DNA from: Escherichia coli | GTDB lineage: Bacteria; Pseudomonadota; Gammaproteobacteria; Enterobacterales; Enterobacteriaceae | NCBI RefSeq assembly: GCF_050920415.1 | Contig: NZ_CP169309.1 | DNA length: 64,000 nucleotides | Strand: one strand, 5' to 3' | Part shown: positions 1 through 64,000 of the stretch, in pieces | Layout of the letters: each line of letters starts with the position of its first letter | Position numbering within the stretch: position 1 is the first letter of the stretch | Program-made: the position numbers and the translations under genes | The notes under the pieces: generated by a model | What the model saw: only the letters and a program-made list of their open reading frames with translations | The model's database searches: none | What the model was told of the DNA's origin: nothing

Positions 1-45
1 AGCCTGGTGCATGAGCCGGGGAGCGCAAGGCAGACAATTCTGTAA

Positions 46-691
<646 letters not shown>

Positions 692-763
692 TTATTCCCA
701 AGAATTGATAGTGAGTGTAATATTCACGCGCTCAATTATCATAACTAATTCCTGGGGAATGCT

Positions 764-1804
764 ATGACTGGTCAGTCTTCATCTCAGGCGGCAACGCCCA
801 TTCAGTGGTGGAAACCCGCGCTTTTCTTTCTCGTTGTCATTGCTGGTCTCTGGTATGTGAAATGGCAACCTTACTACGGCAAAGCGTTTACCGCCGCCGA
901 AACTCACAACATCGGTAAATCAATACTCTCACAGGCGGATGCTAATCCGTGGCAGGCGGCGTTGGATTACGCGATGATCTATTTCCTCGCGGTATGGAAA
1001 GCGGCGGTGCTGGGAGTGATCCTCGGGTCGTTGATTCAGGTGCTGATCCCTCGTGACTGGCTGCTGCGTACGCTTGGGCAATCGCGCTTTCGCGGCACGC
1101 TGCTGGGAACGCTGTTTTCGCTGCCGGGCATGATGTGTACTTGCTGTGCGGCACCGGTCGCGGCGGGGATGCGTCGCCAACAGGTGTCGATGGGCGGGGC
1201 GCTGGCATTCTGGATGGGCAATCCGTTGTTAAATCCGGCGACGCTGGTGTTTATGGGTTTTGTCCTCGGCTGGGGCTTTGCGGCGATTCGTCTGGTGGCG
1301 GGACTGGTGATGGTGTTGCTGATTGCGACCCTGGTGCAAAAATGGGTGCGTGAAACACCGCAAACACAGGCACCGGTCGAAATTGATATGCCGGAAGTGC
1401 AGGGCGGATTCTTTAGCCGCTGGGGTAGGGCGCTATGGACGCTTTTCTGGAGTACGATCCCGGTATATATCCTTGCCGTACTGGCGTTGGGTGCCGCTCG
1501 CGTCTGGTTATTCCCCCATGCCGATGGTGCTGTCGATAACAGCCTGATGTGGGTGATTGCGATGGCGGTAGCGGGATGCTTGTTTGTCATTCCCACGGCA
1601 GCAGAAATTCCGATTGTACAAACGATGATGCTGGCAGGTATGGGAACCGCTCCGGCGCTGGCATTGTTGATGACGCTTCCTGCTGTAAGTTTGCCGTCGC
1701 TGATAATGTTGCGTAAAGCGTTCCCGGCGAAAGCCTTATGGCTGACGGGTGCGATGGTGGCGGTGTCTGGTGTGATTGTCGGCGGGCTGGCGCTGTTGTT
1801 CTGA
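764..1804 (+). CDS. yraQ: Putative permease YraQ (multi-pass inner membrane protein)
   Basis: 346-aa hydrophobic ORF matching the ORF track; synteny. Confidence 0.85.
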   Translation: MTGQSSSQAATPIQWWKPALFFLVVIAGLWYVKWQPYYGKAFTAAETHNIGKSILSQADANPWQAALDYAMIYFLAVWKAAVLGVILGSLIQVLIPRDWLLRTLGQSRFRGTLLGTLFSLPGMMCTCCAAPVAAGMRRQQVSMGGALAFWMGNPLLNPATLVFMGFVLGWGFAAIRLVAGLVMVLLIATLVQKWVRETPQTQAPVEIDMPEVQGGFFSRWGRALWTLFWSTIPVYILAVLALGAARVWLFPHADGAVDNSLMWVIAMAVAGCLFVIPTAAEIPIVQTMMLAGMGTAPALALLMTLPAVSLPSLIMLRKAFPAKALWLTGAMVAVSGVIVGGLALLF

Positions 1805-1819
1805 TTTGAGGGAAAACAT

Positions 1820-1996
1820 GTCGGATGCGGCGTAAACGCCTTATCCGACCTACGGTTTGCATCGTTGCAGGCCTGATAAGACGCGGCAAGCGTCGCATCA
1901 GGCAACGGCAGTCGGATGCGGCGCAGGCGCCTTATCCGACCTACGGTTTGTGTCGTGTAGGCCTGATAAGACGCGGCAAGCGTCGCATCAGGCATT
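1820..1996. repeat. REP/BIME cluster (several palindromic REP units)
   Basis: Repeated GCCTGATAAGACGCGGCAAGCGTCGCATCAGGC and CGGATGCGGCGTAAACGCCTTATCCGACCTACGG type palindromes between convergent yraQ and dolP. Confidence 0.85.
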
Positions 1997-2007
1997 ACAA
2001 GGTGCTG

Positions 2008-2583
2008 CTATTTAATAAACGTAAACGCTGTGGTTACACGTTTTACGCCGCTCACCCGACTGGCAATATCTGCCGCCGCTTTCGCTTCACGTTCAGTCAC
2101 CAGCCCCATCAGGAACACTTCACCGTTTTCGGTGGTCACTTTCACGTTGGACGATTTCACCAGGTCGCTGGTTAAGAGCTGCGAACGCACTTTGGTGGTG
2201 ATCCACGTATCGTTAGACGCTTCGCCCAGACCAATCGGCTGGCCCTGACGAATCTCGTTATACACTTCGTTGGCACCGTCTACGCCCATAGCAATCTGTT
2301 TGGCGCGAGCCGAAAGTTCAGCGTTTGGTGACTGCCCAACCAGCAGCACTTTGCCCTGATAGGCCGTTACATTAATGCGTGCTTCTTTCTTGATTTGTTC
2401 GTCTTTCGACAATGCGCTGTTCACGCGCACTTCCAGGGTTCCATCATCCACCTGGGTGCCGACACTGCGTGGGTCAGTTGCGGCTTTTGTACCCACAGCC
2501 GCGGTGCCCACTACGGCGGCAGCAACGCAACCTTGCAACAGCAGTGCGGAAATAAGGACTGCGATTGGCGATAATGCCTTCAT
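2008..2583 (-). CDS. dolP: Outer-membrane lipoprotein DolP (YraP), dual BON domain
   Basis: 191-aa ORF with lipoprotein signal peptide (LLQGC); synteny diaA-dolP. Confidence 0.9.
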   Translation of the reverse strand: MKALSPIAVLISALLLQGCVAAAVVGTAAVGTKAATDPRSVGTQVDDGTLEVRVNSALSKDEQIKKEARINVTAYQGKVLLVGQSPNAELSARAKQIAMGVDGANEVYNEIRQGQPIGLGEASNDTWITTKVRSQLLTSDLVKSSNVKVTTENGEVFLMGLVTEREAKAAADIASRVSGVKRVTTAFTFIK

Positions 2584-2592
2584 GTATTCTCC

Positions 2593-3183
2593 TTAAACAT
2601 CCTGGTGAGGGAAAAGCGTGTTATCGATCAGATCGCACAAGCAATTTACCGTCAGCATATGCATTTCCTGAATGCGAGCACTACGATGCGAAGGAATGCG
2701 GATCTCCACATCCTGTGGCCCTAACAACCCTGCAAGTTCACCGCCGTCATAGCCAGTCAATGCCACAATGGTCATATCACGCGTAACAGCAGCTTCTACT
2801 GCTTTTACGATATCGCGGCTGTTGCCACGGGTGGAAATGGCTAACAACACATCTCCCGCATGCCCCAGCGCCCGCACTTGTTTTGCATACACTTCATCAT
2901 GTAAGCGATCGTTGGCAATCGCCGTTAAGACAACATTATCAGTATTTAGTGCAATGGCAGGTAAGCTGGGCCGCTCCGTTTCGAATCGGTTGATCATGCT
3001 GGCAGCAAAATGCTGTGCATTGGCAGCGGAAGTTCCATTACCACAACAGAGGATTTTGTTGCCATTGAGCAGAGACTGAACCAGCGTCATGGCTGCACGG
3101 GAGATGGCATCCGGAAGCGCCTCTGCTGCCGCAATTTGAGTTTGAATGCTTTCAGTGAAGCAAGCTTTAATTCGTTCTTGCAC
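2593..3183 (-). CDS. diaA: DnaA initiator-associating protein DiaA (SIS domain)
   Basis: 196-aa ORF, SIS-domain phosphoheptose-isomerase-like sequence; synteny. Confidence 0.9.
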
Positions 3184-3202
3184 GCTAATCCTTAAACCTT
3201 AA

Positions 3203-3598
3203 TTATGAGTGGTCATTAAAGGCATCCTTAATCCACTCAACTTCATTCCCGGTGAAGGCTACCACATCGAACCGGCAATCCACAGTATCAAAACTCCCAT
3301 TATGACGCGCGAGCCACAAGCGGGCAGTCTGTAATAATTTGTGTTGTTTGCTGCGGGTCACACTGGCTGCCGCACCACCGTAAAGGGCTGAGCGGCGGTA
3401 ACGCACCTCGACAAAAACGGTGGTCCTGCCTTCACGCATTATCAGATCGATCTCGCCGCCACGCTCGTTCACGTTAGCGGCGACAAACCGCAGTCCTTTG
3501 CTCTCCAGCCAGCGACGCGCTTGTGCCTCCCACGCATCGCCGGTCTGTTTAGTGGTTAACTGGCGGGGACTACCTGACCTTGTTGGTACTGTAGCCAT
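3203..3598 (-). CDS. yraN: UPF0102 family protein YraN
   Basis: 131-aa ORF; overlaps the lpoA 3' end by about 43 bp. Confidence 0.85.
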
Positions 3599-5592
3599 GA
3601 TAACTTCCTGTTAATTACGCAATCCGGGTTAGCCGTCAGACTTCCGGTATTACCGTTGATTTCGAAACCCTGAACCTGGCGCATCTGTGAGAAATGATTT
3701 GCCAACGACCAGGCATCAACGCCCATCGCATACATGCGAGCCAGCGAATAATCGTTATTCACCGCACTGAGCGCCTGCTGCATTAATGGCAGATTACCGC
3801 CCGCCAGCATCGGGATTTCGCTATATTGCAAACCTTCCATTTCCAGACGGAAATCCGGACCCGCGGTGCCTTGTGCGCTTCGGGAGCTTGCGTACAGCGT
3901 TGCACCGCTCTGGCTACCGTTACGCATGGCGATCATCGGTTTGATAAAAGCGATTTCACCCGGCGTTGCCACAATGTACACCGCATCGACACGACCGCCA
4001 TTATTGGTGAACTGGTCATCGGTTGGCGTGGTTTGCAGCGTTGGATTGTTGGTCGTCATGCCGGAGTCGGTTGTTTCTCTGGGAGTAATCGGGCTACCGG
4101 TTAAAGCGATACCAGAACCACCGTTAACTCCCGCGCGTAATTCGCTGGTGGAACCAAATTTTTGTTGCAGAACGGTGCCGCCGCCCAGCTTCTGCCACTC
4201 TTGCGCAAACGCATTGGCTACGCGATCGCCCAGCGAACTGCGAGGGATCAGCACCAGTGGCGCTTGTTTACCCTGGTCACGAATATGACGCGCTGCATCG
4301 CGCGCTTCGTCTTCCGGTGAAAGCGCGAAGTAACAAATATTGACGCGGTTTTCGATATTTTCTGGCTGGTTCAGTGCCAGCACGTTCAGCGGGGTGTTGC
4401 TTTTCAGTAACTCTTCAACGTTATTTTTCAGCAACGGACCGACCACAATACTCGCGCCATCCTGCTGAACCTGGTTGAGGATCTGGCTAAGCGGTTGTGA
4501 TGAGGTATCATAAATTTTCAGCTCTGCGGATGGATTCGCGGGGGCGCTTACCGCCGCAGTGTTTGCCGCCGGGGCGCTTACAGGCACTGGTTGAGCCGCG
4601 GTTTCTTCGCCTGTCAGATCGCTAACCGAGGCTTGTGCCGGGCTGGCAACGCCGTCAACAGTTTGCTGCTGGGGTTGTTCTGCAACGTCTGCGATTGGTG
4701 CGGCAGTTGCCTGTGCCGCCACTGGCTGAGTGCCGATATTTTTCGCCGCTTCAAAGCCTTGCTGAATAGTGCGGCCAAATACCGCTGCCTGGCCATTCAG
4801 TGGCAACAGCAGGGCTATTTTGTTGGTTGACGCTGGTTTAAATGCTTTTACGTTTACCAACTGCGTAGGCAGCATTTTCGCGCCCGGGTTGTTCGGATAA
4901 CGTTTCTGCCAGTCGGCGATCCCAGCTTTCATCATGTCGGGATCGTTACGGTTATCAAACCAGACGCGCTGCAGATCAAGCCAGCCTTGCAGAATATTTT
5001 CGTCGGCGTTGATCACCAGCGTATTCGCCTGGTCCTGAGTCATGGAGGAGAGTGCCTGCCATGTAGCATCAATATTCTGTTGCTTTTCTTTCGCGCCGAG
5101 CAGGGGTTCCTGAGCAATTAAGGCGCGCAGTAAATCAATGGAAGGACGCCCCTGACTGGCATCGATTTTTGCCTGCCAGTAACGCGCCTGCTGGTTTTGA
5201 TCTAAATCGGCAGGTGTGATTTTCGCCAGCAGGGTTTGTGCGCCAGCAAAATCTTTCTGCGCCAGCTTAATTTCTACTGCCAGAAGAGTTTTCTCGCGAC
5301 GCTGGTAATCGTTCAGTTCCTGCGGCAGCTGGTTAAACAGCTCCACCGCCTGCCCGGTTTTACCTTCTTTCACCAGTGCACGAATGGCGAGTAATTGCCA
5401 GTTGATCCTGGTATCATCAGCGCTTTGCTGCATCTGCTGAAGATAAAAGGCAGAATCAGCCTGCGCCGTGCCCTGCATATAGGCAGTGGACTGATCGGGA
5501 GTATGGGTGCCACAACCGGCGAAAATCAGGGCTGCCAGAACAACAGGCAGACAACGCGCGGCTTTCAAACGAGAAAATGTTGAGGGTACCAT
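3556..5592 (-). CDS. lpoA: Penicillin-binding protein activator LpoA (outer-membrane lipoprotein)
   Basis: ORF 3556..5622 trimmed to the ATG at 5592 (MVPSTFSRL...); lipobox AGCG; TPR-like N-terminal region and periplasmic-binding-fold C-terminal region. Confidence 0.88.
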
Positions 5593-5656
5593 AATGTATC
5601 CAGTGATATTTTTTTTACGCAATGCTCAATATTAAATCGGCAATACGGACGACACA

Positions 5657-6520
5657 ATGAAACAACACCAATCGGCGGATAATTCTCAGGGCCAGCTTTA
5701 CATTGTACCGACGCCAATCGGCAATCTGGCAGATATCACCCAGCGTGCGTTGGAGGTTTTACAGGCCGTTGATCTGATTGCCGCCGAGGATACGCGTCAT
5801 ACCGGTTTACTGCTGCAACATTTTGGAATTAACGCCAGGTTGTTCGCCTTGCACGACCATAACGAACAACAGAAAGCCGAAACGTTACTGGCGAAGCTGC
5901 AGGAAGGGCAAAACATTGCGCTGGTGTCCGATGCCGGAACGCCACTGATTAACGATCCCGGCTATCATCTGGTGCGTACCTGCCGAGAAGCGGGGATTCG
6001 CGTGGTGCCACTACCGGGGCCGTGTGCTGCTATCACTGCATTAAGTGCTGCGGGTTTACCATCCGATCGTTTTTGTTATGAAGGCTTTTTACCTGCCAAA
6101 TCAAAAGGCCGCCGTGATGCGCTAAAAGCCATTGAAGCGGAGCCGCGCACGCTGATTTTTTATGAATCCACCCACCGTCTGTTAGATAGCCTGGAAGATA
6201 TCGTTGCTGTGCTGGGTGAGTCCCGTTACGTGGTGCTGGCGCGTGAGCTCACCAAAACCTGGGAAACCATTCACGGCGCGCCCGTTGGCGAGCTGCTGGC
6301 GTGGGTAAAAGAAGATGAAAACCGTCGCAAAGGCGAAATGGTGCTGATTGTTGAAGGCCATAAAGCGCAGGAAGAAGACTTACCCGCCGATGCCCTGCGC
6401 ACGCTGGCGCTGTTGCAGGCAGAACTGCCGCTGAAAAAAGCGGCGGCGCTGGCAGCAGAAATTCACGGCGTGAAGAAAAATGCGCTGTATAAGTATGCGC
6501 TGGAACAGCAGGGGGAGTGA
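5657..6520 (+). CDS. rsmI: 16S rRNA 2'-O-ribose C1402 methyltransferase RsmI
   Basis: 287-aa ORF divergent from lpoA; tetrapyrrole-methylase-like fold sequence. Confidence 0.9.
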
Positions 6521-6569
6521 TTACAGGCGTCGCAGCAAGAATAGAGCTGCAACGCCTACACCGGGCGAT

Positions 6570-7337
6570 TTAACGACGACACATCTCATCAATCATGCAT
6601 GTGAAATAGTTATGCAGCCATAAAAACGAAGCCGGGATAGCGGTAGAGACTTTAGCCGTGAGAAAACGTTCTGTCGCATCCTGCTTTCCTTCGCCAGTTA
6701 TCAGTAACAAAACTTCGCGGGCATTGAGAATATCCTTCAGGCCTAAAGTGATCCCACGAGTCACGGGACGGCCCGCGGTTTTTAACATCTCATGTTGTTG
6801 CGTTCTGGTATCAAGCTGGCTGATATGGCTTGCTGGTTGCAGACTTTCTCCCGGTTCGTTCAGCCCAAGATGGCCGTTTTTTCCCAATCCGAGAACGCAT
6901 AAATCCAGACCGCCTTTGCGCGCAATCAGGTTCGTTACCCGTTCGCACTCTGTCTCATTTATCTCTTCAGAGCGAAAGCTGATGAGCTGGTCTTCACGTA
7001 GCCCCAGCGGCTGCACGATATGCTGTTGAAGGAAAGTTTCGCAGGTGCCAGGCATTGTTAATGGCAGATCCACCCATTCGTCGAGCTTCACGAAGGTTAG
7101 TTGGCTGACATCAACCTGCTGCTGGTGGATTTTTTCTACCAGATAATGATACGTCAGTAATGGTGTGGCTCCGGTCGCCAGGCAAATCACGGCATCCGGT
7201 TTGCTACGGATCACGGCCAATAAATATTCGCTGGCACGTTCACTTAACGCCGTATAGTTTTCAACTTGTTGAAGGGTTTGCACAGGATGAAATTCCTTTA
7301 GTAAAGAGGCACCACCAGACGCAGTGCCTCGTTCCAT
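6570..7337 (-). CDS. agaI: Galactosamine-6-phosphate deaminase/isomerase AgaI (NagB family)
   Basis: 255-aa ORF with NagB/glucosamine-6-P deaminase-like sequence; last gene of the aga cluster; exact start not verified. Confidence 0.85.
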   Translation of the reverse strand: MERGTASGGASLLKEFHPVQTLQQVENYTALSERASEYLLAVIRSKPDAVICLATGATPLLTYHYLVEKIHQQQVDVSQLTFVKLDEWVDLPLTMPGTCETFLQQHIVQPLGLREDQLISFRSEEINETECERVTNLIARKGGLDLCVLGLGKNGHLGLNEPGESLQPASHISQLDTRTQQHEMLKTAGRPVTRGITLGLKDILNAREVLLLITGEGKQDATERFLTAKVSTAIPASFLWLHNYFTCMIDEMCRR

Positions 7338-8129
7338 TTACAAAATGCCGAATGCGGAACAAACAATAGAGAGCACAAAAGTCACGCCGATTAACAGCAC
7401 CGGATGCGCTTTTTTCACCCGCAGGAAGTAATACATCAACAGGGTGTAGGCCATCGGTAAAATGTTCGGGAAGACTTTATCGAAGAAATCCTGCTGCAGC
7501 GCGACGCTGTGGGTACTGTCGATGGCAAACGATGTCACCACGTTAATATGCACATACGAAGCGATCAGCCCGCCGATTACCGTGATCCCGAGGATGGTTG
7601 CCGAACGAGCAATCATCTGCGAGTTCTCTCGCACTTTATCGATCGCCTTCACGCCGACTGAATAACCGACGTGGGTCCAGCCGACGCGCAGGAAGAAGAT
7701 AAGCAGGTAAACGGCGAAAAATAGAATCGGCCCCAGCAGGTTTCCCTGACTGGCAAACGATGAGCAAATCCCCGCCATAATCGGCAACAAAGTAAACCAG
7801 AAAATCGCATCACCAATCCCGGCGATTGGGCCAAACAGCGCCACTTTGAGGCCTTTAATGGTGTCGCGGTTTTCTCCTTTTTCTTCCATCGAAATTAATA
7901 ACCCCATCAGGAATCCGACCAGATTCGGGTGAGTATTAATAAATTCGAGGTTATCTTTCATCGCCGCGCTTAGGCCCGGTTTGTCGTCCTTATAAATCTT
8001 TTTCAGGAGCGGCAACATCGCCCAGGTAAAACCGCCCGCCTGCATCCTTTCGTAGTTAAAGCTCGCTTGCAGGAGTGACGAACGAAAGCCCAGACGGGTG
8101 ATATCTTTTTTACTGATTTCAGATCCCAT
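7338..8129 (-). CDS. agaD: PTS galactosamine-specific EIID component
   Basis: ORF 7338..8276 trimmed to MGSEISKKD... start at 8129; mannose-family IID; start overlaps the agaC stop. Confidence 0.85.
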   Translation of the reverse strand: MGSEISKKDITRLGFRSSLLQASFNYERMQAGGFTWAMLPLLKKIYKDDKPGLSAAMKDNLEFINTHPNLVGFLMGLLISMEEKGENRDTIKGLKVALFGPIAGIGDAIFWFTLLPIMAGICSSFASQGNLLGPILFFAVYLLIFFLRVGWTHVGYSVGVKAIDKVRENSQMIARSATILGITVIGGLIASYVHINVVTSFAIDSTHSVALQQDFFDKVFPNILPMAYTLLMYYFLRVKKAHPVLLIGVTFVLSIVCSAFGIL

Positions 8130-8922
8130 TGCTGTAGTCCTCTTCTTCATTTTTACTGGCAACGGGCTGCGGTTGCGCTTGCTGCCGGGATTTCGCATTG
8201 AAAAACTCATACACCGCAAAGCCTGCGCCCAGTACGGCAACCGGCAACAGGTTGCTGACCTGGATGTAGCAAACAAACAGGAAACCGGCGATCAGGTAAG
8301 GGATATATTGCGCTTTGAACATTACGCGCAGCAGCAAGCCAAAACCAACGGCAGGCAGAATGCCGCCAGCCACTTCAAAGCCGTGGGTCAGCCAGGCGGG
8401 CATCGCTTTCACCAGCGCCTGCATCGCCCCTTGCGCCAGGTAAGTACAGAGGAAAGCAATCACCGCATACGCTGAAGCGACGATGAGCATCGTTGTCCAG
8501 TTAAGTCGGGAAAACGCTGCTGTATCCGCCTCTTTCGCACAATTATCAGCTTTGGTCATAAATAATGAGAATGCCGAATAGAAGAACAGAATGACGTACT
8601 GCATTAACAAACTAAACGGCAGACCAAGGCCAATTGCCGTTTTGGCATCGACGCCCGTAGACCATGCAATGACGGTAGTCATCAGACCCGCCATAATTGG
8701 GTTGGGCGGCTGTACACCACCTGCGGGGGTTAATCCGGCGAAAGCCAGTTCTGTTAGGCCACCGGTAATTAAGCCAGTCTGAATATCACCGAGAATAGCA
8801 CCTGTAAGGGTACAAACGATTATCGGGCGGAATAAAAATAAGGCTTCCAGCCAAAAATCAATCCCCAGAACGAAAACTAACGCCGCCAGGGATAATCCCT
8901 GAATTAGGGTTATTTCATGCAT
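8119..8922 (-). CDS. agaC: PTS galactosamine-specific EIIC component
   Basis: 267-aa hydrophobic mannose-family IIC ORF. Confidence 0.88.
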   Translation of the reverse strand: MHEITLIQGLSLAALVFVLGIDFWLEALFLFRPIIVCTLTGAILGDIQTGLITGGLTELAFAGLTPAGGVQPPNPIMAGLMTTVIAWSTGVDAKTAIGLGLPFSLLMQYVILFFYSAFSLFMTKADNCAKEADTAAFSRLNWTTMLIVASAYAVIAFLCTYLAQGAMQALVKAMPAWLTHGFEVAGGILPAVGFGLLLRVMFKAQYIPYLIAGFLFVCYIQVSNLLPVAVLGAGFAVYEFFNAKSRQQAQPQPVASKNEEEDYSNGI

Positions 8923-8960
8923 TTTTATTACCTCAAACCAGTATTAAGGCGATTTTAAAT

Positions 8961-9437
8961 TTAGTCAGGGATTTGTTCTTTTTGATCGCCGGGGACGTCC
9001 TGAATAAAAATATTCACACCGCGTTGTTTAATAAAGCGTAAGTCCGTGAGATCCTGGTCATCGACATAAACTTTACTGCTGATTTGCTTTTTACCTTCCG
9101 AGAAATGCATATTGCCGACGTTGACATCTTTCAGGTCAATGCCACCTTCTATCAATTTACGTACCGTTTGTGGCGTACGGCAAATCAGGAAGATCTTCTG
9201 ATGCGGTGCAGCTTTGCCGATGACGTTAATGGTTTTTTCGATAGTAAAGAAACGAATGCCAAAGCCGTAGGTTTCCGCGGTAATACCCATTAATTTCTGT
9301 TGAATATCATCGTTAGCGACAACATCATCCACGACCACCAGCAGATTTGCACCGATGGTAGATGTCCAGGTCACACCAACCTGACCGTGAACCAGACGGT
9401 TATCAATACGGGTTAAGAGAATATTTGGACTGCTCAT
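8961..9437 (-). CDS. agaB: PTS galactosamine-specific EIIB component
   Basis: 158-aa ORF, mannose-family IIB (RIDNRLVHGQV motif). Confidence 0.88.
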   Translation of the reverse strand: MSSPNILLTRIDNRLVHGQVGVTWTSTIGANLLVVVDDVVANDDIQQKLMGITAETYGFGIRFFTIEKTINVIGKAAPHQKIFLICRTPQTVRKLIEGGIDLKDVNVGNMHFSEGKKQISSKVYVDDQDLTDLRFIKQRGVNIFIQDVPGDQKEQIPD

Positions 9438-9603
9438 TGTGTAATCCTCACCATAAAGTTGAATAATATAATTTTTTTAAATATATTATTGTTGCGATAT
9501 TTTACTGATGTATTTATTAAGGTTTAGTTATCTCCTTTACCATTAAGGCACTCCCCGATATTAATCGGGAAGTACATTGGGATAAATCATAAAAAACTAA
9601 TGA

Positions 9604-10476
<873 letters not shown>

Positions 10477-11631
10477 TTATGCCTGCCACGGATGAATGAT
10501 TACGCCTTGCACCACGCGGTTAACGGTGCCGCTGGCTGATGGGGTATCCGGCGTATTGCCCATGTGCAGCGATTGCATCAGTGCAAATGTCTGGGCGTAC
10601 ATCAGGAAGCAAAATGCCTGCTCAACGTCGATAAAGTGACGGGACGGCGGCAGGATGATATGTGGACCGGCGGTAATAACGTCGTTGCTTTCCGCGGCGA
10701 TAGCGATTACGCGCATTGCCTGGTTGTCACGGCGGAGTTCTGCCAGCAGATCAAGATCATACTGACGCGTATAGGGGTGGCTGGAGACAAACACCACCAC
10801 CAGCGTTTCGTCATCGACCAGTGATTTAGGCCCATGACGGAATCCGGTCGGGGAATCATAAAAGGCCGCCAGTTTACCCGCCGTTAGTTCAAGCACTTTC
10901 AGCGCCGACTCGCGTGCTGCACCCTGTAATCCACCACTGCCGAGATAAACGATCCGTTTCCACGGTGCGTAACCAAACACACCTTCGCTGAAATCGCCCA
11001 GTGAGGTCAGGATCGCCTGGCAACGATCCGCTACGTCGCGGAAGGTCTGGCTATTGATTGTCTCAGGTGCGAAAACCGCGAGGCAGCTGGCCATCATAGT
11101 GGTAATGCTGCTTGTCATCGCAAAGCCGCGATCGTGCGTTTCTGCGGGCATCAGCAGGGCAAACGCGTTGTCGCTGTTGATCGCGTTTTGGTAAAGAGCG
11201 CCCGCTTCGTTGCAGGTGATCGGCAGGTGATAGCATTCCGGTACAAACTGATTCGCCAGTTCCACGGCGGCGACGCTTTCCGGGCTGTTGCCGGATCGAC
11301 CGAAGGAGATCATCAGCAGCGGATGAGCTGGATTCAGGTAGTCCATCGGATTGGTGACCAGATCGGTGGTTGGTACGGCGCTGAAGTTTTTACCGGTATG
11401 GCTGGCGAGCCACGGCGCGATGATGTCACCGATAAATGCCGAGGTTCCGGCTCCGGTCAGGATGATCCGCAGATTCTCTTTGCGCAGTAACGGTTCAAGG
11501 AAGTTATTGAGCGCGGAACGTAGCGCGTCGATGTTGGTGAGTGAACGGATCCATGCGCGAGGCTGATGGCGGATCTCTTCTTCAGTCCATGTGCCGGTGG
11601 TGGCGGCCGCTGGGGTGTAATTTTCTGGCAT
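10477..11631 (-). CDS. agaS: Putative galactosamine-6-phosphate deaminase/isomerase AgaS (tandem SIS domains)
   Basis: 384-aa ORF; synteny. Confidence 0.88.
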   Translation of the reverse strand: MPENYTPAAATTGTWTEEEIRHQPRAWIRSLTNIDALRSALNNFLEPLLRKENLRIILTGAGTSAFIGDIIAPWLASHTGKNFSAVPTTDLVTNPMDYLNPAHPLLMISFGRSGNSPESVAAVELANQFVPECYHLPITCNEAGALYQNAINSDNAFALLMPAETHDRGFAMTSSITTMMASCLAVFAPETINSQTFRDVADRCQAILTSLGDFSEGVFGYAPWKRIVYLGSGGLQGAARESALKVLELTAGKLAAFYDSPTGFRHGPKSLVDDETLVVVFVSSHPYTRQYDLDLLAELRRDNQAMRVIAIAAESNDVITAGPHIILPPSRHFIDVEQAFCFLMYAQTFALMQSLHMGNTPDTPSASGTVNRVVQGVIIHPWQA

Positions 11632-11679
11632 AACTCAATCCTTAGTCTGATGAACTTGACTTCCGGCATTGCAGGTTTC

Positions 11680-11790
11680 GCTTGCCTTTCGTTTCATTTC
11701 ACTTGGTGATTCGTTTCGTTGATTAAAATCTATAGAAAAGAAATCGAAAGTTCAATGGAGAAAAAAGAAATAAAACGAAATTTGTGATCG
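11680..11790. promoter_or_regulatory. agaS promoter region with repeated AgaR-type operator motifs
   Basis: Repeated CTTTCGTTTCATTTC, TTCGTTTCGTT, AAATCGAAAG and AAAACGAAAT motifs upstream of agaS. Confidence 0.6.
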
Positions 11791-11982
11791 TTGAAAGAAA
11801 AGACAAGGGAAGATTAAAGGATTGCGTGATGACGTCGCTATGTGTACCGATTGCTGGAAGCGGCGTACCGTTAGAGCGGATAAGACGCGCCAGCGTCGCA
11901 TTCGACACCACTGCACAGATTAAAACGAAAGAAAAAGAAAGGCCTTACGGGGGAAGTGAAGGCCCAATAAAGGAGCAAATCA

Positions 11983-13116
11983 TCAAAACGAAGCTAATTG
12001 ACCCTGAATCCAGATTTGTTGCACATGCAGTCCGCTATCCAGCGCAACGACGCTGGCGCGTTTGCCCGGTTTAAGTGATCCCAAAACACCATCAACACCC
12101 AGCATTCGCGCCGGATGCAGCGACGCCATATGGATGGCTTCCGCTGGCGTTACGCCCGTCAGCTCGACCATATTGCGAACAGCCGCATCAACAGACAGCG
12201 TACTGCCCGCCAGTCCACCGGACGCGGTACGGACAACGCCGTCGTGCATCTGCACCTCTTCACCACATAACGTATAGCGACCATCCGGCATCCCGGCTGC
12301 CTGCATCGCGTCGGTGATGAGCACGATTCTCTCTTTCGCACAGCAACAACACAGCGACATCGCCGCCGGATGTACATGATGACCATCGGCTATCAGTTCC
12401 AGCCAGGCGCGCTTGTCCGTTAATCCTGCGCCAACCATTCCCGGTTCGCGGTGATGTAAACCTGTCATCCCGTTATAGCAATGCACCAGGCCGTCGGCAC
12501 CAGCGTCAAACGCGGCGCGGGTTTGTTGCCAGGTTGCTGCGCTATGTCCCAGCATTACCCGCACGTTCTGCTGTTTAAGATGACGAATGGCTTGTAACGC
12601 GCCCGTTTTTTCCGGTGCCAGCGCCACCACGCGCAAGGTATGCCGTGAAACAGCAATCAATTGATCCAGCTCGGCAATTTCCAGCTCGCGAAACAGCTCC
12701 GGCGGATGTGCGCCTTTATTCTGCGGCGTGAAGTACGGTCCTTCGAGATAACTCCCCAGCACTTGCGCACCAGGTCCACCGCGCTGGCAGCGTAGAGCAA
12801 TACGTTCCAGCGCCGCATGAATGGTATTAAGCGGCGCGGTTACGGTAGTCGGCAACCAACTGCCGACACCTTCCCGTGCCTTGTGCATTGCCAGCTTGTC
12901 GAGCACATCCGGCGCGTCATCCATAACATCAACGCCCGCACCACCGTGTACATGGGTATCGATATAAGCGGGGCAGAGCAGTTCCGCATCGCGTTCAGCC
13001 ACGCCCACTGGAATCGGTTCGATTGCTGCAATTACACCGTCAGCAATATGCAACTGATGATCATCAAGCCAGCCCTCCTCAGTCAGCAGCCTTCTGGCGC
13101 GCAGAACGTGTGTCAT
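11983..13116 (-). CDS. agaA: N-acetylgalactosamine-6-phosphate deacetylase AgaA (NagA family), full length
   Basis: ORF 11983..13137 trimmed to the ATG at 13116, which forms an ATGA overlap with the agaF stop; amidohydrolase metal-binding motifs; intact, unlike the truncated K-12 allele. Confidence 0.85.
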   Translation of the reverse strand: MTHVLRARRLLTEEGWLDDHQLHIADGVIAAIEPIPVGVAERDAELLCPAYIDTHVHGGAGVDVMDDAPDVLDKLAMHKAREGVGSWLPTTVTAPLNTIHAALERIALRCQRGGPGAQVLGSYLEGPYFTPQNKGAHPPELFRELEIAELDQLIAVSRHTLRVVALAPEKTGALQAIRHLKQQNVRVMLGHSAATWQQTRAAFDAGADGLVHCYNGMTGLHHREPGMVGAGLTDKRAWLELIADGHHVHPAAMSLCCCCAKERIVLITDAMQAAGMPDGRYTLCGEEVQMHDGVVRTASGGLAGSTLSVDAAVRNMVELTGVTPAEAIHMASLHPARMLGVDGVLGSLKPGKRASVVALDSGLHVQQIWIQGQLASF

Positions 13117-13547
13117 ATTCCTTCCTCGACCGGACATTCTTCATGGCAGCGGCCTAACTCGTCCACCAGACTGGTCAGCCCACGGTGTCCACTCTCCAGC
13201 GCCTGTACACGGAATTCTTCACCGCTTAACCCTTCGCGCTCCAGCACCATTTCCAGTAACAGTTGCAAATTGGTGCCGGTGATCACTTCATAGCCCGGTT
13301 TTTGCATCGCCAGCGTTGAAGCCACGCGAAACGGTGTGCCGCCCAGCAAATCTGTCAGAAAAACAATGCCGTCTTCACAATCCAGTTTGGCAATGGCTTC
13401 TTCAAGCTGCGATGTAAGCAGCGCAGTGCTTGAGGTTTCCGGAAAATCAATGGCGATAAACTGCGACTGCTCGCCGAGGATTTGCTTCATTGCTTTTTCC
13501 ATGCCGCTGGCAAATCCGCCATGCCCTGTCAAAATAATACTTAACAT
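13113..13547 (-). CDS. agaF: PTS N-acetylgalactosamine EIIA component
   Basis: 144-aa ORF, mannose-family IIA. Confidence 0.85.
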   Translation of the reverse strand: MLSIILTGHGGFASGMEKAMKQILGEQSQFIAIDFPETSSTALLTSQLEEAIAKLDCEDGIVFLTDLLGGTPFRVASTLAMQKPGYEVITGTNLQLLLEMVLEREGLSGEEFRVQALESGHRGLTSLVDELGRCHEECPVEEGI

Positions 13548-13564
13548 CTAATACCTCATTGTAT

Positions 13565-14449
13565 TTAAAGGAAATGACAGAATTTACCGACGATGCCAAG
13601 AACCACGGTAACCGCAATCAGGCGCAGCGGACTCCAGCCGCGGCGTACCAGCCAGAACATGGTCAGGGTGTAGACCAGCGGTAAGAAGGCAGGCATCAGT
13701 TTGTCGATAACGTCAGCCTGCAGCTTAACCACTGCGTCGCCCGCCGTGATTTCCAGCGTGGTGCTTAAACGAACATAGGTTGCCACCAGCGCGCCGATCA
13801 CCGTCATCCCAACGATAGACGCTGCATGGCCGACTTTTTTGGTATTCGCTTTAATGAGTGGGATCGCCGCCACGCCCATGCGGTAAGCATAATGCGCCAG
13901 ACCAAAACGCAGCCCCAGGTGTACCACGTTGAACAGCACAATAAAGACGACTGCGCCAAGAATAGAGCCTTGCAATGCCAGACTGGCACCAATCCCGCCA
14001 CAAATCGGCAGTAACGTTAGCCAGAACATGGCATCGCCAATCCCGCCGAGCGGCGCACCGACGGCAATTTTGGTGCTCTGAATACTGTTAACGTCCTGCT
14101 TAGAACGCTCCATCGCGAGGATAATGCCAATAACAAACGTCACCAGAAATGGATGGGTATTGAAGAAACCCATATGTCCCTTCATGGCGCGCGCCAGGTC
14201 GCGTTTATTAGTGTGGATCTTTTTCAGAGCAGGCAGCAGACCGTACAACCAGCCGGAAGCCTGCATACGCTCGTAGTTAAAAGACGCTTGTAACAGCATG
14301 GAACGCCAGGCGACGCGGTTGATATCTTTTTTTGTTAGCTCCGCGCCAATGCTCTGATCTTCGTATACGTTTTCATTGACGCCTGTCAGTAGTGTCTCTT
14401 CATTTTCGCTGACGTTCGGCAGGGTGGTTTGATTAGATGCCATCTTCAA
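13565..14449 (-). CDS. agaE: PTS N-acetylgalactosamine EIID component
   Basis: 294-aa ORF, paralogous to agaD; exact start uncertain. Confidence 0.82.
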   Translation of the reverse strand: MKMASNQTTLPNVSENEETLLTGVNENVYEDQSIGAELTKKDINRVAWRSMLLQASFNYERMQASGWLYGLLPALKKIHTNKRDLARAMKGHMGFFNTHPFLVTFVIGIILAMERSKQDVNSIQSTKIAVGAPLGGIGDAMFWLTLLPICGGIGASLALQGSILGAVVFIVLFNVVHLGLRFGLAHYAYRMGVAAIPLIKANTKKVGHAASIVGMTVIGALVATYVRLSTTLEITAGDAVVKLQADVIDKLMPAFLPLVYTLTMFWLVRRGWSPLRLIAVTVVLGIVGKFCHFL

Positions 14450-15212
14450 ATTCCTCTTTCTGTGCCGCAGGTTGAGTCGGTTCAGGAGATTTACGCAGCA
14501 GGTCGATCAGCGCCATCGCCAGCGCGGCGGCAGCAATAGCCAGCACCGGTAACTTGAGCCAGGCGGCGGCAACGAAGCCCAGGATGAAGTAGGGGATATA
14601 GACGTTTTTCATCATGATTTTCAGCAGCACGGCAAAACCGATTGCTGGCATGATGCCGCCCGCGACGCCAAGGCCGTCGATTAACCGTTGCGGCAGGACA
14701 TCAATGATGGTTTTTGCATGCTCCGCGCCGAAGTAGATAGGCAGGAAAGCGCAGAGAAAATAGAACGTGCCGAGTGCCAGCAATGCCAGATAGTTCACGC
14801 GTTCAATGCCGCGAGTATCGGCGTTCTCCGCCATCCGGTCGCAGCGGGACATCACGCCAGACATCACCGAGAACAGGAAGGTAATCCCCATCTGTACTGC
14901 GACAGCGAAAGGTACGGCGACACCGACCGCGACATCCGGTTTCACACCAGTAGTAATGGCAAATGCCGTGCCGACGATAGTTCCGATAATCACGTTAGGC
15001 GGCTGTGCGCCCGCCAGTGGTGCCAGCCCCATCCACACCAGTTCCAGCGTACCGCCGGTTAAAATACCGGTATGCAGATCGCCAAGCACCAACCCAACTA
15101 ACGGGCCGAGGACCACCGGGCGGTGCATATGGGTCAAGCCGTTAAACATATCCAGGCCAGCGATAAAGGCGATAATGCCCAACGCAAATGCCTGCAACAG
15201 ACTGATTTCCAT
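14433..15212 (-). CDS. agaW: PTS N-acetylgalactosamine EIIC component
   Basis: 259-aa hydrophobic ORF paralogous to agaC; full length. Confidence 0.85.
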   Translation of the reverse strand: MEISLLQAFALGIIAFIAGLDMFNGLTHMHRPVVLGPLVGLVLGDLHTGILTGGTLELVWMGLAPLAGAQPPNVIIGTIVGTAFAITTGVKPDVAVGVAVPFAVAVQMGITFLFSVMSGVMSRCDRMAENADTRGIERVNYLALLALGTFYFLCAFLPIYFGAEHAKTIIDVLPQRLIDGLGVAGGIMPAIGFAVLLKIMMKNVYIPYFILGFVAAAWLKLPVLAIAAAALAMALIDLLRKSPEPTQPAAQKEEFEDGI

Positions 15213-15222
15213 AATGAATCCC

Positions 15223-15696
15223 TCAAAGTAATTTAAAGAGGTCCACAGCAGGTTCTGTCGGAACGCCCTGAACGAAGCATTCCACCCCAGCGGCTTTCAG
15301 GCCGTTAAATGCCGCGATATCGCTCGCATCCACAGAAACCGTTTTGGCAATTTGCTGCTTGCCATTGGCATAGTGCATGTTGCCAACGTTAATGCGACTC
15401 ACCGGGACCCCACCTTTAACCAGCGTCAGGAAATCGGCAGGTGTTTTACAAACCAGCAGAATTTTCTGCCGATCGGCGGCGCGGTGGATGTTGTCGATCA
15501 CTTTTTGCAGCGTCCAGAAACGTACGGCGATCCCTTCTGCCAGTACCATTTCCATCAGGTTTTGTTGTACCGGATCTTCGGCAACCTCGTCATTGGCTAC
15601 CAGCACCAGATTTGCCCCCGCGAATCCGACCCACTGAACGCCGACCTGACCGTGAATCAAGCGTTCATCAATCCGGCTTAAAACAATATTTGGCAT
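15223..15696 (-). CDS. agaV: PTS N-acetylgalactosamine EIIB component
   Basis: ORF 15223..15732 trimmed to MPNIVLSRID... ATG at 15696; paralogous to agaB. Confidence 0.85.
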   Translation of the reverse strand: MPNIVLSRIDERLIHGQVGVQWVGFAGANLVLVANDEVAEDPVQQNLMEMVLAEGIAVRFWTLQKVIDNIHRAADRQKILLVCKTPADFLTLVKGGVPVSRINVGNMHYANGKQQIAKTVSVDASDIAAFNGLKAAGVECFVQGVPTEPAVDLFKLL

Positions 15697-15718
15697 AGCG
15701 TGTTCCTCTTTGTTTTGC

Positions 15719-16999
15719 TTATTGGCCTTCACAGGCTGTGTGGTACTGCGCCAGGATGTCCTGAATATGGTTGATAATGAGTTCCCGTGGCGTTGGCTGC
15801 AGCTCGCCGGAGCGAACTTTCACGTATTGCAGCGGCAGGTACTGACTGATGAGCGGCAGCGGAATCGGTGAATCCGCCAGATTACGAACCAGATGAGCGA
15901 AAGCGTCATCAATCTGGCTGTCCGGCCAGTAATAGCGCACGCGATCCGAGTAGCTATAACCACGCGCCAGGCGACGTGCGTTGCCGTCACCGTGGTAGTG
16001 GCTTTGCCAGTATTCCGGGCGGTCGAGCATCACGTTTTCCAGTACCTGACGCAGACCGGAACAGGCTTTCGCTGGCACCAGTTCTTCTTCAATCGCTGCC
16101 AGTGAAAACAGTGCTTCACGCAGGGCGAAGGTCAGCGCTGGGCCAACTTTCAGAATGGAAAAGTGGTCAATCACCAGCTGGCGCAGCGATTGCGGCGTTT
16201 GATAATCGGTAGAGTGCGCTTCGAAAATCAGCGTTTCGTAGTTTTCGACCATCTGGCTTAAGGCGGTCGCTTTAGCTGGCTGATAATCAATAACGTTGGT
16301 GTGATCGAATTCGACGCCGGGTTGTACCACCAGAGCAATGATGCGTGGCCAGATGGCATTCAGACCTTGCTTTTCAAAGGCGTGACGATGGGCTTCCAGC
16401 GTGGCGCGGGCGGCATCCGGCGTGGTGACCGCCAGCTCGCTTAAGGTTTCATGCGCGCCGCCAGGTACCGGCACTTCGGTACCAATGACATAGACCAGAT
16501 CGGCTTCGCCAAAGTGTTCACGGCAGGTTTCTTCCGCGACTTTAGCCAGTCGGGCGGCGCGTTCAGCCACGATGTCATCGGTTAAGGGAACCGGATCGTC
16601 CTGACAGGACATGCTGCAATCAAGGTGAATTTTTTTGAATCCTGCCGCCACGTAGCTTTTAATCAAATCATCGGCATTGGCCATCGCCTGAGCTGCAGGC
16701 AGGTTTTGCCAGCGGTTTGGCCCCAGATGATCACCACCCAGAATCAACGCGTCTTGTGGGAAATTCAATGAGTCGGCGAGCTGACAAACAAAGCCGCGAA
16801 AATCGGCGGGTGTCATTCCGGTATAACCGCCGAACTGGTCCACCTGATTGGATGTCGCTTCAATCAGTAACGGTGTTTGGTTTGCACTGGCGTAGCGGAT
16901 TGCAGCTTCCAGCACCAGCGGGTGTGCGGAACAAACGGCATAAATCCCATTTGTTTTGCCCTCTTTGTGCTGCCTCACCATTTCTGTCAGATGTTTCAC
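15719..16999 (-). CDS. kbaZ: Tagatose-bisphosphate aldolase non-catalytic subunit KbaZ
   Basis: ORF 15719..17065; start placed at in-frame GTG 16997-16999 giving (M)KHLTEMVRQ...; an alternative ATG lies 7 codons downstream. Confidence 0.8.
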
Positions 17000-17065
17000 T
17001 TTCCTCTCCAGTTCAGATTGCTGCGATATTAATCTTTCGTTTTGTTTCAGTTGATACTGCGTCAT

Positions 17066-17247
17066 GGTGAGATAAAAATAAAACGAAAGATAATAGTTTT
17101 CTGATCTGATTCACAAAAGAAACATAATGAAAGTCACTGAAACGAGAGTAGCTTGCGTCAATGGGCAAGGTGGGCTTGCATTTGCTCAATAGAAAGGCGT
17201 TAATAGACAAAACGAAATGAAACGAAAGTTTTACGAAAGGACTTACT
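17066..17247. promoter_or_regulatory. Divergent kbaZ / agaR promoter region with AgaR-type operator repeats
   Basis: Motifs AAAACGAAAGA, GAAACGAGAG, AAAACGAAATGAAACGAAAGTTTTACGAAAGG. Confidence 0.6.
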
Positions 17248-18057
17248 ATGAGTAATACCGACGCTTCAGGCGAGAAGCGAGTGACAGGCACCAGCGAGCG
17301 ACGAGAACAAATCATTCAGCGCCTGCGACAGCAAGGGAGTGTGCAGGTTAACGATCTGTCGGCATTGTATGGCGTATCTACTGTGACGATCCGCAACGAT
17401 CTGGCGTTTCTGGAAAAGCAGGGGATCGCTGTGCGGGCCTATGGCGGCGCGTTGATCTGCGATAGCACGACGCCGTCAGTCGAGCCATCAGTGGAAGATA
17501 AAAGCGCGCTGAACACTGCGATGAAACGCAGCGTTGCGAAAGCTGCCGTTGAGTTGATTCAGCCAGGTCATCGGGTGATCCTCGATTCCGGGACCACCAC
17601 TTTTGAGATTGCTCGTCTGATGCGCAAGCACACTGACGTAATTGCGATGACCAATGGTATGAACGTAGCCAATGCACTGCTGGAAGCAGAAGGCGTTGAA
17701 CTTCTTATGACCGGCGGGCATCTGCGGCGTCAGTCGCAATCTTTTTACGGCGATCAGGCTGAACAATCGCTACAAAATTACCACTTTGATATGCTTTTTC
17801 TCGGCGTAGATGCGATCGATCTGGAGCGCGGCGTCAGCACGCATAATGAAGATGAAGCCCGTTTAAACCGTCGGATGTGCGAAGTTGCGGAACGGATCAT
17901 TGTGGTCACCGATTCCAGTAAGTTCAACCGTTCCAGTTTACATAAGATCATTGATACTCAACGTATCGACATGATCATTGTTGATGAAGGCATTCCTGCG
18001 GATAGTCTGGAAGGACTGCGAAAGGCTGGGGTTGAAGTGATTCTGGTCGGGGAGTGA
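17248..18057 (+). CDS. agaR: DeoR-family transcriptional repressor AgaR
   Basis: 269-aa ORF with N-terminal HTH and DeoR C-terminal sugar-phosphate-binding domain. Confidence 0.9.
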
Positions 18058-18111
18058 GAAAGGGGGCCCGCTGGTCAACACCAATGTGTTCGGCGGGCAT
18101 TGTGAACACCA

Positions 18112-18576
18112 TCAATGGTTTTCTTCTGTCTCTTGGGTGAGGCTTTCCCAGCCGGCAGGAGGATGTCCTCTTTTTAACATTTTACTGAATACGGTATAGG
18201 CATCTGTTTTTTTACCGTAGGTGCGCAGCGTGTTTTCATCGTTCATCCATCCCAGAATGATGACTTTCTCTTTTTCACTGTAACGAAAGAAGAGACGATA
18301 GCGACCAGCACCAAATTTTACCCGTGACCAGTCTTTATTTTTCCCAGAGCCTAACGACTTGCCATGACGGAATGCCGGTGATGATGGATTGACCGTGATA
18401 TGCTCCTCAATCACTTTATGGACCACCGCCAATAACTTTGTGGCAGCTTTTCTCTGATAATTTTCAGGATCTTTTCCCTTTAATGCCTCGACTTCGGCAA
18501 CTAAAGCATCGTAGGTTTCCTGAAAACAGGGATGAGCATATAGCGCCCAACCATTAACCCTTTGTGGAAAATCCAT
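18112..18576 (-). CDS. yhaV: Toxin YhaV (ribosome-dependent mRNA interferase)
   Basis: 154-aa ORF immediately downstream of and 1-bp-overlapping prlF; sequence recognised as YhaV. Confidence 0.88.
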   Translation of the reverse strand: MDFPQRVNGWALYAHPCFQETYDALVAEVEALKGKDPENYQRKAATKLLAVVHKVIEEHITVNPSSPAFRHGKSLGSGKNKDWSRVKFGAGRYRLFFRYSEKEKVIILGWMNDENTLRTYGKKTDAYTVFSKMLKRGHPPAGWESLTQETEENH

Positions 18577-18911
18577 TATTCGTCGTCGCCAATCTCATCG
18601 TCAATGTTGACGTCCATGCCAGCGACAAGTTTCTTTCCTTGTTGAATGTCGAATGGACGAGTTTTTTGCGGGTTATTCTGGATATCTGCATCCAGAAAAC
18701 GCAAAAATGCATTCATAGTATGATCCTCCTGTTCATCTCCCAGTCGGCACATAAATACTTGCCCACCAGGCAGAATTTCGTAATGAATGCTGTCCAGGCC
18801 TGGCTTCAGTTTTAAGGCCTCACGCACTGGCGCGGGGATAGTTGTTTGTCCGCGTATCGTGACCTTTGATTCAGTGGTCAGTACAGCGTTAGAGCGAGCA
18901 TTAGCGGGCAT
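18576..18911 (-). CDS. prlF: Antitoxin PrlF (SohA), AbrB/SpoVT-like fold
   Basis: 111-aa ORF with acidic C-terminal tail (DDEIGDDE), upstream of yhaV. Confidence 0.88.
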   Translation of the reverse strand: MPANARSNAVLTTESKVTIRGQTTIPAPVREALKLKPGLDSIHYEILPGGQVFMCRLGDEQEDHTMNAFLRFLDADIQNNPQKTRPFDIQQGKKLVAGMDVNIDDEIGDDE

Positions 18912-18967
18912 TATTTACTGTCCTTTTACAGCCTGTTTTCTGCTCAAATTATAAGCTTGAACTAAGG

Positions 18968-18983
18968 TAATGCAAATGCATTA
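18968..18983. promoter_or_regulatory. Near-perfect inverted repeat TAATGCAAATGCATTA in the prlF promoter (candidate PrlF-YhaV operator)
   Basis: 16-nt palindrome (2 central mismatches) 57 bp upstream of the prlF start. Confidence 0.5.
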
Positions 18984-19007
18984 TTAATGGATGTGTGGAC
19001 TTTAAAC

Positions 19008-19037
19008 AATAAAAACATGGCACTAAGGCCATGTTTT
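19008..19037 (-). terminator. Rho-independent terminator downstream of garD
   Basis: Hairpin CATGGC-N6-GCCATG followed by a T-tract on the minus strand. Confidence 0.6.
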
Positions 19038-19059
19038 GCGAGGGACGTTCCAAAAGAAA

Positions 19060-20631
19060 TCAAGTCACCGGTGCCGGGTTAAACACCGCCAGCTGGTTAT
19101 GCAGTCCCCATTGATCTGAGAAGGTTTTCTTCTTCCCGCTGGCGACGTCGAGAATAAAATGGAACAATTTCCAGCCCACCTCTTCAATAGTTTCTTCGCC
19201 GGTAGCGATGGTGCCCGCATTAATATCCATTAAATCAAACCAGCGGTTCGCCAGCTCGGTGCGGGTCGCCATTTTAATGACGGGTACCGCCATCAGGCCG
19301 TACGGCGTACCACGGCCGGTCGTAAACACTTGCACGGTAATCCCCGAAGCCACCTGTTGCGTGCCACAGACAAAATCGCTGGCTGGCGTCGCAGCGTAAA
19401 TTAATCCGCGTTTAGTCGGGCGTTGACCGGGCGACAGCACTTCAACAATTGCACTTTTACCCGATTTAGCAATGGAGCCGAGCGCTTTCTCCACCACATT
19501 TGCCAGACCGCCTTTCTTGTTGCCCGGCGAAGGGTTGGCGCTGCGGTCGGTTTTTCCCATATTGAGATAGTTATCGTACCACTCCATCTCCTCCAGCAGC
19601 CGTTTGCCGACCTCTTCGTTCACTGCGCGCGGCGTCAGCAGATGGATCGCGTCACGCACTTCTGTGACTTCCGAGAACATCACCGTTGCACCGCAGCGCA
19701 CCAGTAGATCAGATGCATAACCCACGGCTGGATTTGCCGTTACGCCAGAAAACGCATCGCTGCCACCGCACTGCATGCCGACAACCAGTTCTGAAGCCGG
19801 ACAGGTTTCTCGCTGACGTTGATTCAGTTTTTGTAGATGGCGTTCGGCGACCTGCAAAATATCCTCGACCATGGACTGAAAACCGACATGCTTTTCATCC
19901 TGCAAACTGACAATGCTGGCGCTTTCTACTGGAATAGCTTGCACATCATCCGTTCCAGTCAGCAGGCGTTCAGGCTGCAACTTTTCACAACCCAGACCAA
20001 TCACCATTACTTCGCCGCCAAAGTTAGGGTTCAGCGAAATATTGTGAATGGTACGAATAGGCACAACTGCCGCCGGTGCGTTAATCGCCACGCCACAACC
20101 GTACAAATGATTCAGCCCCACCACGCCATCGACGTTCGGGTATTTCGGTAGCAGATCGCGTTCAATGATTTTTACTACATAGTCCACCACGCCTGCCACA
20201 CAGTGGACGCTGGTGGTGATGCCGAGCAGGTTTTTGGTGCCCACGCTGCCATCGGCATTGCGATAGCCCTCAAAGGTGTATCCTTCCAGTGGCGGTAAGG
20301 GGGCCGGGACTTTAGTTGCCAGTGGCAGCGTGTGTAACGGTGGCGCTTCCGGTAGTACAACCATTGATTCGTCGATCCAGCTTCCGCGTGGGATTGCGCG
20401 CACGGCGTAACCAATCACTTCACCATAACGAATAATTTCACCATTAGCCGGAATGTCCAGCAATGCGACTTTATGCCCCTGGGGAATATGTTCAATTAAT
20501 TCCAGCCCATCCGGAAAACGCGTTCCTGCTTTCAGGCCATTATCATTAACAATAATTGCCACATTATCTGTGTCGTGAACTTTTATATAAAACGCAGTTG
20601 GCGTTTCTTGTCTGATTTCGATGTTGGCCAT
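19060..20631 (-). CDS. garD: Galactarate dehydratase GarD
   Basis: 523-aa ORF, SAF-domain plus altronate-dehydratase-like sequence; divergent from garP. Confidence 0.9.
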
Positions 20632-21005
20632 TGTGCAATATTCTCCAGCCAGGGGTTATTAAAATGAGGACCTGGTCTCATTTAAAAATAAATGACTTCA
20701 TTGGGTGAAATAAGAATGTCAGGAGTTTAAACGCAGAAATGTGATCAATGTCAATCATTTCAGGGATTGCAGTGCCGCCCGGCAGGGTAAAGAGCAAATC
20801 TGTGCTTTAGCGCGCAACCTTATGTGCATATGCTCAAAATAATATTTAAATAGTAATAATTAAATTAGCATTTGCACAATGATTATTATTCTCTCGCTGC
20901 TTATACTAATTCCTGAGTTCATTGTCGTAACGGCATAAATAAAACTCATAAATAACACCTTCCCCATAATAATAAAAATCAGCATAAGTACCCGAGGTAA
21001 ATAAA
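20632..21005. promoter_or_regulatory. AT-rich divergent garD / garPLRK promoter region
   Basis: 374-bp AT-rich intergenic region between divergent operons. Confidence 0.5.
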
Positions 21006-22340
21006 ATGATTCTGGACACCGTTGACGTAAAAAAGAAAGGCGTGCATACCCGCTATTTAATATTACTGATTATTTTTATTGTTACCGCCGTTAACTACGC
21101 CGATCGTGCAACGCTGTCTATTGCTGGTACCGAAGTGGCAAAAGAGTTGCAGTTAAGTGCGGTTTCGATGGGTTACATCTTTTCTGCTTTTGGCTGGGCC
21201 TACTTGCTGATGCAAATCCCCGGCGGCTGGCTGCTTGATAAGTTTGGCTCGAAAAAAGTTTACACCTACAGCCTCTTTTTCTGGTCGCTATTCACCTTCC
21301 TGCAAGGCTTTGTTGATATGTTCCCGCTGGCCTGGGCAGGGATCTCCATGTTCTTTATGCGCTTTATGCTCGGCTTCTCGGAAGCGCCATCATTCCCGGC
21401 GAACGCCCGTATTGTCGCCGCCTGGTTCCCGACGAAAGAACGTGGTACTGCCTCCGCCATCTTTAACTCGGCGCAATATTTCTCGCTGGCGCTCTTTTCG
21501 CCTCTGCTTGGCTGGCTGACTTTCGCCTGGGGATGGGAGCACGTCTTTACCGTTATGGGGGTGATTGGTTTTGTGCTGACGGCGCTGTGGATCAAGTTGA
21601 TTCATAACCCGACAGATCACCCACGTATGTCTGCGGAAGAGCTGAAGTTTATATCTGAAAATGGCGCGGTGGTCGATATGGACCACAAAAAGCCGGGCAG
21701 CGCGGCAGCAAGCGGTCCCAAACTGCATTACATCAAGCAATTGCTCTCTAACCGCATGATGTTGGGCGTATTTTTCGGACAATATTTTATCAACACCATC
21801 ACCTGGTTCTTCCTCACCTGGTTCCCGATTTATCTGGTGCAGGAAAAAGGCATGTCGATTCTGAAAGTGGGTCTGGTCGCCTCGATTCCGGCACTGTGTG
21901 GTTTTGCGGGCGGCGTGCTGGGAGGTATCTTCTCGGATTATCTGATCAAACGCGGTTTGTCCCTGACCCTGGCACGTAAGCTACCGATTGTGCTGGGAAT
22001 GTTGCTGGCTTCCACCATCATCTTATGTAACTACACCAATAACACCACGCTGGTGGTCATGCTGATGGCGCTGGCCTTCTTTGGCAAAGGATTTGGCGCG
22101 CTGGGCTGGCCGGTGATTTCTGACACCGCGCCGAAAGAGATAGTTGGCCTCTGCGGCGGCGTCTTTAACGTCTTTGGAAATGTTGCCTCCATTGTCACTC
22201 CACTGGTGATTGGCTACCTGGTAAGTGAACTGAACTCCTTCAATGCAGCACTGGTTTTCGTGGGATGTTCAGCGCTGATGGCGATGGTCTGCTACCTCTT
22301 CGTAGTTGGCGACATTAAACGTATGGAATTGCAGAAATAA
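21006..22340 (+). CDS. garP: Galactarate/glucarate/glycerate MFS transporter GarP
   Basis: 444-aa multi-pass MFS ORF. Confidence 0.9.
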   Translation: MILDTVDVKKKGVHTRYLILLIIFIVTAVNYADRATLSIAGTEVAKELQLSAVSMGYIFSAFGWAYLLMQIPGGWLLDKFGSKKVYTYSLFFWSLFTFLQGFVDMFPLAWAGISMFFMRFMLGFSEAPSFPANARIVAAWFPTKERGTASAIFNSAQYFSLALFSPLLGWLTFAWGWEHVFTVMGVIGFVLTALWIKLIHNPTDHPRMSAEELKFISENGAVVDMDHKKPGSAAASGPKLHYIKQLLSNRMMLGVFFGQYFINTITWFFLTWFPIYLVQEKGMSILKVGLVASIPALCGFAGGVLGGIFSDYLIKRGLSLTLARKLPIVLGMLLASTIILCNYTNNTTLVVMLMALAFFGKGFGALGWPVISDTAPKEIVGLCGGVFNVFGNVASIVTPLVIGYLVSELNSFNAALVFVGCSALMAMVCYLFVVGDIKRMELQK

Positions 22341-22355
22341 GCAAAGGTATAAGCG

Positions 22356-23126
22356 ATGAATAACGATGTTTTCCCGAATAAATTCAAAGCCGCACTGGCT
22401 GCGAAACAGGTACAAATTGGTTGCTGGTCAGCACTCTCTAACCCGATTAGCACTGAAGTTCTTGGTTTGGCTGGGTTTGACTGGCTGGTGCTGGATGGCG
22501 AACATGCGCCAAACGATATCTCCACGTTTATTCCGCAGTTAATGGCCCTGAAAGGCAGCGCCAGCGCGCCAGTAGTGCGAGTGCCGACCAACGAGCCGGT
22601 AATTATAAAGCGTCTTCTGGATATCGGTTTCTATAACTTCCTGATTCCTTTTGTAGAAACAAAAGAGGAAGCAGAGCAGGCGGTGGCATCAACCCGTTAT
22701 CCACCGGAAGGCATTCGCGGCGTCTCCGTTTCTCACCGCGCCAATATGTTTGGCACCGTGGCGGATTATTTCGCTCAGTCGAACAAGAACATCACCATTC
22801 TGGTCCAGATAGAAAGTCAGCAGGGCGTAGATAACGTCGATGCCATTGCCGCTACCGAAGGTGTAGACGGTATCTTCGTCGGCCCCAGCGATCTGGCTGC
22901 GGCATTAGGCCATCTCGGCAATGCCTCGCACCCGGATGTACAAAAAGCAATCCAGCATATTTTTAACCGTGCCAGTGCGCACGGCAAACCCAGCGGTATC
23001 CTCGCGCCGGTCGAAGCCGATGCGCGTCGTTATCTGGAATGGGGCGCGACGTTTGTGGCTGTCGGCAGCGATCTCGGCGTCTTCCGCTCTGCCACTCAGA
23101 AACTGGCTGATACCTTTAAAAAATAA
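22356..23126 (+). CDS. garL: 5-keto-4-deoxy-D-glucarate (2-dehydro-3-deoxyglucarate) aldolase GarL
   Basis: 256-aa ORF, HpcH/HpaI aldolase family. Confidence 0.9.
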
Positions 23127-23161
23127 CCACCACCGCAACAAGAGAGATGATTGATATGACT

Positions 23162-24046
23162 ATGAAAGTTGGTTTTATTGGCCTGGGGATTATGGGTAAA
23201 CCAATGAGTAAAAACCTTCTGAAAGCAGGTTACTCGCTGGTGGTTGCTGACCGTAACCCAGAAGCTATTGCTGACGTGATTGCAGCAGGTGCAGAAACAG
23301 CTTCTACGGCTAAAGCGATCGCTGAACAGTGCGACGTCATCATAACCATGCTGCCAAACTCCCCTCATGTGAAAGAGGTGGCGCTGGGTGAGAATGGCAT
23401 TATTGAAGGCGCGAAGCCAGGTACGGTATTGATCGATATGAGTTCTATTGCACCGCTGGCAAGCCGTGAAATAAGCGAAGCGCTGAAAGCGAAAGGCATT
23501 GATATGCTGGACGCCCCGGTGAGCGGCGGTGAACCGAAAGCCATCGACGGTACGCTGTCAGTGATGGTGGGCGGCGACAAGGCTATTTTCGACAAATACT
23601 ATGATTTGATGAAAGCGATGGCGGGTTCCGTGGTGCATACCGGGGAAATCGGTGCAGGTAACGTCACCAAACTGGCAAATCAGGTCATTGTGGCGCTGAA
23701 TATTGCCGCGATGTCAGAAGCGTTAACGCTGGCAACCAAAGCGGGCGTTAACCCGGATCTGGTGTATCAGGCAATTCGCGGTGGACTGGCGGGCAGTACC
23801 GTGCTGGATGCCAAAGCGCCGATGGTGATGGACCGCAACTTCAAGCCGGGCTTCCGTATTGATCTGCATATTAAGGATCTGGCAAATGCGCTGGATACTT
23901 CCCACGGCGTCGGCGCGCAACTGCCGCTCACAGCTGCGGTTATGGAGATGATGCAGGCACTGCGTGCCGATGGTTTAGGAACGGCGGATCATAGCGCCCT
24001 GGCGTGCTACTACGAAAAACTGGCGAAAGTCGAAGTTACTCGCTAA
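23162..24046 (+). CDS. garR: Tartronate semialdehyde (2-hydroxy-3-oxopropionate) reductase GarR
   Basis: ORF 23147..24046; start placed at MKVGFIGLGIMG (Rossmann GxGxxG); alternative upstream ATGs at 23147 and 23156. Confidence 0.85.
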   Translation: MKVGFIGLGIMGKPMSKNLLKAGYSLVVADRNPEAIADVIAAGAETASTAKAIAEQCDVIITMLPNSPHVKEVALGENGIIEGAKPGTVLIDMSSIAPLASREISEALKAKGIDMLDAPVSGGEPKAIDGTLSVMVGGDKAIFDKYYDLMKAMAGSVVHTGEIGAGNVTKLANQVIVALNIAAMSEALTLATKAGVNPDLVYQAIRGGLAGSTVLDAKAPMVMDRNFKPGFRIDLHIKDLANALDTSHGVGAQLPLTAAVMEMMQALRADGLGTADHSALACYYEKLAKVEVTR

Positions 24047-24142
24047 TGACGTCGTGCCCGGATGGCGTATTGCAATCCGGGCCTGGAATCCAGGCCGAAT
24101 AAGAGAAACGCCCTCCGGCGTCATGTGGTAACAGGCATAGGT

Positions 24143-25288
24143 ATGAAAATCGTAATCGCCCCAGACTCTTATAAAGAAAGTTTATCTGCCAGCGAGGTTG
24201 CGCAGGCCATAGAAAAAGGATTTCGGGAAATTTTTCCTGATGCACAGTATGTTTCCGTTCCGGTTGCCGACGGTGGTGAAGGAACGGTGGAAGCCATGAT
24301 TGCAGCCACCCAGGGGGCTGAACGTCACGCCTGGGTTACAGGGCCGCTGGGCGAGAAAGTGAATGCCAGTTGGGGGATCTCCGGCGATGGCAAAACCGCG
24401 TTTATCGAAATGGCGGCGGCCAGTGGGCTGGAACTGGTACCTGCGGAAAAACGCGATCCACTTGTGACCACTTCACGCGGTACTGGCGAGTTAATCCTGC
24501 AGGCGCTGGAGAGCGGCGCGACAAACATTATTATCGGCATTGGCGGCAGCGCCACCAACGACGGCGGCGCAGGCATGGTGCAGGCGCTGGGGGCGAAATT
24601 ATGCGATGCCAACGGCAATGAAATTGGTTTTGGCGGCGGTAGCCTTAATACTCTGAATGATATTGATATTTCCGGCCTCGATCCGCGCTTAAAAGATTGT
24701 GCTATTCGCGTCGCTTGTGATGTCACCAATCCGCTGGTGGGCGATAACGGCGCATCGCACATCTTTGGCCCACAAAAGGGAGCCAGTGAAGCGATGATTG
24801 TCGAGCTGGACAATAACCTCTCTCACTATGCCGATGTCATTAAAAAAGCGCTGCATGTTGATGTGAAAGATGTCCCCGGCGCAGGAGCTGCGGGCGGTAT
24901 GGGCGCGGCGCTGATGGCGTTTCTTGGTGCGGAACTGAAAAGTGGTATTGAAATCGTCACGACGGCGCTGAATCTGGAGGAACATATTCACGATTGTACG
25001 CTGGTGATCACCGGTGAAGGGCGTATTGACAGCCAGAGTATACACGGCAAGGTTCCGATTGGCGTCGCAAACGTGGCGAAAAAGTACCATAAACCGGTGA
25101 TTGGCATTGCGGGTAGCCTGACCAATGATGTTGGCGTTGTACATCAGCATGGCATTGATGCGGTCTTCAGCGTATTGACCAGTATTGGTACGTTGGACGA
25201 AGCATTCCGCGGGGCTTATGACAATATTTACCGTGCTTCACGTAATATCGCCGCGACACTGGCGATTGGAATGCGCAACGCGGGGTGA
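24143..25288 (+). CDS. garK: Glycerate 2-kinase GarK
   Basis: ORF 24062..25288 trimmed to MKIVIAPDSYKESL... ATG at 24143. Confidence 0.88.
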   Translation: MKIVIAPDSYKESLSASEVAQAIEKGFREIFPDAQYVSVPVADGGEGTVEAMIAATQGAERHAWVTGPLGEKVNASWGISGDGKTAFIEMAAASGLELVPAEKRDPLVTTSRGTGELILQALESGATNIIIGIGGSATNDGGAGMVQALGAKLCDANGNEIGFGGGSLNTLNDIDISGLDPRLKDCAIRVACDVTNPLVGDNGASHIFGPQKGASEAMIVELDNNLSHYADVIKKALHVDVKDVPGAGAAGGMGAALMAFLGAELKSGIEIVTTALNLEEHIHDCTLVITGEGRIDSQSIHGKVPIGVANVAKKYHKPVIGIAGSLTNDVGVVHQHGIDAVFSVLTSIGTLDEAFRGAYDNIYRASRNIAATLAIGMRNAG

Positions 25289-25306
25289 CAAGGGCGCGCA
25301 AACCCT

Positions 25307-25312
25307 CTATAC
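25307..25312 (+). promoter_or_regulatory. rnpB -10 element (TATACT)
   Basis: TATACT hexamer 8 bp upstream of the GAAGCTGACC M1 RNA 5' end. Confidence 0.6.
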
Positions 25313-25320
25313 TGCGCGCC

Positions 25321-25697
<377 letters not shown>

Positions 25698-25709
25698 CTT
25701 CAACGAAAA

Positions 25710-25736
25710 CCCGCCAGTGCAAACTGGCGGGTTTTT
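25710..25736 (+). terminator. Rho-independent terminator downstream of rnpB
   Basis: Hairpin CCCGCCAGT-N6-ACTGGCGGG followed by TTTTT. Confidence 0.85.
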
Positions 25737-25820
25737 GCTTTTGAGGAGGGTGGTCGGAAAGATGAACGTCTTATCTGGCCTACAAAACAACGAAAATTTA
25801 ATATATTGCACAGAGGAAAT

Positions 25821-25849
25821 GTAGGCCTGATAAGCGTAGCGCCTCAGGC
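25821..25849. repeat. REP-like palindromic unit
   Basis: GTAGGCCTGATAAGCGTAGCGCCTCAGGC, REP-type sequence. Confidence 0.6.
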
Positions 25850-25968
25850 AATTTTGTGTTTATCATCAGTCTCGAACCTGCTTCGGCAAGCTTTTACTTT
25901 TGGTGCAGACGGAAAGATGAACGAGTATCTAAGCTATTAATAATAGACTTTGCAAGAAATCATTACAT

Positions 25969-27138
25969 TTATATTTCATTTAAAAGATCGTAATCATACG
26001 TATATTCTTTGCTAATAAAACGACACTCGTTGAAGCTAAATTCATCGTCTGAAAAGGAATTGTCAACAGAATCTCTCTCTTCCTCCAGGCTATTATCTGA
26101 AAGCAAGTCGTTTGAGTTAGTGTAATCTAGGTTGTAATCGACAGTATAATTAATTTCTGGATCGGTTTGGTAATCATTTTTTTTGACGCAATCATATTCT
26201 TCAATAATTTTGTCGATATAATCATATGCTTTTTCTAATGAGAAGTTTTTCATCTCTGGTAATTTAACTTTGCTCAAATAATTATTAATTTTTGAGGAAT
26301 TTTTATATATGCTTTTTGTTAATTCTTTTTCTAATTTGTCTGTTATATTTGCTGTTGGTATGGATTTTATAATCGCATATCTCATGATTTTTAATTGATC
26401 TTCGGTTAAATCTCCAAGCTCATTTAAACAACTTTCGACAAAGTTGATTTTTTCTCTGGAATAATCATCGCTGATACTTGTTAACGCTGGGGTGATTTTT
26501 AATAAAGAATTCCATGAGATAGTACCATTGTGTGTCGAACGCATAAAATTTATATTGTACATATTGGTTTTAGTAAACTTTGTTGCAAACAATGTAAAGG
26601 GATCTAAAGTCGCGTAAGCCATATGTTTATTTGAAAAATCATAACCAGTTAAATCGACGTTATGCAAGTCCAGATAGGATAAATCTATTACGTCGCCTGC
26701 TCCAGAGCTAAAGATTACATTTAGTCTTCTGATTTCATTATAAATTTCCTTTAATGAACAATTTATGTTCATGATGTCTGTTGAAATTTTTTTGTTATTT
26801 AACGGTTCACAAATTATAAGTTCGCAAGTATTGTCTGATCGTTGCGTTATTTGGGCATTATAACCTAAAAAGTCTATGCGAAGAGACGAGTTATTATAAA
26901 GTATTACATTTTTTAAGTATGCTAATTCTTGTTGAAAATCACCATCGATAATACATGTTCCACCTGGTTGCAACGCGCAGATTAACGTGAGCATTTGATT
27001 AGAAGTCTGTTTTAGTTTTACTACACCTGGTGCTAGTGCTTTGAGGTCATTTATTATGGGGGTTTCAGGAATGTCATTCATTTTTATACGTACTAAATCA
27101 TTACCTAAGTCATTACCTATTGATGAAACCGGGAACAT
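25969..27138 (-). CDS. yhaC: Uncharacterized protein YhaC (pentapeptide-repeat-like central region, acidic D/Y/E-rich C-terminus)
   Basis: 389-aa ORF in a strongly AT-rich segment; synteny between rnpB and tdcR. Confidence 0.75.
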   Translation of the reverse strand: MFPVSSIGNDLGNDLVRIKMNDIPETPIINDLKALAPGVVKLKQTSNQMLTLICALQPGGTCIIDGDFQQELAYLKNVILYNNSSLRIDFLGYNAQITQRSDNTCELIICEPLNNKKISTDIMNINCSLKEIYNEIRRLNVIFSSGAGDVIDLSYLDLHNVDLTGYDFSNKHMAYATLDPFTLFATKFTKTNMYNINFMRSTHNGTISWNSLLKITPALTSISDDYSREKINFVESCLNELGDLTEDQLKIMRYAIIKSIPTANITDKLEKELTKSIYKNSSKINNYLSKVKLPEMKNFSLEKAYDYIDKIIEEYDCVKKNDYQTDPEINYTVDYNLDYTNSNDLLSDNSLEEERDSVDNSFSDDEFSFNECRFISKEYTYDYDLLNEI

Positions 27139-27159
27139 TATTTTATCCTTTTTAAATAA

Positions 27160-27729
27160 TCAATGAGAATCATGATTAAAATGATCTGGTGAAAAAAAGA
27201 GAATTTGCCAACAATCTGAAACATTGTCAGTTTTATTAAAATGATTAAATTCCGTTAAGATAACTTCTTTTTGCGTGAACTTTGCGCAAAACTTAAAAAT
27301 TGTCTCCTTGATACACTCCAGATCTTTTCTATTGATGGCTGAACAAGTACATTTTTCGCCAAAAGGTGAAAATGTGCCTACATCTAAAGTTTGTATTATA
27401 TAATCATCATTTACTCCTGTAGAAATATCTATGATGAATGGACTTCTATTTTCCGGTTGGATTCGGATCATTACAGAAGAAACATCACCTTTATAGACAT
27501 TCAATGCAGTAATCGCAGATAATATTCTCCGCAATTCATTGCTTATGCTGTAAATTTCATTAACGTCATTTGTCGATATAATCTCGGCAAATTTTATTTT
27601 TACCTTCCAATAATCAATGTTTCTATTATAAGTGTTAACAGTTTCGTACATTGGTGGTATCGAAGGGGGTAAAAAATGTGAAACCGAATAACCTTTCATT
27701 GATGCCTGCCTTGTCTTCATGACAAACAA
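27160..27729 (-). CDS. yhaB: Uncharacterized protein YhaB
   Basis: 189-aa ORF 21 bp downstream of yhaC, AT-rich; synteny. Confidence 0.7.
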   Translation of the reverse strand: MFVMKTRQASMKGYSVSHFLPPSIPPMYETVNTYNRNIDYWKVKIKFAEIISTNDVNEIYSISNELRRILSAITALNVYKGDVSSVMIRIQPENRSPFIIDISTGVNDDYIIQTLDVGTFSPFGEKCTCSAINRKDLECIKETIFKFCAKFTQKEVILTEFNHFNKTDNVSDCWQILFFSPDHFNHDSH

Positions 27730-27937
27730 TAATCAATGCTTATTTTCCTTGCACGGTTCGCTCACAACTATCAAAAAACGCTCAATTACCCGGCATTACA
27801 GTCAACGAAGCAAAATTCTGTGGTCTACAACGATGTAAAGCACAACGAAAATCCTCCTTGTTCTCTTATTCTGATCGTATAGCGATGAACATCAATTATT
27901 CGTTTTGTGATCCTCAACACAAAATGCTATTTAGTAA

Positions 27938-28312
27938 CTATGGTGACAGTAGAAACGAGGGGAAACGATTGCATTCACAAAATGACGTCCTGTAAGAAGG
28001 GTGAAAGTTGATGTTAATCAATTGTTCGAGATGATCAATATCTGTATTCGAAATTTTAAAACATTGATAAAATAAATGTTTGCCCTCCAACAAATAGCGA
28101 GAAAAAATGTGACGTGCCGCATTATTTATCGCTGAAAATGATTTATTTATAATAAAATTTGATAACTTGCTCATAAAATTTAACTCAAAATTTGCCTGGT
28201 AATTATCCGCTAATTGCTTGAAATATGGTCGCGGCTGCTTTTTTTTATTAACCACATAACGAATGATGTTATCGCCATAAAATATGGTTATCCCTGTCAT
28301 TTTTTTTGACAA
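27938..28312 (-). CDS. tdcR: Putative small regulator TdcR (start uncertain, true product may be shorter)
   Basis: AT-rich ORF divergent from tdcA; position matches tdcR. Confidence 0.5.
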   Translation of the reverse strand: MSKKMTGITIFYGDNIIRYVVNKKKQPRPYFKQLADNYQANFELNFMSKLSNFIINKSFSAINNAARHIFSRYLLEGKHLFYQCFKISNTDIDHLEQLININFHPSYRTSFCECNRFPSFLLSP

Positions 28313-28488
28313 AAATCAGGGTTTATGCTGATTTATATACTTTAACTTATTGATATATAAAAGAATTTAATTGATACAGTGATATCCAGAAAAGTATTGA
28401 AAGTTAATTTGTGAGTGGTCGCACATATCCTGTTCATTTCATTTTGATACACTTCATGCCGTCAATGAGGTTATTAACGTAGGTAGTT
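28313..28488. promoter_or_regulatory. tdc operon promoter region (tdcR-tdcA divergent intergenic)
   Basis: AT-rich 176-bp region immediately upstream of tdcA. Confidence 0.5.
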
Positions 28489-29427
28489 ATGAGCACTATT
28501 CTTCTTCCGAAAACGCAGCATCTGGTAGTCTTTCAGGAAGTCATTAGAAGTGGCTCTATCGGCTCGGCTGCAAAAGAATTAGGGTTAACTCAACCCGCCG
28601 TCAGTAAAATCATTAACGATATTGAAGACTATTTTGGTGTGGAATTAGTGGTGCGGAAAAATACCGGTGTAACATTAACACCTGCCGGTCAATTGTTACT
28701 CTCCCGTTCCGAATCCATTACCCGTGAAATGAAAAATATGGTTAATGAGATAAGCGGTATGTCTTCTGAGGCGGTGGTGGAAGTCTCATTCGGTTTTCCT
28801 TCATTGATTGGTTTTACTTTTATGTCCGGGATGATCAACAAGTTCAAAGAGGTGTTTCCGAAAGCGCAGGTTTCTATGTATGAAGCGCAACTGTCTTCGT
28901 TCTTACCGGCAATCCGCGACGGTCGACTGGATTTTGCGATTGGTACGTTAAGCGCAGAAATGAAGCTTCAGGATTTACATGTTGAGCCGCTGTTCGAGTC
29001 CGAGTTTGTGTTGGTAGCCAGTAAGTCCCGAACATGCACCGGCACCACCACGCTGGAGTCGTTGAAGAACGAACAGTGGGTGTTGCCACAAACCAATATG
29101 GGGTACTACAGCGAGCTGCTCACCACGTTACAAAGAAATGGCATCAGTATTGAAAACATCGTTAAAACCGACTCAGTTGTGACAATTTATAATCTTGTTC
29201 TCAATGCTGATTTCTTAACTGTAATTCCTTGTGATATGACATCACCTTTTGGTTCAAATCAATTTATTACTATTCCGGTTGAAGAAACATTACCTGTGGC
29301 ACAATATGCCGCGGTATGGTCGAAAAATTATCGTATTAAAAAAGCAGCATCGGTTTTGGTGGAATTAGCCAAAGAGTATTCATCTTATAATGGGTGTAGA
29401 CGAAGGCAATTAATTGAAGTTGGTTAG
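28489..29427 (+). CDS. tdcA: LysR-family transcriptional activator TdcA
   Basis: 312-aa ORF, N-terminal HTH (LysR type). Confidence 0.9.
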   Translation: MSTILLPKTQHLVVFQEVIRSGSIGSAAKELGLTQPAVSKIINDIEDYFGVELVVRKNTGVTLTPAGQLLLSRSESITREMKNMVNEISGMSSEAVVEVSFGFPSLIGFTFMSGMINKFKEVFPKAQVSMYEAQLSSFLPAIRDGRLDFAIGTLSAEMKLQDLHVEPLFESEFVLVASKSRTCTGTTTLESLKNEQWVLPQTNMGYYSELLTTLQRNGISIENIVKTDSVVTIYNLVLNADFLTVIPCDMTSPFGSNQFITIPVEETLPVAQYAAVWSKNYRIKKAASVLVELAKEYSSYNGCRRRQLIEVG

Positions 29428-29525
29428 TTATTTGTTTTTATTTAAACATAAATAATCCACCTGTCTGTTTTGCAGGTGTCGGTTACGGTTACCTACATAT
29501 TTAATTCAGGCTAAGAGGTTTTATA

Positions 29526-30515
29526 ATGCATATTACATACGATCTCCCGGTTGCTATTGATGACATCATTGAAGCAAAACAACGACTGGCTGGGCGAATT
29601 TATAAAACAGGCATGCCTCGCTCCAACTATTTTAGTGAACGTTGCAAAGGTGAAATATTCCTCAAATTCGAAAACATGCAGCGTACCGGTTCATTTAAAA
29701 TTCGTGGCGCATTTAATAAATTAAGTTCACTGACCGATGCGGAAAAACGTAAAGGTGTAGTGGCCTGCTCTGCGGGCAACCATGCGCAAGGGGTCTCGCT
29801 CTCCTGCGCGATGCTGGGTATCGACGGTAAAGTGGTGATGCCAAAAGGCGCGCCGAAATCCAAAGTAGCGGCAACGTGCGACTACTCCGCTGAAGTTGTT
29901 CTGCACGGCGACAACTTTAACGACACTATCGCTAAAGTGAGCGAAATTGTCGAAACGGAAGGCCGTATTTTTATCCCACCTTATGATGATCCGAAAGTGA
30001 TTGCCGGTCAGGGAACGATTGGCCTGGAAATTATGGAAGATCTCTATGATGTCGATAATGTGATTGTGCCAATTGGCGGTGGCGGTTTAATTGCTGGTAT
30101 TGCGGTAGCGATTAAATCAATTAACCCGACTATTCGTGTTATTGGCGTACAGTCAGAAAACGTTCACGGCATGGCGGCTTCTTTCCACTCCGGAGAAATA
30201 ACCACGCACCGAACTACCGGCACCCTGGCGGATGGTTGTGATGTCGCCCGCCCGGGTAATTTAACTTACGAAATCGTTCGTGAATTAGTCGATGACATCG
30301 TGCTGGTCAGCGAAGACGAAATCAGAAACAGTATGATTGCCTTAATTCAGCGCAATAAAGTCGTCACCGAAGGCGCAGGCGCTCTGGCATGTGCTGCATT
30401 ATTAAGCGGTAAATTAGACCAATATATTCAAAACAGAAAAACCGTCAGTATTATTTCCGGCGGCAATATCGATCTTTCTCGCGTCTCTCAAATCACCGGT
30501 TTCGTTGACGCTTAA
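29526..30515 (+). CDS. tdcB: Catabolic L-threonine/L-serine dehydratase TdcB (PLP-dependent)
   Basis: 329-aa ORF with PLP lysine motif SFKIRGA. Confidence 0.92.
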
Positions 30516-30533
30516 TTAATTCGTTGAGGATAG

Positions 30534-31868
<1,335 letters not shown>

Positions 31869-31893
31869 TCCGTAACTCAGGATGAGAAAAGAG

Positions 31894-33102
31894 ATGAATG
31901 AATTTCCGGTTGTTTTGGTTATTAACTGTGGTTCGTCTTCGATTAAGTTTTCCGTGCTCGATGCCAGCGACTGTGAAGTATTAATGTCAGGTATTGCCGA
32001 CGGTATTAACTCGGAAAATGCATTCTTATCCGTAAATGGGGGAGAGCCAGCACCGCTGGCTCACCACAGCTACGAAGGTGCATTGAAGGCAATTGCATTT
32101 GAACTGGAAAAACGGAATTTAAATGACAGTGTGGCCTTAATCGGCCACCGTATCGCCCACGGCGGCAGTATTTTTACCGAGTCTGCCATTATCACCGATG
32201 AAGTCATTAATAATATCCGTCGCGTTTCTCCACTGGCACCCCTGCATAATTACGCCAATTTAAGTGGTATTGAATCGGCGCAGCAATTATTCCCGGGCGT
32301 AACTCAGGTGGCGGTATTTGATACCAGTTTCCACCAGACGATGGCGCCGGAAGCTTATTTATACGGCCTGCCGTGGAAATATTATGAAGAGTTAGGTGTA
32401 CGCCGTTATGGTTTCCACGGCACGTCGCACCGCTACGTTTCCCAGCGCGCGCATTCTTTGCTGAATCTGGCGGAAGATGACTCCGGCCTGGTCGTGGCGC
32501 ATCTTGGCAATGGCGCGTCAATCTGCGCAGTTCGCAACGGTCAGAGTGTTGACACTTCAATGGGAATGACGCCGCTGGAAGGCTTGATGATGGGTACCCG
32601 CAGTGGTGATGTCGACTTCGGGGCGATGTCCTGGGTCGCCAGCCAAACCAACCAGAGCCTGGGTGACCTGGAACGCGTAGTGAATAAAGAGTCGGGATTA
32701 TTAGGTATTTCCGGTCTTTCTTCGGATTTACGTGTTCTGGAAAAAGCCTGGCATGAAGGTCACGAACGCGCGCAACTGGCAATTAAAACCTTTGTTCACC
32801 GAATTGCCCGTCATATTGCCGGACACGCAGCCTCATTACGTCGCCTGGATGGAATTATATTCACCGGCGGAATAGGAGAAAATTCAAGTTTAATTCGTCG
32901 TTTGGTCATGGAGCATTTGGCTGTATTAGGCGTAGAGATTGATACAGAAATGAATAACCGCTCTAACTCCTTTGGTGAGCGAATTGTTTCTAGTGAAAAT
33001 GCGCGTGTCATTTGCGCCGTTATTCCGACTAACGAAGAAAAAATGATTGCTTTGGATGCCATTCATTTAGGCAAAGTTAACGCGCCCGCAGAATTTGCAT
33101 AA
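31894..33102 (+). CDS. tdcD: Propionate kinase TdcD (acetate/propionate kinase family)
   Basis: ORF 31882..33102 trimmed to [16 protein letters not shown]... Confidence 0.9.
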
Positions 33103-33135
33103 TTTAGTTGAAGTATTGTAGAGAGATTATTTTTC

Positions 33136-35430
33136 ATGAAGGTAGATATTGATACCAGCGATAAGCTGTACGCCGACGCATGGCTTGGCTTTAAAGGTAC
33201 GGACTGGAAAAACGAAATTAATGTCCGCGATTTTATTCAACATAACTATACACCGTATGAAGGCGATGAATCTTTTCTCGCCGAAGCGACGCCAGCCACC
33301 ACGGAATTGTGGGAAAAAGTAATGGAAGGCATCCGTATCGAAAACGCGACTCACGCGCCGGTTGATTTCGATACTAATATTGCCACCACCATTACCGCTC
33401 ATGATGCGGGATATATTAACCAGCCGCTGGAAAAAATTGTTGGCCTGCAAACAGATGCACCATTAAAGCGCGCGCTGCATCCGTTCGGCGGTATTAATAT
33501 GATTAAAAGCTCATTCCACGCATATGGCCGTGAAATGGACAGTGAATTTGAGTACATCTTTACCGATCTGCGTAAAACCCATAATCAGGGCGTATTTGAT
33601 GCGTACTCACCGGATATGCTGCGCTGCCGTAAATCGGGTGTACTGACTGGTTTGCCAGACGGTTATGGTCGTGGGCGTATTATCGGTGACTACCGCCGCG
33701 TAGCGCTTTACGGCATCAGTTATCTGGTACGTGAACGCGAACTGCAATTTGCCGATCTCCAGTCTCGCCTGGAGAAAGGCGAAGATCTCGAAGCCACTAT
33801 CCGTCTGCGTGAGGAGCTGGCGGAACATCGTCGTGCGCTGTTGCAGATTCAGGAAATGGCGGTGAAATACGGTTTTGATATCTCCCGTCCGGCGCAGAAT
33901 GCGCAGGAAGCGGTGCAGTGGCTCTACTTCGCTTACCTGGCGGCAGTGAAATCACAGAACGGCGGCGCAATGTCTCTTGGCCGTACGGCATCGTTCCTCG
34001 ATATCTACATTGAGCGCGACTTTAAAGCTGGCGTGCTCAATGAGCAGCAGGCACAAGAACTGATCGACCACTTCATTATGAAGATCCGTATGGTGCGCTT
34101 CCTGCGTACGCCGGAATTTGATTCGCTGTTCTCTGGCGACCCGATCTGGGCGACGGAAGTGATCGGTGGGATGGGGCTGGACGGTCGTACGCTGGTGACC
34201 AAAAACTCTTTCCGTTATCTGCACACCCTGCACACTATGGGGCCAGCACCGGAACCAAACCTGACCATTCTGTGGTCGGAAGAATTACCGATCGCCTTCA
34301 AAAAATATGCCGCACAGGTGTCTATCGTCACCTCTTCCTTGCAGTATGAAAACGACGATCTGATGCGTACTGACTTCAACAGCGACGATTACGCGATTGC
34401 CTGCTGCGTTAGCCCGATGGTGATTGGTAAGCAAATGCAGTTCTTTGGTGCACGCGCTAACCTGGCGAAAACGCTGCTCTACGCAATTAACGGCGGGGTG
34501 GACGAGAAGCTGAAGATTCAGGTCGGCCCAAAAACAGCACCGCTGATGGACGACGTGTTGGACTACGACAAAGTGATGGACAGCCTCGACCACTTTATGG
34601 ACTGGCTGGCGGTGCAGTACATCAGCGCGCTGAACATCATCCACTACATGCACGACAAGTACAGCTACGAAGCCTCGCTGATGGCGCTGCATGATCGTGA
34701 TGTCTATCGCACTATGGCGTGTGGCATCGCGGGCCTGTCAGTGGCGACGGACTCCCTGTCTGCCATCAAATATGCCAGCGTGAAACCAATCCGTGACGAA
34801 AACGGCCTGGCGGTGGATTTCGAAATCGACGGTGAATATCCGCAGTACGGCAACAACGACGAGCGCGTAGACAGTATTGCCTGCGACCTGGTTGAACGCT
34901 TTATGAAGAAAATTAAAGCGCTGCCAACCTATCGCAACGCCGTCCCTACCCAGTCGATTCTGACTATCACTTCTAACGTGGTGTACGGGCAGAAAACCGG
35001 TAACACGCCGGACGGTCGTCGCGCCGGAACACCGTTCGCACCGGGCGCTAACCCGATGCACGGTCGTGACCGTAAAGGTGCCGTGGCCTCGCTGACGTCG
35101 GTGGCGAAACTGCCGTTCACTTACGCCAAAGACGGTATCTCGTACACCTTCTCAATTGTCCCGGCGGCGTTGGGCAAAGAAGATCCAGTACGTAAAACCA
35201 ACCTTGTCGGCCTGCTGGATGGGTATTTCCACCACGAAGCGGATGTCGAAGGCGGTCAACACCTCAACGTCAACGTAATGAATCGGGAAATGCTGCTGGA
35301 TGCCATCGAGCACCCGGAAAAATATCCTAACCTGACAATCCGTGTCTCTGGCTACGCCGTGCGCTTCAACGCACTGACCCGTGAACAGCAACAAGATGTT
35401 ATTTCACGTACTTTTACCCAGGCGCTCTGA
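33136..35430 (+). CDS. tdcE: 2-ketobutyrate formate-lyase / pyruvate formate-lyase TdcE (glycyl radical enzyme)
   Basis: 764-aa ORF with C-terminal glycyl-radical motif (RVSGYAV). Confidence 0.92.
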
Positions 35431-35443
35431 CGCCGGAGGATGT

Positions 35444-35833
35444 ATGAAAAAGATTATCGAAACGCAACGTGCCCCAGGCGCAATCGGCCCTTATGTTCAG
35501 GGTGTTGATTTAGGCAGCATGGTCTTCACCTCCGGGCAAATTCCGGTGTGCCCGCAGACAGGTGAGATCCCGGCTGATGTGCAAGATCAGGCGCGTTTAA
35601 GCCTCGAAAACGTCAAAGCGATCGTGGTTGCTGCCGGGCTGAGCGTGGGTGATATCATCAAGATGACCGTGTTCATCACCGATCTGAATGATTTTGCCAC
35701 CATCAATGAAGTCTATAAGCAGTTCTTCGATGAGCATCAGGCGACCTACCCGACCCGGAGCTGTGTGCAGGTCGCGCGTTTGCCGAAAGATGTGAAGCTG
35801 GAAATTGAAGCCATCGCAGTACGTAGTGCGTAA
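35444..35833 (+). CDS. tdcF: Enamine/imine deaminase TdcF (RidA/YjgF family)
   Basis: ORF 35381..35833 trimmed to MKKIIETQRAPGAIGPY with GGAGGA RBS. Confidence 0.9.
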   Translation: MKKIIETQRAPGAIGPYVQGVDLGSMVFTSGQIPVCPQTGEIPADVQDQARLSLENVKAIVVAAGLSVGDIIKMTVFITDLNDFATINEVYKQFFDEHQATYPTRSCVQVARLPKDVKLEIEAIAVRSA

Positions 35834-35904
35834 AGCCTCGTGAGCGGGACGGTCGCAAGGTCGTTCCGCTCCACTTCACTGAACGGCAATCCGAGGGTGT
35901 GGAT

Positions 35905-37269
35905 ATGATTAGTGCATTCGATATTTTCAAAATTGGGATTGGACCCTCCAGTTCGCATACCGTGGGGCCGATGAATGCCGGAAAAAGTTTTATTGATCGG
36001 CTGGAAAATAGCGGCTTATTAACCGCGACGAGCCATATTATGGTCGATCTGTACGGGTCGTTGTCACTGACGGGCAAAGGCCATGCCACGGATGTCGCCA
36101 TCATCATGGGACTAGCAGGAAACAGTCCGCAGGATGTTGTTATTGATGAGATCCCTGCATTTATTGAGTTAGTGACGCGCAGCGGGCGGTTGCCGGTGGC
36201 TTCTGGGGCGCATGTTGTTGATTTTCCTGTAGCAAAGAACATTGTTTTCCATCCTGAAATGTTGCCTCGTCATGAGAACGGGATGCGGATTACTGCCTGG
36301 AATGGGCCGAAAGAGCTATTAAGCAAAACTTACTACTCAGTCGGTGGCGGATTTATCGTTGAAGAAGAACACTTCGGTCTGTCGCACGCTGTCGAAACCC
36401 TCGTACCTTACGATTTTCACTCAGCAGGTGAACTGCTGAAAATGTGTGATTACAACGGCCTGTCTATTTCTGGCCTAATGATGCACAACGAGCTGGCGCT
36501 GCGCAGCAAAGCGGAAATTGATGCCGGGTTTGCCCGTATCTGGCAAGTGATGCACGACGGCATTGAACGCGGGATGAATACCGAAGGCGTGCTGCCAGGA
36601 CCGCTTAATGTGCCTCGTCGTGCCGTTGCGTTGCGTCGCCAGCTGGTTTCCAGCGATAACATCTCTAACGATCCGATGAACGTCATCGACTGGATCAACA
36701 TGTACGCGCTGGCAGTGAGTGAAGAAAACGCAGCCGGTGGGCGCGTAGTAACAGCGCCGACCAATGGGGCGTGCGGCATTATTCCGGCTGTGCTGGCTTA
36801 TTATGATAAGTTCCGTCGCCCAGTAAATGAGCGGTCGATTGCCCGCTATCTACTGGCAGCGGGGGCTATTGGCGCGCTGTATAAAATGAACGCTTCCATC
36901 TCTGGCGCGGAAGTCGGCTGTCAGGGGGAAATTGGCGTGGCCTGTTCAATGGCGGCGGCAGGGTTAACTGAACTACTGGGCGGCAGTCCGGCGCAGGTAT
37001 GCAATGCGGCGGAAATTGCGATGGAGCATAACCTTGGGCTGACCTGCGATCCGGTTGCCGGACAGGTACAAATCCCGTGCATTGAACGTAATGCCATTAA
37101 TGCCGTGAAAGCAGTAAACGCTGCGCGGATGGCGATGCGCCGCACCTCGGCACCGCGTGTTTCACTCGATAAAGTGATCGAGACGATGTATGAAACCGGC
37201 AAAGATATGAACGATAAATACCGCGAAACATCACGCGGAGGACTGGCCATTAAAGTGGTCTGCGGTTGA
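35905..37269 (+). CDS. tdcG: L-serine dehydratase TdcG (Fe-S type)
   Basis: ORF 35899..37269 trimmed to MISAFDIFKIGIGPSSSHT. Confidence 0.9.
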   Translation: MISAFDIFKIGIGPSSSHTVGPMNAGKSFIDRLENSGLLTATSHIMVDLYGSLSLTGKGHATDVAIIMGLAGNSPQDVVIDEIPAFIELVTRSGRLPVASGAHVVDFPVAKNIVFHPEMLPRHENGMRITAWNGPKELLSKTYYSVGGGFIVEEEHFGLSHAVETLVPYDFHSAGELLKMCDYNGLSISGLMMHNELALRSKAEIDAGFARIWQVMHDGIERGMNTEGVLPGPLNVPRRAVALRRQLVSSDNISNDPMNVIDWINMYALAVSEENAAGGRVVTAPTNGACGIIPAVLAYYDKFRRPVNERSIARYLLAAGAIGALYKMNASISGAEVGCQGEIGVACSMAAAGLTELLGGSPAQVCNAAEIAMEHNLGLTCDPVAGQVQIPCIERNAINAVKAVNAARMAMRRTSAPRVSLDKVIETMYETGKDMNDKYRETSRGGLAIKVVCG

Positions 37270-37293
37270 CATTGCTGTCAGCTTTCATCCTTG

Positions 37294-37319
37294 GGTGCAC
37301 AAATGTGCACCTTTTTTTT
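37294..37319 (+). terminator. Rho-independent terminator after tdcG
   Basis: GGTGCACAAATGTGCACC hairpin followed by T8. Confidence 0.85.
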
Positions 37320-37543
37320 GTGATCTGCCGCAAATAGAGAATGAATATTCTCTTGCGGTTAATTTAGTAGAAAATTCTTATCCATCTCCGTTATTTCAAA
37401 GTCTTGATTGTGAAGATTTTCTCTGACCTCGCGCGTATCATTTCCTTATTCTAATAACTCGCCTGCAAAAATGTAGACCGCATATCGCCTTGATGCGGCT
37501 CGGAAAAAAATAATAAGCCCTACAAAATATTGAGCGAGAAATT

Positions 37544-38875
37544 ATGGAAATTGCATCGAATAAAGGCGTCATTGCAGACGCTTCGACCCCGGCAGGTCGT
37601 GCTGGAATGAGTGAGAGCGAGTGGCGAGAAGCGATCAAATTCGACAGTACTGACACCGGCTGGGTGATTATGAGTATCGGGATGGCGATTGGCGCAGGGA
37701 TTGTTTTTCTCCCGGTGCAGGTCGGTTTGATGGGATTGTGGGTATTTTTGCTCTCATCGGTGATTGGTTACCCAGCAATGTATCTGTTTCAGCGGTTGTT
37801 TATTAATACGCTGGCAGAATCACCAGAGTGTAAAGATTACCCCAGCGTCATCAGCGGTTATTTAGGTAAAAACTGGGGCATCCTGTTAGGTGCGCTCTAT
37901 TTCGTGATGCTGGTGATCTGGATGTTCGTCTATTCCACTGCCATCACCAACGATAGTGCTTCCTACCTGCATACCTTCGGCGTGACGGAAGGGTTGCTGT
38001 CAGACAGTCCCTTTTATGGTCTGGTACTGATTTGCATTCTGGTGGCGATCTCCTCACGCGGCGAGAAATTGTTATTCAAAATTTCGACGGGGATGGTGCT
38101 GACCAAGCTGCTGGTGGTTGCGGCGCTGGGCGTGTCGATGGTCGGAATGTGGCATCTGTACAACGTCGGTTCGCTGCCGCCGCTGGGGCTGCTGGTGAAA
38201 AACGCCATTATTACGCTGCCGTTTACCCTGACGTCGATTCTGTTTATCCAGACGTTAAGCCCGATGGTGATCTCTTATCGCTCACGGGAAAAATCCATTG
38301 AAGTGGCGCGGCATAAAGCATTGCGGGCAATGAATATCGCGTTTGGCATTTTGTTTGTCACCGTCTTTTTCTACGCCGTGTCGTTCACGCTGGCGATGGG
38401 ACATGACGAAGCGGTAAAAGCCTACGAGCAGAATATTTCCGCGCTGGCAATTGCCGCACAGTTTATTAGCGGTGACGGCGCAGCGTGGGTGAAAGTGGTC
38501 AGCGTCATTCTTAATATTTTTGCCGTAATGACTGCATTCTTTGGTGTCTATTTAGGTTTTCGCGAAGCAACGCAAGGGATCGTAATGAACATCCTGCGTC
38601 GTAAGATGCCCGCCGAGAAGATTAACGAAAATCTCGTTCAGCGCGGCATCATGATTTTCGCCATTTTGCTGGCCTGGAGCGCCATCGTACTGAACGCACC
38701 GGTGTTGAGCTTCACCTCTATCTGTAGCCCGATTTTCGGCATGGTAGGGTGCCTGATCCCGGCGTGGCTGGTTTACAAAGTACCGGCATTGCACAAATAC
38801 AAAGGGATGTCTCTGTACCTGATTATCGTCACTGGTTTGTTGCTTTGTGTATCTCCGTTCCTGGCATTTTCTTGA
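37544..38875 (+). CDS. cyuP: Putative cysteine/serine transporter CyuP (YhaO)
   Basis: 443-aa multi-pass ORF paralogous to TdcC; synteny with cyuA. Confidence 0.88.
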   Translation: MEIASNKGVIADASTPAGRAGMSESEWREAIKFDSTDTGWVIMSIGMAIGAGIVFLPVQVGLMGLWVFLLSSVIGYPAMYLFQRLFINTLAESPECKDYPSVISGYLGKNWGILLGALYFVMLVIWMFVYSTAITNDSASYLHTFGVTEGLLSDSPFYGLVLICILVAISSRGEKLLFKISTGMVLTKLLVVAALGVSMVGMWHLYNVGSLPPLGLLVKNAIITLPFTLTSILFIQTLSPMVISYRSREKSIEVARHKALRAMNIAFGILFVTVFFYAVSFTLAMGHDEAVKAYEQNISALAIAAQFISGDGAAWVKVVSVILNIFAVMTAFFGVYLGFREATQGIVMNILRRKMPAEKINENLVQRGIMIFAILLAWSAIVLNAPVLSFTSICSPIFGMVGCLIPAWLVYKVPALHKYKGMSLYLIIVTGLLLCVSPFLAFS

Positions 38876-38902
38876 TTTACCTGAAATTTTAAGGTTTTTA
38901 TT

Positions 38903-40213
38903 ATGTTTGATTCGACTTTAAATCCGTTATGGCAGCGTTACATCCTCGCCGTTCAGGAGGAAGTAAAACCGGCGCTGGGATGTACTGAACCGATTTCACT
39001 GGCGCTGGCGGCGGCGGTTGCTGCGGCAAAACTGGAAGGTCCGGTTGAACGTGTAGAAGCCTGGGTTTCGCCAAATCTGATGAAGAACGGTCTGGGCGTC
39101 ACCGTTCCTGGCACGGGAATGGTGGGACTGCCGATTGCGGCGGCGCTGGGCGCGTTAGGTGGGAATGCCAATGCCGGGCTGGAAGTGCTGAAAGACGCAA
39201 CTGCGCAGGCAATTGCCGATGCCAAAGCACTGCTGGCGGCGGGGAAAGTCTCAGTTAAGATCCAGGAACCTTGCGATGAAATCCTCTTCTCACGCGCCAA
39301 AGTCTGGAACGGTGAGAAGTGGGCGTGTGTCACCATCGTCGGTGGGCATACCAACATTGTGCATATTGAGACGCACAATGGCGTGGTGTTTACCCAGCAG
39401 GCCAGTGTAGCAGAGGGCGAGCAAGAGTCGCCACTGACGGTGCTCTCCAGAACGACGCTGGCTGAGATCCTGAAGTTCGTCAATGAAGTGCCGTTTGCGG
39501 CGATCCGCTTTATTCTCGATTCTGCGAAGTTAAATTGTGCGTTATCGCAGGAAGGCTTGAGCGGTAACTGGGGGCTGCATATTGGCGCGACGCTGGAGAA
39601 ACAGTGTGCACGCGGTTTGCTGGCGAAAGATCTCTCTTCATCCATTGTGATTCGTACCAGCGCGGCATCCGATGCGCGTATGGGCGGCGCTACGCTTCCG
39701 GCAATGAGTAACTCCGGCTCGGGTAACCAGGGGATCACTGCAACAATGCCTGTGGTGGTGGTAGCAGAACACTTCGGGGCCGATGATGAACGGCTGGCGC
39801 GTGCGCTGATGCTTTCGCATTTGAGCGCGATTTACATCCATAACCAGTTACCGCGTTTGTCTGCGCTTTGTGCCGCAACGACCGCAGCAATGGGGGCCGC
39901 CGCCGGGATGGCATGGCTGGTGGATGGGCGTTATGAAACCATCTCGATGGCGATCAGCAGTATGATCGGCGATGTCAGCGGCATGATTTGCGATGGTGCG
40001 TCCAACAGCTGCGCGATGAAGGTTTCGACCAGTGCTTCGGCTGCGTGGAAAGCAGTGTTAATGGCGCTGGATGATACCGCTGTGACCGGTAATGAAGGTA
40101 TTGTGGCGCATGATGTTGAGCAGTCGATTGCCAACCTGTGTGCGCTGGCAAGCCATTCGATGCAGCAAACGGATCGGCAGATTATCGAGATTATAGCGAG
40201 CAAGGCCAGATAA
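38903..40213 (+). CDS. cyuA: L-cysteine desulfidase CyuA (YhaM)
   Basis: 436-aa ORF, UPF0597/serine-dehydratase-like family. Confidence 0.88.
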
Positions 40214-40232
40214 ACACCTGGTTTTGGGTATC

Positions 40233-40337
<105 letters not shown>

Positions 40338-40345
40338 ACCTGTCT

Positions 40346-40510
40346 TTACGCGGTAGCTTCATCCTCGGCTAAACGCGTTTCAGCATCCGCGACAATGGCT
40401 TCCAGTTCGCTCAACATCTCTTCATAGCCAAAATTATTGGCGGTGCGAGCCGGTTCCTTCGCCACCACGGGCTTCACCGGCTGACGCTTTTTGGCCGATT
40501 TTTTACTCAT
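40346..40510 (-). CDS. yhaL: Small protein YhaL (54 aa)
   Basis: Manually translated minus-strand ORF MSKKSAKKRQPVKPVVAKEPARTANNFGYEEMLSELEAIVADAETRLAEDEATA (below the ORF-track length cutoff); GGAG RBS. Confidence 0.7.
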   Translation of the reverse strand: MSKKSAKKRQPVKPVVAKEPARTANNFGYEEMLSELEAIVADAETRLAEDEATA

Positions 40511-40532
40511 CTTCATCTCCCTGTAAAAACAA

Positions 40533-41234
40533 CTAGACAGGCAAATCTATCAGCAAAGCGCGCAGTGGGGAATCGGCAACCAGCGTAATGTTAGCCTCGT
40601 CACGAATAAACGCCCCATCACCGCAGGTCAGCACCGCTTTCTCTTCATGATGCGTAAGCGCATGAAATTGCCCGTGAATCGATTGCAAATACGCGCGTGG
40701 CCCATGCAACTGGAAATTCGCACTTTCGCCTTTGTCTAGCACGATATGATGCAGCCACACTTGCTGGCGCAACTGCAGGCTTCCCATCGCCCCCTCTGGC
40801 GAGGCGATTAATTGCTGCTTGCCCATATCAAGCGCCAGTTTTTGAATCAGCGGATTCTCTCGCTGCGGGCAGGCATCCAGCCAAAGCTGCATCCGTGTTA
40901 ACGGTTTGTCTTTGCTGAGATTGTGTTCGCTATAGCTGATACCCGGCTGGGTAGAGAGCAGCAACGCTTCACCTGCGTAGGCCTGAATATGATTGCCTTC
41001 GCTGTCGCGATACTCAGCTTCTCCATCCAGAATCACATTTAAAATATCGACTTTGGGATAGGTTCGTGGCTGAAAGGCGGCACCTGGGGCCAGAACTTCC
41101 TGGTTAAGCACACGCAGGGAGGCATAACCTAACAATTTCGGGTCGAAGTAGTGTCCAAAGGAAAAAGTATACCGGGCCTGCAACCATCCGTAGTCTGCTT
41201 GTCCACACTGCCTGGCAGTTCGGGTAGTAATCAT
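40533..41234 (-). CDS. yhaK: Pirin-like bicupin protein YhaK
   Basis: 233-aa ORF divergent from yhaJ. Confidence 0.88.
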   Translation of the reverse strand: MITTRTARQCGQADYGWLQARYTFSFGHYFDPKLLGYASLRVLNQEVLAPGAAFQPRTYPKVDILNVILDGEAEYRDSEGNHIQAYAGEALLLSTQPGISYSEHNLSKDKPLTRMQLWLDACPQRENPLIQKLALDMGKQQLIASPEGAMGSLQLRQQVWLHHIVLDKGESANFQLHGPRAYLQSIHGQFHALTHHEEKAVLTCGDGAFIRDEANITLVADSPLRALLIDLPV

Positions 41235-41338
41235 AATTCTTGACCTCTCTTTACTTCCTTTTATGGTAAGGGGCTGGACGCTACATTGTTAGCCAGATAT
41301 TCTGCCCGGTATGTTCAAATTTCCTGAATGAGAACGAA

Positions 41339-42235
41339 ATGGCCAAAGAAAGGGCATTAACGCTGGAAGCACTACGGGTTATGGATGCGATCGATCGCCG
41401 GGGCAGTTTTGCGGCGGCGGCGGATGAGCTGGGACGCGTGCCTTCCGCACTTAGCTACACCATGCAAAAACTGGAAGAAGAGCTGGATGTGGTGTTGTTT
41501 GACCGCTCGGGCCATCGCACCAAATTCACCAATGTCGGGCGAATGTTGCTGGAGCGAGGGCGCGTTTTGCTGGAAGCCGCAGATAAACTGACTACCGATG
41601 CGGAAGCCCTCGCGCGCGGTTGGGAAACGCATCTCACCATTGTGACTGAGGCGCTGGTACCGACACCCGCCTTTTTCCCGTTAATCGACAAATTGGCGGC
41701 AAAAGCCAATACCCAACTGGCAATCATCACTGAAGTGCTGGCAGGGGCGTGGGAACGGCTGGAGCAGGGGCGGGCGGATATTGTTATCGCGCCGGATATG
41801 CATTTTCGCTCCTCGTCGGAGATCAACTCGCGCAAACTCTATACCTTAATGAACGTCTATGTTGCCGCGCCAGATCACCCGATTCATCAAGAGCCAGAAC
41901 CGCTCTCTGAAGTGACGCGTGTGAAATATCGTGGTATTGCGGTGGCGGATACCGCTCGTGAGCGCCCGGTATTGACCGTACAGCTGCTGGACAAACAGCC
42001 GCGCTTAACGGTGAGTACAATTGAAGATAAACGTCAGGCGTTACTGGCGGGGCTTGGCGTGGCGACGATGCCGTATCCGATGGTTGAAAAAGATATTGCG
42101 GAAGGACGGTTGCGTGTCGTCAGCCCGGAATCGACCAGCGAGATCGATATTATTATGGCCTGGCGTCGTGACAGTATGGGGGAAGCGAAATCCTGGTGTC
42201 TGCGGGAAATACCCAAACTTTTTAGCGGAAAATAA
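41339..42235 (+). CDS. yhaJ: LysR-family transcriptional regulator YhaJ
   Basis: 298-aa ORF with N-terminal LysR HTH. Confidence 0.88.
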   Translation: MAKERALTLEALRVMDAIDRRGSFAAAADELGRVPSALSYTMQKLEEELDVVLFDRSGHRTKFTNVGRMLLERGRVLLEAADKLTTDAEALARGWETHLTIVTEALVPTPAFFPLIDKLAAKANTQLAIITEVLAGAWERLEQGRADIVIAPDMHFRSSSEINSRKLYTLMNVYVAAPDHPIHQEPEPLSEVTRVKYRGIAVADTARERPVLTVQLLDKQPRLTVSTIEDKRQALLAGLGVATMPYPMVEKDIAEGRLRVVSPESTSEIDIIMAWRRDSMGEAKSWCLREIPKLFSGK

Positions 42236-42285
42236 TATTTGTTATTTTTAATAAAAAGGGGCGAAATATCGCCCCAATTCTAAGA

Positions 42286-42642
42286 TTAATTTGAACCAAA
42301 CTTCGGATCGTTTCCGTAACGATTGCTGCCAGAATTGCCTTCTAAACAGGCAAATACAAACAGAACTAACCAGCCAATGACCGGTACCAGATAGAGAAGC
42401 GCCCACGCACCTGAACGGTCAGTATCGTGCAGACGACGAACGCACAGAGCAATGACCGGAATGATTGTTGCTGCCAGGTAAATGAGAGAAAGGAATGGAA
42501 ACTCTAAACCTAAAATCAATTGAATGACATTGATAATAGCGCCGACGATGGCGTTAATCAGAGTAAACATCCAGTACTCTTTACGACGTGCACGACCAGA
42601 GAAACCAACATAATTTTTTAATACGGCTAAATACCACTGCAT
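42286..42642 (-). CDS. yhaI: Inner membrane protein YhaI (DUF805)
   Basis: 118-aa ORF; paralogous to yhaH (shared YLKVLKNYVGF..GRARRKEYWMF motif). Confidence 0.85.
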   Translation of the reverse strand: MQWYLAVLKNYVGFSGRARRKEYWMFTLINAIVGAIINVIQLILGLEFPFLSLIYLAATIIPVIALCVRRLHDTDRSGAWALLYLVPVIGWLVLFVFACLEGNSGSNRYGNDPKFGSN

Positions 42643-42883
42643 AAAAACATCCCTTTAATTAAAAGTTGCGAAAGTCTATTCCGGGGATGGAGTAAATGCT
42701 ATTCGTATCTTTCTTTTTCGGATGTTATAAAGGTTTTGATATTTAAGATAAATACATGGCCGTTTTTTATATGTAATTTATATAACGACATTGAAATAAT
42801 TTAAATAAACATTAGTAGATTATTTATTCATCAACATGATGATAAAAGCCGGATGAGTCAGACATCCGGCGAGGAGATTTGTT

Positions 42884-43249
42884 TTAAGGTTCCAGTTTTG
42901 GATCTGGTCCAAAGCGGTTTTCGCCTGGCGTACCCGCCTGACAGTTAAAGACGATGATAATAAGCCAGCCGATAAACGGGATTAAGAACAACAGTGCCCA
43001 CCATGCCGAGCGGTCGGTGTCGTGCAGGCGGCGGAACTGAACTGCCCACCATGGTAAAAACACCAGAATACCGTAGATTGTCGTCAGGATGCCTTCGCCA
43101 CCGGCACGTTGCCAGCCTAACATTTTATCCAGTAGCCCCAGCACGAACGTAAAGATGATGTTGACCAGAATAAACATCCAGTACTCTTTGCGCCGCGCAC
43201 GACCCCGGAAACCGACATAATTTTTTAGTACTTTCAGATACCAGTCCAT
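42884..43249 (-). CDS. yhaH: Inner membrane protein YhaH (DUF805)
   Basis: ORF 42884..43270 trimmed to MDWYLKVLKNY... Confidence 0.85.
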   Translation of the reverse strand: MDWYLKVLKNYVGFRGRARRKEYWMFILVNIIFTFVLGLLDKMLGWQRAGGEGILTTIYGILVFLPWWAVQFRRLHDTDRSAWWALLFLIPFIGWLIIIVFNCQAGTPGENRFGPDPKLEP

Positions 43250-43380
43250 TTTTGCCTCAATTTTGCTCAATCACTTGTTTTTAAAGCAGCAAATTAAGAA
43301 TAGACGTGAATGAAATGGCAGTAAATATTATCTCGATGAATTAATAAGGCGCTGTGAAGGATAAGGGCAAGCGCAAAATT

Positions 43381-43490
43381 GCCAGATGCGCTACGCTTAT
43401 CTGGCCTGCGCGGTCATTGCAATATATTGAATATACAATGTTTTGTAGATCAGATAAGGCGTTCACGCCGCATCCGACATGAACAACACG
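43381..43490. repeat. REP/BIME element
   Basis: GCCAGATGCGCTACGCTTATCTGGCCTGCG and GATAAGGCGTTCACGCCGCATCCGACA REP units. Confidence 0.85.
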
Positions 43491-43532
43491 CACTTAGCTA
43501 ATTATCAGAGGCACCTCGTAAGGTGCTTTTTT

Positions 43533-44519
43533 TTAACCGAAGCGAACATCTCGTCCGTGCGGTTCATCGAGATCCTGCCACGGACCAATTGAAATAATCC
43601 CCGTAGGGTTGATGGTCTTATGGCTGCGGAAGTAGTGATTACGGATGTGAGCGAAATTGACGGTTTCGGCAATCCCTGGCATCTGGTAGATATCGCGCAG
43701 GAAGCCGTACAAGTTAAGGTAATCGCTGATACGGTGCTTATCGCACTTGAAGTGGGTGACATACACCGGATCAAAACGCACCAGTGTGGTCCACAGGCGA
43801 ATATCGGCTTCGGTTAGCTGGTTGCCGGTCAGGTAACGATGCTGACCTAAAATCTGTTCCAGCCGCGCCAGCGATTCAAACACTTTCACCACTGCCTCGT
43901 CGTAGGCTTGCTGGCTGGTGGCAAAACCGGCTTTATACACGCCATTGTTAACGGTGTCGTAAATCCAGCCGTTAAGTTCGTCAATTTTCGGTTGCAGGGC
44001 TGGTGGGTAGTAATCTCCAGCTTTCGCACCCAGCGCATCAAACGCGGTATTGAACATGCGTATGATTTCTGCTGATTCGTTGCTGACGATGGTGTGGTTC
44101 TTTTTGTCCCACAGTACGGGAACAGTAACTCGTCCGCTGTAGTGTGGATCGGCGTGGAGATAAAGCTGATACAGAAATTCATGTTGATAGAGCGTGTCGC
44201 CGGTTGCTCCCGGAAAACTGTCATCAAAGGTCCAGCCGTTTTCCAGCATCAGCGGGTTCACTACGGAAACGGAAATAAACGGTTCCAGTCCTTTGAGCTT
44301 ACGCATGATCAGTGTGCGGTGCGCCCACGGGCAGGCGAGTGAAACATAGAGATGATAACGATCTTTCTCTGCGGCAAAACCGCCTTTGCCAGTGGGGCCT
44401 GGCGCGCCATCGGCAGTGAGCCAGTTACGAAATGCGGAAGCTGAACGTTGAAATTTACCGCCGGTGGATTTGGTATCGTACCAGGTGTCATGCCAGACGC
44501 CGTCAATCAGTTGACCCAT
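43533..44519 (-). CDS. yqjG: Glutathionyl-hydroquinone reductase YqjG (Xi-class GST)
   Basis: ORF 43533..44702 trimmed to MGQLIDGVWHDTWYD with GGAGG RBS; the upstream in-frame extension runs through REP sequence. Confidence 0.9.
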   Translation of the reverse strand: MGQLIDGVWHDTWYDTKSTGGKFQRSASAFRNWLTADGAPGPTGKGGFAAEKDRYHLYVSLACPWAHRTLIMRKLKGLEPFISVSVVNPLMLENGWTFDDSFPGATGDTLYQHEFLYQLYLHADPHYSGRVTVPVLWDKKNHTIVSNESAEIIRMFNTAFDALGAKAGDYYPPALQPKIDELNGWIYDTVNNGVYKAGFATSQQAYDEAVVKVFESLARLEQILGQHRYLTGNQLTEADIRLWTTLVRFDPVYVTHFKCDKHRISDYLNLYGFLRDIYQMPGIAETVNFAHIRNHYFRSHKTINPTGIISIGPWQDLDEPHGRDVRFG

Positions 44520-44540
44520 TTTTCTCTCCTCCAATAGCAA

Positions 44541-44565
44541 AAACGAGGAGCGTTTCTCCTCGTTT
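44541..44565 (-). terminator. Hairpin with T-tract (minus strand) between the REP cluster and the yqjG RBS
   Basis: AAACGAGGAG-N5-CTCCTCGTTT stem-loop. Confidence 0.5.
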
Positions 44566-44587
44566 GAGACTGATGGCAAACGCAAAA

Positions 44588-44690
44588 CTGCCTGATGCGC
44601 TATGCTTATCAGGCCTACGAGGTTTCTGCAATGTATTGAATTTGCATGTTTTTGTAGGCCGGATAAGGCGTTCACGCCGCATCCGGCATG
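44588..44690. repeat. REP/BIME element
   Basis: CTGATGCGCTATGCTTATCAGGCCTAC and GTAGGCCGGATAAGGCGTTCACGCCGCATCCGGCA. Confidence 0.85.
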
Positions 44691-44716
44691 AACAACGCGC
44701 ACTTTGTCAACAATCT

Positions 44717-44746
44717 GAAACGAGGAGTGTTCCCCCTCGTTTTTTA
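44717..44746. terminator. Hairpin with flanking A- and T-tracts downstream of yqjF (possibly bidirectional)
   Basis: GAAACGAGGAGTGTTCCCCCTCGTTTTTT. Confidence 0.5.
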
Positions 44747-44766
44747 TCGTTAAGTATAGCGCGTAC

Positions 44767-45159
44767 TTACCACTTTTTATTCAACAGACGGTCGATGCTA
44801 TACGCGCCCGGACCGGTAATCGCCAGCAGCAGGAATCCGCCAGAAATAGTCAGGTTTTTCATAAACATCAGCGAGTTCATGCCTTCTGCAAAATTGCTGT
44901 GAAATAAAAATGCCGTCAGCAGCGTAAAGCCCGCAGTAAACAGGGCAGTGGTACGTGTCAGGAAACCGAACAGGATTGCCAGACCACCACCAAACTCAAG
45001 CAGAATCACCAGTGGCAACATAAAGCCAGGGACACCCATCGCTTCCATATATTGTTGCGTACCCGCGTAGCCAGTAATTTTTCCCCAACCTGCCGTAATA
45101 AACAGAATCGGCATTAAAATGCGTGCGACCAGTACCCCAACATCTTCTAATTTTTTCAT
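44767..45159 (-). CDS. yqjF: DoxX-family inner membrane protein YqjF
   Basis: ORF 44767..45249 trimmed to MKKLEDVGVLVARILMP... Confidence 0.85.
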   Translation of the reverse strand: MKKLEDVGVLVARILMPILFITAGWGKITGYAGTQQYMEAMGVPGFMLPLVILLEFGGGLAILFGFLTRTTALFTAGFTLLTAFLFHSNFAEGMNSLMFMKNLTISGGFLLLAITGPGAYSIDRLLNKKW

Positions 45160-45316
45160 CTTACTCTCCACTGCGCCGCTCAGGCTGCTGATTGTTTTTT
45201 TGTGCAAGGGCGCGGTATTAGCGTCGTTGCTTTCGATGGAGAGAATCATAAACGTGGCGAAGCGTGATTGTTAGCAAGGAAAACTGTCAAATATTTTCAA
45301 AAAATTTGAGGAATAA

Positions 45317-45335
45317 GGCCGGAATGTCTCCGGCC
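45317..45335 (-). terminator. Stem-loop downstream of yqjK
   Basis: GGCCGGA-ATGTC-TCCGGCC hairpin followed by a T-rich tract on the minus strand. Confidence 0.5.
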
Positions 45336-45345
45336 AGAGAGGAAG

Positions 45346-45645
45346 TTAACCGCGAAGCTGTTGTTGCTTGAGGGTTGTTTTCACCAGACGCCAGGCGCTC
45401 CATACACCAAAACCGCGTCTGGCCCAGCGGACCAGCATATTGGGATGACGAATCGTCCAGATAGCCATCACACTACTGCCAACCAGCGCCCAGGAGCGCA
45501 GACTCAGCAGCATATTCCAGCGACGATCATAAGCGCCTGTCGCCTCCAGCCATTCACGACGACTGGCGGAAAGATCCAGCCGTTGTTGCTGGATCTGGCT
45601 AAGCAGTTGCGCCTTACGTCGTTCACGTTCGACTTTACTGCTCAC
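45346..45645 (-). CDS. yqjK: Uncharacterized protein YqjK
   Basis: ORF 45346..45783 trimmed to GTG start at 45643-45645 (VSSKVERERRKAQ...) with GGAGG RBS; overlaps the yqjE stop. Confidence 0.75.
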   Translation of the reverse strand: MSSKVERERRKAQLLSQIQQQRLDLSASRREWLEATGAYDRRWNMLLSLRSWALVGSSVMAIWTIRHPNMLVRWARRGFGVWSAWRLVKTTLKQQQLRG

Positions 45646-46039
45646 GGGACTCCTCCTCGAGCAGTTGCCGATCGTTTGCCAGCTCATGGCGCGTATGGCG
45701 CAGTAAGGTGGATTTACGCGATTTACGTAACGTCCAGATACCGCCAATGAGTGCCAGTAGCAGCAACACCACGGTGGTGGCAATCATCGCATTCAGGCGA
45801 TATTGCGGATCAACCGCCCAGATAATCAGCACCATCAGGCTCATAAGACCAAATGCAGCGAAAAGCATCGTCAGGCCCAGCATCAGTAAAAGCTGAAAGA
45901 GATTGGCTTTTTCCTCTTCCAGCTCCACCACCGCCAGCCGCAGACGTGTCTCCACCATTTCAACCATGATGGAAACAATTCGCTGCCCGATGCCCAGAAC
46001 GCTTTTACCGGGCCCTTGCGCGTGATGAGTGTCCGCCAT
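45635..46039 (-). CDS. yqjE: Inner membrane protein YqjE (DUF1469)
   Basis: ORF 45635..46108 trimmed to MADTHHAQGPGKSVLG... Confidence 0.85.
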   Translation of the reverse strand: MADTHHAQGPGKSVLGIGQRIVSIMVEMVETRLRLAVVELEEEKANLFQLLLMLGLTMLFAAFGLMSLMVLIIWAVDPQYRLNAMIATTVVLLLLALIGGIWTLRKSRKSTLLRHTRHELANDRQLLEEESREQ

Positions 46040-46041
46040 AA

Positions 46042-46347
46042 TTAACGACGCGACAGCAGAACGCCGAGCACTACACCGATTGCAGCGCCAATGCCCACGC
46101 CCGTCCATGGATTTTCACGCACATACTCATCGGCACGCGCCGCCGCGACACGGGTTTGTTTGGCAATGGCATCACCGGTTTCACCCAGGCGATAACGGCT
46201 CTGTTTCAGTGCCTGCTCCGCTTTGCTACGAATCTTACTCAACTCTTCTTTCGACTTCTCGCCAGATGAGCTAAGCACCTCTTCCAGCGTATCGGAAAGG
46301 GATTTCAACTCAGCACGCAGATGTTCCGTAGTGTGTTCTTTCGACAT
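46042..46347 (-). CDS. yqjD: Ribosome-associated membrane-anchored protein YqjD (DUF883, ElaB family)
   Basis: 101-aa ORF with C-terminal transmembrane segment. Confidence 0.88.
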   Translation of the reverse strand: MSKEHTTEHLRAELKSLSDTLEEVLSSSGEKSKEELSKIRSKAEQALKQSRYRLGETGDAIAKQTRVAAARADEYVRENPWTGVGIGAAIGVVLGVLLSRR

Positions 46348-46384
46348 AGTTTTCTCCAGGTGAGTAAGTAGTGACTATTGTGAG

Positions 46385-46753
46385 TTAGTAGTCGCGCGCT
46401 TCCAGCTTTTTCAGCTCTTCCTGCGCTTCTGCCAGTTTCCGTTCGCGTTTGGCAATCTTATCGGCATCGCCTTTTTGCTTCGCCTCGGCTAAATCTTGCT
46501 GGCGTTCCGCCACCTCATCTTTCTGCTTTGCGATTTTCTTCTGATGATCGGCACGCAGCTGGCTATCTGAACAGTTGGCCCGGACTTCACTCAGGGCTTT
46601 ATTCAGACCGTCAATACGATTCTGGTTTTGGTGTTTTTCGGCATAGCTGATCTCCTTAAGGATATTTTGCTCCTTTTCCTGACACAGGGTAGTGGCATAA
46701 CTACCGGTACTAAGAGCAAAAAGAGAAACAGCTAAAGCGATGCGGTATTTCAT
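46385..46753 (-). CDS. yqjC: Periplasmic protein YqjC (DUF1090)
   Basis: ORF 46385..46768 trimmed to MKYRIALAVSLFALSTGSYA signal peptide. Confidence 0.85.
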   Translation of the reverse strand: MKYRIALAVSLFALSTGSYATTLCQEKEQNILKEISYAEKHQNQNRIDGLNKALSEVRANCSDSQLRADHQKKIAKQKDEVAERQQDLAEAKQKGDADKIAKRERKLAEAQEELKKLEARDY

Positions 46754-46899
46754 TCTTGAACCTTCCATTGTGATTCGGACCTATTACAAAGGAACGATTG
46801 TCCAGACAACGAAGCGGTAGTGTTAACCACCGCCTCATTAATCATAGACAGTTACGGTGAAATCACCAAAGTGAGTGATCTGTTTCGGATAACAGGAAG

Positions 46900-47283
46900 T
46901 TATCCGAAGCGATGAGAGTTATCCCGCAATCGGGTTAGCCATTGCATAGCCTGACTATTATTGTCCTGCTGCGCAATGATGTAGCCATGGGGCAATGTTC
47001 TGTCGAGAACCGCTTTTGCTGCGGCACTCTGGTCGCTGGAGTCAAACGTAATTAACAGAGTGTCGTTTTTAGGGGTGATGCTTTTGAAGGGGATGCCGTG
47101 AGCGTCAAGGTGATGCCAGATTGAAAAACCGTCTGGCATCGTTGTGCCTTGATGAACGGCACGAATCGCCAGCGTAGACTCTTGCTGGCGAACCGCGGAC
47201 CAGGCCAGCAACAGCGTGCCGACCAGAAGTAAAACAGCGCCGGACCAGGTTAGCTGGCGAAGCGACATGCGAGGTATTTGCAT
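46900..47283 (-). CDS. mzrA: Modulator of EnvZ/OmpR regulon MzrA (YqjB)
   Basis: 127-aa ORF with N-terminal transmembrane anchor. Confidence 0.85.
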   Translation of the reverse strand: MQIPRMSLRQLTWSGAVLLLVGTLLLAWSAVRQQESTLAIRAVHQGTTMPDGFSIWHHLDAHGIPFKSITPKNDTLLITFDSSDQSAAAKAVLDRTLPHGYIIAQQDNNSQAMQWLTRLRDNSHRFG

Positions 47284-47286
47284 CCC

Positions 47287-47949
47287 TTACCCCCGATTTC
47301 CATATTTCTTTTTCCATAACACGACCAGAGAACCTGCCAGGCCAAACACCAGCAGCACCACCGGGAGCAGCATCAGGCATGACATCAGCTGGTCCTCGTA
47401 CTTTAAAAATACCGGCGTTTTGCCGAGCATGTAACCCAGAGTTGTCAGGATTAATACCCACAGCAGACCGCTCATCCAGTTGAAGAACTGAAAGCGCGCG
47501 TTATTCAGCCCTGATAACCCGGCAATCGTCGGCAGCAGTGTTCTGACAAACGCAATAAAGCGACCAATTAACAGCGCCGATAAACCGTGTTTATGAAAAA
47601 GATGGTGTGCGCGTTGATGATAATGCGCGGGTAAATGAGATAGCCAGTTTTGTACGGTGCGGGTATTGCCCAGCCATCGCCCCTGAATATAGCTGACCCA
47701 GCAGCCGAGGCTGGCGGCAACGGTCAGTAGCAGAATCGTTTGCGGATAGCCCATCGCGCCTTTCGCAATCAATACGCCGACCAACACCAGTAAACTGTCG
47801 CCCGGTAAAAAGGCCGCCGGAAGCAAGCCGTTTTCAAGGAACAAAATTACAAATAAAACAAAATAGAGCATGCCAATCATCGACGGATTGGCCAGGGTTT
47901 CAAAATCCTGCGCCCACAGGGCTTGCAGCAATTGGGTCAAAAGTTCCAT
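47287..47949 (-). CDS. yqjA: DedA-family inner membrane protein YqjA
   Basis: 220-aa multi-pass ORF. Confidence 0.9.
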
Positions 47950-48293
47950 TCATTATTCCTGGTGAATCGGTTAACGCCACGCTGGTTTTAAAAGATGCAC
48001 TACCGCAATGTTATTGCTGTTTTGGTATGTTCTGCGGGTTTGATACATCAACACAGCCTGAACTATTCCCTGTTAAATCGTGAGATAAGAAAGCATTCAA
48101 AAGCATAAATTCAAATTGAATCTAATTGTAACAAAGGTCAACGTTGTTCGTTATCAAAATTACATGTCCGTGGAGTCTGATTTTGCTGAATGCAGGGGAG
48201 GGTGGCGAGAGGATTTACACAGGCTGACACTTTATACTTTTCGCTTACCGACGAGGCAAACAGGCGCGTCGTTGCGCCTGCCGAATGGGGATT

Positions 48294-49070
48294 TCATTTG
48301 CTGCCGCTGGTGGCCGTATCAAGATGCACAACGGGATTTTCGGCGAACAGATAGCGGTCGGCATTGAACTCGAAATCGTCGCTGGTTTCGTTAAATAACA
48401 TGATCTTGGTGTTTTCCAGATGCTGCCACATTGCCAGCTTCGCGGCATGGGGATCTTTACGAATTAACGCTTTGAGGATCTGATCGTGGTCATCGCACCA
48501 GTTATCGACAGTACGGGCATCAATATGCTCGTGCAGTTTTTTCCAGTATGGGTTATGGCTACGTTGGGTCCACATTTTTTCAACGATGGCTGCCAGGGCG
48601 GAGTTCTGCGTCGCCAGGGCAACCTGAATATGGAACTGCAAATCCCACTCGGAATCACGGAAGCATTGTTCGCCGCGCGCCTGCTCCTGGATGGCCATCA
48701 GTTTCATGATGTCCTGTTTGGTTACCTGGGTCGCTGCGAACTCGGCAATATTACTTTCGATGAGCTGACGTGCCTGAAGCAGCTCAAACGGACCGTAATT
48801 GGCGAATTCCATATTAGTGTCAGCTGATTGCTGATGGCGCGGCTGGTTGGAAACCACATGAATACCCGAGCCTTTACGCACCTCCACATAGCCTTCAACT
48901 TCAAGCATGATGATGGCTTCACGAACCACGGTGCGACTGACGTTCTTTTCATCGGCAATAAAGCGTTCAGCAGGCAGTTTATCACCCACCAGATAGACGC
49001 CCTGTTCGATGCGCTCTTTCAGATCAGCGGCAAGTTGTTGATACAAACGGCGTGGTTCAGTGATTTCCAT
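48294..49070 (-). CDS. exuR: GntR-family hexuronate regulon repressor ExuR
   Basis: ORF 48294..49085 trimmed to [13 protein letters not shown]...; GntR HTH plus FCD domain. Confidence 0.9.
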
Positions 49071-49199
49071 ATGCGCTCCAGGCATGATACGGCAGACTAT
49101 ATTTGTTATACCACTTTTGCGAGTTTAGCTCTACTCGCAGTGATGAAAAAGCCGCCTGAGAAGGCGGCTTTGAAGGGAAACTAAAACTTACACGAAGCC
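49071..49199 (-). promoter_or_regulatory. exuT-exuR intergenic region (exuR promoter, exuT terminator), copy A
   Basis: 129-bp intergenic region directly upstream of the intact exuR. Confidence 0.6.
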
Positions 49200-49405
49200 T
49201 TAATGTTGCGGTGCGGGATCGTTATGTGATTCCTGCGCCACCTCAATCGCCGGTTTGTGCAACACAGTCCAGATACCAGCGCACCCAGCAGGTCGAATAC
49301 TGCCAGAACTGCGAACAGCGGGCTGAAGCCGATGGTGTTGCACCGACTACCAGTGCAAACAGCGTACTTGCCAGCCATGCGGACATCCCGGTGAAATCGT
49401 TATCT
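49200..49405 (-). pseudogene. Degraded duplicate of the exuT 3' end (frameshifted fragment)
   Basis: Encodes ...TIGFSPLFAVLAVFDLLGAL matching the ExuT C-terminus, then frameshifted; no start codon or upstream part of the gene. Confidence 0.8.
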
Positions 49406-49465
49406 GCGCTCTTTCAGATCAGCGGCAAGTTGTTGATACAAACGGCGTGGTTCAGTGATTTCCAT
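49400..49465 (-). other. Truncated duplicate of the exuR 5' end: 21-codon [24 protein letters not shown] ending at a TAA created at the duplication junction
   Basis: Identical to exuR codons 1-20, then AGA TAA across the junction at 49405/49406. Confidence 0.75.
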
Positions 49466-49594
49466 ATGCGCTCCAGGCATGATACGGCAGACTATATTTG
49501 TTATACCACTTTTGCGAGTTTAGCTCTACTCGCAGTGATGAAAAAGCCGCCTGAGAAGGCGGCTTTGAAGGGAAACTAAAACTTACACGAAGCC
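49466..49594 (-). promoter_or_regulatory. exuT-exuR intergenic region, copy B (second copy of the exuR promoter; functional exuT terminator)
   Basis: Identical to 49071..49199. Confidence 0.6.
49541..49563 (-). terminator. Rho-independent terminator of exuT (identical copy at 49146..49168)
   Basis: GCCGCC-TGAGAA-GGCGGC hairpin followed by T5 on the minus strand. Confidence 0.8.
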
Positions 49595-50893
49595 TTAATG
49601 TTGCGGTGCGGGATCGTTATGTGATTCCTGCGCCACCTCAATCGCCGGTTTGTTCTGCAACACAGTCCAGATAACCAGCGCACCCAGCAGGTCGAATACT
49701 GCCAGAACTGCGAACAGCGGGCTGAAGCCGATGGTGTCAGCCAGTGCACCGACTACCAGTGCAAACAGCGTACTTGCCAGCCATGCGGACATCCCGGTTA
49801 AACCGTTCGCCGTCGCCACTTCGTTACGACCGAACACGTCAGAAGAGAGCGTAATCAGTGCGCCAGACAGGGCCTGGTGAGCAAAACCACCGATACACAG
49901 CAGCATAATCGCGACATACGGGTTAGTGAACAGACCGATCATCCCTGGGCCAATCATCAGCACCGCACCCAGCGTTACTACCATCTTACGGGAAACGATC
50001 AGGTTCACGCCAAACCAACGCTGGAACAGCGGCGGCAGGTAACCACCGAGGATACAACCAAGGTCAGCAAACAGCATCGGCATCCAGGCGAACATCGCGA
50101 TCTCTTTCAGGTTAAAGCCGTAAACTTTAAACATGAACAGCGGGATCCACGCGTTAAAAGTACCCCAGGCAGGTTCAGCCAGGAAACGCGGTAGCGCGAT
50201 ACCCCAGAACTGACGGTTACGCAGGATCTGACCAACGGACATTTTCTTCGCTGTGTCAACCTGGTGCTGGGCTTCCTGACCATTAATAATGTAGTCACGT
50301 TCTTCATCGGTCAGATGTTTCTGGTCGCGCGGATGCTTGTAGAAAATCAGCCATGCCATCGCCCAGATAAAGCTCAGCGCACCGGAGATGATAAATGCCA
50401 TCTGCCAGCTGTGCATCACGATTGCCCATACCACCAGCGGCGGCGCAATCATCGCACCAATCGAAGAACCTACGTTAAAGTAGCCGACCGCGATGGAACG
50501 CTCTTTTGCCGGGAACCATTCGGAACTGGCTTTCAGACCCGCCGGGATCATCGCCGCCTCTGCAGCACCTACCGCACCACGAGCAACCGCCAGGCCACCC
50601 CAGCTACCTGCCAGCGCGGTTGCGCCACAGAACACAGCCCACAGTACAGCAAACATTGCGTAACCGATTTTCGTACCCAGCACATCCAGTACATAACCTG
50701 CTACCGGTTGCATGACCGTATAAGCAGCAGAATAGGCTGCGATGATATAGGAATACTGTTGGGTGGAGATGTTTAACTCTTCCATCAGAGTTGGCGCAGC
50801 TGCCGCCACAGTGTTACGCGTCAGGTAACCAAGCACGGTGCCGAGCGTCACCAGTGCGATCATATACCAACGTAACCCTTTAATTTTACGCAT
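49595..50893 (-). CDS. exuT: Hexuronate (glucuronate/galacturonate) MFS transporter ExuT
   Basis: ORF 49595..51013 trimmed to MRKIKGLRWYMIALV... ATG at 50893. Confidence 0.9.
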   Translation of the reverse strand: MRKIKGLRWYMIALVTLGTVLGYLTRNTVAAAAPTLMEELNISTQQYSYIIAAYSAAYTVMQPVAGYVLDVLGTKIGYAMFAVLWAVFCGATALAGSWGGLAVARGAVGAAEAAMIPAGLKASSEWFPAKERSIAVGYFNVGSSIGAMIAPPLVVWAIVMHSWQMAFIISGALSFIWAMAWLIFYKHPRDQKHLTDEERDYIINGQEAQHQVDTAKKMSVGQILRNRQFWGIALPRFLAEPAWGTFNAWIPLFMFKVYGFNLKEIAMFAWMPMLFADLGCILGGYLPPLFQRWFGVNLIVSRKMVVTLGAVLMIGPGMIGLFTNPYVAIMLLCIGGFAHQALSGALITLSSDVFGRNEVATANGLTGMSAWLASTLFALVVGALADTIGFSPLFAVLAVFDLLGALVIWTVLQNKPAIEVAQESHNDPAPQH

Positions 50894-52788
<1,895 letters not shown>

Positions 52789-52802
52789 GGTCTGGGGTTG
52801 AT

Positions 52803-54290
52803 ATGCAATACATCAAGATCCATGCGCTGGATAACGTCGCGGTTGCTTTAGCAGATTTGGCGGAAGGCACAGAAGTCAGTGTCGATAACCAAACTGTCAC
52901 GCTGCGCCAGGATGTTGCTCGTGGACATAAATTTGCGTTAACGGATATCGCAAAAGGGGCCAACGTCATTAAATATGGCCTGCCGATTGGTTATGCATTG
53001 GCGGATATTGCGGCGGGGGAACACGTTCACGCCCACAATACGCGCACGAATCTCAGCGATCTGGATCAGTATCGCTATCAACCTGATTTTCAGGATCTGC
53101 CTGCGCAAGCGGCAGATCGTGAAGTGCAGATCTATCGTCGCGCTAACGGCGATGTCGGGGTGCGTAATGAGCTGTGGATCCTGCCAACCGTGGGTTGTGT
53201 TAACGGCATCGCGCGGCAGATCCAGAACCGTTTCCTGAAAGAGACCAACAACGCCGAAGGTACTGACGGCGTGTTCCTCTTCAGCCACACCTACGGCTGC
53301 TCGCAGCTGGGCGACGATCACATCAATACCCGCACCATGCTGCAAAATATGGTGCGCCACCCGAACGCGGGCGCAGTGCTGGTGATTGGCCTGGGTTGTG
53401 AAAACAACCAGGTTGCCGCATTCCGTGAAACGCTGGGCGATATCGATCCTGAACGCGTTCATTTCATGATCTGCCAACAGCAGGATGATGAGATCGAAGC
53501 CGGGATCGCGCATTTGCATCAGTTGTATAACGTAATGCGCAACGACAAACGTGAGCCGGGCAAACTCAGCGAACTGAAGTTTGGTCTGGAATGCGGTGGT
53601 TCTGACGGTCTTTCTGGTATTACTGCTAACCCAATGCTGGGGCGTTTCTCTGATTACGTCATTGCTAACGGCGGCACTACCGTACTGACCGAAGTGCCGG
53701 AGATGTTCGGCGCAGAGCAGTTGCTGATGGACCATTGTCGTGACGAAGCAACGTTTGAAAAACTGGTCACTATGGTCAACGACTTCAAGCAGTACTTTAT
53801 TGCCCATGACCAGCCTATCTACGAAAACCCATCGCCGGGGAACAAAGCGGGCGGTATCACCACGCTGGAAGACAAATCACTTGGCTGTACCCAGAAAGCG
53901 GGTTCCAGCGTCGTGGTTGACGTGCTGCGTTACGGCGAGCGTCTGAAAACGCCGGGGCTGAACTTGTTAAGTGCGCCGGGTAACGATGCCGTAGCGACCA
54001 GCGCCCTGGCGGGTGCGGGCTGCCATATGGTGCTGTTCAGTACTGGTCGTGGCACGCCGTATGGTGGATTTGTGCCGACGGTGAAAATCGCCACCAACAG
54101 TGAACTGGCGGCGAAGAAAAAACACTGGATCGACTTTGACGCGGGTCAGCTGATCCACGGTAAAGCGATGCCGCAGTTGCTGGAAGAATTTATCGACACC
54201 ATCGTTGAGTTTGCCAACGGTAAGCAAACCTGCAACGAGCGTAACGACTTCCGCGAACTGGCGATCTTTAAAAGCGGCGTAACGCTATAA
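52803..54290 (+). CDS. uxaA: Altronate dehydratase UxaA
   Basis: 495-aa ORF, SAF plus dehydratase domains, paralogous to GarD. Confidence 0.92.
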   Translation: MQYIKIHALDNVAVALADLAEGTEVSVDNQTVTLRQDVARGHKFALTDIAKGANVIKYGLPIGYALADIAAGEHVHAHNTRTNLSDLDQYRYQPDFQDLPAQAADREVQIYRRANGDVGVRNELWILPTVGCVNGIARQIQNRFLKETNNAEGTDGVFLFSHTYGCSQLGDDHINTRTMLQNMVRHPNAGAVLVIGLGCENNQVAAFRETLGDIDPERVHFMICQQQDDEIEAGIAHLHQLYNVMRNDKREPGKLSELKFGLECGGSDGLSGITANPMLGRFSDYVIANGGTTVLTEVPEMFGAEQLLMDHCRDEATFEKLVTMVNDFKQYFIAHDQPIYENPSPGNKAGGITTLEDKSLGCTQKAGSSVVVDVLRYGERLKTPGLNLLSAPGNDAVATSALAGAGCHMVLFSTGRGTPYGGFVPTVKIATNSELAAKKKHWIDFDAGQLIHGKAMPQLLEEFIDTIVEFANGKQTCNERNDFRELAIFKSGVTL

Positions 54291-54314
54291 AGTCGAAATG
54301 AGTTGTTAATAAAA

Positions 54315-54347
54315 AACGGCGTTTCATAATGTGAAGCGCCGTTTGCT
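54315..54347 (+). terminator. Putative terminator after uxaA
   Basis: Imperfect hairpin AACGGCGTTTC...GAAGCGCCGTT followed by TGCTTTT. Confidence 0.5.
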
Positions 54348-54372
54348 TTTCCATACCTGCTAAGGATTTATC

Positions 54373-54924
54373 ATGACCGCGTATTGGCTGGCCCAGGGCG
54401 TGGGTGTCATCGCCTTTCTGATTGGTATCACAACATTTTTCAATCGTGACGAACGTCGCTTCAAAAAGCAGCTTTCGGTCTATAGCGCCGTTATTGGCGT
54501 GCATTTTTTTCTTATGGGCACCTATCCCGCTGGTGCCAGTGCCATTCTTAATGCCATTCGTACGCTGATTACCTTACGCACGCGCAGCTTATGGATAATG
54601 GCGATCTTCATCGTGCTGACGGGAGGAGTTGGCCTGGCGAAGTTCCATCATCCCATGGAGCTGCTGCCGGTTATCGGCACGATTGTCAGTACCTGGGCGC
54701 TGTTCCGTTGTAAAGGGCTGACCATGCGCTGCGTGATGTGGTTTTCTACTTGTTGCTGGTTAACTCACAACATTTGGGCCGGGTCGATTGGTGGCACAAT
54801 GATTGAAGGCAGTTTTCTGCTGATGAATGGCCTGAATATCATTCGTTTTTGGCGTATGCAGAGAAGGGGAATTGATCCGTTTAAAGTGGAGAAAACCCCT
54901 TCCGCCGTAGACGAAAGGGGCTAA
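54373..54924 (+). CDS. ygjV: Inner membrane protein YgjV
   Basis: 183-aa hydrophobic ORF; stop lies 3 bp from the convergent sstT stop. Confidence 0.85.
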   Translation: MTAYWLAQGVGVIAFLIGITTFFNRDERRFKKQLSVYSAVIGVHFFLMGTYPAGASAILNAIRTLITLRTRSLWIMAIFIVLTGGVGLAKFHHPMELLPVIGTIVSTWALFRCKGLTMRCVMWFSTCCWLTHNIWAGSIGGTMIEGSFLLMNGLNIIRFWRMQRRGIDPFKVEKTPSAVDERG

Positions 54925-54927
54925 GTA

Positions 54928-56172
54928 TTAGTTACGCAGGGCGCTATTTGCCAGACGATCGTCTTCCGCCTGGCAAGCTGCTGCAGTGAACAGCACGTCA
55001 GTTGAAGAGTTCAGCGCGGTTTCGCAAGAGTCCTGCAATACGCCGATGATAAAGCCGACGGCAACCACCTGCATGGCGATATCGTTCGAAATACCGAACA
55101 TATTACAGGCCAGCGGGATCAGCAGCAGAGAACCACCTGCCACGCCGGACGCACCACAGGCGCACAGAGAAGCCACTACGCTCAACAGCAGCGCCGTTGG
55201 TAGATCCACCGGAATACCCAGCGTATTAACCGCAGCCAGCGTCAACACGGTAATGGTGATTGCTGCGCCCGCCATATTGATCGTTGCACCTAGCGGAATA
55301 GAAACGGAATAGGTATCACGATCCAGATTCAGCTTTTCACACAGCGCCATATTCACCGGAATGTTCGCCGCAGAGCTGCGGGTGAAGAAGGCGTACACGC
55401 CGCTTTCGCGCAGGCACAGCAGCACCAGCGGGAACGGGTTACGACGAATTTTCCACCACACCAGCAATGGGTTAACCACCAGCGCCACCAGTAACATACA
55501 GCCAACCAGCACCACCAGCAGTTGCGCGTAGCCCCACAGTGTGGAGAAACCGGTGGTAGCCAGGGTAGAAGAAACCAACCCAAAAATACCGATCGGTGCG
55601 AAGCGAATGACCAGTTTCACCATAAAGGTGACGGCATTCGACATATCGTTGACCAGGTTTTTGGTGGTCTCGTTACCGTGACGCAGTGCGAAACCGAGGC
55701 CAATTGCCCACACCAGAATCCCGATGTAGTTACCTTTCAGCAGCGCGTCGATGGGGTTGGAAACCATGCTCATTACCAGCCCGCGCATCACTTCGACAAT
55801 GCCTGACGGCGGCGAAATATCACCCGCGCTACTGGACAAGTGCAGGGTAGAAGGGAAGGCAAAGCTGAAGACTACTGCGGCCAGAGCAGCAGAGAAGGTG
55901 CCCAGTAGATAGAGGAACAAAATAGGACGGATATTGGTTTTCTGCCCGTGCTGGTGGTTAGCAATAGACGCCATTACCAGCATCAACACCAGGATGGGGG
56001 CAACGGCTTTCAGTGCGCCGACGAACAAAGTACCTAACAGACCAACAGCTTCCGCCGCGGGTTTTGAGATCCATGCCAGAAGAATCCCCAGAACAAGGCC
56101 GACCAGGATTTGTTTTACCAGGCTGCCATGAGCCAGACGCCGGAATAGCCCCGGTGAACGTTGCGTAGTCAT
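54928..56172 (-). CDS. sstT: Na+-coupled serine/threonine transporter SstT
   Basis: 414-aa multi-pass ORF, DAACS family. Confidence 0.9.
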
Positions 56173-56641
56173 TTTTCGATCCTTTCATTGTGTTGTCGCA
56201 CATCCCTGGTGCGTTCTGTCGACGCATCTTTCAGGATGTAACAAAGTGTTTGCAAGGTCGAGTATAAGGAAAGTTACAGCTTCGGGAAGCGAAAAATGCT
56301 GGATTTTAAAGAGAGGTCATATTTTGCAACTTAATGGTTACATTTATTTGACATAAACAGAGGGAAGGACTGGCTGCTGAGACTGATTAGATAACATATA
56401 GGCAAAACTATTTGGCATATGAGAACTGTTGCGCTCCTGTGATGTACGATGCCACATAAAGTCACTGGCGCAGGGAGCGGCCAATCGCCGCTGCCCCGGC
56501 CTGCAGGGAACGCTTCGGTGATTTTGACGCCACTAACACCCAAGCGATCTTTTTGTAAAGAGCTATAAGTCGGTTACATACTTAATCGCTCATCTTTGTC
56601 TGGAAGGAGTTATCACCCGTAGTGGCTTAATATACAGCGAA

Positions 56642-57607
56642 TTATCCCACCCGCTGCTTATCATGCCGATAATTCACCCAGGCGTTGATAATAAACGTCA
56701 TCACCAGAATACCAAACACCACGCCCAGCGAAACGGCGATCGGAATATGGTAGAAATCGACAATCAGCATCTTGATACCGATAAACACCAGAATTACCGC
56801 CAGACCATATTTGAGCATCGAGAAACGTTCTGCTACGCCCGCCAACAGGAAATACATCGCACGCAGGCCGAGGATCGCAAACAGGTTTGAGGTCAGCACA
56901 ATAAACGGATCGGTGGTCACGGCGAAGATAGCCGGAATGCTATCCACGGCGAAAATCACGTCGCTCAACTCCACCAGAATCAGTACCAGCATCAGCGGCG
57001 TGGCATACAACAAACCATTCTTACGCACAAAGAAATGCTCGTTGTCGATGGTGTCGGTCATGCGCAAATGACCGCGCAGCCAGCGCACCAGCGGCTTGTC
57101 ACCAATACCTGATTCATCTTCATGAGCCAGCGCCATCTTCACGCCAGTAAACAGCAGGAAGGCACCGAAGATATACAGGATCCAGTCGAACTGCGAAATC
57201 AGCCAGCTGCCAGTGAAGATCATGATGGTACGCAGAACAATCGCCCCGAGTACGCCATACACGAGCACGCGGCGTTGTAATGCCGCCGGAACAGAGAAAT
57301 AGCTGAACAACATCAGCCAGACGAAGACGTTATCGACCGCCAGTGATTTCTCAATCAGATAACCGGTGAGAAACGCCAGTGCCTGCGGGTCCGCGACTTC
57401 GCGCCCCTGCGTCTGGACTAAATACCACCAGAAAGCGGCGTTAAACAGTAACGATAGCGTCACCCAGACCAGCGACCAGGCTGCAGCCTGTTTCATGGTC
57501 ATGGCATGCGCGCCACGACGCCCCTGCAACAACAGGTCGATAGCCAGCATAATGGCGACAACGACAGCGAATCCGCCCCATAGCAACGGCGTGCCGACAG
57601 TATTCAT
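56642..57607 (-). CDS. alx: TerC-family inner membrane protein Alx (YgjT)
   Basis: 321-aa multi-pass ORF. Confidence 0.9.
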
Positions 57608-57800
57608 AGAAGTTCCTTACACATAAAAAAACGGCCAACGTCGGAAGACGTCAGCCGCTGCTTTTTATGCATAGACCTCGCCTTCCGGCAAGGTCTCACT
57701 TACAACAAAAAAGGAATACGTCTGCGTATTCCTTTCGGGTTGCCCGGTGACCGGATGTGGTTTTTCACACATCGTAATGACGATCGACCGGCAATGAAGT
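57608..57800 (-). promoter_or_regulatory. alx 5' leader (pH-responsive riboregulatory element region)
   Basis: Long structured leader with a stem-loop plus T7 immediately before the alx RBS and a second stem-loop GGAATACG-TCTG-CGTATTCC upstream; boundaries approximate. Confidence 0.5.
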
Positions 57801-57889
57801 TACTCCCCTTTGCAGGTAACAAAGTATGACAGACCATTCGGTCAGTCAATGGTCTGTTACATCCCTTTTACACTGTTTTACTTTGGCTA

Positions 57890-58876
57890 TTATAGTTTTA
57901 CGCTATCTGCCGGAAAAATCACCCCGGTCTGGCGGCGGATCTCGGTCAGCAGCCTGGCGGTGATACGACTGACCGCCAGCCCTGGATGATCTACCAGATG
58001 TTCATCCACCAGGGTAGCGAACAGCTCTGCTTCGTACAGCATGGTATTAATATGCTGCGGTTGGGTAAGATCCTGCATCTGGCTGCCGCGCGGCACAAAG
58101 CAAACTTTCTGGCATTCAGACAGTTTTTCAATCACCAGCGATCCCGCTTCGCCCTGAATCTCACTTGCCAGCACAGAATCACTGACCTTTGAGTGCTGCA
58201 AGGTAACGCTGAAATCACCGTAATCCATCACCACCACGCCGTGGGCATCCACACCACTTGCCAGCAAACTGGCGGTTGCCTGCACGCTTTTCGGTTCACC
58301 AAATAACGCCACCGCCGACGCCAGACAGTAAAAGCCGATATCCATAATTGAACCGTTGGAGAATGCCGGATTGAAGGTGTTGGGATTCTCGCCGTCCAGA
58401 TAACGTTGATATCGCGAGGAATATTGGCAATAGTTGAAAAAGACTTTACGCAATTTGCCAACTTTCGGCAGTACCTGGCGTAACAAATGGAAATTCGGCA
58501 GGCTGGCGGTTTTAAATGCCTCAAACAGCACCACCTGATTTTCCCGCGCACAGGCAATGGCGGCATCCACTTCCGCCAGATTCGACGCCAGCGGTTTCTC
58601 GCAAATCACATGAATTTTATGGCTAAGGAAAAGTTGTGTCTGGGAAAAATGCAGGGCATTCGGGCTGGCAATATACACCGCGTCAATGGCATCGCTTTCT
58701 GCCATCGCTTCCAGCGATGTAAACAGATGCTCGACAGAAAAATCATTGGCGAAGTGCTGGGCCTGTTCAAGGCTGCGGGAATAGACAGCGGTTAACTTGT
58801 ATTTACCGCTCTCATGGGCGGCCTCGACGAACTGGCGGGTGATCCAGTTCGTGCCAATCACAGCGAAACGTATCAT
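57890..58876 (-). CDS. ygjR: Gfo/Idh/MocA-family NAD(P)-dependent oxidoreductase YgjR
   Basis: ORF 57890..58894 trimmed to MIRFAVIGTNWITRQF (Rossmann motif). Confidence 0.85.
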   Translation of the reverse strand: MIRFAVIGTNWITRQFVEAAHESGKYKLTAVYSRSLEQAQHFANDFSVEHLFTSLEAMAESDAIDAVYIASPNALHFSQTQLFLSHKIHVICEKPLASNLAEVDAAIACARENQVVLFEAFKTASLPNFHLLRQVLPKVGKLRKVFFNYCQYSSRYQRYLDGENPNTFNPAFSNGSIMDIGFYCLASAVALFGEPKSVQATASLLASGVDAHGVVVMDYGDFSVTLQHSKVSDSVLASEIQGEAGSLVIEKLSECQKVCFVPRGSQMQDLTQPQHINTMLYEAELFATLVDEHLVDHPGLAVSRITARLLTEIRRQTGVIFPADSVKL

Positions 58877-58954
58877 AACGCGTGGATACTCCATAAAGGG
58901 ATTCTGCCGTCAATGTAGCACGCCTTTTTCATCTTCGACGTGCGCAGATACGCA

Positions 58955-59647
58955 TTATTCTTTCGCCGGACAGCCATGCTCGCTAAACGGCCCAATCATG
59001 ACCGACGGCCCGAGATATTTCGGCTGTCGATGGAGGATTTTCGCGTCAATCACTGCGCTGACGCGAGCGAGTTTCTCCCGCAGCTGAGTATAAAAACCAT
59101 GTTTCATATTCAGGTCTGGTGCGTTAAACCCGATGGCATCGATGCCGTACTGTTTTGCCAGCCAGATGGCGCGTTGGTTATGAAATTCTTGCGAAATAAT
59201 AGTGATATGGCTTTCACCAAACACCTTTTTGGCACGCACCACCGAATCAAGCGTTGAGAATCCGGCGTAGTCGCAGAAGATGACTTTTGCGGGTACGCCT
59301 TTAGCGATCAAAGCCTGCTGCATGCCTGAGGCTTCATCGTAATTTTTACGTCCGTTATCGCCGCTCACTAGTAGCCATTTCACTTTTCCGGCGTGGTACA
59401 ACTCTGCTGCGGTATCAATACGTCGGGTAAAGTAGCGATTACCCGGCCTCGCCCCCAGCAATAAACCCACGTTACGCGCCGGAACGGCGTTGACATCGCT
59501 CCAGGTCAGCTGCTTGCTGGCGTTGACCATAACGCGATCGGCAATAAAAATGGTCGCTCCTGCTATAAGCAACAATAAACAGCCAAGCTTTAGAGTCCGG
59601 CGAGAAAAACAAATACGGAGAAGAAGGCGGGCAAAGGCGCGCAGCAT
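58955..59647 (-). CDS. ygjQ: DUF218 (YdcF-like) domain protein YgjQ
   Basis: 230-aa ORF with N-terminal transmembrane anchor. Confidence 0.85.
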
Positions 59648-59723
59648 GGTCGTTATCCTTAACGAAAGGGGGGAGGTCGATTTTAGGCGCTAAAGGAAGA
59701 AAAGATAACGCCTGATATCATTT

Positions 59724-60227
59724 TCAGATTTTGTCCTGCCCAAGCGACAACTGCGTTAGCCACAGACGAGTGTCGAATTCAAGCTGGTGGTACTGCGGCT
59801 CCATATGACAGCACAATTGATAGAATGCTTTGTTGTGCTCTTTCTCCTTCAGGTGCGCCAACTCGTGCACCACGATCATGCGCAAAAACGGTTCCGGCGC
59901 GTTGCGAAACACGGTAGCGACGCGGATCTCTGCTTTTGCTTTCAGCTTGCCGCCCTGCACACGCGAAACAGCGGTATGTAACCCGAGCGCGTTTTTCAGC
60001 ACATGGATCTTGTTGTCATACATCACTTTATTGATCGGCGGGGCATTGCGCAGAAACTGATTCTTCAGATCCTGAGTATATTGCCAGAGGGCTTTATCGG
60101 TGGCGTAGTCGTGCGTTCCTGGATAGCGTTTTGCCAGCACATCGCCCAGACGCTGTTCATTAATCAGCGTGCGCACCTGGGAAAGCAACTGTTCGGGATA
60201 ACCCTGAAGATAAGTAAGATTGCTCAT
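59724..60227 (-). CDS. ygjP: Putative zinc metallohydrolase YgjP (WLM/DUF45 family, HExxH)
   Basis: ORF 59724..60263 trimmed to [15 protein letters not shown]; HELAH motif. Confidence 0.85.
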
Positions 60228-60311
60228 AACCGCCCACGAAAAAGAGAAAAAGGGTATACTCACGCACCCTTTTCAGGGGCAACGTCGAAATTTTATCATT
60301 CAGGAGGGCCG

Positions 60312-61448
60312 ATGAGCCACTTAGACAACGGTTTCCGTTCACTGACACTACAACGTTTTCCGGCGACGGATGACGTTAACCCGCTACAGGCGTGGGAAGC
60401 GGCAGATGAATATTTGCTGCAACAGTTGGACGACACAGAAATCCGCGGCCCGGTGTTAATCCTGAATGATGCCTTTGGTGCGTTAAGTTGTGCGCTGGCG
60501 GAACATAAGCCGTACAGCATTGGCGACTCATACATCAGCGAACTGGCGACGCGCGAGAATTTACGCCTCAACGGGATTGATGAATCGAGCGTGAAGTTTC
60601 TCGACAGCACCGCTGACTACCCGCAACAGCCGGGCGTGGTGCTGATCAAAGTGCCGAAAACACTGGCATTGCTGGAACAGCAACTGCGCGCATTGCGCAA
60701 AGTAGTCACGCCGGATACACGTATTATTGCCGGTGCTAAAGCCCGTGACATTCACACCTCCACGCTGGAACTGTTCGAAAAAGTGCTCGGCCCGACCACC
60801 ACCACGCTGGCATGGAAGAAAGCGCGCCTGATTAACTGCACTTTCAACGAGCCGCCGCTGGTTGATGCACCGCAGACCGTTAGCTGGAAGCTGGAGGGTA
60901 CTGACTGGACTATCCACAACCATGCGAATGTCTTCTCACGCACCGGGCTTGATATTGGCGCGCGCTTCTTTATGCAGCATCTGCCAGAGAATCTCGAGGG
61001 TGAGGTTGTCGATCTCGGTTGTGGTAACGGCGTTATTGGCCTGACGCTGCTTGATAAAAACCCGCAGGCGAAAGTGGTGTTTGTCGATGAATCACCGATG
61101 GCGGTTGCTTCCAGCCATTTGAATGTTGAAACCAACATGCCAGAGGCGTTGGATCGCTGCGAGTTTATGATCAACAACGCGCTCTCCGGCGTGGAGCCGT
61201 TCCGCTTTAATGCTGTGCTCTGCAACCCGCCGTTTCACCAGCAACATGCACTGACCGATAACGTTGCCTGGGAAATGTTCCACCACGCGCGCCGCTGCCT
61301 GAAAATCAACGGCGAGCTGTATATCGTTGCCAACCGTCACCTGGATTACTTCCATAAACTGAAGAAAATTTTTGGCAACTGCACCACCATTGCCACCAAT
61401 AATAAATTTGTGGTGCTGAAAGCGGTGAAGCTGGGGCGTCGTCGGTAA
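60312..61448 (+). CDS. rlmG: 23S rRNA m2G1835 methyltransferase RlmG
   Basis: ORF 60003..61448 trimmed to [16 protein letters not shown]; the upstream in-frame extension is antisense to ygjP. Confidence 0.9.
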
Positions 61449-61463
61449 GATTGACAGCTACCT

Positions 61464-61495
61464 GCCGGATGCGGCGTAAACGCCTTATCCGGCAA
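61464..61495. repeat. REP element
   Basis: TGCCGGATGCGGCGTAAACGCCTTATCCGGCA. Confidence 0.85.
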
Positions 61496-61613
61496 TGTCT
61501 GCCCAGTTCTGGAATCGCGCTTCCATAAAACAAAAAATCCCTGTCACCATCCTCTACATTCTCTTGTTTAGCGTTTTTCTACGTTTATTCTTCCGTCACA
61601 CAGATAAATTCAT

Positions 61614-61663
61614 CCGTTGCCAATCTGTCAACGGATGTTATCATGTTGCCAATTTGTCAACGG
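61614..61663. promoter_or_regulatory. higBA promoter with two tandem imperfect palindromes (candidate HigA operators)
   Basis: CCGTTGCCAATCTGTCAACGG (61614..61634) and GTTGCCAATTTGTCAACGG (61645..61663) directly upstream of higB. Confidence 0.6.
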
Positions 61664-61675
61664 ACGTGATGAAGA

Positions 61676-61990
61676 ATGCACCTGATAACTCAAAAAGCAT
61701 TGAAAGATGCTGCGGAAAAATACCCGCAACATAAAACGGAGTTGGTGGCTCTGGGGAACACGATTGCTAAGGGATATTTCAAAAAACCTGAGTCATTAAA
61801 AGCAGTATTCCCTTCTCTGGATAACTTCAAATATCTGGATAAGCATTATGTTTTCAATGTCGGGGGCAATGAATTACGTGTTGTAGCAATGGTCTTTTTT
61901 GAATCGCAAAAGTGCTACATACGTGAAGTTATGACGCATAAAGAATACGATTTCTTTACCGCCGTTCATCGTACTAAGGGGAAAAAATGA
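61676..61990 (+). CDS. higB: mRNA interferase toxin HigB (RelE/ParE superfamily)
   Basis: 104-aa ORF; 4-bp ATGA overlap with higA. Confidence 0.88.
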   Translation: MHLITQKALKDAAEKYPQHKTELVALGNTIAKGYFKKPESLKAVFPSLDNFKYLDKHYVFNVGGNELRVVAMVFFESQKCYIREVMTHKEYDFFTAVHRTKGKK

Positions 61991-62403
61991 TTGCGATTGC
62001 CGACATCTTGCAAGCAGGAGAAAAGCTAACTGCTGTGGCACCTTTTTTGGCGGGTATTCAGAACGAGGAACAATACACCCAGGCGCTGGAACTGGTAGAT
62101 CATCTGCTGCTCAACGATCCTGAAAACCCCTTGCTGGATCTGGTGTGTGCCAAAATAACCGCGTGGGAAGAATCAGCGCCCGAATTTGCTGAATTTAATG
62201 CCATGGCTCAAGACATGCCTGGCGGTATAGCTGTGATTCGTACCCTTATGGATCAATATGGTTTAACCCTTTCCGATCTGCCGGAAATTGGCAGTAAATC
62301 GATGGTGTCACGCGTTTTGAGCGGGAAGAGGAAATTAACGCTGGAACACGCTAAAAAACTGGCAACGCGATTCGGCATTTCTCCCGCCTTGTTTATTGAT
62401 TAA
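61987..62403 (+). CDS. higA: Antitoxin HigA (Xre-type HTH)
   Basis: 138-aa ORF immediately downstream of higB. Confidence 0.88.
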   Translation: MIAIADILQAGEKLTAVAPFLAGIQNEEQYTQALELVDHLLLNDPENPLLDLVCAKITAWEESAPEFAEFNAMAQDMPGGIAVIRTLMDQYGLTLSDLPEIGSKSMVSRVLSGKRKLTLEHAKKLATRFGISPALFID

Positions 62404-62410
62404 CGCGACG

Positions 62411-62433
62411 TGCCGGATGCGTCACATCCGGCA
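62411..62433. terminator. Stem-loop between convergent higA and fadH
   Basis: GCCGGATG-CGTCA-CATCCGGC hairpin; no clear U-tract. Confidence 0.4.
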
Positions 62434-62447
62434 CTTCAAATAACGAT

Positions 62448-64000
62448 TTAAATCTCCAGCGCCAACCGTGTTCCCTGGGCAATTGCCCGTCGTGCGTCCA
62501 GCTCCATAGCCACATCGCAGCCGCCAATTAAATGCACGGTTTTCCCGCTATCAATGAGCGGTTGTGCCAGCGTGCGGTTTGGCTCCTGCCCCGCGCAGAT
62601 CACCACATGATCTACCGCCAAAATTTGCGGTTCGCCGTTGATCACCACATGCAGCCCTTCATCGTCGATCTTCTGGTAACTTACGCCTGGGATCATTTTC
62701 ACGCCGCGCGCGAGCAGGGTGGTGCGATGGATCCAGCCGGTGGTTTTGCCTAACCCTTGTCCTGGTTTGCTGGCTTTGCGTTGAAGCATCACAATCTGTC
62801 GCGGGCTACGGGGGATCTGCATTCCCTGCGGGCTTAACCCACCACCCTGTTGCAGGCTACTGTCGATTCCCCACTCATTACAAAACTCGGTGATATTCTG
62901 GCTGGTGGACTCCCCTGGCTGACTCAAATACATCGCTGTATCAAAGCCAATCCCACCACAACCAATGATGGCGACGTTGTTGCCCACCGGCGCTTTGTCG
63001 CGCAGTACGTCGAGATAACTCAACACCTTCGGATGATCGATCCCGTCGATGGGCGGAATGCGCGGTACGATCCCACTGGCGAGGATCGTTTCATCGAACG
63101 CCTTTAACTGATCTGCGGTCACGGTGTGATTAAGTTTCAGTGTCACGCCAGTCACTTCGATCATCCGGCGGTAGTAGCGCAATGTTTCGTAAAATTCCTC
63201 TTTGCCGGGGATCTGTTTGGCGATATTAAACTGCCCGCCGATCTCGCTATGTGCATCAAACAACGTTACCTGATGACCACGCGCCGCCGCATTGATGGCA
63301 AACGCCAGCCCCGCCGGACCTGCGCCGACCACCGCCAGATTTTTTTTCTGCACGGCGGGAAGGATCGGCATTTTGGTTTCGTGGCAGGCGCGAGGATTCA
63401 CCAGACACGAGGTGACCTTGCCGACAAAGATCTGATCGAGACAGGCCTGATTGCAGCCAATGCAGGTGTTGATCTCATCGGCTCGCCCCGATTGCGCTTT
63501 TGACAGCAGCTCCGCATCAGCAAGAAACGGTCGCGCCATCGATACCATATCGGCATCACCGCGCGAGAGAATATCGTCGGCAACCTGCGGATCGTTAATC
63601 CGGTTGGTGGTCACCAGCGGCAATGAGACGTGACCTTTCAGTTTGCGTGTGACCCAGCTAAATGCGCCGCGCGGCACTGGCGTGGCGATGGTCGGAATCC
63701 GCGCTTCATGCCAGCCTATTCCAGTGTTGATAATGGTTGCGCCCGCCGCTTCAATGGCCTGCGCCAGTTCTACCGTTTCGGTAAAAGTCCCGCCGCCTTC
63801 TACCAGGTCGAGCATCGACAGCCGATAGATAATAATGAAGTCGTTACCGACGCGCTCGCGCACCGCACGTACCACTTCAATAGCAAACCGCATCCGGTTG
63901 CGGTAATCGCCGCCCCACTGGTCGCTACGCTGGTTGGTGCGCAGAGTCAGAAATTCGTTGATCAAATACCCTTCAGAGCCCATCACTTCGACGCCATCGT
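62448..64000 (-). CDS. fadH: 2,4-dienoyl-CoA reductase FadH (C-terminal portion; N-terminus lies beyond the window)
   Basis: Reading frame open to the window edge; FAD/NAD(P)-binding GxGxxG motifs (VGAGPAGL, IIGCGGIGFD); stop at 62448. Confidence 0.88.
   Translation of the reverse strand, partial: DGVEVMGSEGYLINEFLTLRTNQRSDQWGGDYRNRMRFAIEVVRAVRERVGNDFIIIYRLSMLDLVEGGGTFTETVELAQAIEAAGATIINTGIGWHEARIPTIATPVPRGAFSWVTRKLKGHVSLPLVTTNRINDPQVADDILSRGDADMVSMARPFLADAELLSKAQSGRADEINTCIGCNQACLDQIFVGKVTSCLVNPRACHETKMPILPAVQKKNLAVVGAGPAGLAFAINAAARGHQVTLFDAHSEIGGQFNIAKQIPGKEEFYETLRYYRRMIEVTGVTLKLNHTVTADQLKAFDETILASGIVPRIPPIDGIDHPKVLSYLDVLRDKAPVGNNVAIIGCGGIGFDTAMYLSQPGESTSQNITEFCNEWGIDSSLQQGGGLSPQGMQIPRSPRQIVMLQRKASKPGQGLGKTTGWIHRTTLLARGVKMIPGVSYQKIDDEGLHVVINGEPQILAVDHVVICAGQEPNRTLAQPLIDSGKTVHLIGGCDVAMELDARRAIAQGTRLALEI

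Follow-up and report, generated by a model that had tools for sequence, protein, structure and literature searches.

A hairpin at the end of Escherichia coli yqjG resembles an antisense terminator and is probably the gene's own 3' stem-loop, split from its tail by a BIME

Which transcript owns a terminator-like hairpin that sits at the end of a gene but carries its run of T on the opposite strand? The question arises in a 64,000-nt stretch of an Escherichia coli genome (contig NZ_CP169309.1 of RefSeq assembly GCF_050920415.1; hereafter the window), in which an earlier note had described a hairpin followed by eight T that abuts the stop codon of the minus-strand gene yqjG and comes after a REP cluster. 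That description is confirmed in sequence and coordinates, and the arrangement is non-random against shuffled sequence. The element is of a known kind, an unannotated gene-end hairpin of a familiar type. Here, we set out its anatomy, its orthologues, its interruption by a BIME and its scores on each strand, and conclude that the hairpin is, with reasonable probability, the 3'-end stem-loop of the yqjG transcript, split by the BIME and reversed in apparent polarity by an A-run.

Gene coordinates (Table 1) follow the RefSeq annotation of a 100%-identical genome (strain MFDS1022581), and a 501-bp query across the yqjG-yhaH spacer has 92% identity to K-12-derived strains. The spacer is 283 bp long with the hairpin at its yqjG end; beyond yhaH lie yhaI, also on the minus strand, and yhaJ, the nearest plus-strand gene. 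The sequence of the inferred yhaH promoter is kept across genera in the locus comparison. An operon table (PMC10667835, Table S7) places a boundary at K-12 3252262, which corresponds to window position ~43291, with an exuR-yqjF unit ending at 3251006 and yhaH-yhaI as a separate operon from 3252262, and a Salmonella yhaH reporter fusion starts at -43 relative to the AUG (PMC5137417). The operon start and the fusion thus agree with the inferred promoter, and, given that yhaH-yhaI starts its own operon there, yqjG transcription is not recorded as running into yhaH.

Table 1 Features of the yqjG-yhaH region, in window coordinates
Feature	Position	Strand	Basis or detail
yhaH	42884-43249	-	
Inferred yhaH promoter	43291..43325	-	-35 TTTACT 43325..43320, 17-nt spacer, -10 TATTCT 43302..43297, start near 43291
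Decayed second hairpin copy TCCTTCACAGCGCC, then ancestral U-rich tail TTATTAATTCA	43337..43361	-	MAFFT alignment
BIME-1/RIP-like unit, two inverted REPs and conserved end motifs	43362..43509	-	Alignments
Species-consensus 7-bp stem positions	43510..43527	both	Allele comparison
Hairpin GCACC-TCGTAA-GGTGC, GCACCTCGTAAGGTGC	43511..43526	both	6 bp including inner T-A pair
T8 tract (species consensus T7)	43527..43534	+	Sequence
yqjG stop codon TAA	43533..43535	-	Shares last two T of the tract
yqjG CDS, glutathionyl-hydroquinone reductase, 328 aa	43533..44519	-	RefSeq annotation, identical genome
yqjF	44767-45159	-	

On the plus strand the element has the form of an intrinsic terminator: a GC-rich stem of 6-7 bp, where about 5-14 bp is expected, a 4-nt loop, where 3-8 nt is expected, and 7-8 T directly 3' of it (T8 in the window, T7 in K-12). 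Like such terminators it is placed directly after a gene's stop codon. The loop, CGTA in the plus-strand reading, is UACG in the yqjG mRNA, in which the T-tract appears as A8, formed by the AA of the stop codon and the stop-to-stem spacer. The plus-strand RNA folds with a minimum free energy of -12.4 kcal/mol (z = -3.8), equalled by 1 of 200 shuffles, and the isolated hairpin has an energy of -7.7 kcal/mol in the window and -11.0 in K-12. With both strands of the 64-kb window counted, three sites have a hairpin (stem of at least 5 bp with at least 3 GC) that directly abuts at least T7; 100 dinucleotide shuffles gave 0.5 such sites on average and 3 at most. Consensus terminator scans of the window and of K-12 and a first custom scan all missed the site because greedy stem extension, pairing AGAG with CUUU/UUUU, uses up the T-tract; the miss is an artefact of that extension. 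The hairpin is single-copy, with a median of one place per E. coli genome, and is not itself a REP: it lacks the REP consensus, and the Rfam matches to REP families span 43366-43484, outside the hairpin.

The two strands differ strongly in score. With a discriminant (d) of the d'Aubenton-Carafa 1990 type, calculated with ViennaRNA energies and meant for comparison only, the antisense direction scores +34 in the window and +40 in K-12, next to +17 to +52 for the gene-end terminators of the same window, and the sense direction scores -28 and -6, respectively. The sense tail in E. coli (CTCTGATAATTAG / CUCUGAUAAUU) is poor. The element is not bidirectional, given that A8 is present and the sense-side U-tract is absent. 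What sets it apart from ordinary intrinsic terminators is that its T-run is only antisense to the preceding gene, and also that the downstream gene is co-directional in E. coli, so that no convergent transcript is known on which it could act.

The orthologous loci tell which gene the hairpin goes with. Among yqjG loci from 80 Enterobacteriaceae species, one representative each, a GC-closed hairpin of at least 5 bp lies within 11 nt of the yqjG stop, usually at 5-8 nt, in 71. These species carry 59 distinct hairpin sequences in which pairing is kept, with clear double changes (GGGCATC/GATGCCC versus GGGAATC/GATTCCC and GGACATC/GATGTCC) and further stem types (GGCACC/GGTGCC, GGCGTCC/GGACGCC, GGCCCCC/GGGGGCC and GGGCGCG/CGCGCCC). 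The support for covariation is drawn from the per-species hairpin calls and explicit comparison of stems; for 43 orthologous 3' regions aligned with MAFFT, RNAalifold recovered only 5 pairs, the 3' arms being misregistered, and was left aside. The compensatory stem changes between genera show that pairing has long been under purifying selection. The hairpin stays with yqjG whatever lies downstream, be it the yhaH promoter, REPs or a convergent yhaJ, and has the position and the compensatory changes of a conserved sense terminator of yqjG. The orthologues in Enterobacter, Lelliottia, Yokenella, Pluralibacter and Trabulsiella carry T5-T7 on the yqjG-sense side and are textbook sense or bidirectional terminators. 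As the hairpin accompanies the yqjG stop in 71 of 80 species, with a sense-side T-tract in 35, we identify it as the yqjG 3' hairpin. The comparison thus bears out in part the second proposal of the earlier note, a 3' structure on the yqjG mRNA that may stabilize it.

Across the 71 species the discriminant is positive in the sense direction only in 23, in both directions in 12, in the antisense direction only in 3 and in neither in 33. The three antisense-only species are two Escherichia species and Phytobacter massiliensis. Family polarity thus favors the sense strand, and E. coli is an outlier. A true bidirectional form is found in Trabulsiella guamensis (d +40.7 and +33.9) and, judged by flanking runs, in Pluralibacter gergoviae. 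The stems themselves give no such signal: in the 80 species G.U pairs leave a mean dG of -15.60 for sense versus -15.66 for antisense, and in 48 of 79 cases the antisense fold has the greater stability (sign test p = 0.07), so that sense is not favored and neither RNA is singled out as the one under selection.

In E. coli the sense-side U-tract is missing because a BIME, a pair of REPs, has split the stem from its tail, a point that goes beyond the earlier note, which had mentioned the REP cluster only as a neighbor. The BIME (roughly 150 bp) adjoins the stem on its 3' side, as read in the yqjG-sense direction, and is missing at all non-Escherichia loci; its REP inverted arms, at 43380-43390 and 43469-43479, are just left of the hairpin. 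On its far side, just upstream of the yhaH promoter, the ancestral tail is found at 43337-43347, next to a decayed second hairpin copy. In the MAFFT alignment, the single hairpin and tail of Citrobacter, Salmonella and Pseudocitrobacter (for example GGCACCCTTCGCGGTGCC-TTATTAATTCACC) align with 43337-43361 and not with the E. coli hairpin, leaving a gap of ~170 columns in which only Escherichia has sequence, namely the proximal hairpin with the REP pair. A duplication in this spacer is read from a distal copy that is decayed, with about 11-13 of 18-20 positions matching by eye, which weighs against that reading. The proximal hairpin of E. albertii (GGCACCCTTCGCGGTGCC) recurs unchanged in a Citrobacter, and the distal copy of E. 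albertii (ACGCACCTTCACAGCACC) has lost its complementarity, and in all Escherichia examined the distal copy is decayed and the proximal one intact. Given that the hairpin is present in genera without the BIME, it pre-dates the BIME. The simplest reading of these alignments would be that the BIME arrived directly behind the stem and that the hairpin was duplicated in the process, after which the yqjG-side copy was kept and the other decayed.

The antisense T-run has a separate and more recent origin. The stop-to-stem spacer is TTTACACA or TTTCA in outgroups, CCACA, ACAAA or TAAAA in other Escherichia and AAAAA in E. coli, where it makes A7 together with the AA of the TAA. As the all-A spacer is specific to E. 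coli, the antisense-facing T-tract is a derived trait of this species on an old stem. Across the genus the antisense tails grow stronger, from TGTGGTTA, TTTGTCTA, TTTGTTTA and TTTTACTA to TTTTTTTA.

Within E. coli, the exact 66-mer that surrounds the hairpin in the window, with T8, occurs in 1 of 5,426 complete genomes, which is the source strain. T8 is strain-specific, again beyond what the earlier note had seen, and results from a private C-to-T change at 43527. The K-12 form, GGCACCTCGTAAGGTGCC with T7 (GGCACCT-CGTA-AGGTGCC then T7), is found exactly in 4,539 of the 5,426 genomes (84%) and with one flanking SNP in a further 238, so that the species-form hairpin with T7 is exact in at least 4,777 (about 88%). 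In K-12 and these about 88% of genomes, 43510/43527 is a G-C pair; with T at 43527, the window strain has G.U here in the plus-strand RNA and a mismatched A.C in the yqjG mRNA. The C is absent from O157:H7 EDL933 (GGTGC followed by T7), and an O145 strain has AGGTACC, which keeps full pairing on the yqjG-sense RNA only. T7 or T8 is present in all eight inspected E. coli alleles. The spacer around the hairpin has 92-97% identity between strains, and the adjacent REP region is variable, with REP variation and a 10-bp indel. Judged by these alleles, the hairpin element is stable within E. coli despite the variable spacer around it.

Some of these observations could also be those of a functionless relic, in which the stem is slowly decaying, the A-run arose by drift and the yqjG 3' end is made wholly by REPs and Rho. 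The poor sense tail (d -28 to -6), the 33 of 71 species with a positive discriminant in neither direction and the alleles that weaken the stem for one strand in the window strain, O157 and O145 would all suit such a history, as would the description of REPs in 3'UTRs as partly Rho-dependent terminators and stabilizers in a preprint (bioRxiv 10.64898/2026.03.23.713779). However, a relic is hard to square with a proximal copy that has remained intact next to its decaying distal duplicate throughout the Escherichia examined, with a 66-mer that is identical in 84% of genomes next to a variable REP region, or with the compensatory stem changes across genera, and we give this explanation little credence.

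A more active role for the antisense side would require plus-strand transcription, which finds no support in the scans and tables that follow. Consensus promoter scans of the window and of K-12 gave no plus-strand promoter upstream of the hairpin, and in a permissive plus-strand search the best candidates had 7-9 of 12 matches and off-optimal spacers. A -10-like AAGAAT (43296-43301) overlaps the yhaH -10 on the other strand with a 1-bp offset. Overlapping -10 elements with this offset are a geometry reported for bidirectional promoters, and we treat AAGAAT as a lead only for possible divergent transcription from the yhaH promoter region. On the RNA side, an Rfam scan of 41000-46000 with E-values up to 10 placed no RNA family on the hairpin and gave weak REP-derived matches only (naRNA4, ES036 and Ysr224), and the K-12 annotation has no ncRNA at the yqjG-yhaH site. 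The tables of Adams et al. 2021 contain no Rho-termination region near K-12 32519xx-32522xx and no yqjG/yhaH entry, yqjG having probably been too weakly expressed under the conditions of that study; the SMRT-Cappable-seq tables contain no yqjG/yhaH transcript end or unit, and the RIL-seq-based sRNA prediction tables no candidate sRNA at yqjG/yhaH. A literature search returned no paper in which yqjG of E. coli is named alongside yhaH or in connection with antisense RNA. The first proposal of the earlier note, an intrinsic terminator for plus-strand transcription, hence stands as far as sequence fit and discriminant are concerned, but finds no promoter, RNA family, annotation or listed 3' end on its side in these sources.

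Readthrough from yhaJ was considered as a source of plus-strand transcription and is weakened by a yhaJ 3' end listed at K-12 3253273 (window 42280), 5 nt past the gene's own hairpin. The yhaJ hairpin has its T-run on the other strand only, facing yhaI, yet it marks the listed yhaJ 3' end. It is a local precedent for a stem that lacks a T-run on its own side and still marks a listed 3' end.

The strongest antisense case is that of an intrinsic terminator dedicated to the antisense direction, which E. coli would have evolved under selection to halt real plus-strand transcription before it enters yqjG, with that transcription either divergent from the yhaH promoter region or starting within or beside the BIME. 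The antisense scores of +34 to +40 are above those of every other species, including Trabulsiella guamensis (+33.9), in which yhaJ is convergent, T7 is nearly invariant in E. coli, and both this near-fixation and the strengthening tails in the genus could reflect selection rather than drift. The stop would fall exactly at the yqjG stop codon with no overlap of the coding sequence, and the AAGAAT at the yhaH -10 has the bidirectional-promoter-like geometry. Against this, none of the plus-strand promoter candidates passes the threshold in the window or in K-12 and their spacers are poor, species without the BIME share the yhaH promoter yet mostly have no antisense terminator, and neither an antisense RNA nor a 3' end is found in the Adams 2021, SMRT-Cappable-seq or RIL-seq tables. 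We consider selection for such a terminator unlikely. In a related scenario, which we hold to be distinctly improbable, the BIME insertion (with a ~25-bp hairpin duplication, of which the yqjF-yqjG spacer has another example) and the A7 spacer would have switched the polarity of the terminator. A plus-strand RNA that includes the REPs and starts divergently in the yhaH promoter region would then end at the old stem, which would serve as an insulator or close an unrecognised RNA; if this were true, one-sided or reversed terminators would arise repeatedly through insertion of REP/BIME elements at terminator hairpins.

Hfq-binding sRNAs classically end in a hairpin followed by at least seven U. 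The plus-strand hairpin shares this arrangement and its location is intergenic, and it could therefore be the terminator of an unannotated, REP-containing plus-strand sRNA of roughly 100-230 nt that ends in an Hfq-type hairpin with U7/8. Unlike such sRNAs, the locus has no convincing promoter, no conserved body, no annotation and no interaction entries: Rfam gives only the weak REP-family matches, and the putative body is the most variable part of the spacer (REP variation and the 10-bp indel). From the parts expected of a small RNA gene, namely its own promoter, a conserved body and a terminator, only a terminator-like end is present, and a gene of this kind was rejected as very unlikely.

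We return to the hairpin as the 3' stem-loop of yqjG, for which a parallel exists in E. coli. Rho-dependent transcripts of this species end just past stable stem-loops without U-tails, and these stem-loops, found at steady-state 3' ends, block PNPase and RNase II (Dar & Sorek 2018, PMC6061677). On the yqjG mRNA the hairpin is likewise a stable stem-loop at the end of a coding region without a U-rich stretch, and in structure and tail it would pass for a protective stem of a Rho-dependent 3' end; such a role would further call for Rho-dependent termination downstream and for exonucleases that trim back to the stem. The terminating ribosome represses terminators that lie only a few bp beyond a stop codon (PMC4824070), which weakens a sense-terminator role and leaves a protective role unaffected. 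With its poor tail and this ribosome effect, the hairpin is unlikely to be an efficient sense terminator. As in other 3'UTRs with REP/BIME elements, the hairpin has such an element next to it, being immediately upstream of the BIME, and differs from it in being single-copy, older and free of the REP consensus; the two probably work together in shaping the yqjG 3' end.

The proposed course of events is as follows. The hairpin has orthologues elsewhere in the Enterobacteriaceae that are often canonical sense intrinsic terminators. In the Escherichia lineage a BIME came to lie immediately behind the stem, apparently duplicating the hairpin; an intact stem stayed by yqjG, and the U-rich tail ended up about 170 nt away, close to the yhaH promoter on its upstream side. 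The stop-to-stem spacer of 5 nt then turned all-A in E. coli, as a result of which the opposite strand reads as a canonical hairpin with U7 (U8 in the window strain). The element may now act as a barrier in both directions. To the yqjG mRNA it would give a 3' stem-loop that has no tail, keeps 3'-exonucleases out and perhaps causes some weak termination, and transcription proper would end at the REPs or past them. The opposite strand has all the sequence features required of an intrinsic terminator, and the element would be competent to stop polymerase coming from the REP/yhaH-promoter side exactly at the yqjG stop codon, with predicted release before the coding region. We infer the activities on both strands from sequence, and the antisense competence would be a by-product and not a selected function.

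The neighboring yqjF-yqjG spacer has a similar arrangement in a cleaner form. In all outgroups and in Escherichia sp. MOD1-EC7003 it holds one A5-6/hairpin/T5-6 terminator, an empty site, and in E. coli and Escherichia sp. E1V33 the same type of BIME lies between two copies of that hairpin, which are identical at 22 of 26 positions. Here the U-tail has stayed with the distal copy (d +24 versus +4.6) and the A-run with the proximal one. Two BIMEs that each lie between duplicated terminator hairpins are the most interesting by-product of this analysis. The IS200/IS605 family is described as making no target repeats (PMC3333891), and a model of REP mobility of this type does not predict BIMEs flanked by duplicated terminator hairpins. 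Paired hairpin copies around BIMEs in two adjacent spacers, together with an empty site that a sister lineage within Escherichia has kept, may be informative about the way in which BIMEs insert.

Little is at stake for the locus itself: at most, the element shields yqjG, a gene of quinone detoxification, from antisense transcription and shapes the 3' end of its mRNA. For the annotation of terminators, greedy stem extension into A/T flanks hides exactly such elements from scanners, and calls of orientation from a single genome can mislead, when a comparative series reveals which gene owns the hairpin. More generally, a REP/BIME insertion can part a terminator stem from its U-tract and leave an apparent, and maybe active, terminator on the wrong strand.

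The same BIME-1/RIP-like unit of about 150 bp, with its pair of inverted REPs, is present in both spacers around yqjG, as seen in a comparison of window positions 44541-44745 (yqjF-yqjG spacer) and 43337-43527 (yqjG-yhaH spacer) with the loci L003-L006 and outgroups from other Enterobacteriaceae. A copy of the local terminator hairpin, about 25 bp long, flanks each unit on either side, and in the yqjF-yqjG spacer the two copies are identical at 22 of 26 positions. The outgroups and Escherichia sp. MOD1-EC7003 have an empty site with one hairpin, and E. albertii and strain E69 carry other REP inserts at the same hairpin. The long duplications of the hairpin target around these BIMEs are not predicted by the IS200/IS605-type (RAYT) model, under which, as described, insertion generates no target repeats (PMC3333891).

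Within the yqjF-yqjG BIME, the Rfam family ES036 (CssrF) is matched at 38.4 bits, barely over the gathering score of 37.6. The match falls in the linker separating the two REPs and extends into the second, distal one; resemblance to BIME/REP sequence is therefore its probable source, not a distinct sRNA gene. The other BIME, at its end facing yhaH, lacks 10 bp here that are found in K-12 and E. albertii (GTCATCAGTCTTAGCGCG vs CCCTTA), and Escherichia sp. E1V33 lacks them too. The yqjG-yhaH spacer as a whole has 92-97% identity between strains and is much more variable than the yqjG hairpin.

Features in and around the yqjG region and elsewhere in the window (d, terminator discriminant, for comparative use only)
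Feature	Position	Strand	Sequence	d
Distal yqjF terminator copy	within 44519-44565	minus	AAACGAGGAG-AAACG-CTCCTCGTTTTT	
ES036 match	44611-44651	minus		
10 bp missing from BIME end	43362-43371			
yhaJ/yhaI convergent hairpin	42258-42275		GGGGCGAAATATCGCCCC; T-run on yhaI side only (TTTTTATT)	
Hairpin beyond ORF 35899-37269	37294-37319	plus	GGTGCACAAATGTGCACC then T8	+52
yhaH -10	43302..43297	minus	TATTCT	
Opposing -10-like motif	43296-43301	plus	AAGAAT	

The distal yqjF terminator copy, at which the exuR-yqjF unit ends in a published operon table (K-12 3251006; PMC10667835), stops about 21 nt ahead of the yqjG ATG. An SD-like GAGGAG in its 5' arm is complementary to a CTCCTC in the 3' arm. With the real yqjG SD, GGAGGAG, located 10 nt downstream, either of the two could pair with the 3' arm. 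This candidate switch may link termination to yqjG translation; the minimum-free-energy fold of the region (-17.3 kcal/mol, z = -2.0) retains the terminator form.

The yhaJ/yhaI hairpin offers a nearby case in which a one-sided terminator marks the 3' ends of both strands; its yhaJ-side tail reads AATTCTAAG, and the listed yhaJ 3' end (K-12 3253273) falls 5 nt beyond the stem. The plus-strand hairpin with d +52, one of just three hairpin+T7 sites in the window, begins 25 nt past the end of a plus-strand ORF and is an ordinary, sense-oriented terminator.

At the inferred yhaH promoter, the -10 is overlapped by a plus-strand -10-like motif, offset by 1 bp. Overlapping opposite-strand -10s with this offset are the geometry described for bidirectional promoters. 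If a plus-strand start lies near 43308, the RNA would be about 227 nt long, with its 3' end at the T8 tract beside the yqjG stop codon.

Follow-up and report, generated by a model that had tools for sequence, protein, structure and literature searches.

Introduction

REP and BIME elements are among the earliest bacterial repeats described and hundreds of them are present in E. coli. In the spacer between yqjF and yqjG of the E. coli DNA studied here, a REP pair is bracketed by two hairpins of nearly the same sequence, and the question which this locus raises is whether the hairpin was duplicated when the element was inserted. The mechanism by which REPs and BIMEs are disseminated has been called unresolved (PMC8266576), and REPs have been described as having no MITE-like or transposon-like signatures (PMC3184786). 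Classically, the mechanism of an insertion is read from natural sites that exist in both a filled and an empty state and whose junctions are exact. Our comparisons of such sites make it very probable that the spacer is a filled allele, 247 bp in length, in which a conserved host hairpin received a BIME-1 unit at its foot and was itself duplicated as the target.

Organization of the spacer and its two hairpins

In the window, by which we mean the whole stretch of 64,000 nucleotides that was analysed, both genes are located on the minus strand. The coordinates of yqjF (DoxX family, 45159-44767, with its TAA stop at 44769-44767) and yqjG (glutathionyl-hydroquinone reductase, 44519-43533) were taken from the open reading frame list and checked, and the annotated locus in NZ_CP169399.1 was found to be identical to the yqjF-yqjG region of the window. 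In the direction of transcription of both genes, the 247-bp spacer consists of a CTATACT box, hairpin copy 1, a block of 152 bp, hairpin copy 2, TTGCTATT, the GGAGGAG sequence and the yqjG ATG. The CTATACT box (44759-44753, minus strand) begins 7 nt past the yqjF stop and is a candidate sigma-S-type -10 element for yqjG, while GGAGGAG (44532-44526, minus strand) is the ribosome-binding site of yqjG, conserved as GGAG/GAGG in 63 species. As a separate observation, yqjF of the window strain (44767-45159) differs from that of other E. coli, other carriers of the insertion included, at 20-24 of 393 positions (5-6%), and this unusual divergence suggests an imported segment.

Copy 1 of the hairpin, AAACGAGGGGGAACACTCCTCGTTT, lies nearer to yqjF at 44742-44718 on the minus strand; it retains an upstream A-run that extends to 44745, and in the alignment it corresponds to the one hairpin that K-12 and ST131 have. 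Copy 2, AAACGAGGAGAAACGCTCCTCGTTT, lies nearer to yqjG at 44565-44541 on the same strand, where it is followed by TTGCTATT; it retains the sense U-tract and is terminator-like. The two copies are in register, each being 25 nt in length with 22 of the 25 positions identical and with a distance of 177 nt from start to start. The original prediction had described two near-identical direct hairpin repeats. Its first string, AAACGAGGAGCGTTTCTCCTCGTTT, was found at 44541-44565 as given, while the second, which starts at 44717, has 29 nt and so ends at 44745 and not at 44746. Although each copy is palindromic, the term direct repeats is correct since the loops fit the direct orientation better: compared by eye, the loop positions match at three of five in the direct orientation and at none of five in the inverted one. 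The copy at 44541-44565 is separated from GGAGGAG by 8 nt.

Copy 44541-44565 forms a perfect 10-bp stem and RNA folding gave -15.1 kcal/mol for copy 2 and -14.8 kcal/mol for copy 1. A degenerate pattern of the hairpin matched the 64-kb window only twice, at these two copies, with 0.00 matches expected from 100 shuffles. Copy 2 was reported by the terminator scan with 10 pairs, a loop of 5 and the tail TTGCTATTGG; it has the G+C-rich 10-bp stem of an intrinsic terminator and three T of the stem foot, then TTGCTATT. Copy 1 is followed on the sense strand by CAGATTG and not by a U-tract, the terminator scan was silent there, and it does not qualify as an intrinsic terminator in the sense direction; on the opposite strand its T6 run is kept. 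The single hairpin of K-12 has terminator features like those of copy 2, with UUUUU. Elsewhere in the window, a direct repeat of at least about 125 nt with a period of 395 nt (starts near 49100 and 49495, within 49100-49620) carries the hairpin AAAGCCGCCTGAGAAGGCGGCTTT twice; this repeat looks like a tandem duplication.

The hairpin across Enterobacteriaceae

A scan with YqjG, using one genome per species, yielded 80 Enterobacteriaceae loci, from which 63 spacers (about 60 species) were aligned. Most of the 80 loci were observed to have a spacer of 61-81 bp in which CTATACT(G/T)A after the yqjF stop is followed by one hairpin and then by GGAG. The hairpin takes the form (A)AAGCGAGGAG-N4-CTCCTCGCTTTTGCTAT. 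Pairing is kept in 98.9% of the cells of the alignment of 63 spacers and four of the ten pairs change on both sides in a compensatory manner. None of 500 shuffles reached the observed score and slid controls were only 55-75% paired. The G-U pairs of the hairpin in these spacers occur in the sense orientation only, which points to a structure at the RNA level. Within the stem GAGGAG/CUCCUC, three pairs are invariant and most others are over 90% conserved across genera, and the rest of the spacer is variable.

As judged from these alignments, the hairpin is a host element which is single in most E. coli and in the other genera. It adjoins the yqjG ribosome-binding site in all genera; on the same comparison, its position just upstream of that site is ancestral and is not an effect of the BIME. 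The original prediction was to be checked by comparing the yqjF-yqjG spacer across Enterobacteriaceae, and that comparison returned a single hairpin with no BIME at that position in the 63 spacers. Two hairpins without a BIME, the arrangement at odds with duplication around an inserted BIME, were absent from every locus examined, that is from the 80 species and from the E. coli alleles.

The same spacer was observed to carry other repeats in several genera: an ERIC-like element in Klebsiella oxytoca and other REP types in Citrobacter, Superficieibacter, Kluyvera and others. These repeats are found at different positions and the hairpin is not duplicated around them.

The 152-bp block is a BIME-1 unit

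The block between the hairpin copies (44717-44566, minus strand) is a complete BIME-1 (RIP/RIB, REPIN-like) unit of 152 bp. On the minus strand it consists of a left terminal motif of 30 nt (44717-44688), a REP with inverted arms, GCCGGATGCGGCGTGAACGCCTTATCCGGCCTAC (44687-44654), an L-type linker of 35 nt (44653-44619) which aligns with those of the copies at fepA-entD and yqjG-yhaH, a second REP with inverted arms, GTAGGCCTGATAAGCATAGCGCATCAGGC (44618-44590), and a right terminal motif of 24 nt (44589-44566). By the consensus of the REP types, the two REPs are of the Y and Z1 types, respectively. The REP pair of the original prediction was thus found at 44590-44618 and 44654-44687, while the unit that was inserted has 152 bp and not the approximately 100 bp given there. 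The terminal inverted repeats of the unit, CAGATTGTTGACAAA and GAGACTGATGGCAAA, are imperfect (11/15). Within the linker, ATTCAATACATTG (44641-44629, minus strand) is a predicted IHF-like site with one mismatch to WATCAANNNNTTR; the pattern is not significant over the window, but its position is the expected one and the neighbouring BIME-1 has it too (43420-43432).

Assignment to BIME-1 is based on the inverted Y and Z1 REPs, on the L linker of about 35 nt with its IHF-like site, and on the presence of a single extragenic unit with no tandem array. As in a REPIN, one REP is paired with the other when the sequence is folded by prediction, and the terminal motifs are conserved between copies. 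A match to Rfam ES036/CssrF was obtained at 44611-44651 with 38.4 bits, the gathering score being 37.6. A match to Rfam naRNA4 at 43448-43484 is under its gathering score; the ES036/CssrF and naRNA4 matches are BIME-1 linker and REP sequences.

Relatives of the insert are present in every E. coli genome and the closest of these is the fepA-entD BIME-1, with 92-93% identity. The similarity extends beyond the unit by 1 base on one side and by 3 on the other, bases that are unassignable; since it ends within 1-3 bases of the ends of the block, the block is a discrete member of a family with defined ends. A neighbouring BIME-1 in the yqjG-yhaH spacer (43509-43366, minus strand) has the same orientation and is 81-84% identical to the window unit. 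It abuts the yqjG terminator hairpin at one side and has no second copy of that hairpin. This neighbour was considered as the donor and set aside, its identity being below that of the fepA-entD copy. The block was also considered as a MITE, that is a non-autonomous DDE transposon, and this was rejected in view of the imperfect terminal repeats, duplications that range from 22 to 29 nt by site and no related transposase identified. A further BIME-1 in the window (25740-25890) has a degenerate left REP and stands directly after a terminator; a 14-nt direct repeat, CGGAAAGATGAACG, is found within its left REP and again about 45 nt past its right end.

Filled and empty alleles

The filled allele was found in 77 of 5,426 complete E. 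coli genomes, counted as those in which at least 80% of the locus query was covered. The matched span is 521 bp in filled genomes versus 343 bp in the others, and 5,348 of the 5,425 genomes with a match to the locus lack the insert. K-12, ST131, O157 and IAI1 carry the empty allele, which has a spacer of 69 bp with one hairpin; in K-12 MG1655 and ST131 this hairpin reads AAAAAACGAGG(A/G)GGAAGCTCCTCGTTTTTG. When the window was aligned with K-12 and ST131, copy 1 was observed to retain the left flank with its A-run and copy 2 the right flank with its T-run. This is the geometry expected from duplication of the whole hairpin of 24-25 nt as a target. The terminator duplicated around an inserted BIME, as it had been proposed, is borne out: most E. 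coli and the 63 other Enterobacteriaceae spacers have one hairpin with no BIME, and the window has a hairpin, a 152-bp BIME-1 and a hairpin.

Besides the minority of E. coli, E. albertii and a cryptic clade were found to have filled alleles. In the E. albertii type strain this site holds a BIME that equals the window insert in size, is inverted and 74% identical to it, and is likewise bracketed by the duplicated hairpin. Strain E69 retains half of an insert of this inverted type, with copy 2 only. A metagenome contig, which is E. albertii by its flanks, carries an insert of the window type that is identical at 146 of 152 positions and has a right end like that of the inverted type. Across its backgrounds (E. 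coli haplotypes, E1V33 and the E. albertii contig) the window-type insert is 96-100% identical, with flanks that differ by 4-12%.

From these distributions we infer both the mechanism of insertion and the history of gain and loss at yqjF-yqjG. The history appears to be a mosaic: either a single ancient insertion was later inverted, lost many times and to some extent transferred, or this hairpin served as a target more than once. As proof of a second independent insertion, the inverted insert of E. albertii was considered and does not suffice, its 74% identity matching the divergence of the orthologous yqjG-yhaH spacer (76%) and the other contig having the window-type insert. Variants specific to one hairpin copy were likewise considered as proof of a single origin, which is weakened by SMS-3-5, where copy 1 has A and the window has G.

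It is quite conceivable, though a little short of an even chance, that of the two states the filled one is the older in Escherichia, with a single insertion after the split from Citrobacter and Salmonella and subsequent loss between the hairpins in most E. coli and in MOD1-EC7003. The 77 genomes would then be relics, loss would have occurred by recombination or slippage, and the E. albertii allele would be an inversion between the hairpin arms. The spread of filled alleles over E. albertii, Escherichia sp. E1V33 and phylogroup-F E. coli such as SMS-3-5 agrees with this history, as do a copy-2 variant, GAGGAGAA, common to all filled alleles, the about equal divergence of the inverted insert and the orthologous yqjG-yhaH spacer, and a single hairpin in ST131 that is the same as copy 1 of E. 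albertii. The flanks of filled E. coli also do not cluster relative to the empty ones. However, an insert that is 96-100% identical between flanks that differ by 4-12% is better fitted by recent spread or transfer than by ancient orthology, the K-12 hairpin (GAGGAGGAA) is no simple recombinant of the 5' part of copy 1 and the 3' part of copy 2, and both insert types occur in E. albertii.

Predicted consequences for yqjF and yqjG

The host hairpin, by its structure and position, would act as the terminator of yqjF and as a stem-loop in the yqjG leader. The single ancestral hairpin looks like a two-way terminator because it carries an A-run as well as a U-run. In the filled allele, copy 1 has lost the sense U-tract, so that yqjF transcription is predicted to continue across the BIME as far as copy 2. 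A published Term-seq list of 3' ends contains an end after yqjK and none for yqjF.

The CTATACT box matches what we take to be the sigma-S -10 consensus, and CTATACT(G/T)A is nearly invariant in the 63 Enterobacteriaceae spacers. A clear -35 element was not seen for this candidate and the sigma-70 scan gave no match there. Should yqjG be transcribed from CTATACT, its transcripts would have to run past the hairpin in all species. The original prediction had left yqjG with either read-through or a promoter within the repeat block. Read-through appears likelier, in the empty alleles as well, since a conserved box lies upstream of the hairpin or hairpins and no promoter-like site was found in the block; a promoter inside the repeats was rejected on the sigma-70 scan of 44523-44766, which was without a match. 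In the filled allele, the distance between yqjG and its candidate promoter would grow by 178 bp, with a leader that would be 178 nt longer and would include the REP pair. The literature search on a promoter, start site or RpoS dependence of yqjG or yqjF gave nothing usable.

The 3' arm of the hairpin, CUCCUC, and the GGAGGAG ribosome-binding site are complementary. The conserved hairpin could accordingly be seen, with rather low probability, as mainly a switch in the yqjG leader and not a plain yqjF terminator: CUCCUC would have two alternative pairing partners, the 5' arm GAGGAG and the ribosome-binding site, and the BIME would then alter the translation of yqjG or the stability of its mRNA. 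Such a role would suit a stem whose sequence itself is conserved across genera beyond the need for pairing (the three unvarying pairs and the others mostly above 90%), placed between CTATACT upstream and GGAG downstream in an otherwise variable spacer. Against this, the alternative pairing comprises just 6 bp, the stem with its U-tract equally fits an ordinary intrinsic terminator, and no experimental support for a switch was found in the literature. CTATACT(G/T)A together with the conserved GAGGAG/CUCCUC stem may also represent an undescribed leader element of yqjG.

By the insertion, a 69-bp spacer within a quinone-stress gene pair became a structured spacer of 247 bp. The U-tract of the yqjF terminator was moved to the far side of the BIME and the yqjG leader became longer, and for these reasons expression may differ between strains.

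The same bracket at other loci

Four further loci were found at which a hairpin, a BIME-1 of about 151-152 bp and a second hairpin are seen versus an empty allele with a single hairpin. Downstream of the DUF805 gene, which is the gene after yqjG, AAGCACCTTGCAAAAGGTGCTT is followed by a 151-nt BIME-1 and the same hairpin, with a repeat of 22 nt; this site is filled in Escherichia sp. E1V33 and in E. albertii, and E69 and MOD1-EC7003 have a single hairpin. It was detected by searching all fetched DNA for duplicated hairpins. The site uidC-ydgA is filled in 1,751 of 5,426 genomes, K-12 among them, with a 29-nt repeat. At rutG-ymdF the filled allele occurs in K-12 and ATCC 8739 and the empty one in strain E2 (repeat of about 23 nt), and at yccJ-agp ATCC 8739 is filled and K-12 is empty (repeat of about 26-27 nt).

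A scan of metagenomes with the 17-mer at the left end of BIME-1 gave 120 loci, about two thirds of which were chance matches in unrelated DNA. When a full BIME-1 was required, about a dozen distinct true sites were left, a small sample picked by a single 17-mer, and three of these have the arrangement of hairpin, unit and hairpin with both states among complete E. coli genomes.

At all five loci the duplicated segment was observed to be the local terminator-type palindrome, to within 0-3 nt, and its length varies from 22 to 29 nt. The ends of the insert likewise abut the feet of the hairpins within 0-3 nt at each bracketed locus. The CAGATTG end (in gene sense) lies beside the upstream hairpin copy in five of six filled alleles, the exception being yqjF-yqjG of the E. 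albertii type strain. The recurrence of the same filled and empty pattern at five loci argues for a target duplication whose length follows the structure of the target. A duplicated hairpin was missing, or a hairpin was present at one side only, at fepA-entD, at yqjG-yhaH and at three metagenome sites. Decay or loss of one hairpin copy after an old insertion may account for these sites, or they may be exceptions to the rule; at fepA-entD the BIME occurs in 5,345 of the 5,426 genomes.

The observations at these loci also bear on two other origins of the bracket. The two hairpins may have arisen independently, by tandem duplication or re-creation of a terminator, with the BIME landing between them later and leaving no insertion footprint. 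Each of these events is known separately and the combination is logically possible, with nothing specific in its favour. It is very improbable given that no locus with two hairpins and no BIME occurs in the 80 species or the E. coli alleles, that four other loci have the bracket too, around hairpins that differ from one to the next, and that the insert ends within 0-3 nt of the hairpin feet each time.

Least probable of all, and hardly tenable, is that the hairpins belong to a mobile element of about 200 bp inserted whole. Its 42-nt terminal inverted repeats (44539-44580 and 44703-44744) were indeed found with 76% complementarity and the whole spacer folds well (z = -6.8), but the hairpin is conserved at the site in species that have no element, its pattern occurs nowhere else in the window, and other copies are free of it (fepA-entD) or flanked by a local hairpin of their own.

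Proposed mechanism of insertion and relation to known systems

For BIME-1 (REPIN) units in general, we put forward tentatively, as a rule that may well turn out otherwise, that their targets are terminator-type hairpins, with integration at the hairpin feet and duplication of the hairpin as a whole, the length of the duplication (22-29 nt) being set by the target and not by an enzyme. Since the duplicated length follows the hairpin and not a fixed stagger, the folded target hairpin would direct both joins. Two routes may be envisaged. In the first, strand transfer would occur at both feet of an extruded hairpin or cruciform and would be followed by gap repair. In the second, a template switch during replication would exit at one foot of the hairpin, copy BIME-1 and re-enter at the other foot, so that the hairpin would be copied twice. 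Once in place, the direct hairpin repeats would permit precise loss of BIME-1, and the facing inverted arms of the hairpins (CTCCTCGTTT ... AAACGAGGAG) would permit its inversion. Together, loss through the direct repeats and inversion through the arms would explain the filled, empty, inverted and half-deleted alleles across Escherichia.

The window unit resembles BIME-1, RIP and RIB elements in architecture, size, REP types, linker and extragenic position at the 3' end of a transcription unit. The presence or absence of whole BIME-1 units from strain to strain was reportedly described by Bachellier et al. in 1997, a paper cited in PMC3333891. Whereas BIMEs and REPs have been described without transposon-like signatures (PMC3184786), the window unit has defined ends, imperfect terminal repeats and a duplicated target hairpin. 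It is like the elements of the REPIN-RAYT system in that two inverted REPs move as a unit, in being polymorphic between strains and in a divergence such as that of a long-lived sequence population. However, the REPIN-RAYT model, with a Y1 TnpA-REP of the IS200/IS605 type, does not predict the hairpin duplication of 22-29 nt that is seen here, and single-strand cut-and-paste of the IS200/IS605 type makes no target duplication (PMC2817692).

Flanking direct repeats of the target, terminal inverted repeats and a single copy of the target in the empty state are features which the window unit shares with DDE transposons and bacterial MITEs such as ERIC and Correia. The duplications made by DDE transposons have a fixed length of 2-14 bp which is set by the enzyme, whereas those at the BIME-1 sites are 22, 23, 24-25, 26-27 and 29 nt and correspond to the local palindrome. 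During CRISPR integration by Cas1-Cas2, both borders of a palindromic target of about 28 bp are attacked and gap repair leaves a copy at each side of the insert, which is the logic of the first route above; in E. coli that process uses IHF, and the BIME-1 linker has a predicted IHF-like site. This likeness is an analogy only, as the insert here has 152 bp versus 33 bp and the targets here are ordinary terminators. Direct repeats of 25 nt around a self-pairing insert of 152 bp are furthermore a classical substrate for precise excision of the Tn5/Tn10 type. Such loss would leave a single hairpin, as in most strains; at this locus it is deduced from the distribution of alleles.

In the literature accessible to us, no earlier description of hairpin duplication around BIMEs was found; key BIME papers of the 1990s which lie beyond that reach may already contain it. 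The element itself is a BIME-1, which is of a known kind, at a site that is unoccupied in K-12, and the finding turns an old open question into a specific prediction that can be tested. If the rule is true, duplication of the target hairpin would be the first signature of REP/BIME spread at the level of sequence. It would argue against plain single-strand cut-and-paste in the style of IS200/IS605 and would favour either staggered strand transfer with gap repair at a cruciform or copy-choice replication across the hairpin.

Follow-up and report, generated by a model that had tools for sequence, protein, structure and literature searches.

The yqjCDEK operon of Escherichia coli K-12 carries RpoS-dependent promoters (PMC10746276). 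Transcription starts at -82 from the yqjC ATG and at -105 to -101 from the yqjD ATG; yqjCDEK and yqjDEK transcripts were inferred, and further starts were predicted upstream of yqjE and yqjK. The separate promoters of yqjC and yqjDEK respond in opposite ways to some stresses. In growing cells, CsrA represses the translation of yqjC and yqjD through its binding to GGA sites that lie at and upstream of the ribosome-binding sites (PMC10746276). The K-12 locus tags b3098 and b3099 denote yqjD and yqjE, which are flanked by yqjC and yqjK.

YqjD, anchored in the inner membrane by its C-terminal tail, attaches to ribosomes and inactivates them. It dimerises via its glycine-zipper transmembrane helix, while its N-terminus blocks translation and binds at the exit tunnel of the 50S subunit; in vitro, purified YqjD is by itself able to inhibit translation (10.1101/2024.08.16.608256). 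The same study described YqjD as the archetype with yqjE- and yqjK-like neighbours, ElaB and YgaM having arisen by duplication in the Enterobacterales. YqjC, YqjE and YqjK were listed as uncharacterised in 2024 (PMC11551758). In Pseudomonas aeruginosa, PA3040-PA3042 show expression during stationary phase and envelope stress, overexpression of PA3040 and PA3041 is not growth inhibitory, and a phenotype came from deletion of the third gene only, in a clinical isolate (PMC11302039).

The window (the whole 64,000-nucleotide stretch of E. coli DNA that was analysed) was 100% identical to E. coli MFDS1022581 and 95 to 99% identical to most other genomes. According to the open reading frame list and the sequence, it contains yqjC, yqjD, yqjE and yqjK on the minus strand, a strand that the initial annotation had left unstated, with yqjF, mzrA and yqjA as neighbouring genes. 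The gene models and gene names in RefSeq for the identical record are the same as those of the window.

46385-46753, minus strand: yqjC, 122 aa; DUF1090, signal peptide, predicted periplasmic; in RefSeq
46042-46347, minus strand: yqjD, 101 aa; DUF883, tail-anchored, ribosome-inactivating as published; Pfam DUF883 and DUF883_C
45635-46039, minus strand: yqjE, 134 aa; two-pass inner-membrane protein; Pfam Phage_holin_3_6
45346-45645, minus strand: yqjK, 99 aa from a GTG start; very basic two-helix protein; Pfam YqjK; in RefSeq

The four gene identities given in the initial annotation were right, the Pfam families being as expected and the RefSeq gene names in agreement. YqjC matched DUF1090 (E 2e-34, 118.2 bits against a cut-off of 24.4) and YqjD matched both DUF883 (PF05957, E 4e-13, 49.5 bits against 25.4) and DUF883_C (PF19029, E 1.4e-15). 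YqjE matched Phage_holin_3_6 (E 3.5e-21, 75.8 bits against 28.4), and YqjK matched PF13997 over profile positions 1-73 of 73 (E 4.5e-25, 88.3 bits against 28.1). None of the four proteins had a sequence match among solved structures, and an Rfam scan of the operon returned no RNA element. The block was found in 5,422 of 5,426 complete E. coli genomes and was syntenic in 80 species of Enterobacteriaceae. Across these species all four genes displayed coding-type substitution, with the entropy at third codon positions far above that at first and second positions (0.56, 0.33 and 1.21 for the three positions of yqjK). An antisense open reading frame (45361-45750, plus strand, 129 aa) was rejected, as it was interrupted in 65 of the 80 species. 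The locus is the yqjCDEK operon of the E. coli core genome, which has been annotated before and characterised in part.

YqjD has one hydrophobic segment, at residues 81-99. P80, W81 and the zipper residues G85, A88, G91 and G95 were invariant in 25 YqjD sequences, including distant ones. YqjD has, as expected of a member of the tail-anchored YqjD/ElaB/YgaM family, a single C-terminal glycine-zipper transmembrane helix with a conserved proline before it. Its N-terminal peptide, MSKEHTTEHLR, was detected by N-terminomics with a K-12 reference (PMC13245402 supplement). By its RefSeq annotation, the window protein is the standard E. coli YqjD, for which ribosome binding and inhibition have been published. 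The view of YqjD as a membrane-anchored, ribosome-associated DUF883 protein thus held, through the Pfam match and the published work, and the proposal of a stationary-phase membrane-ribosome module agrees with the published anchoring of YqjD and the RpoS promoters (10.1101/2024.08.16.608256, PMC10746276). RpoS dependence of the operon, put forward as a check, had already been published (PMC10746276).

All published promoter and CsrA elements map exactly onto the window by sequence comparison.

46835-46847, minus strand: RpoS-dependent yqjC promoter, -10 element CTATGATT at 46847-46840 and start A at 46835 (PMC10746276, mapped onto the window)
46761-46768, minus strand: CsrA binding site 1 (BS1), AUGGAAGG, overlapping the yqjC Shine-Dalgarno sequence and containing an upstream ATG (PMC10746276)
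46448-46460, minus strand: internal RpoS-dependent yqjDEK promoter within yqjC (PMC10746276, mapped onto the window)
46354-46421, minus strand: CsrA-site region with GGA motifs upstream of yqjD, at the BS2-BS4 positions of PMC10746276
45317-45335 within 45299-45335, minus strand: terminator-like hairpin GGCCGGA-GACAT-TCCGGCC, from a terminator scan

The internal promoter has its start within CCAAA (46452-46448), and in our own reading of the sequence TAAGAT (46460-46455) is its putative -10 element. The published BS2 and BS3 fall between -50 and -80 relative to the start of yqjD, at distances of 61 and 43 nt from BS4 (PMC10746276), and the GGA motifs of the window fit the published BS2 and BS3 distances exactly. 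At the position of BS1, AATGGAAGG was the most frequent sequence among the 80 species, without being present in all of them. The hairpin lies 11 nt past the yqjK stop, folds at -15 kcal/mol (z = -3.75) and is followed by UUAUU and then by a T6 run (45304-45299). A stable hairpin with a T run was found 3' of yqjK in 45 of 80 species, with differing sequences. The shared strand, gaps of 37 nt (yqjC/yqjD), 2 nt (yqjD/yqjE) and -11 nt (yqjE/yqjK), the upstream promoter and the downstream terminator-like hairpin would all be expected of a single operon. The four genes do not make up a single uniform module, however, since yqjDEK has its own internal promoter and distant relatives keep only yqjD, yqjE and yqjK.

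The initial annotation extended the block to 46768, which turned out to be a non-conserved upstream ATG; yqjC starts at 46753. The ATG at 46753 is kept in 80 of 80 species, whereas that at 46768, in frame 15 nt upstream, occurs in just 17 and has no Shine-Dalgarno sequence (-3.1 kcal/mol against -6.2 kcal/mol for yqjC). The A of ATG 46768 is the BS1 residue that Pourciau et al. mutated as A(-15)G (PMC10746276). The N-terminus of YqjC, MKYRIALAVSLFALSTGSYA, is a signal-peptide-like segment, and two cysteines are present in 79 of 80 species. From the signal peptide and the two conserved cysteines, YqjC is predicted to be periplasmic.

Both junctions downstream of yqjD are tight.

46037-46044, minus strand: yqjD stop/yqjE start junction TAA-TT-ATG, without a Shine-Dalgarno sequence; putative termination-reinitiation site
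45635-45658, minus strand: yqjE/yqjK junction, with Shine-Dalgarno sequence GAGGAGGAG at 45658-45650, GTG at 45645-45643 and yqjE stop TAA at 45637-45635

The 2-nt spacing between yqjD and yqjE was borne out (stop TAA at 46044-46042, TT, ATG at 46039), and so was the 11-nt overlap of yqjE and yqjK, as the positions of the yqjE stop and the yqjK GTG listed above attest. The yqjD-yqjE gap was 1-2 nt in 80 of 80 species, and the yqjE/yqjK junction lay between a 2-nt gap and an 11-nt overlap in 79 of 80, falling into classes of -2, 1, 4, 8 and 11 nt. Judged by sequence comparison, the tight spacing of the two junctions is not due to chance.

A Shine-Dalgarno core in front of yqjE was found in none of the 80 species. 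Pairing with 16S rRNA was +1.1 kcal/mol in the window, with a median of +0.6 and a minimum not under -1.7 kcal/mol across the species. A close stop and start together with the lack of an own Shine-Dalgarno sequence in every species are features expected of a translationally coupled pair. Since yqjE has no such sequence and starts 1-2 nt past the yqjD stop in the 80 species, we infer that it is translated by reinitiation after termination at the end of yqjD. YqjE output would then be tied to YqjD output, and deletion of yqjD would probably abolish YqjE as well, which bears on the design of clean deletions and fusions. The N-terminal peptide of YqjE, MADTHHAQGPGKSVLGIGQR, was detected by N-terminomics with a K-12 reference (PMC13245402 supplement).

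The start of yqjK is of a different kind. Its Shine-Dalgarno sequence is encoded by glutamate codons of the YqjE tail, with GGAGG at 45656-45652 followed by 6 nt and the GTG. Pairing with the 3' end of 16S rRNA was -11.8 kcal/mol, the strongest within the operon (80-species median, -9.3); a value of -9 was reached by just 3% of the 20-mers of the operon. GGAGG was present within 20 nt of the yqjK start in 57 of 80 species. The start position was homologous in all 80, as GTG in 48, ATG in 29 and TTG in 3. The claim that yqjK begins at a GTG preceded by GGAGG thus gained support from conservation of the start.

Alternatively, yqjK could begin at an in-frame ATG at 45687, 42 nt upstream of the GTG, which would yield a protein of 113 aa and make the GTG and GGAGG coincidental; a 113-aa form of YqjK is indeed found in some public entries (P0001). 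That ATG, however, lacks a Shine-Dalgarno sequence (+1.9 kcal/mol), and among the Escherichia loci it is missing in L003 and L010 and is a GTG in L004. An in-frame stop rules out any upstream start in 63 of 80 species. Conservation of the N-terminal pattern MS(S)K..ER..RKA sets in at residue 1, and in most of the distant homologues of full length the first residue is no more than a few positions away from profile position 1. We therefore consider the longer form extremely improbable, and the sequence evidence supports the annotated GTG as the likely start. Among the rows listed from the N-terminomics table (PMC13245402 supplement), YqjD and YqjE were present and YqjK was absent; its tryptic peptide MSSK would be undetectably short. 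The acid-stress Ribo-seq supplements did not mention yqjK, and the literature consulted contained neither ribosome-profiling nor N-terminal peptide evidence for YqjK.

We evaluated how far this arrangement extends in distant loci. A YqjE-like gene lay upstream of the YqjK homologue in 6 of 6 distant loci examined, and a DUF883-type gene preceded the YqjE-like gene in four by Pfam; in L087 the DUF883-type assignment was made by the YVRENPW motif alone, Pfam having found nothing. The stop of the yqjD-like gene adjoined or overlapped the start of the yqjE-like gene in 5 of 6, as TAATG or TAA-N2-ATG, and the two were 11 nt apart in L088. No DUF1090 gene, the family of yqjC, was found upstream in the distant loci with an upstream flank. 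The conserved core is yqjD-yqjE-yqjK (DUF883, YqjE-like, YqjK-like), with the genes closely abutting in this order, and not the four-gene block. Synteny of the three genes has also been reported (10.1101/2024.08.16.608256).

The four genes might instead be merely adjacent stress genes of unrelated functions, packed together by genome compaction. The separate promoters of yqjC and yqjDEK, with their opposite responses to some stresses, fit such a reading, as does the absence of yqjC from the distant triads. An AlphaFold2 prediction of an artificial Gly-Ser-linked YqjD-YqjE-YqjK fusion, made with a shallow 30-row paired alignment, reached a pLDDT of 59 and a pTM of 0.25 and so lent no support to a complex. 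Against unrelated functions, the order and abutment of yqjD, yqjE and yqjK persist in loci whose YqjK profile E-value is as weak as about 1e-4, and in all 80 species yqjE is without a ribosome-binding site, so that its translation would depend on yqjD. For the four genes together we regard unrelated functions as unlikely; for yqjC alone this is plausible.

YqjE has two hydrophobic segments, at residues 58-76 and 84-102. Its match to Phage_holin_3_6, reflected in the RefSeq name "phage holin family protein", raises the prospect of a holin-like toxin in a toxin/antidote or cryptic lysis module, with YqjK and/or YqjD restraining pore formation. Overproduction of YqjE causes growth arrest and higher persistence (PMC4738310), and the close coupling of the genes is reminiscent of toxin-antitoxin pairs. 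Growth arrest on overproduction, however, is often seen with small membrane proteins and is also caused by YqjD, and the P. aeruginosa homologue is not toxic (PMC11302039). YqjE had no match in PHROGs, NCBIfam or PADLOC. No endolysin or other phage gene is near, the neighbours being yqjF, mzrA and yqjA, and no PHROGs family scored at E <= 0.01. The locus is moreover core in E. coli, syntenic over 80 species and under RpoS and CsrA regulation like other stationary-phase genes. Holin and defence readings were rejected, as the four proteins gave no meaningful PHROGs score and YqjE and YqjK no PADLOC match; the toxin or lysis module is, in our estimate, quite improbable.

YqjK is strongly basic, with 19 K+R against 6 D+E. 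Its AlphaFold2 model is a two-helix hairpin (helices 3-66 and 68-98; pLDDT 79, pTM 0.36) with no match in the PDB by Foldseek. Profile comparison with YqjD and YqjE found no homology (probabilities of 0.2% and 0.6%). A word-based protein search with YqjK returned just close relatives among the best 120 matches, and a full HMM search just 158 clusters. YqjE and YqjK had been described as two small membrane proteins, which is right for YqjE with its two hydrophobic segments; for YqjK the case is weaker than stated, since the peak 19-residue Kyte-Doolittle window is 1.35 and includes an invariant arginine.

The explanation that we favour, and regard as fairly probable, joins an RpoS- and CsrA-controlled core operon yqjCDEK, reinitiation at yqjE, and YqjE and YqjK as accessory membrane partners of YqjD. 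Ribosomes would finish yqjD and reinitiate 1-2 nt further on at yqjE, and translation of yqjK would rely on a strong Shine-Dalgarno sequence of its own, in the last yqjE codons. YqjE, with two transmembrane helices, and YqjK, in which a long basic cytoplasmic helix would lead through a weakly hydrophobic segment to an amphipathic helix, may tune the anchoring, dimerisation or release of YqjD and would not form a phage-type holin system. Because YqjD alone inhibits in vitro and ElaB and YgaM reportedly have no such neighbours, any role of the partners would be accessory.

A stronger version, in which YqjE and YqjK are dedicated partners that form with YqjD a three-part membrane ribosome-hibernation machine, is possible but rather doubtful. 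If it were true, reinitiation would set the amount of YqjE relative to YqjD, the very basic helix of YqjK would make contact with either the ribosome or acidic lipids, and YqjE and YqjK would control the timing of YqjD dimerisation, ribosome tethering and release on regrowth. Such a machine would be conserved in the diverse loci sampled, the triad having been reported across Proteobacteria.

The importance of the locus is that it provides the archetype of the membrane-anchored ribosome-hibernation factors, a widespread family in which yqjE and yqjK are conserved partner genes. The initial annotation of the block adds nothing to existing annotation and publications. What is added here is the 80-species support for the yqjK GTG, the lack of a ribosome-binding site at yqjE, and the conserved unit of yqjD, yqjE and yqjK.

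Compared with E. coli K-12 yqjCDEK (Pourciau et al. 2023, PMC10746276), the window agrees in its genes and their order, in the junctions, and in the promoters and CsrA sites; it is from another strain, and no functional difference is evident. With the YqjD/ElaB/YgaM family (Njenga et al. 2024), the window YqjD shares the DUF883 N-terminus, the Pro-Trp pair and the glycine-zipper helix. YqjE resembles phage holins (holin superfamily III, Phage_holin_3_6) in scoring above the Pfam threshold and in its two transmembrane helices, but differs from them in having no phage context, endolysin or PHROGs match and in being a chromosomal, RpoS-regulated core gene. P. aeruginosa PA3040-PA3042 (PMC11302039) likewise form an operon, in which a DUF883/YqjD-like gene is joined by a YqjE-like one and by a third, small gene at spacings of <15 bp, and differ from yqjCDEK in lacking yqjC.

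Four consecutive genes lie on the minus strand of the locus, and both the ORF list and the sequence agree with the RefSeq annotation of a 100% identical Escherichia coli chromosome:

46385-46753, minus strand: yqjC, 122 aa
46042-46347, minus strand: yqjD, 101 aa
45635-46039, minus strand: yqjE, 134 aa
45346-45645, minus strand: yqjK, 99 aa, GTG start

The upstream neighbours of the block are mzrA and yqjA, and downstream lies the separately transcribed yqjF (DoxX family). Of 5426 complete E. coli genomes, 5422 carry the 1.7-kb block, nearly all of them in single copy; it therefore belongs to the core genome. The orthologous locus was fetched from 80 Enterobacteriaceae species, all of which retain the order mzrA-yqjC-yqjD-yqjE-yqjK-yqjF apart from mzrA not being detected by tblastn in one locus and yqjF in two. 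RefSeq also annotates yqiM (27 aa), outside the block and directly upstream of yqjA, at 5272-5355 of the comparison locus L001 (about 47971-48054 of the window, minus strand).

The initial annotation was confirmed in its observation and supported in its interpretation, with the yqjC end corrected by 15 nt. Its outer boundary, 46768, falls on an ATG that shares the yqjC frame but lies 15 nt ahead of the annotated start at 46753. No ribosome-binding site precedes this upstream ATG (-3.1 kcal/mol, compared with -6.2 at the annotated start), and just 17 of the 80 species have it in frame, whereas all 80 carry the annotated ATG. The A of the upstream ATG was mutated to G (A(-15)G) in PMC10746276; it belongs to an AUGGA motif that binds CsrA and overlaps the Shine-Dalgarno sequence of yqjC.

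The junctions further along the block are as had been described: yqjD (TAA, 46044-46042) and yqjE (ATG, 46039) are separated by 2 bp (TT), yqjK (GTG, 45645-45643) overlaps yqjE (TAA, 45637-45635) by 11 nt, and GGAGG (45656-45652) precedes the GTG by 6 nt. How far yqjE and yqjK overlap is not conserved over the 80 species:

2-nt gap: 5 species
1-nt overlap: 13 species
4-nt overlap: 43 species
8-nt overlap: 11 species
11-nt overlap: 7 species
32-nt overlap: 1 species

The E. coli overlap is therefore a minority form, caused by the variable YqjE tail. This C-terminal tail is evolutionarily labile (window 45635-45660 and orthologous junctions L002-L081), and because the yqjE stop falls in two frames relative to yqjK (1/4-nt and 8/11-nt overlap classes), indels are implied. 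What is kept is the abutment of the genes and, despite the labile tail, the acidic LLE(E/D)(E/D) codons of yqjE, which make up the Shine-Dalgarno sequence of yqjK.

The junction of yqjD with yqjE stands out more. All 80 species have a gap of 1 or 2 nt there, and none has a Shine-Dalgarno core upstream of yqjE; the median pairing energy at the yqjE start is +0.6 kcal/mol, with no value under -1.7. Among six distant relatives, L088 has an 11-nt gap, and in the other five the yqjE start adjoins or overlaps the stop codon of yqjD, as TAATG or TAA-N2-ATG. We infer from this arrangement that ribosomes terminating at yqjD may reinitiate to translate yqjE.

That yqjK starts at the GTG is borne out by all 80 species having a start codon at the homologous position (GTG 48, ATG 29, TTG 3) and by the predicted pairing of this start with the 16S rRNA 3' end, the strongest in the operon (-11.8 kcal/mol in the window; median over the 80 species, -9.3); just 3% of operon 20-mers reach -9 kcal/mol. 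This start is the first start codon past an in-frame stop in 63 of the 80 species, so a longer YqjK is impossible in those species. The N-terminus MS(S)K..ER..RKA.LLSQIQQQRLDL is kept from residue 1. Third codon positions carry most variation in all four genes (yqjK entropies 0.56, 0.33 and 1.21 for positions 1-3), the signature expected of translated, selected genes. An upstream ATG at 45687 was rejected as the yqjK start, having no Shine-Dalgarno sequence and being absent in the Escherichia loci L003 and L010 and GTG in L004. The literature consulted gave neither initiation-site nor peptide evidence bearing directly on YqjK; the annotated YqjD and YqjE N-termini are present in one N-terminomics data set for the K-12 reference (PMC13245402 supplement).

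Some public entries for YqjK (the P0001, P0053 and P0064 group) carry a 113-aa form starting at the non-conserved upstream ATG. Other homologue entries in this group are labelled 'Cell division protein FtsH'; Pfam matches at E ≤ 0.01 included no FtsH-type family. Both the longer form and this label are annotation noise. An antisense ORF of 129 aa (45361-45750, plus strand) shares its codon register with yqjK and the final part of yqjE; in 65 of the 80 species this frame is broken within yqjK by one or more stops, so the ORF is a by-product of codon usage, not a gene.

YqjC is a DUF1090 protein with a predicted signal peptide and two conserved cysteines. YqjD combines DUF883 with a glycine-zipper tail anchor, and its P80, W81, G85, A88, G91 and G95 are invariant; its weak PADLOC match (46042-46347, minus strand) to the candidate defence-system protein LeoC (E 7e-5, 21 bits) probably reflects common coiled-coil or tail-anchor composition. 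YqjE has two strongly hydrophobic helices and matches Pfam Phage_holin_3_6, with no family match in PHROGs, NCBIfam or PADLOC. Reading YqjE as a holin or toxin is a weak alternative: the locus has no phage context, the protein lacks a phage-family match and yqjE is a core-genome gene. YqjK is very basic (19 K+R versus 6 D+E), and its most hydrophobic window, which includes an invariant Arg, reaches just 1.35. Its AlphaFold2 model (pLDDT 79) consists of two long helices, 3-66 and 68-98, and resembled no fold among solved structures. A search by sequence returned no solved relatives for any of the four proteins.

Searching 1.84 billion representatives with a YqjK profile yielded just 158 clusters. 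Six were looked up (E-values 3e-16 to 1e-4; the loci of homologue P0233 counted once), and in all six a Phage_holin_3_6 gene lies directly upstream of the YqjK gene. Pfam places a DUF883-type gene before it in four loci; in L087 Pfam found nothing, and such a gene is recognised there by its YVRENPW motif alone. No DUF1090 gene lies upstream in the distant loci where the flank could be seen. Thus, the conserved unit is the yqjD-yqjE-yqjK triad, a synteny also reported by Njenga et al. (10.1101/2024.08.16.608256). In the Edwardsiella-type loci L085 and L086 (927-3288), mzrA is followed by yqjD instead of yqjC (yqjA-mzrA-yqjD-yqjE-yqjK), which suggests that yqjC was either gained within Enterobacteriaceae or lost in the Edwardsiella-type lineage. 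yqjC seems to be an addition to the triad, regulated in part independently.

The published promoter and CsrA elements map exactly onto the window, and a terminator scan added the hairpin in the last line:

46835 (A, -82), minus strand: RpoS-dependent yqjC transcription start, preceded by CTATGATT (PMC10746276)
46452-46448 (within CCAAA, -105 to -101), minus strand: internal RpoS-dependent yqjDEK transcription start (PMC10746276), preceded in the window sequence by TAAGAT
46768-46764, minus strand: published CsrA binding site BS1
46421-46419, minus strand: published CsrA binding site BS2
46403-46401, minus strand: published CsrA binding site BS3
46357-46355, minus strand: published CsrA binding site BS4
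45335-45317, minus strand: terminator-like hairpin 3' of yqjK (-15 kcal/mol, z = -3.75)

The RpoS dependence that had been proposed for testing is therefore already published (PMC10746276). An Rfam scan inside the operon found no RNA family. In other genera, unrelated hairpins occupy the same place after yqjK. Among species, the shortest yqjK-yqjF spacer measures 172 nt and the longest 1292 nt. The stretch separating the yqjK terminator from yqjF holds an AT-rich tract (45290-45316) and a promoter-like site (45245-45274, minus strand; CTAACA, 18 nt, TATGAT), both consistent with yqjF having its own promoter. The interval from yqjG to yqjF contains REP-type repeat elements (44611-44717); an Rfam match there to ES036/CssrF (44611-44651, minus strand) is just over its gathering score (38.4 versus 37.6 bits), and one to naRNA4 (44657-44693) is under its own.

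yqjCDEK is already annotated and substantially characterised. YqjC, YqjE and YqjK are still listed as uncharacterised by PMC11551758, and the present finding does not take this further. In growing cells yqjC and yqjD are repressed by CsrA, transcription in stationary phase is driven by RpoS, and overproduction of YqjD (PMC10746276) or YqjE (PMC4738310) arrests growth. YqjD forms dimers via its transmembrane helix; it also binds the 50S subunit, close to the tunnel exit, and blocks translation (10.1101/2024.08.16.608256). YqjE and YqjK may be accessory membrane partners of YqjD, and reinitiation would tie YqjE output to YqjD output. A strict partnership of the three is opposed by a low-confidence three-protein fusion prediction (pLDDT 59, pTM 0.25), by the inhibition of translation in vitro by YqjD alone and by ElaB and YgaM, which reportedly have no such neighbours (10.1101/2024.08.16.608256).

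Follow-up and report, generated by a model that had tools for sequence, protein, structure and literature searches.

A private, imperfect tandem repeat across the exuT-exuR junction of an Escherichia coli genome, most likely an artefact of assembly or finishing

The junction between exuT and exuR in one Escherichia coli assembly (NCBI RefSeq GCF_050920415.1, contig NZ_CP169309.1) raises the question of how a stretch of about 400 bp could come to stand there twice, with one copy clean and the other carrying a cluster of changes next to the join. The window considered here is the whole stretch of 64,000 nucleotides of this contig that was analysed, and all positions refer to it. An original prediction had recognized an imperfect tandem duplication at this place and had offered an old duplication, recombination with a diverged allele, or an engineered or planted change as its source, while taking the concentration of divergence near the breakpoint as an argument against an error of assembly. 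The questions of interest are therefore: 1) what precisely has been repeated; 2) how the differences between the two copies are distributed; 3) whether the junction occurs in any other genome; and 4) which process best accounts for all of these features.

The tandem repeat across the exuR-exuT junction is present in the sequence, and was recovered both by a repeat search and by a direct MAFFT alignment of the two copies; the Tandem Repeats Finder program, run on 48000-51000, reported no repeat. The two copies are head-to-tail versions of one contiguous segment, with no foreign DNA between them. Their ends differ from those originally placed: copy A extends over 49010-49404 (395 nt) rather than 49011..49405, and copy B over 49405-49810 (406 nt) rather than 49406..49811. 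The leading 249 nt are 100% identical (49010-49258 against 49405-49653, at a spacing of 395), which is near the ~248 bp of the original prediction. Of these, 61 nt belong to exuR (20 codons and one further nt), 129 nt make up the spacer, and 59 nt come from the exuT 3' end, stop codon included. Co-linear blocks of 64 nt (spacing 399, 100% identity) and 63 nt (spacing 406, 97% identity) follow, and the repeat lies far above chance expectation. The estimate that the locus is ~395 bp longer than the normal exuT-129 bp-exuR arrangement was likewise sound, every comparison genome having a single copy.

Table 1. Positions of the repeat copies, genes and associated elements at the exuT-exuR locus of the window
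Feature	Coordinates	Strand	Remarks
exuR, intact CDS, 258 aa	48294..49070	-	preceded by copy-A spacer; coordinates transferred from the NZ_CP169399.1 annotation
Copy A, defective extra copy	49010..49404		left part continuous with intact exuR
129-nt exuT-exuR spacer, copy A	49071..49199	-	ahead of intact exuR
Second terminator hairpin, copy A	49148..49171	-	same sequence as the copy-B hairpin; repeat search and folding
Dead exuT 3' fragment	49200..49404	-	equivalent to last 71 codons and stop; reading frame broken by the deletions of 7 and 1 nt
Error-dense segment of copy A	49259..49404		3-, 1- and 7-nt deletions; bases substituted at 49393, 49397 and 49402-49403
Junction between copies	49399..49409 (49404/49405)		window reads GTTAT here
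Truncated exuR stub	49400..49465	-	codons 1-20, Arg, TAA; 21 codons
Copy B	49405..49810		identical to the sister genome's single-copy sequence; continuous with intact exuT
129-nt exuT-exuR spacer, copy B	49466..49594	-	terminator and exuR promoter region; ahead of the 21-codon stub only
exuT intrinsic terminator hairpin, copy B	49543..49566	-	the copy that lies after exuT; -21.6 kcal/mol, z = -3.8 (folding)
exuT, intact CDS, 432 aa	49595..50893	-	ends in copy B; copy-B spacer after it

The two genes had been correctly assigned as exuR and exuT. Read along the minus strand, the order of elements is exuT, terminator, spacer, exuR stub, exuT fragment, second terminator, second spacer and exuR (Table 1), and the TAA stop codon of the stub is made by the substituted bases at the junction. 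A simple promoter and terminator scan of 48900-49900 returned no sites, the terminator hairpin being seen by folding. An ExuR/UxuR operator was also sought in the duplicated spacer, using a pattern that was partly self-derived and missed the uxaC-exuT control region, and we claim none from this search. ExuR has been reported to act as an autorepressor (PMC9369180), and hence its operator has presumably been duplicated along with the spacer.

Alignment of copy A to copy B bore out the deletions of 3, 1 and 7 nt and the substitution cluster that the original prediction had described. The first deletion removes 3 nt (TTC/TCT) after 49258, the second 1 nt (one A of GATAACC) near 49275, and the third 7 nt (CAGCCAG) between 49338 and 49339. 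The substitutions are G for T at 49393, T for C at 49397, and AT for CG at 49402-49403; position 49404 is ambiguous, in that it counts as a fifth substitution if the junction is placed inside the microhomology described below, and hence 4-5 substitutions lie within 12 nt of the junction. All three indels are thus deletions, and two adjacent substitutions occupy the very end of the copy. Measured from the junction, the events lie at about 146, 130, 66, 12, 8 and 1-3 nt, so that their density rises toward it; all six fall in the last 148 of the 406 alignment columns (p = 0.002). The density of changes in this segment is about 5%, which is similar to raw long-read error. Copy B is clean, its start included, as is the remaining 63.6 kb of the window: the final 146 nt of copy A contain at least 6 events, and all of the other sequence 0 indels and 3 SNPs.

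The breakpoints themselves show a further regularity. In the single-copy parent both carry the pentamer GTTCG, at window 49004-49008 and 49805-49809, in exact register. Breakpoint pairs drawn at random from the sister sequence gave a chance probability of 0.0015 for that register, and of 0.005-0.012 with looser windows. On the most parsimonious reading the junction is blunt and falls 1 nt away from the pentamer, which in the window is altered to GTTAT. As to possible local templates for the substituted junction bases, a second occurrence of the 8-mer ATCGTTAT lies at 49219-49226 and one of the 10-mer AAATCGTTAT at about 62440 on the minus strand; with estimated chance probabilities of ~2% and ~12%, respectively, neither was taken as evidence.

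The closest relatives of the window provide a temporal frame for these changes. The genome NZ_CP169399.1 (E. coli MFDS1022581), hereafter the sister, matches the whole window and is single-copy at exuT-exuR; outside the repeat it differs by 3 SNPs (at 716, 53217 and 53885) and 0 indels over 64 kb. Two of these, 53217 and 53885, lie in uxaA, where the alleles of the window occur in other E. coli, and the G of the sister at 53217 (Q139E) is private to the sister. These alleles therefore indicate that the window comes from a natural isolate in its own right, rather than from an edited version of the sister. A second clone-mate, the draft genome GCA_015290185.1, was found via a lineage-restricted YgjR allele (126 blocks, with one place listed as representative of a further 23 similar ones); it is 100.000% identical to the window over 49405-64000 (0 differences in 14.6 kb), is likewise single-copy, and on its left side differs from the window only by the changes of copy A itself.

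Comparison of the junction with E. coli genomes, which the original prediction had proposed as a check on whether it is a common allele, gave a uniform result: not one of the 5,426 complete E. coli genomes has it. A 1,201-nt query matched 5,422 of these as two overlapping pieces on an 806-bp stretch, which corresponds to a single copy, and a 131-nt junction query was always split in the matching genomes into pieces about 400 bp apart. A degenerate pattern that admits the junction as observed and also a clean version of the microhomology had 0 matches in 100,044 species-representative genomes, metagenome contigs and 15 fetched loci. At the protein level, none of the seven ORFs specific to the duplication had an exact match in a collection of 15 billion proteins, and a homology search with the 122-aa ORF spanning the junction recovered only single-copy antisense pieces and no junction-spanning protein. 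The UxaA allele of the window is common (16,170 blocks); among the matches listed, the junction was absent at all 10 places, and the exuT-exuR spacing was 129 nt wherever exuR was present. The best match of 49240-49404 in 5,416 genomes had 92.5% identity and is simply the resident allele minus the 11 deleted bases and 2 substitutions of copy A; the deletions of copy A were shared by no genome, and no exuT allele closer than the strain's own was found among the 5,416 matching genomes.

An untrimmed overlap of sequence ends or an unpolished join is expected to show errors piled up at the join of an otherwise clean assembly, and we consider that the extra copy is private to this one sequence and most likely an artefact of assembly or finishing rather than a product of evolution. 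The clustering of divergence at the breakpoint, which had been held to speak against such an error, more probably speaks for it. We infer that two sequence ends overlapping by ~400 bp may have been joined untrimmed; a linear long-read contig of the circular chromosome may have supplied both, as its start and its end, or they may belong to a long-read bridge, or, alternatively, the extra copy might be supported by one or very few reads. The divergence of copy A would then be uncorrected consensus error at the level of raw reads rather than mutation. Polishing may also account for the clean zone of 249 nt: reads anchored in the unique exuR flank would have cleaned the first ~250 nt of copy A, about one read length, and reads from the true exuT 3' end would prefer the perfect copy B, leaving the distal 146 nt by the false junction uncorrected. 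Two observations count against an artefact, namely the in-register GTTCG at both parental breakpoints, where arbitrary contig ends predict none, and the perfect start of copy B, where both raw contig ends would be expected to be poor.

The in-register pentamer is also the reason for which we retain, as the main rival, a real 406-bp tandem duplication of very recent, microhomology-mediated origin, present in the isolate or in a subpopulation of the culture; we regard this as possible, if doubtful. The two GTTCG pentamers would have served as the sites of replication slippage or of a template switch, and either route predicts such a pentamer at both breakpoints. E. coli is known to form tandem duplications between short microhomologies, and the perfect head-to-tail orientation and the intactness of both flanking genes also speak for this reading. 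A fresh duplication should, however, yield identical copies, whereas here at least 6 events, including the three deletions and two adjacent substitutions, are packed into 146 nt. These would have to be either errors of a consensus built over a mixed or thinly supported region or a shower of mutations from error-prone synthesis in an MMBIR-like event; to our knowledge, a mutation density like that of copy A is far above the break-associated mutagenesis reported in bacteria. Moreover, the microhomology is not kept at the junction (GTTAT against GTTCG), the duplication is absent from the two clone-mates and from all other genomes, and 249 nt of perfect tandem identity are readily lost by homologous recombination unless selected, with no selective benefit being apparent. 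The particular version in which both the duplication and its changes are physically real, having arisen in one step through an error-prone, GTTCG-primed template switch of the MMBIR-like type with a mutation shower in the ~150 nt at the junction, strikes us as improbable. If true, it would be a case from a natural isolate of junction-proximal hypermutation during the formation of an E. coli duplication.

The remaining explanations have less in their favour than a recent duplication. A deliberate alteration, whether an engineered strain or an in silico plant in which a 406-bp tandem copy was inserted and one copy degraded, would fit a feature that is unique to the window in every collection searched and a mutation pattern that fits no natural evolutionary timescale. 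It is nevertheless unlikely: all of the bases come from the local locus, and vector, scar, cassette or other foreign sequence is absent; the rest of the window behaves like that of an independent natural isolate, with its alleles at 53217 and 53885 recurring in other E. coli and with the draft genome matching at 100%; and random planting predicts neither the error gradient nor the microhomology. An old duplication, in which a useless exuT fragment decayed while the functional promoter and exuR start were conserved, would explain why all of the changes lie within the non-functional fragment and are biased toward deletions. The changes are, however, no product of ordinary mutational decay, since the sister's divergence predicts 0.007 of them in 146 nt and 6 or more events are observed, an outcome with a probability of ~1e-16. 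The part of the fragment closest to the stop codon, 59 nt long, is also unchanged, and the sister (3 SNPs in 64 kb), the clone-mate (0 in 14.6 kb) and all 5,426 complete genomes lack the duplication; hence this part of the original prediction is refuted, unless many independent and precise losses are invoked, and we consider it very improbable. Even less can be said for the proposal that recombination or gene conversion brought in the distal part of copy A from a diverged allele or a paralogue of exuT, as the clustering of the differences might have suggested. The best identity, 92.5%, belongs to the resident allele itself, with none closer in the 5,416 genomes, and the differences are frameshifting deletions between long perfect blocks, unlike those of a functional allele, and not scattered synonymous changes. 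This proposal, too, is refuted within the collections searched and retains almost no probability, so that the old-duplication and diverged-allele explanations are highly improbable even when taken together.

Whichever process was at work, the biological consequence appears to be small. Both exuT and exuR are intact with native spacer, promoter region and terminator, and the extra DNA amounts only to a second terminator, a second exuR promoter region, the 21-codon exuR stub and the dead exuT fragment. With promoter, terminator and coding sequence native in either gene, no phenotype is expected, regardless of whether the duplication is physically real. The chief practical use of the observation is as a flag of quality, in that the source assembly probably has an uncorrected join at this place; if annotated, the locus would give rise to a spurious exuT pseudogene and spurious small ORFs. 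Should both the duplication and the mutations prove physically real, they would be of moderate interest as the footprint of error-prone duplication formation.

Three known systems provide a frame for these features. Decaying duplicates of gene fragments, that is, pseudogene remnants, likewise consist of a frameshifted 3' fragment beside an intact copy of the same gene, but the amount of change seen here is incompatible with a near-zero divergence from relatives that lack the duplication. Microhomology-mediated tandem duplications, formed by RecA-independent slippage or by template switching of the MMBIR type, resemble the present repeat in being head-to-tail and contiguous over a few hundred bp, and perhaps in the 5-nt GTTCG that both parental breakpoints carry. 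They differ in that the copies in the window are not alike, 6 or more changes lying in the 146 nt next to the junction, in that the pentamer is altered there, and in that the event would be private, with no population support. The third system comprises the start/end-overlap and unpolished-join errors of long-read bacterial assemblies, which have been documented with overlaps from a few bases to tens of kb, are left unrepaired by polishers, and become mid-sequence insertions after rotation of the record (Wick and Holt, PMC6966772; Trycycler preprint, 10.1101/2021.07.04.451066). Relative to these, the overlap in the window is short (~400 bp), the start of copy B is error-free, and the breakpoints carry an in-register pentamer that the mechanism does not predict. 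What the window shares with them is an extra tandem copy private to one assembly, with errors gathered at a join that polishers do not repair and that would appear, once the record is rotated, as an insertion in the middle of the sequence.

Three of the junction substitutions in copy A of the exuT-exuR duplication convert ACCGTTCG to ATCGTTAT at window positions 49396-49403, and the resulting 8-mer recurs 177 nt upstream within the same copy, as well as at one further position (see the table below). The chance of such a recurrence is estimated at about 2%, and it could reflect either a templated change or a coincidence. Within the exuR promoter region a near-palindromic GntR-type box, AAGTGGTATAACAAAT, is present twice, having been duplicated along with the 129-nt spacer between exuT and exuR. 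Recovered by a search pattern that was partly derived from AAGTGGTATAACAAAT itself, this box is a candidate autoregulatory operator for ExuR/UxuR.

Coordinates of sequence features in the window
Feature	Position	Strand	Location
GntR-type box AAGTGGTATAACAAAT	49101-49116 and 49496-49511	minus	exuR promoter region
Further occurrences of ATCGTTAT	49219-49226 (copy A) and 49614-49621		
Tandem ~90-nt units	1820-1994		yraQ-dolP interval
SNP	716		yraR-yraQ intergenic
SNPs	53217 and 53885		uxaA

Comparison of the window with the sister genome NZ_CP169399.1, which is single-copy at exuT-exuR, revealed only the three tabulated SNPs over 64 kb. At 53217 the sister genome carries a private G, resulting in the substitution Q139E in UxaA, and the window retains the common allele; at the other uxaA site both alleles are encountered among other strains. 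At the DNA level the uxaA lineage of the window is rare, with at least 99% identity being seen in only one of 5,419 genomes. A separate repeat, comprised of two tandem units with 89–97% identity, lies in the yraQ-dolP interval and is shared by the sister genome. Its units are built from palindromic elements of the GCCTGATAAGACGCGGCAAGCGTCGCATCAGGC type and the GTCGGATGCGGCG...CCTTATCCGAC type, and we judge it to be an ordinary REP/BIME cluster.

Two database proteins, P0001 and P0002, show unrelated N-termini joined to an ORF antisense to the 5' end of exuR, which corresponds to window positions ~48985-49184 on the plus strand. P0002, from an 8.8-kb NCBI contig, bears the N-terminal portion of a glycosyl hydrolase (PF01074); P0001 is derived from a 944-bp ENA contig. 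Both contigs look chimeric or rearranged, with a break falling somewhere in exuR codons 1 to ~30, near the duplication breakpoint, though not at it.

In several other E. coli strains (loci L005, L008, L009, L010 and L014, positions 1-3717) a fimbrial usher/adhesin gene pair, identified by Pfam matches to TcfC and CfaE-like domains, directly adjoins the 3' end of exuT, in the position occupied by exuR in the window. In some lineages, therefore, the spacer between exuT and exuR seems to act as a natural site of insertion for a genomic island.

What the first reader, a model, noticed from the sequence alone, without database searches (positions are those of the whole stretch)
49400..49594. Second exuR promoter copy driving a 21-codon truncated exuR ORF
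Copy B of the duplicated promoter sits upstream of an exact copy of exuR codons 1-20 with the native RBS, after which the junction supplies AGA TAA, giving a predicted peptide [21 protein letters not shown]. Downstream lies the frameshifted exuT 3' fragment and then the second exuT terminator copy. ExuR is an autoregulated GntR-family repressor (established), so a second promoter/operator copy could titrate ExuR or yield a short transcript antisense to nothing but ending at the copy A terminator.
Basis: inference. Interest (0 to 1): 0.5.

Follow-up and report, generated by a model that had tools for sequence, protein, structure and literature searches.

The report
Private exuT-exuR tandem duplication, probably artefactual
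One E. coli assembly repeats a 395-base stretch (end of the hexuronate transporter gene, its terminator, the exuR promoter and the first 20 exuR codons); both genes stay intact, no other sequence searched has it, and the extra copy is riddled with errors at its inner end, so it looks like an assembly artefact or a very recent neutral mutation, not a new regulatory device.

Summary
Window 49010-49404 and 49405-49810 are a head-to-tail duplication. It gives a second exuT terminator, a second exuR promoter/operator/RBS and exuR codons 1-20 followed by AGA TAA ([21 protein letters not shown]). Full-length exuT and exuR are both intact.

The duplication is private. The nearest genome, E. coli MFDS1022581, differs by 3 SNPs in 63.6 kb and is single-copy. 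The junction is absent from 5,426 complete E. coli genomes, the GTDB species representatives, JGI metagenomes and a 15-billion-protein collection.

The extra copy is uneven. 249 nt are perfect. The 146 nt next to the junction carry three deletions (3, 1 and 7 nt) and 4-5 substitutions, where 0.007 changes are expected. That density resembles raw long-read error, not polymerase error or neutral decay. Against this, the parental breakpoints share GTTCG (chance about 1%), which points to a real template switch.

My estimate is about 55% assembly-level artefact, 35% real one-off neutral mutation and under 5% functional. If real, promoter B would make a roughly 370-nt ExuR-repressed dead-end RNA. 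Its peptide holds only 12 of the 64 wHTH positions. Low interest; read mapping or PCR across the junction would settle it.

The parts
49010..49404 (.). Copy A of the tandem duplication (395 nt). This is the extra material relative to the single-copy relative.
49405..49810 (.). Copy B (406 nt), identical to the single-copy parental sequence.
49259..49404 (.). Scrambled tract of copy A. Relative to copy B it has deletions of 3, 1 and 7 nt, substitutions at 49393 and 49397, and altered junction bases.
   Evidence: Expected differences at the background rate are 0.007; Poisson P for 8 or more events is about 1e-22. The substitutions match no E. coli exuT allele.
49402..49404 (.). Junction bases 'ATC'. 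Both parents carry GTTCG here, so a clean junction would read GTTCGA|TGCGCTC.
49400..49465 (-). Truncated exuR ORF: codons 1-20, then Arg, then TAA ([21 protein letters not shown]).
49517..49544 (-). exuR promoter copy B, TTTTCA-16-TAAACT. The -35 hexamer overlaps the terminator T-tract.
   Evidence: The hexamers are as listed for the exuT>exuR spacer in PMC3946193.
49122..49149 (-). exuR promoter copy A, the one in front of full-length exuR.
49496..49511 (-). ExuR-operator-like site B, AAGTGGTATAACAAAT, of the GntR/FadR type TnGTnnnACnA. It lies just downstream of the -10 hexamer.
   Evidence: Binding is inferred, not tested.
49101..49116 (-). ExuR-operator-like site A.
49541..49566 (-). exuT intrinsic terminator copy B: a 10-bp hairpin followed by a U-tract.
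   Evidence: The simple terminator scan missed it.
49146..49171 (-). exuT terminator copy A, where a transcript from promoter B would be expected to end.
   Evidence: (identical sequence)
49200..49401 (-). exuT' 3' fragment: the last ~213 nt of exuT minus 11 nt, frameshifted.
49595..50893 (-). Intact exuT (432 aa).
   Evidence: identical to the annotated exuT of NZ_CP169399.1
48294..49070 (-). Intact exuR (258 aa; GntR domain residues 9-72, FCD domain residues 96-220).

Best explanation
The extra 395 nt are most likely an assembly-level artefact and not part of the strain's consensus genome. Two routes fit. One is an untrimmed start/end overlap of a long-read contig that became internal when the record was rotated. 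The other is an insertion carried by a single backbone read, possibly a rare molecule with a genuine microhomology-mediated duplication, that polishing could not remove. In either route, reads anchored in unique exuR or exuT sequence would polish the 249 nt nearest those anchors to perfection. The 146 nt next to the unsupported junction would stay at raw-read quality. Whatever its origin, the element is functionally inert. exuT, its terminator, the exuR promoter/operator and exuR are all present in intact native form. Shown here: the anatomy, the privacy of the duplication, the error density and the microhomology. Inferred: the sequencing and assembly route.
For: 1. The duplication is private. 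The junction is absent from 5,426 complete E. coli genomes, GTDB species representatives and JGI metagenomes, the last searched with a degenerate pattern that also covers a clean junction. Junction-spanning ORFs are absent from the 15-billion-protein collection. Ten sampled loci carrying the same UxaA are either single-copy (five) or carry the fimbrial island between exuT and exuR (five).
2. The sister genome MFDS1022581 differs by only 3 SNPs and no indels over 63.6 kb, and is single-copy.
3. The 146-nt tract holds 7-8 events, with 11 nt deleted, none inserted and 4-5 substituted. The adjacent 249 nt hold none. The expected number is 0.007 and P is about 1e-22. About 5% events per nt is in the range of raw long-read error, and it is orders of magnitude above the error rates of known polymerases (own knowledge).
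4. Events crowd toward the junction: 4-5 substitutions fall in its last 12 nt.
5. The substitutions are not natural exuT polymorphisms and are not templated from anywhere in the window.
6. This class of artefact is documented. [quoted passage not shown] Several assemblers leave start/end overlaps from tens to thousands of bases (PMC6966772).
Against: The two parental breakpoints share the 5-nt microhomology GTTCG in exact register. Only 0.96% of random breakpoint pairs do as well. That is what a polymerase template switch predicts, not a random contig-end join. It is compatible with the artefact reading only under the single-read route or as a 1% coincidence. The rest of the window has no indel against the sister genome, so the assembly is otherwise well polished. 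I do not know the sequencing technology. In an Illumina-only assembly this artefact would be very unlikely. Small tandem duplications do occur at this locus: NR1442 has a clean 36-nt duplication.
Confidence: 0.55

Rival explanations
1. The duplication is real and clonal. It would be a very recent, one-off, neutral event. A nascent strand copying exuR codon ~21 disengaged and re-annealed through CGAAC (minus strand) about 406 nt upstream in exuT, then resumed with low-fidelity, low-processivity synthesis (MMBIR-like or serial template switching). That left substitutions and small deletions over the first ~150 nt before accurate replication resumed. Promoter B would then make a ~370-nt ExuR-repressible RNA (about 49512 to 49146, minus strand) that ends at terminator A and encodes a 21-aa remnant peptide. 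No phenotype would be expected.
For: GTTCG/CGAAC microhomology sits at the breakpoints (P about 0.01). The events start at the junction and thin out in the direction of synthesis. The rest of the window is a clean assembly. Replicative rearrangement mechanisms are reported to be error-prone near breakpoints (PMC4352052, citing Carvalho 2013). Another isolate carries a tandem duplication in the same codons.
Against: Seven to eight events in 146 nt (about 5% per nt) is far above any known polymerase error rate, including Pol IV and Pol V on undamaged DNA (own knowledge). The 7-nt deletion has no flanking microhomology. No template for the new bases was found nearby. No second genome shares the duplication.
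Confidence: 0.35
2. The element is an evolved or selected regulatory device. The second promoter/operator would titrate ExuR or add a tandem promoter to exuR. Alternatively, the short RNA or 21-aa peptide would modulate the hexuronate regulon.
For: Promoter, operator-like site, RBS and terminator are complete and identical in both copies. The mutated junction places a stop codon right after codon 21.
Against: There is no conservation at all; only this one sequence has it. The peptide holds only 12 of the 64 wHTH positions and no FCD domain. The predicted RNA is no more structured than shuffled sequence (z = +1.04) and has no Rfam match above threshold. One extra chromosomal operator on a negatively autoregulated gene should be compensated (inference).
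Confidence: 0.04
3. The duplication is old and its exuT' fragment is decaying as a pseudogene remnant. The 249-nt part would be kept identical by gene conversion, and the sister genome would have lost the duplication by recombination between the copies.
For: Tandem duplications collapse readily by homologous recombination, so absence from one relative is not decisive. The lineage has only one close relative in the collection.
Against: About 3% substitutions plus three deletions in 146 nt, against 0 in 249 nt, is highly uneven. If events were spread evenly, P is about 3.5e-4 that all 8 fall in the 146-nt part (computed from the counts). That much decay implies an age at which other lineages should share the duplication, yet none of 5,426 genomes does. 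An unselected 249-nt perfect tandem repeat should not persist that long (inference).
Confidence: 0.03

Closest known systems
Start/end-overlap (circularisation) duplications and unpolished segments in long-read bacterial assemblies (Wick et al., PMC8442456 and PMC6966772)
   Same: Extra bases are duplicated head-to-tail at one point of an otherwise accurate chromosome. They are private to one assembly, are not corrected by polishers, and become internal after rotation. The error-rich sequence sits at the unsupported end.
   Different: Such joins have no reason to fall on a 5-nt microhomology (chance about 1%). I cannot see the reads, the assembler used or the original contig ends.
Spontaneous microhomology-mediated tandem duplication (replication slippage or template switching; MMBIR/FoSTeS-type events)
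   Same: It is a head-to-tail repeat of a few hundred bp. The breakpoints lie in a short shared sequence (GTTCG). Both flanking genes are preserved. Mutations near the junction are reported for replicative mechanisms.
   Different: The junction is not a clean fusion of the two parents. The lesion density, 7-8 events in 146 nt, is far above what is reported for such events.
36-nt in-frame tandem duplication inside exuR of E. coli NR1442 (NZ_AP040245.1)
   Same: It affects the same few exuR codons (about 9-20), is also private to one genome, and is also head-to-tail.
   Different: It is clean with no scrambled tract, in-frame and internal to exuR. It does not copy the promoter or the end of exuT.
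Native exuT terminator / exuR promoter-operator module of E. coli K-12
   Same: Both copies carry the exact module: the terminator hairpin, TTTTCA-16-TAAACT (PMC3946193) and the operator-like palindrome.
   Different: In every other E. coli genome examined the module is single. In about 35% of genomes a fimbrial island separates the two genes.

Membership tests
Microhomology-mediated tandem duplication | Two copies lie head-to-tail with nothing between them | tested here: met
   49010-49404 is directly followed by 49405-49810.
Microhomology-mediated tandem duplication | A short identical sequence at both parental breakpoints | tested here: met
   GTTCG is present in both parents in exact register; 0.96% of random breakpoint pairs reach 5 nt or more.
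Microhomology-mediated tandem duplication | The junction is a simple fusion of the two parental sequences, and the new copy is identical to its template | tested here: not met
   The junction reads GTTATC|TGCG instead of GTTCGA|TGCG. The adjoining 146 nt carry 3 deletions and 2 further substitutions.
Long-read assembly duplication artefact | Present in one assembly only and absent from near-identical genomes | tested here: met
Long-read assembly duplication artefact | The unsupported segment has raw-read-like error (several %, indel-rich) next to polished sequence | tested here: inconclusive
   Of 157 parental nt, 11 are deleted and 4-5 substituted, against 0 changes in 249 nt. The profile fits, but the platform is unknown.
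Long-read assembly duplication artefact | No reads span the junction, and the position coincides with the original contig ends | not testable with these tools
   Reads and assembly history are not available.
ExuR-autoregulated exuR promoter | Sigma-70 hexamers as mapped for the exuT-exuR spacer | tested here: met
   TTTTCA-16-TAAACT occurs at 49517-49544 and 49122-49149, where 0.01 matches are expected by chance. The hexamers are as listed in PMC3946193.
ExuR-autoregulated exuR promoter | A GntR/FadR-type operator overlapping the start site | tested here: inconclusive
   AAGTGGTATAACAAAT occurs in both copies. The consensus used comes from memory, the window-wide match count was not above chance (9 found against 5.4 expected), and binding was not tested.
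ExuR-autoregulated exuR promoter | Transcription initiates there in vivo and is repressed by ExuR | not testable with these tools
   This needs 5' RACE, dRNA-seq or a reporter in the source strain.
GntR/FadR-family regulator (as applied to the 21-aa product) | [quoted passage not shown] | tested here: not met
   In ExuR the GntR domain is residues 9-72 and the FCD domain 96-220. The peptide keeps residues 1-20 only.
Conserved small protein or leader peptide | Found in related genomes | tested here: not met
   The exact peptide and the junction ORFs are not in the collection, and the homology search found no junction-bearing protein.

The most novel reading that the evidence does not exclude
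The duplication is real and clonal, and the scrambled 146-nt tract is a genuine scar of a single error-prone, multi-step template-switch event in a natural E. coli isolate. It would be an unusually dense example of breakpoint-associated hypermutation. As a by-product it creates a second ExuR-controlled promoter that emits a ~370-nt dead-end RNA carrying a sense fragment of exuT.
Probability: 0.25. Interest if true: 0.3.

Novelty: not a real feature. Interest (0 to 1): 0.07.

Why it matters
It matters little for biology. Both hexuronate genes and their control region are intact, so no change in regulation is expected. The practical value is as a quality flag: a private tandem duplication with a raw-read-like tract should be checked against the reads before anyone annotates a second exuR promoter or a 21-aa ORF. 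If PCR or reads confirm it, it would be a modestly interesting single example of very dense mutation next to a microhomology-mediated duplication junction in a wild isolate.

Tried and rejected
1. I looked for the junction elsewhere. Megablast of junction-spanning queries against 5,426 complete E. coli genomes found only split matches about 403 nt apart, which means single-copy. An exact 28-mer found nothing in GTDB representative genomes. A degenerate pattern that allows a clean junction found nothing in JGI metagenomes. An exact look-up of six junction ORFs found nothing. A homology search with the 122-aa junction-spanning ORF returned only unrelated fusions and ordinary antisense ORFs. Ten loci carrying the same UxaA protein were either single-copy or island-bearing.
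2. I tested whether the odd bases in the exuT' fragment come from another exuT allele. No genome matches better than 61/63, so I rejected this.
3. I tested whether the new junction bases were copied from a nearby template, as a templated insertion. Within the window there are only chance-level 10-11-mers, so I rejected this.
4. I tested for a structured or known RNA. There is only a sub-threshold RNAI-like hit on the terminator region (30 bits against 47) and nothing at gathering score. The predicted transcript folds no better than shuffles.
5. The simple promoter/terminator scan found nothing. The published hexamers and the hairpin had to be located directly.
6. An old decaying duplication is rejected on the uneven distribution of lesions and its absence from all other lineages.
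7. The three window-versus-MFDS1022581 SNPs were checked for Dam or Dcm methylation-motif contexts that would hint at nanopore error. None was found, so this was uninformative.
8. The ExuR operator papers (PMC1202228, PMC3147527, 10.1128/JB.00277-11) are not held in the library.

Full report
WHAT IS THERE

The window is E. coli chromosome. The relevant genes read on the minus strand, in the order uxaC(+) | exuT | exuR | yqiM | yqjA. The annotation comes from the near-identical record NZ_CP169399.1.

The repeat finder shows 49010-49258 and 49405-49653 to be 100% identical over 249 nt at a spacing of 395. Two more blocks follow at spacings 399 and 406. A pairwise alignment resolves this into a head-to-tail duplication: copy B (49405-49810, 406 nt, parental type) and copy A (49010-49404, 395 nt).

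Read in the direction of transcription, the order is:
- intact exuT (50893..49595)
- terminator B (49566..49541; 10-bp hairpin plus U-tract)
- promoter B (49544..49517)
- operator-like site B (49511..49496)
- GGAG ribosome-binding site
- exuR codons 1-20 (49465..49406), then AGA TAA
- a frameshifted exuT' fragment (49401..49200)
- terminator A, promoter A and operator A
- intact exuR (49070..48294)

The peptide is [21 protein letters not shown].

PROMOTER CONTENT

Shimada et al. (PMC3946193) list a constitutive RpoD promoter in the exuT>exuR spacer with hexamers TTTTCA-16-TAAACT. This exact string occurs twice in the window, at 49122-49149 and 49517-49544 on the minus strand, where 0.01 matches are expected by chance. 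Its -35 hexamer overlaps the terminator's T-tract.

A GntR/FadR-type palindrome, AAGTGGTATAACAAAT, lies immediately downstream of the -10 hexamer in both copies. This fits the known self-repression of exuR (own knowledge). However, the consensus I searched with is from memory, and the window-wide match count was not above chance.

Both copies thus contain a complete terminator-promoter-operator-RBS module.

HOW WIDESPREAD

The duplication was found nowhere else. E. coli MFDS1022581 matches the window with 3 substitutions and no indel over 63.6 kb, apart from this 395-nt insertion. The next-closest genomes are about 99% identical.

Junction-spanning queries against 5,426 complete E. coli genomes give only split matches about 403 nt apart, which means single-copy. 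The junction is also absent from GTDB representative genomes and from JGI metagenomes, the latter searched with a pattern that also allows an unmutated junction. ORFs spanning the junction are not in a 15-billion-protein collection, and a homology search recovered none. Ten loci encoding the same UxaA protein are single-copy or carry a fimbrial island instead.

THE KEY ANOMALY

Within copy A, the 249 nt that adjoin the unique exuR body are perfect. The 146 nt that adjoin the junction (49259-49404) differ from copy B in several ways:
- deletions of 3, 1 and 7 nt
- substitutions at 49393 and 49397
- two to three altered bases at the junction itself

At the divergence seen against the sister genome (4.7e-5 per nt), 0.007 differences are expected. 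The Poisson P for 8 or more events is about 1e-22.

The two substitutions match no exuT allele in 5,404 genomes. The new bases have no template elsewhere in the window beyond chance k-mers. All indels are deletions. The 7-nt deletion has no flanking microhomology. Four to five of the substitutions lie within 12 nt of the junction.

About 5% events per nt, or about 10% of bases affected, is the scale of raw long-read error. It is not the scale of any polymerase, and it is not the scale of neutral decay in a lineage 3 SNPs from its sister.

A COUNTER-OBSERVATION

In the single-copy parent, the sequence left of the exuR breakpoint is ...CTGTTCGA. The sequence at the exuT breakpoint is ...CCGTTCGC. 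Both therefore carry GTTCG in exact register. Only 0.96% of 200,000 random breakpoint pairs in this region reach 5 nt or more. This is what a polymerase template switch predicts. It is not what a random join of contig ends predicts.

WEIGHING THE EXPLANATIONS

(a) Assembly-level artefact, about 0.55. Start/end overlaps of circular long-read contigs are documented. They are not repaired by Medaka or Pilon and appear as internal indels after rotation (PMC8442456; PMC6966772). Reads anchored in the unique flanks would polish the nearest ~250 nt and leave the part next to the unsupported junction at raw quality. That is exactly the observed pattern. The microhomology is then either a 1% coincidence, or the insertion came from one backbone read that carried a genuine rare duplication.

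(b) Real, clonal, one-off neutral duplication formed by template switching with error-prone resumption, about 0.35. This explains the microhomology and the way lesions thin out in the direction of synthesis. It also fits the reported error-proneness of replicative rearrangements. However, the lesion density is orders of magnitude too high for simple misincorporation. If the source is an Illumina-only assembly, this reading becomes the favoured one. I could not determine the platform.

(c) Functional regulatory device, about 0.04. There is no conservation. The peptide keeps only residues 1-20, whereas the wHTH is 9-72 and the FCD domain 96-220. The predicted ~370-nt RNA (about 49512 to 49146) is no more structured than shuffles (z = +1.04) and has no Rfam family.

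(d) Old decaying duplication, about 0.03. This is contradicted by the uneven lesion distribution and by the absence of the duplication from all other lineages.

CONSEQUENCE IF REAL

Nothing is lost. exuT keeps its 3' end and terminator, and exuR keeps its native promoter, operator and about 330 nt of nearly native upstream context. Promoter B would add an ExuR-repressible transcript that stops at terminator A, plus one extra operator. Because exuR is negatively autoregulated, any titration or read-through should be buffered (inference). I expect no phenotype.

VERDICT

This is either an artefact or an ordinary private structural mutation. Interest is low. Read mapping or one PCR settles it.

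Noticed in passing
window 49071-49199 (exuT-exuR spacer); L005 2562-5074; L006, L009-L011 and L015 1-2717: In about 1,900 of 5,422 complete E. coli genomes the exuT-end/exuR-start query splits into two places. In E24377A and several other genomes a CS1/Tcf-type chaperone-usher fimbrial operon sits between exuT and exuR. This spacer is therefore a polymorphic insertion site. The window's lineage lacks the island.
   Followed up: partly
L004 (NZ_AP040245.1, E. coli NR1442) about 600-700: NR1442 has a clean 36-nt in-frame tandem duplication inside exuR codons ~9-20. ExuR is annotated there as 270 aa instead of 258. It is an independent small duplication in the same codons that end copy B in the window.
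   Followed up: partly
window 49143-49246 and 49538-49641 (-): There is a sub-threshold Rfam RNAI match (30.2 bits against a gathering score of 47, E = 0.008) on the exuT 3' end plus terminator, once per copy. It most likely reflects the hairpins only.
   Followed up: no
window 1820-1994: Two ~85-nt REP/BIME-type repeats (92% identical) lie between yraQ and dolP. Rfam naRNA4 (CssrE) scores above gathering at 1870-1941 (-).
   Followed up: partly
window 44611-44651 (-) and 25321-25697 (+): Rfam gives an ES036 (CssrF) sRNA hit just above threshold, and RNase P RNA (rnpB). These are ordinary annotated-type features.
   Followed up: no
proteins P0001 and P0002: Two called proteins from other contigs end with the antisense-exuR-5' ORF (...[20 protein letters not shown]...) but have unrelated N-terminal parts, one of them alpha-mannosidase-like (PF01074). 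This suggests other rearrangements or chimeric contigs with breakpoints next to the exuR 5' end.
   Followed up: no
window 716, 53217, 53885: These are the only three substitutions between the window and E. coli MFDS1022581 outside the duplication. Two lie in uxaA, where the window encodes a widespread UxaA protein sequence (listed in 16,170 blocks of the collection).
   Followed up: partly

Follow-up and report, generated by a model that had tools for sequence, protein, structure and literature searches.

A tight convergent ygjV-sstT junction in Escherichia coli with a probable sstT terminator encoded in the last codons of ygjV

Results and Discussion

In a 64-kb stretch of Escherichia coli DNA (the window), the convergent genes ygjV and sstT meet at a tight junction, and we consider it highly likely that a Rho-independent terminator of sstT is encoded in the last 12 codons of ygjV, while ygjV transcription runs antisense into sstT. 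The tight arrangement as such is unremarkable and has been described before. What is added here is a small comparative point: alignment of related loci indicates that the terminator is dual-coded in the C-terminal codons of the neighboring gene, with the ygjV frame having apparently crept through it in Escherichia.

Junction and alleles

The ORF list, RefSeq, and Pfam agree on two coding sequences: ygjV at 54373..54924 on the plus strand, encoding an inner-membrane protein of the Imp-YgjV family (183 aa; TAA at 54922..54924), and sstT at 54928..56172 on the minus strand, encoding a Na+/serine-threonine symporter of the SDF family (414 aa; TAA at 54930..54928). Pfam PF10688 (Imp-YgjV) matches the former with E = 2.6e-60 over aa 5-163 of 183, and SDF matches the sstT product with E = 9.3e-65. 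Read directly, positions 54920..54930 are gc TAA gta tta, within the wider context gaa agg ggc TAA gta tta gtt acg at 54910..54936, and on the opposite strand the TTA at 54928..54930 reads as the sstT TAA. The spacer GTA (54925..54927) between both stops measures 3 bp; K-12 has 4 bp, and other Enterobacterales range from -4 to 117 bp (with one outlier at 513). The earlier note had placed the two stop codons 3 bp apart, and this is confirmed by the sequence, the ORF list, and the RefSeq coordinates in an identical genome, as ygjV and sstT are annotated at the same CDS coordinates in NZ_CP169399.1, which is 100% identical across the stretch. The coding sequences themselves do not overlap in the window, where these 3 bp part the ygjV and sstT stops. 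Gaps between the eight annotated convergent pairs of the window are 203, 49, 54, 271, 132, 50, 3, and 44 bp, and ygjV-sstT is by far the tightest of them; the 3-bp spacing is given here as a structural fact, with no statistical claim attached.

In K-12 MG1655, sstT lies at 3239944..3241188 (+) and ygjV at 3241193..3241744 (-), with the spacer of 4 bp. Exact matches to this K-12-type junction were found in 3221 of 5426 complete E. coli genomes, and the exact 50-nt junction of the window in 1133 of the 5426, EC958 and Nissle among them. Both the 3-bp and the 4-bp junctions are common alleles. A 2-kb query was matched in 5419 of the 5426 complete genomes, one of which, NZ_CP169399.1, is 100% identical.

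Over the 2 kb at 54300..56300, only 2 of the 5419 E. coli genomes reach at least 99% identity, most standing at about 96.7%, and the window's YgjV shows 98% identity to that of E. albertii versus 95% to that of K-12. The stretch 54300..56300 may carry a divergent or recombinant haplotype; the 50-nt junction allele is nonetheless common to B2 strains (EC958, Nissle). The sstT-ygjV junction was also seen on one record classed as plasmid, which could be a replicon assigned to the wrong class or a plasmid bearing a piece of chromosome.

A probable terminator hairpin for sstT inside ygjV

Six nucleotides past the sstT stop, the sstT-sense RNA enters a stem-loop at 54895..54921 (minus strand), GCCCCUUUCGUC-UAC-GGCGGAAGGGGU, which was recognized by RNA folding and conservation and comprises 12 bp and a 3-nt loop, the stem growing to 13 bp if the A54922-U54894 pair is added. 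It lies wholly within the last 12 codons of ygjV: the protein ends in ...E K T P S A V D E R G before the stop, and the stem-loop spans codons T-P-S-A-V-D-E-R-G. On the 3' side of the stem follows the U-rich tract UUUUCUCC (54888..54895, minus strand), interrupted and with 5 U of 8, which is the complement of the ygjV codons GAG AAA A (Glu-Lys-Thr) and whose first U (54895) doubles as the last stem base in the 12-bp fold. The sstT-sense fold reaches -19.8 kcal/mol (z = -3.5; -18.7 to -19.8 kcal/mol for the stem over the foldings made), a value equaled by none of 200 shuffles.

Hairpin and U tract together are the anatomy of an intrinsic terminator for sstT. A GC-rich stem after the stop, a U tract, and a structure conserved among relatives are all present, and an in vivo 3' end at the expected distance past the stem (7 nt) comes from published K-12 data only. 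The claim of the earlier note that the spacing leaves no room for terminators is therefore not borne out, as the 3' end of ygjV contains an intrinsic terminator for sstT that is both canonical and conserved. A simple consensus terminator scan missed this site; the hairpin was detected by direct folding and a custom scan.

The hairpin occurs once in the 64-kb window, even with three mismatches allowed, by which a repeated element such as REP is ruled out within the window. An Rfam search of 54000..58200 at E <= 1 returned no match, which sets the hairpin apart from described RNA families.

Comparative evidence

For comparison, 80 sstT loci were fetched from one-genome-per-species contigs, giving 82 loci overall. 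A convergent YgjV homologue lies beside sstT in 36 of these 82 (34 of them among the 80 fetched relatives), representing about 20 genera, whereas in many other genera sstT has no ygjV beside it. A false ygjV ORF produced by annotation is ruled out by the full-length Pfam match and by the conservation of the convergent partner in these 36 loci.

The loci differ in how far the ygjV frame reaches into the hairpin. Yersinia and Edwardsiella have gaps of 44-49 bp, wide enough for a classical intergenic terminator, whose U tract abuts the ygjV stop. In Citrobacter, Klebsiella, Pluralibacter, Phytobacter, Pseudocitrobacter, and Superficieibacter, ygjV stops within the loop of the hairpin, which leaves gaps of 14-19 bp and YgjV tails such as ...NPSAR*. 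The ygjV frame of E. coli and E. albertii spans the entire hairpin, with a gap of 3-4 bp. The frame also runs through the sstT hairpin in Serratia plymuthica (L048, 4228..4290), with a gap of 4 bp, and in Enterobacter sp. R1 (L017, 4243..4300), where the coding sequences share 4 nt, the only such overlap observed. The run-throughs in S. plymuthica and Enterobacter sp. R1 arose independently.

Stem covariation was assessed in an alignment of 21 Enterobacteriaceae sequences. Standard pairs make up 91.9% of the stem cells, and compensatory double changes are found in seven of eight pairs. None of 500 column shuffles reaches the observed stem values, and sliding the partner by 1-3 columns reduces pairing to 47-67%; as the 21 sequences are related by descent, the shuffle statistics, like the Wilcoxon statistics, overstate independence and are indicative rather than exact.

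The last 20 residues of YgjV lie outside the Pfam domain, the tail varies in sequence and length, and the C-terminus is cytoplasmic (PMC4604451). These features make neutral extension of a dispensable YgjV tail the best explanation for the tight spacing. The 3-bp spacing would then be a by-product, Escherichia presumably having lost the stop codon in the hairpin loop that Citrobacter and Klebsiella still keep.

Strand asymmetry of the hairpin

The palindrome folds on both strands, and it is thus conceivable that the hairpin serves as a shared bidirectional terminator for sstT and ygjV, perhaps helped by head-on polymerase collisions. Bidirectional terminators unlike canonical intrinsic ones have been attributed to convergent E. 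coli genes in the hundreds (Ju et al. 2019, as cited in bioRxiv 10.1101/2022.10.23.513370), and a stem-loop is said to position polymerase collisions. We regard this reading as distinctly unlikely for the present junction, since the two strands are far from equivalent. Mean dG across the 21 sequences is -20.4 kcal/mol for sstT-sense RNA and -16.0 kcal/mol for ygjV-sense RNA, the sstT sense being the stabler in 20 of 21, and 12 G-U cells of the alignment turn into A-C mismatches on the opposite strand. Of the 8 nt past the stem, a mean of 4.8 are U in sstT-sense RNA and 0.7 in ygjV-sense RNA. In E. coli itself the stem is worth only -9 to -12 kcal/mol in the ygjV sense, and the sequence behind it is CUAAGUAU (2-3 U of 8). 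Moreover, the E. coli stem lies in translated ygjV codons, so ribosomes should melt it, and release 7-9 nt past the stem would leave only about 4-6 nt after the ygjV stop. No K-12 minus-strand 3' terminus is listed near the hairpin in the tables of Adams et al. (2021) or TRS 2023. With unequal stability, a U tract on one side, and no ygjV 3' end in the published tables, the hairpin does not fit the description of a bidirectional terminator.

In the ygjV-sense RNA 54863..54902 (+), the MFE fold joins the CCCCUUC arm to a GAAGGGG lying upstream (54863..54869) and not to its terminator partner. This alternative pairing also sits in ygjV codons, and its z is only -1.4.

The sstT 3' end and a Rho-dependent zone downstream

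Published K-12 data place a "Primary" 3' terminus of sstT at 3241228 (+) (range 3241224-3241234), with exactly this hairpin (TRS 2023, PMC10687069, Suppl. Data 2-4). This position aligns to 54889 of the window, 7 nt past the last G of the stem, and the K-12 transcript thus ends 40 nt beyond the sstT stop and 36 nt within the ygjV CDS. The experimental 3'-end data are all from K-12, with its 4-bp spacer, and not from the window strain; as hairpin and U tract are identical to those of K-12 apart from flanking bases, the sstT mRNA of the window strain is predicted to have the same ending, with its 3' end at about 54889. A polymerase transcribing sstT would pass the stop, make the 12- to 13-bp hairpin followed by UUUUCUCC, and free the RNA some 39-40 nt past the stop.

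Further along the sstT strand, a bicyclomycin-sensitive Rho region has been reported at K-12 3241399 (score, 3.23; p = 7.5e-7; Adams et al. 2021, PMC7815308, Suppl. file 2). The peak aligns to 54718 of the window, antisense to ygjV and about 170 nt past the hairpin end. It falls in a stretch at 54700..54887 (minus strand) where, by composition, the sstT-sense RNA antisense to ygjV is C-rich and G-poor (C/G = 1.75), and this stretch, which K-12 Rho mapping also marks, is a probable backup zone of Rho-dependent termination for sstT read-through. Polymerases that escape the hairpin would accordingly be halted by Rho about 170 nt on, in C-rich RNA, the bicyclomycin sensitivity being that of K-12. 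The downstream Rho-dependent signal shows appreciable read-through past the sstT terminator. A dominant Term-seq 3' end at about 3241228 is not listed by Adams et al. (PMC7815308), which may mean that the terminator is weak or that sstT was poorly expressed under their conditions.

These observations could also be accommodated if the 3' end at the hairpin were a processing product, a longer, Rho-terminated sstT RNA being trimmed by 3' exonucleases back to the stem. The Rho-dependent region about 170 nt downstream would supply the precursor, and the imperfect U tract and the lack of a dominant end at the hairpin in the data of Adams et al. would fit. We nevertheless consider processing unlikely, as the end was mapped inside the U tract, 7 nt from the stem, where intrinsic termination would place it, and a pyrimidine- and U-rich tail is conserved across genera (mean, 4.8 U of 8), which would be needless for a mere exonuclease block. 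Intrinsic termination at the hairpin thus remains the preferred account of the sstT end.

The ygjV transcript end and antisense overlap

On the plus strand, the terminator scan yields no site downstream of 54735, hence none past the ygjV stop, and the fold in the ygjV direction over 54915..54990 (+) is no better than shuffles (z = +0.32). Scan, folding, and composition were also applied to 54931..55330 (+), the zone entered by ygjV transcripts and antisense to the 3' coding end of sstT; it contains no hairpin followed by a U tract, and a mild zone of C over G is confined to 55091..55250. No ygjV 3' end is listed in the tables of Adams 2021 (PMC7815308) or TRS 2023 (PMC10687069), nor in the TERMITe supplements. 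Since the hairpin is weak on the ygjV strand, lacks a U tail, and is translated, and since no site lies downstream, ygjV transcripts must extend antisense into sstT, where they probably end diffusely by Rho or polymerase collision. The outcome would be an obligatory antisense overlap, of 36 nt of sstT 3' UTR against the ygjV CDS and of some ygjV 3' UTR against the sstT CDS.

The earlier note had held that the 3' UTRs of the two mRNAs must overlap and be mutually antisense. That the transcripts overlap in antisense agrees with the K-12 sstT end inside the ygjV CDS and with a published excludon list. The UTRs themselves share only the 3-bp spacer, each being antisense mainly to the coding sequence of the other gene, and the ygjV half of this picture is deduced from the sequence features above. 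On that list, sstT-ygjV is among 165 convergent excludons with overlap in at least 50% of 58 MG1655 transcriptomes (ExcludonFinder, PMC12288877, Table 1). Neighboring convergent genes with overlapping transcripts, as a convergent excludon is defined, are thus what the literature describes here (PMC12288877; PMC10687069).

Whether the overlap amounts to a selected regulatory device, that is, a true excludon in which interference or RNase III cleavage of the duplex brings about reciprocal expression of SstT and YgjV, is a separate matter. The overlapping transcription in at least half of the 58 transcriptomes (PMC12288877) and the sstT-sense read-through extending at least about 210 nt into ygjV (PMC7815308) speak for such a device. 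However, no reciprocal expression data were found in the literature, and "sstT-ygjV" were grouped together as Cra-activated in a transcriptome study (PMC8085971), a joint activation that does not suggest antagonism. The spacing is also unconserved (3 or 4 bp in E. coli, -4 to 117 bp in relatives), ygjV is often absent, and what is conserved is the terminator, an element that restricts overlap instead of favoring it. A selected excludon is therefore very unlikely in our view.

There is a still slimmer chance that the embedded terminator couples the two genes: as it consists of ygjV codons and is crossed head-on by ygjV transcription, ygjV activity could modulate sstT termination or read-through, and the overlap could modulate mRNA stability. 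If this were true, serine/threonine uptake and the uncharacterized YgjV, encoded beside hexuronate genes, would be under condition-dependent reciprocal control, and selection rather than neutrality would underlie the independent frame extensions of Escherichia, Serratia plymuthica, and Enterobacter sp. R1.

Flanking regions

Upstream of ygjV, the terminator scan places a terminator-like hairpin of 14 bp after uxaA (54314..54344, plus strand), 29 nt before the ygjV start. A promoter-like site, TTGTTA-16-CATAAT at 54303..54330 (+), overlaps this post-uxaA hairpin. With hairpin and promoter-like site overlapping, ygjV may depend on read-through from uxaCA or on a terminator-nested promoter.

On the other side, the sstT upstream region is long, with 469 bp between alx and sstT (56173..56641, minus strand; K-12 3239546..3239943). 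The sstT mRNA is a target of the sRNA GcvB, which might account for a 5'-UTR fragment. In K-12, a very strong Term-seq 3' end lies at 3239923, only 21 nt upstream of the sstT start; its Rho score is not significant and its score as an intrinsic terminator is low (PMC7815308, Suppl. file 3), and a distant terminus of alx is given at 3239706 (PMC10687069).

Significance and comparison with known systems

The significance of the junction is small beyond careful annotation: a near-zero intergenic length need not mean that a terminator is absent. Terminators dual-coded in the dispensable C-terminal tail of a neighboring gene can mislead terminator finders restricted to intergenic regions, and residues encoded by the stem (e.g., the "PSA" motif) can mislead analyses of C-terminal protein conservation. 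sstT-ygjV can also be used as a small test case in studies of convergent transcription.

Compared with E. coli intrinsic terminators in general, the sstT site shares the 12- to 13-bp GC-rich stem, the 3-nt loop, the U-rich tract, and covariation, as well as the position of the stem 6 nt past the stop and, in K-12, of the 3' end 7 nt past the stem. Unlike typical intrinsic terminators, the sstT hairpin lies in the coding sequence of the convergent neighbor and not in an intergenic region; its U tract UUUUCUCC is interrupted, and a Rho-dependent zone appears to act as backup. With the overlapping bidirectional terminators of convergent genes (Ju et al. 2019, SEnd-seq; Wang et al., bioRxiv 2022), it has in common a single stem-loop at the boundary of the pair. 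In contrast to those, the sstT hairpin is asymmetric, being stable and U-tailed one way only, and the second gene has no 3' end in the published tables. Finally, among the excludons of ExcludonFinder (PMC12288877), sstT-ygjV is itself on the list, convergent and with overlapping transcripts, whereas the listed pairs are on average 95 nt apart, versus 3-4 nt here, and the excludon hallmark of mutually exclusive expression or RNase III processing is putative for this pair.
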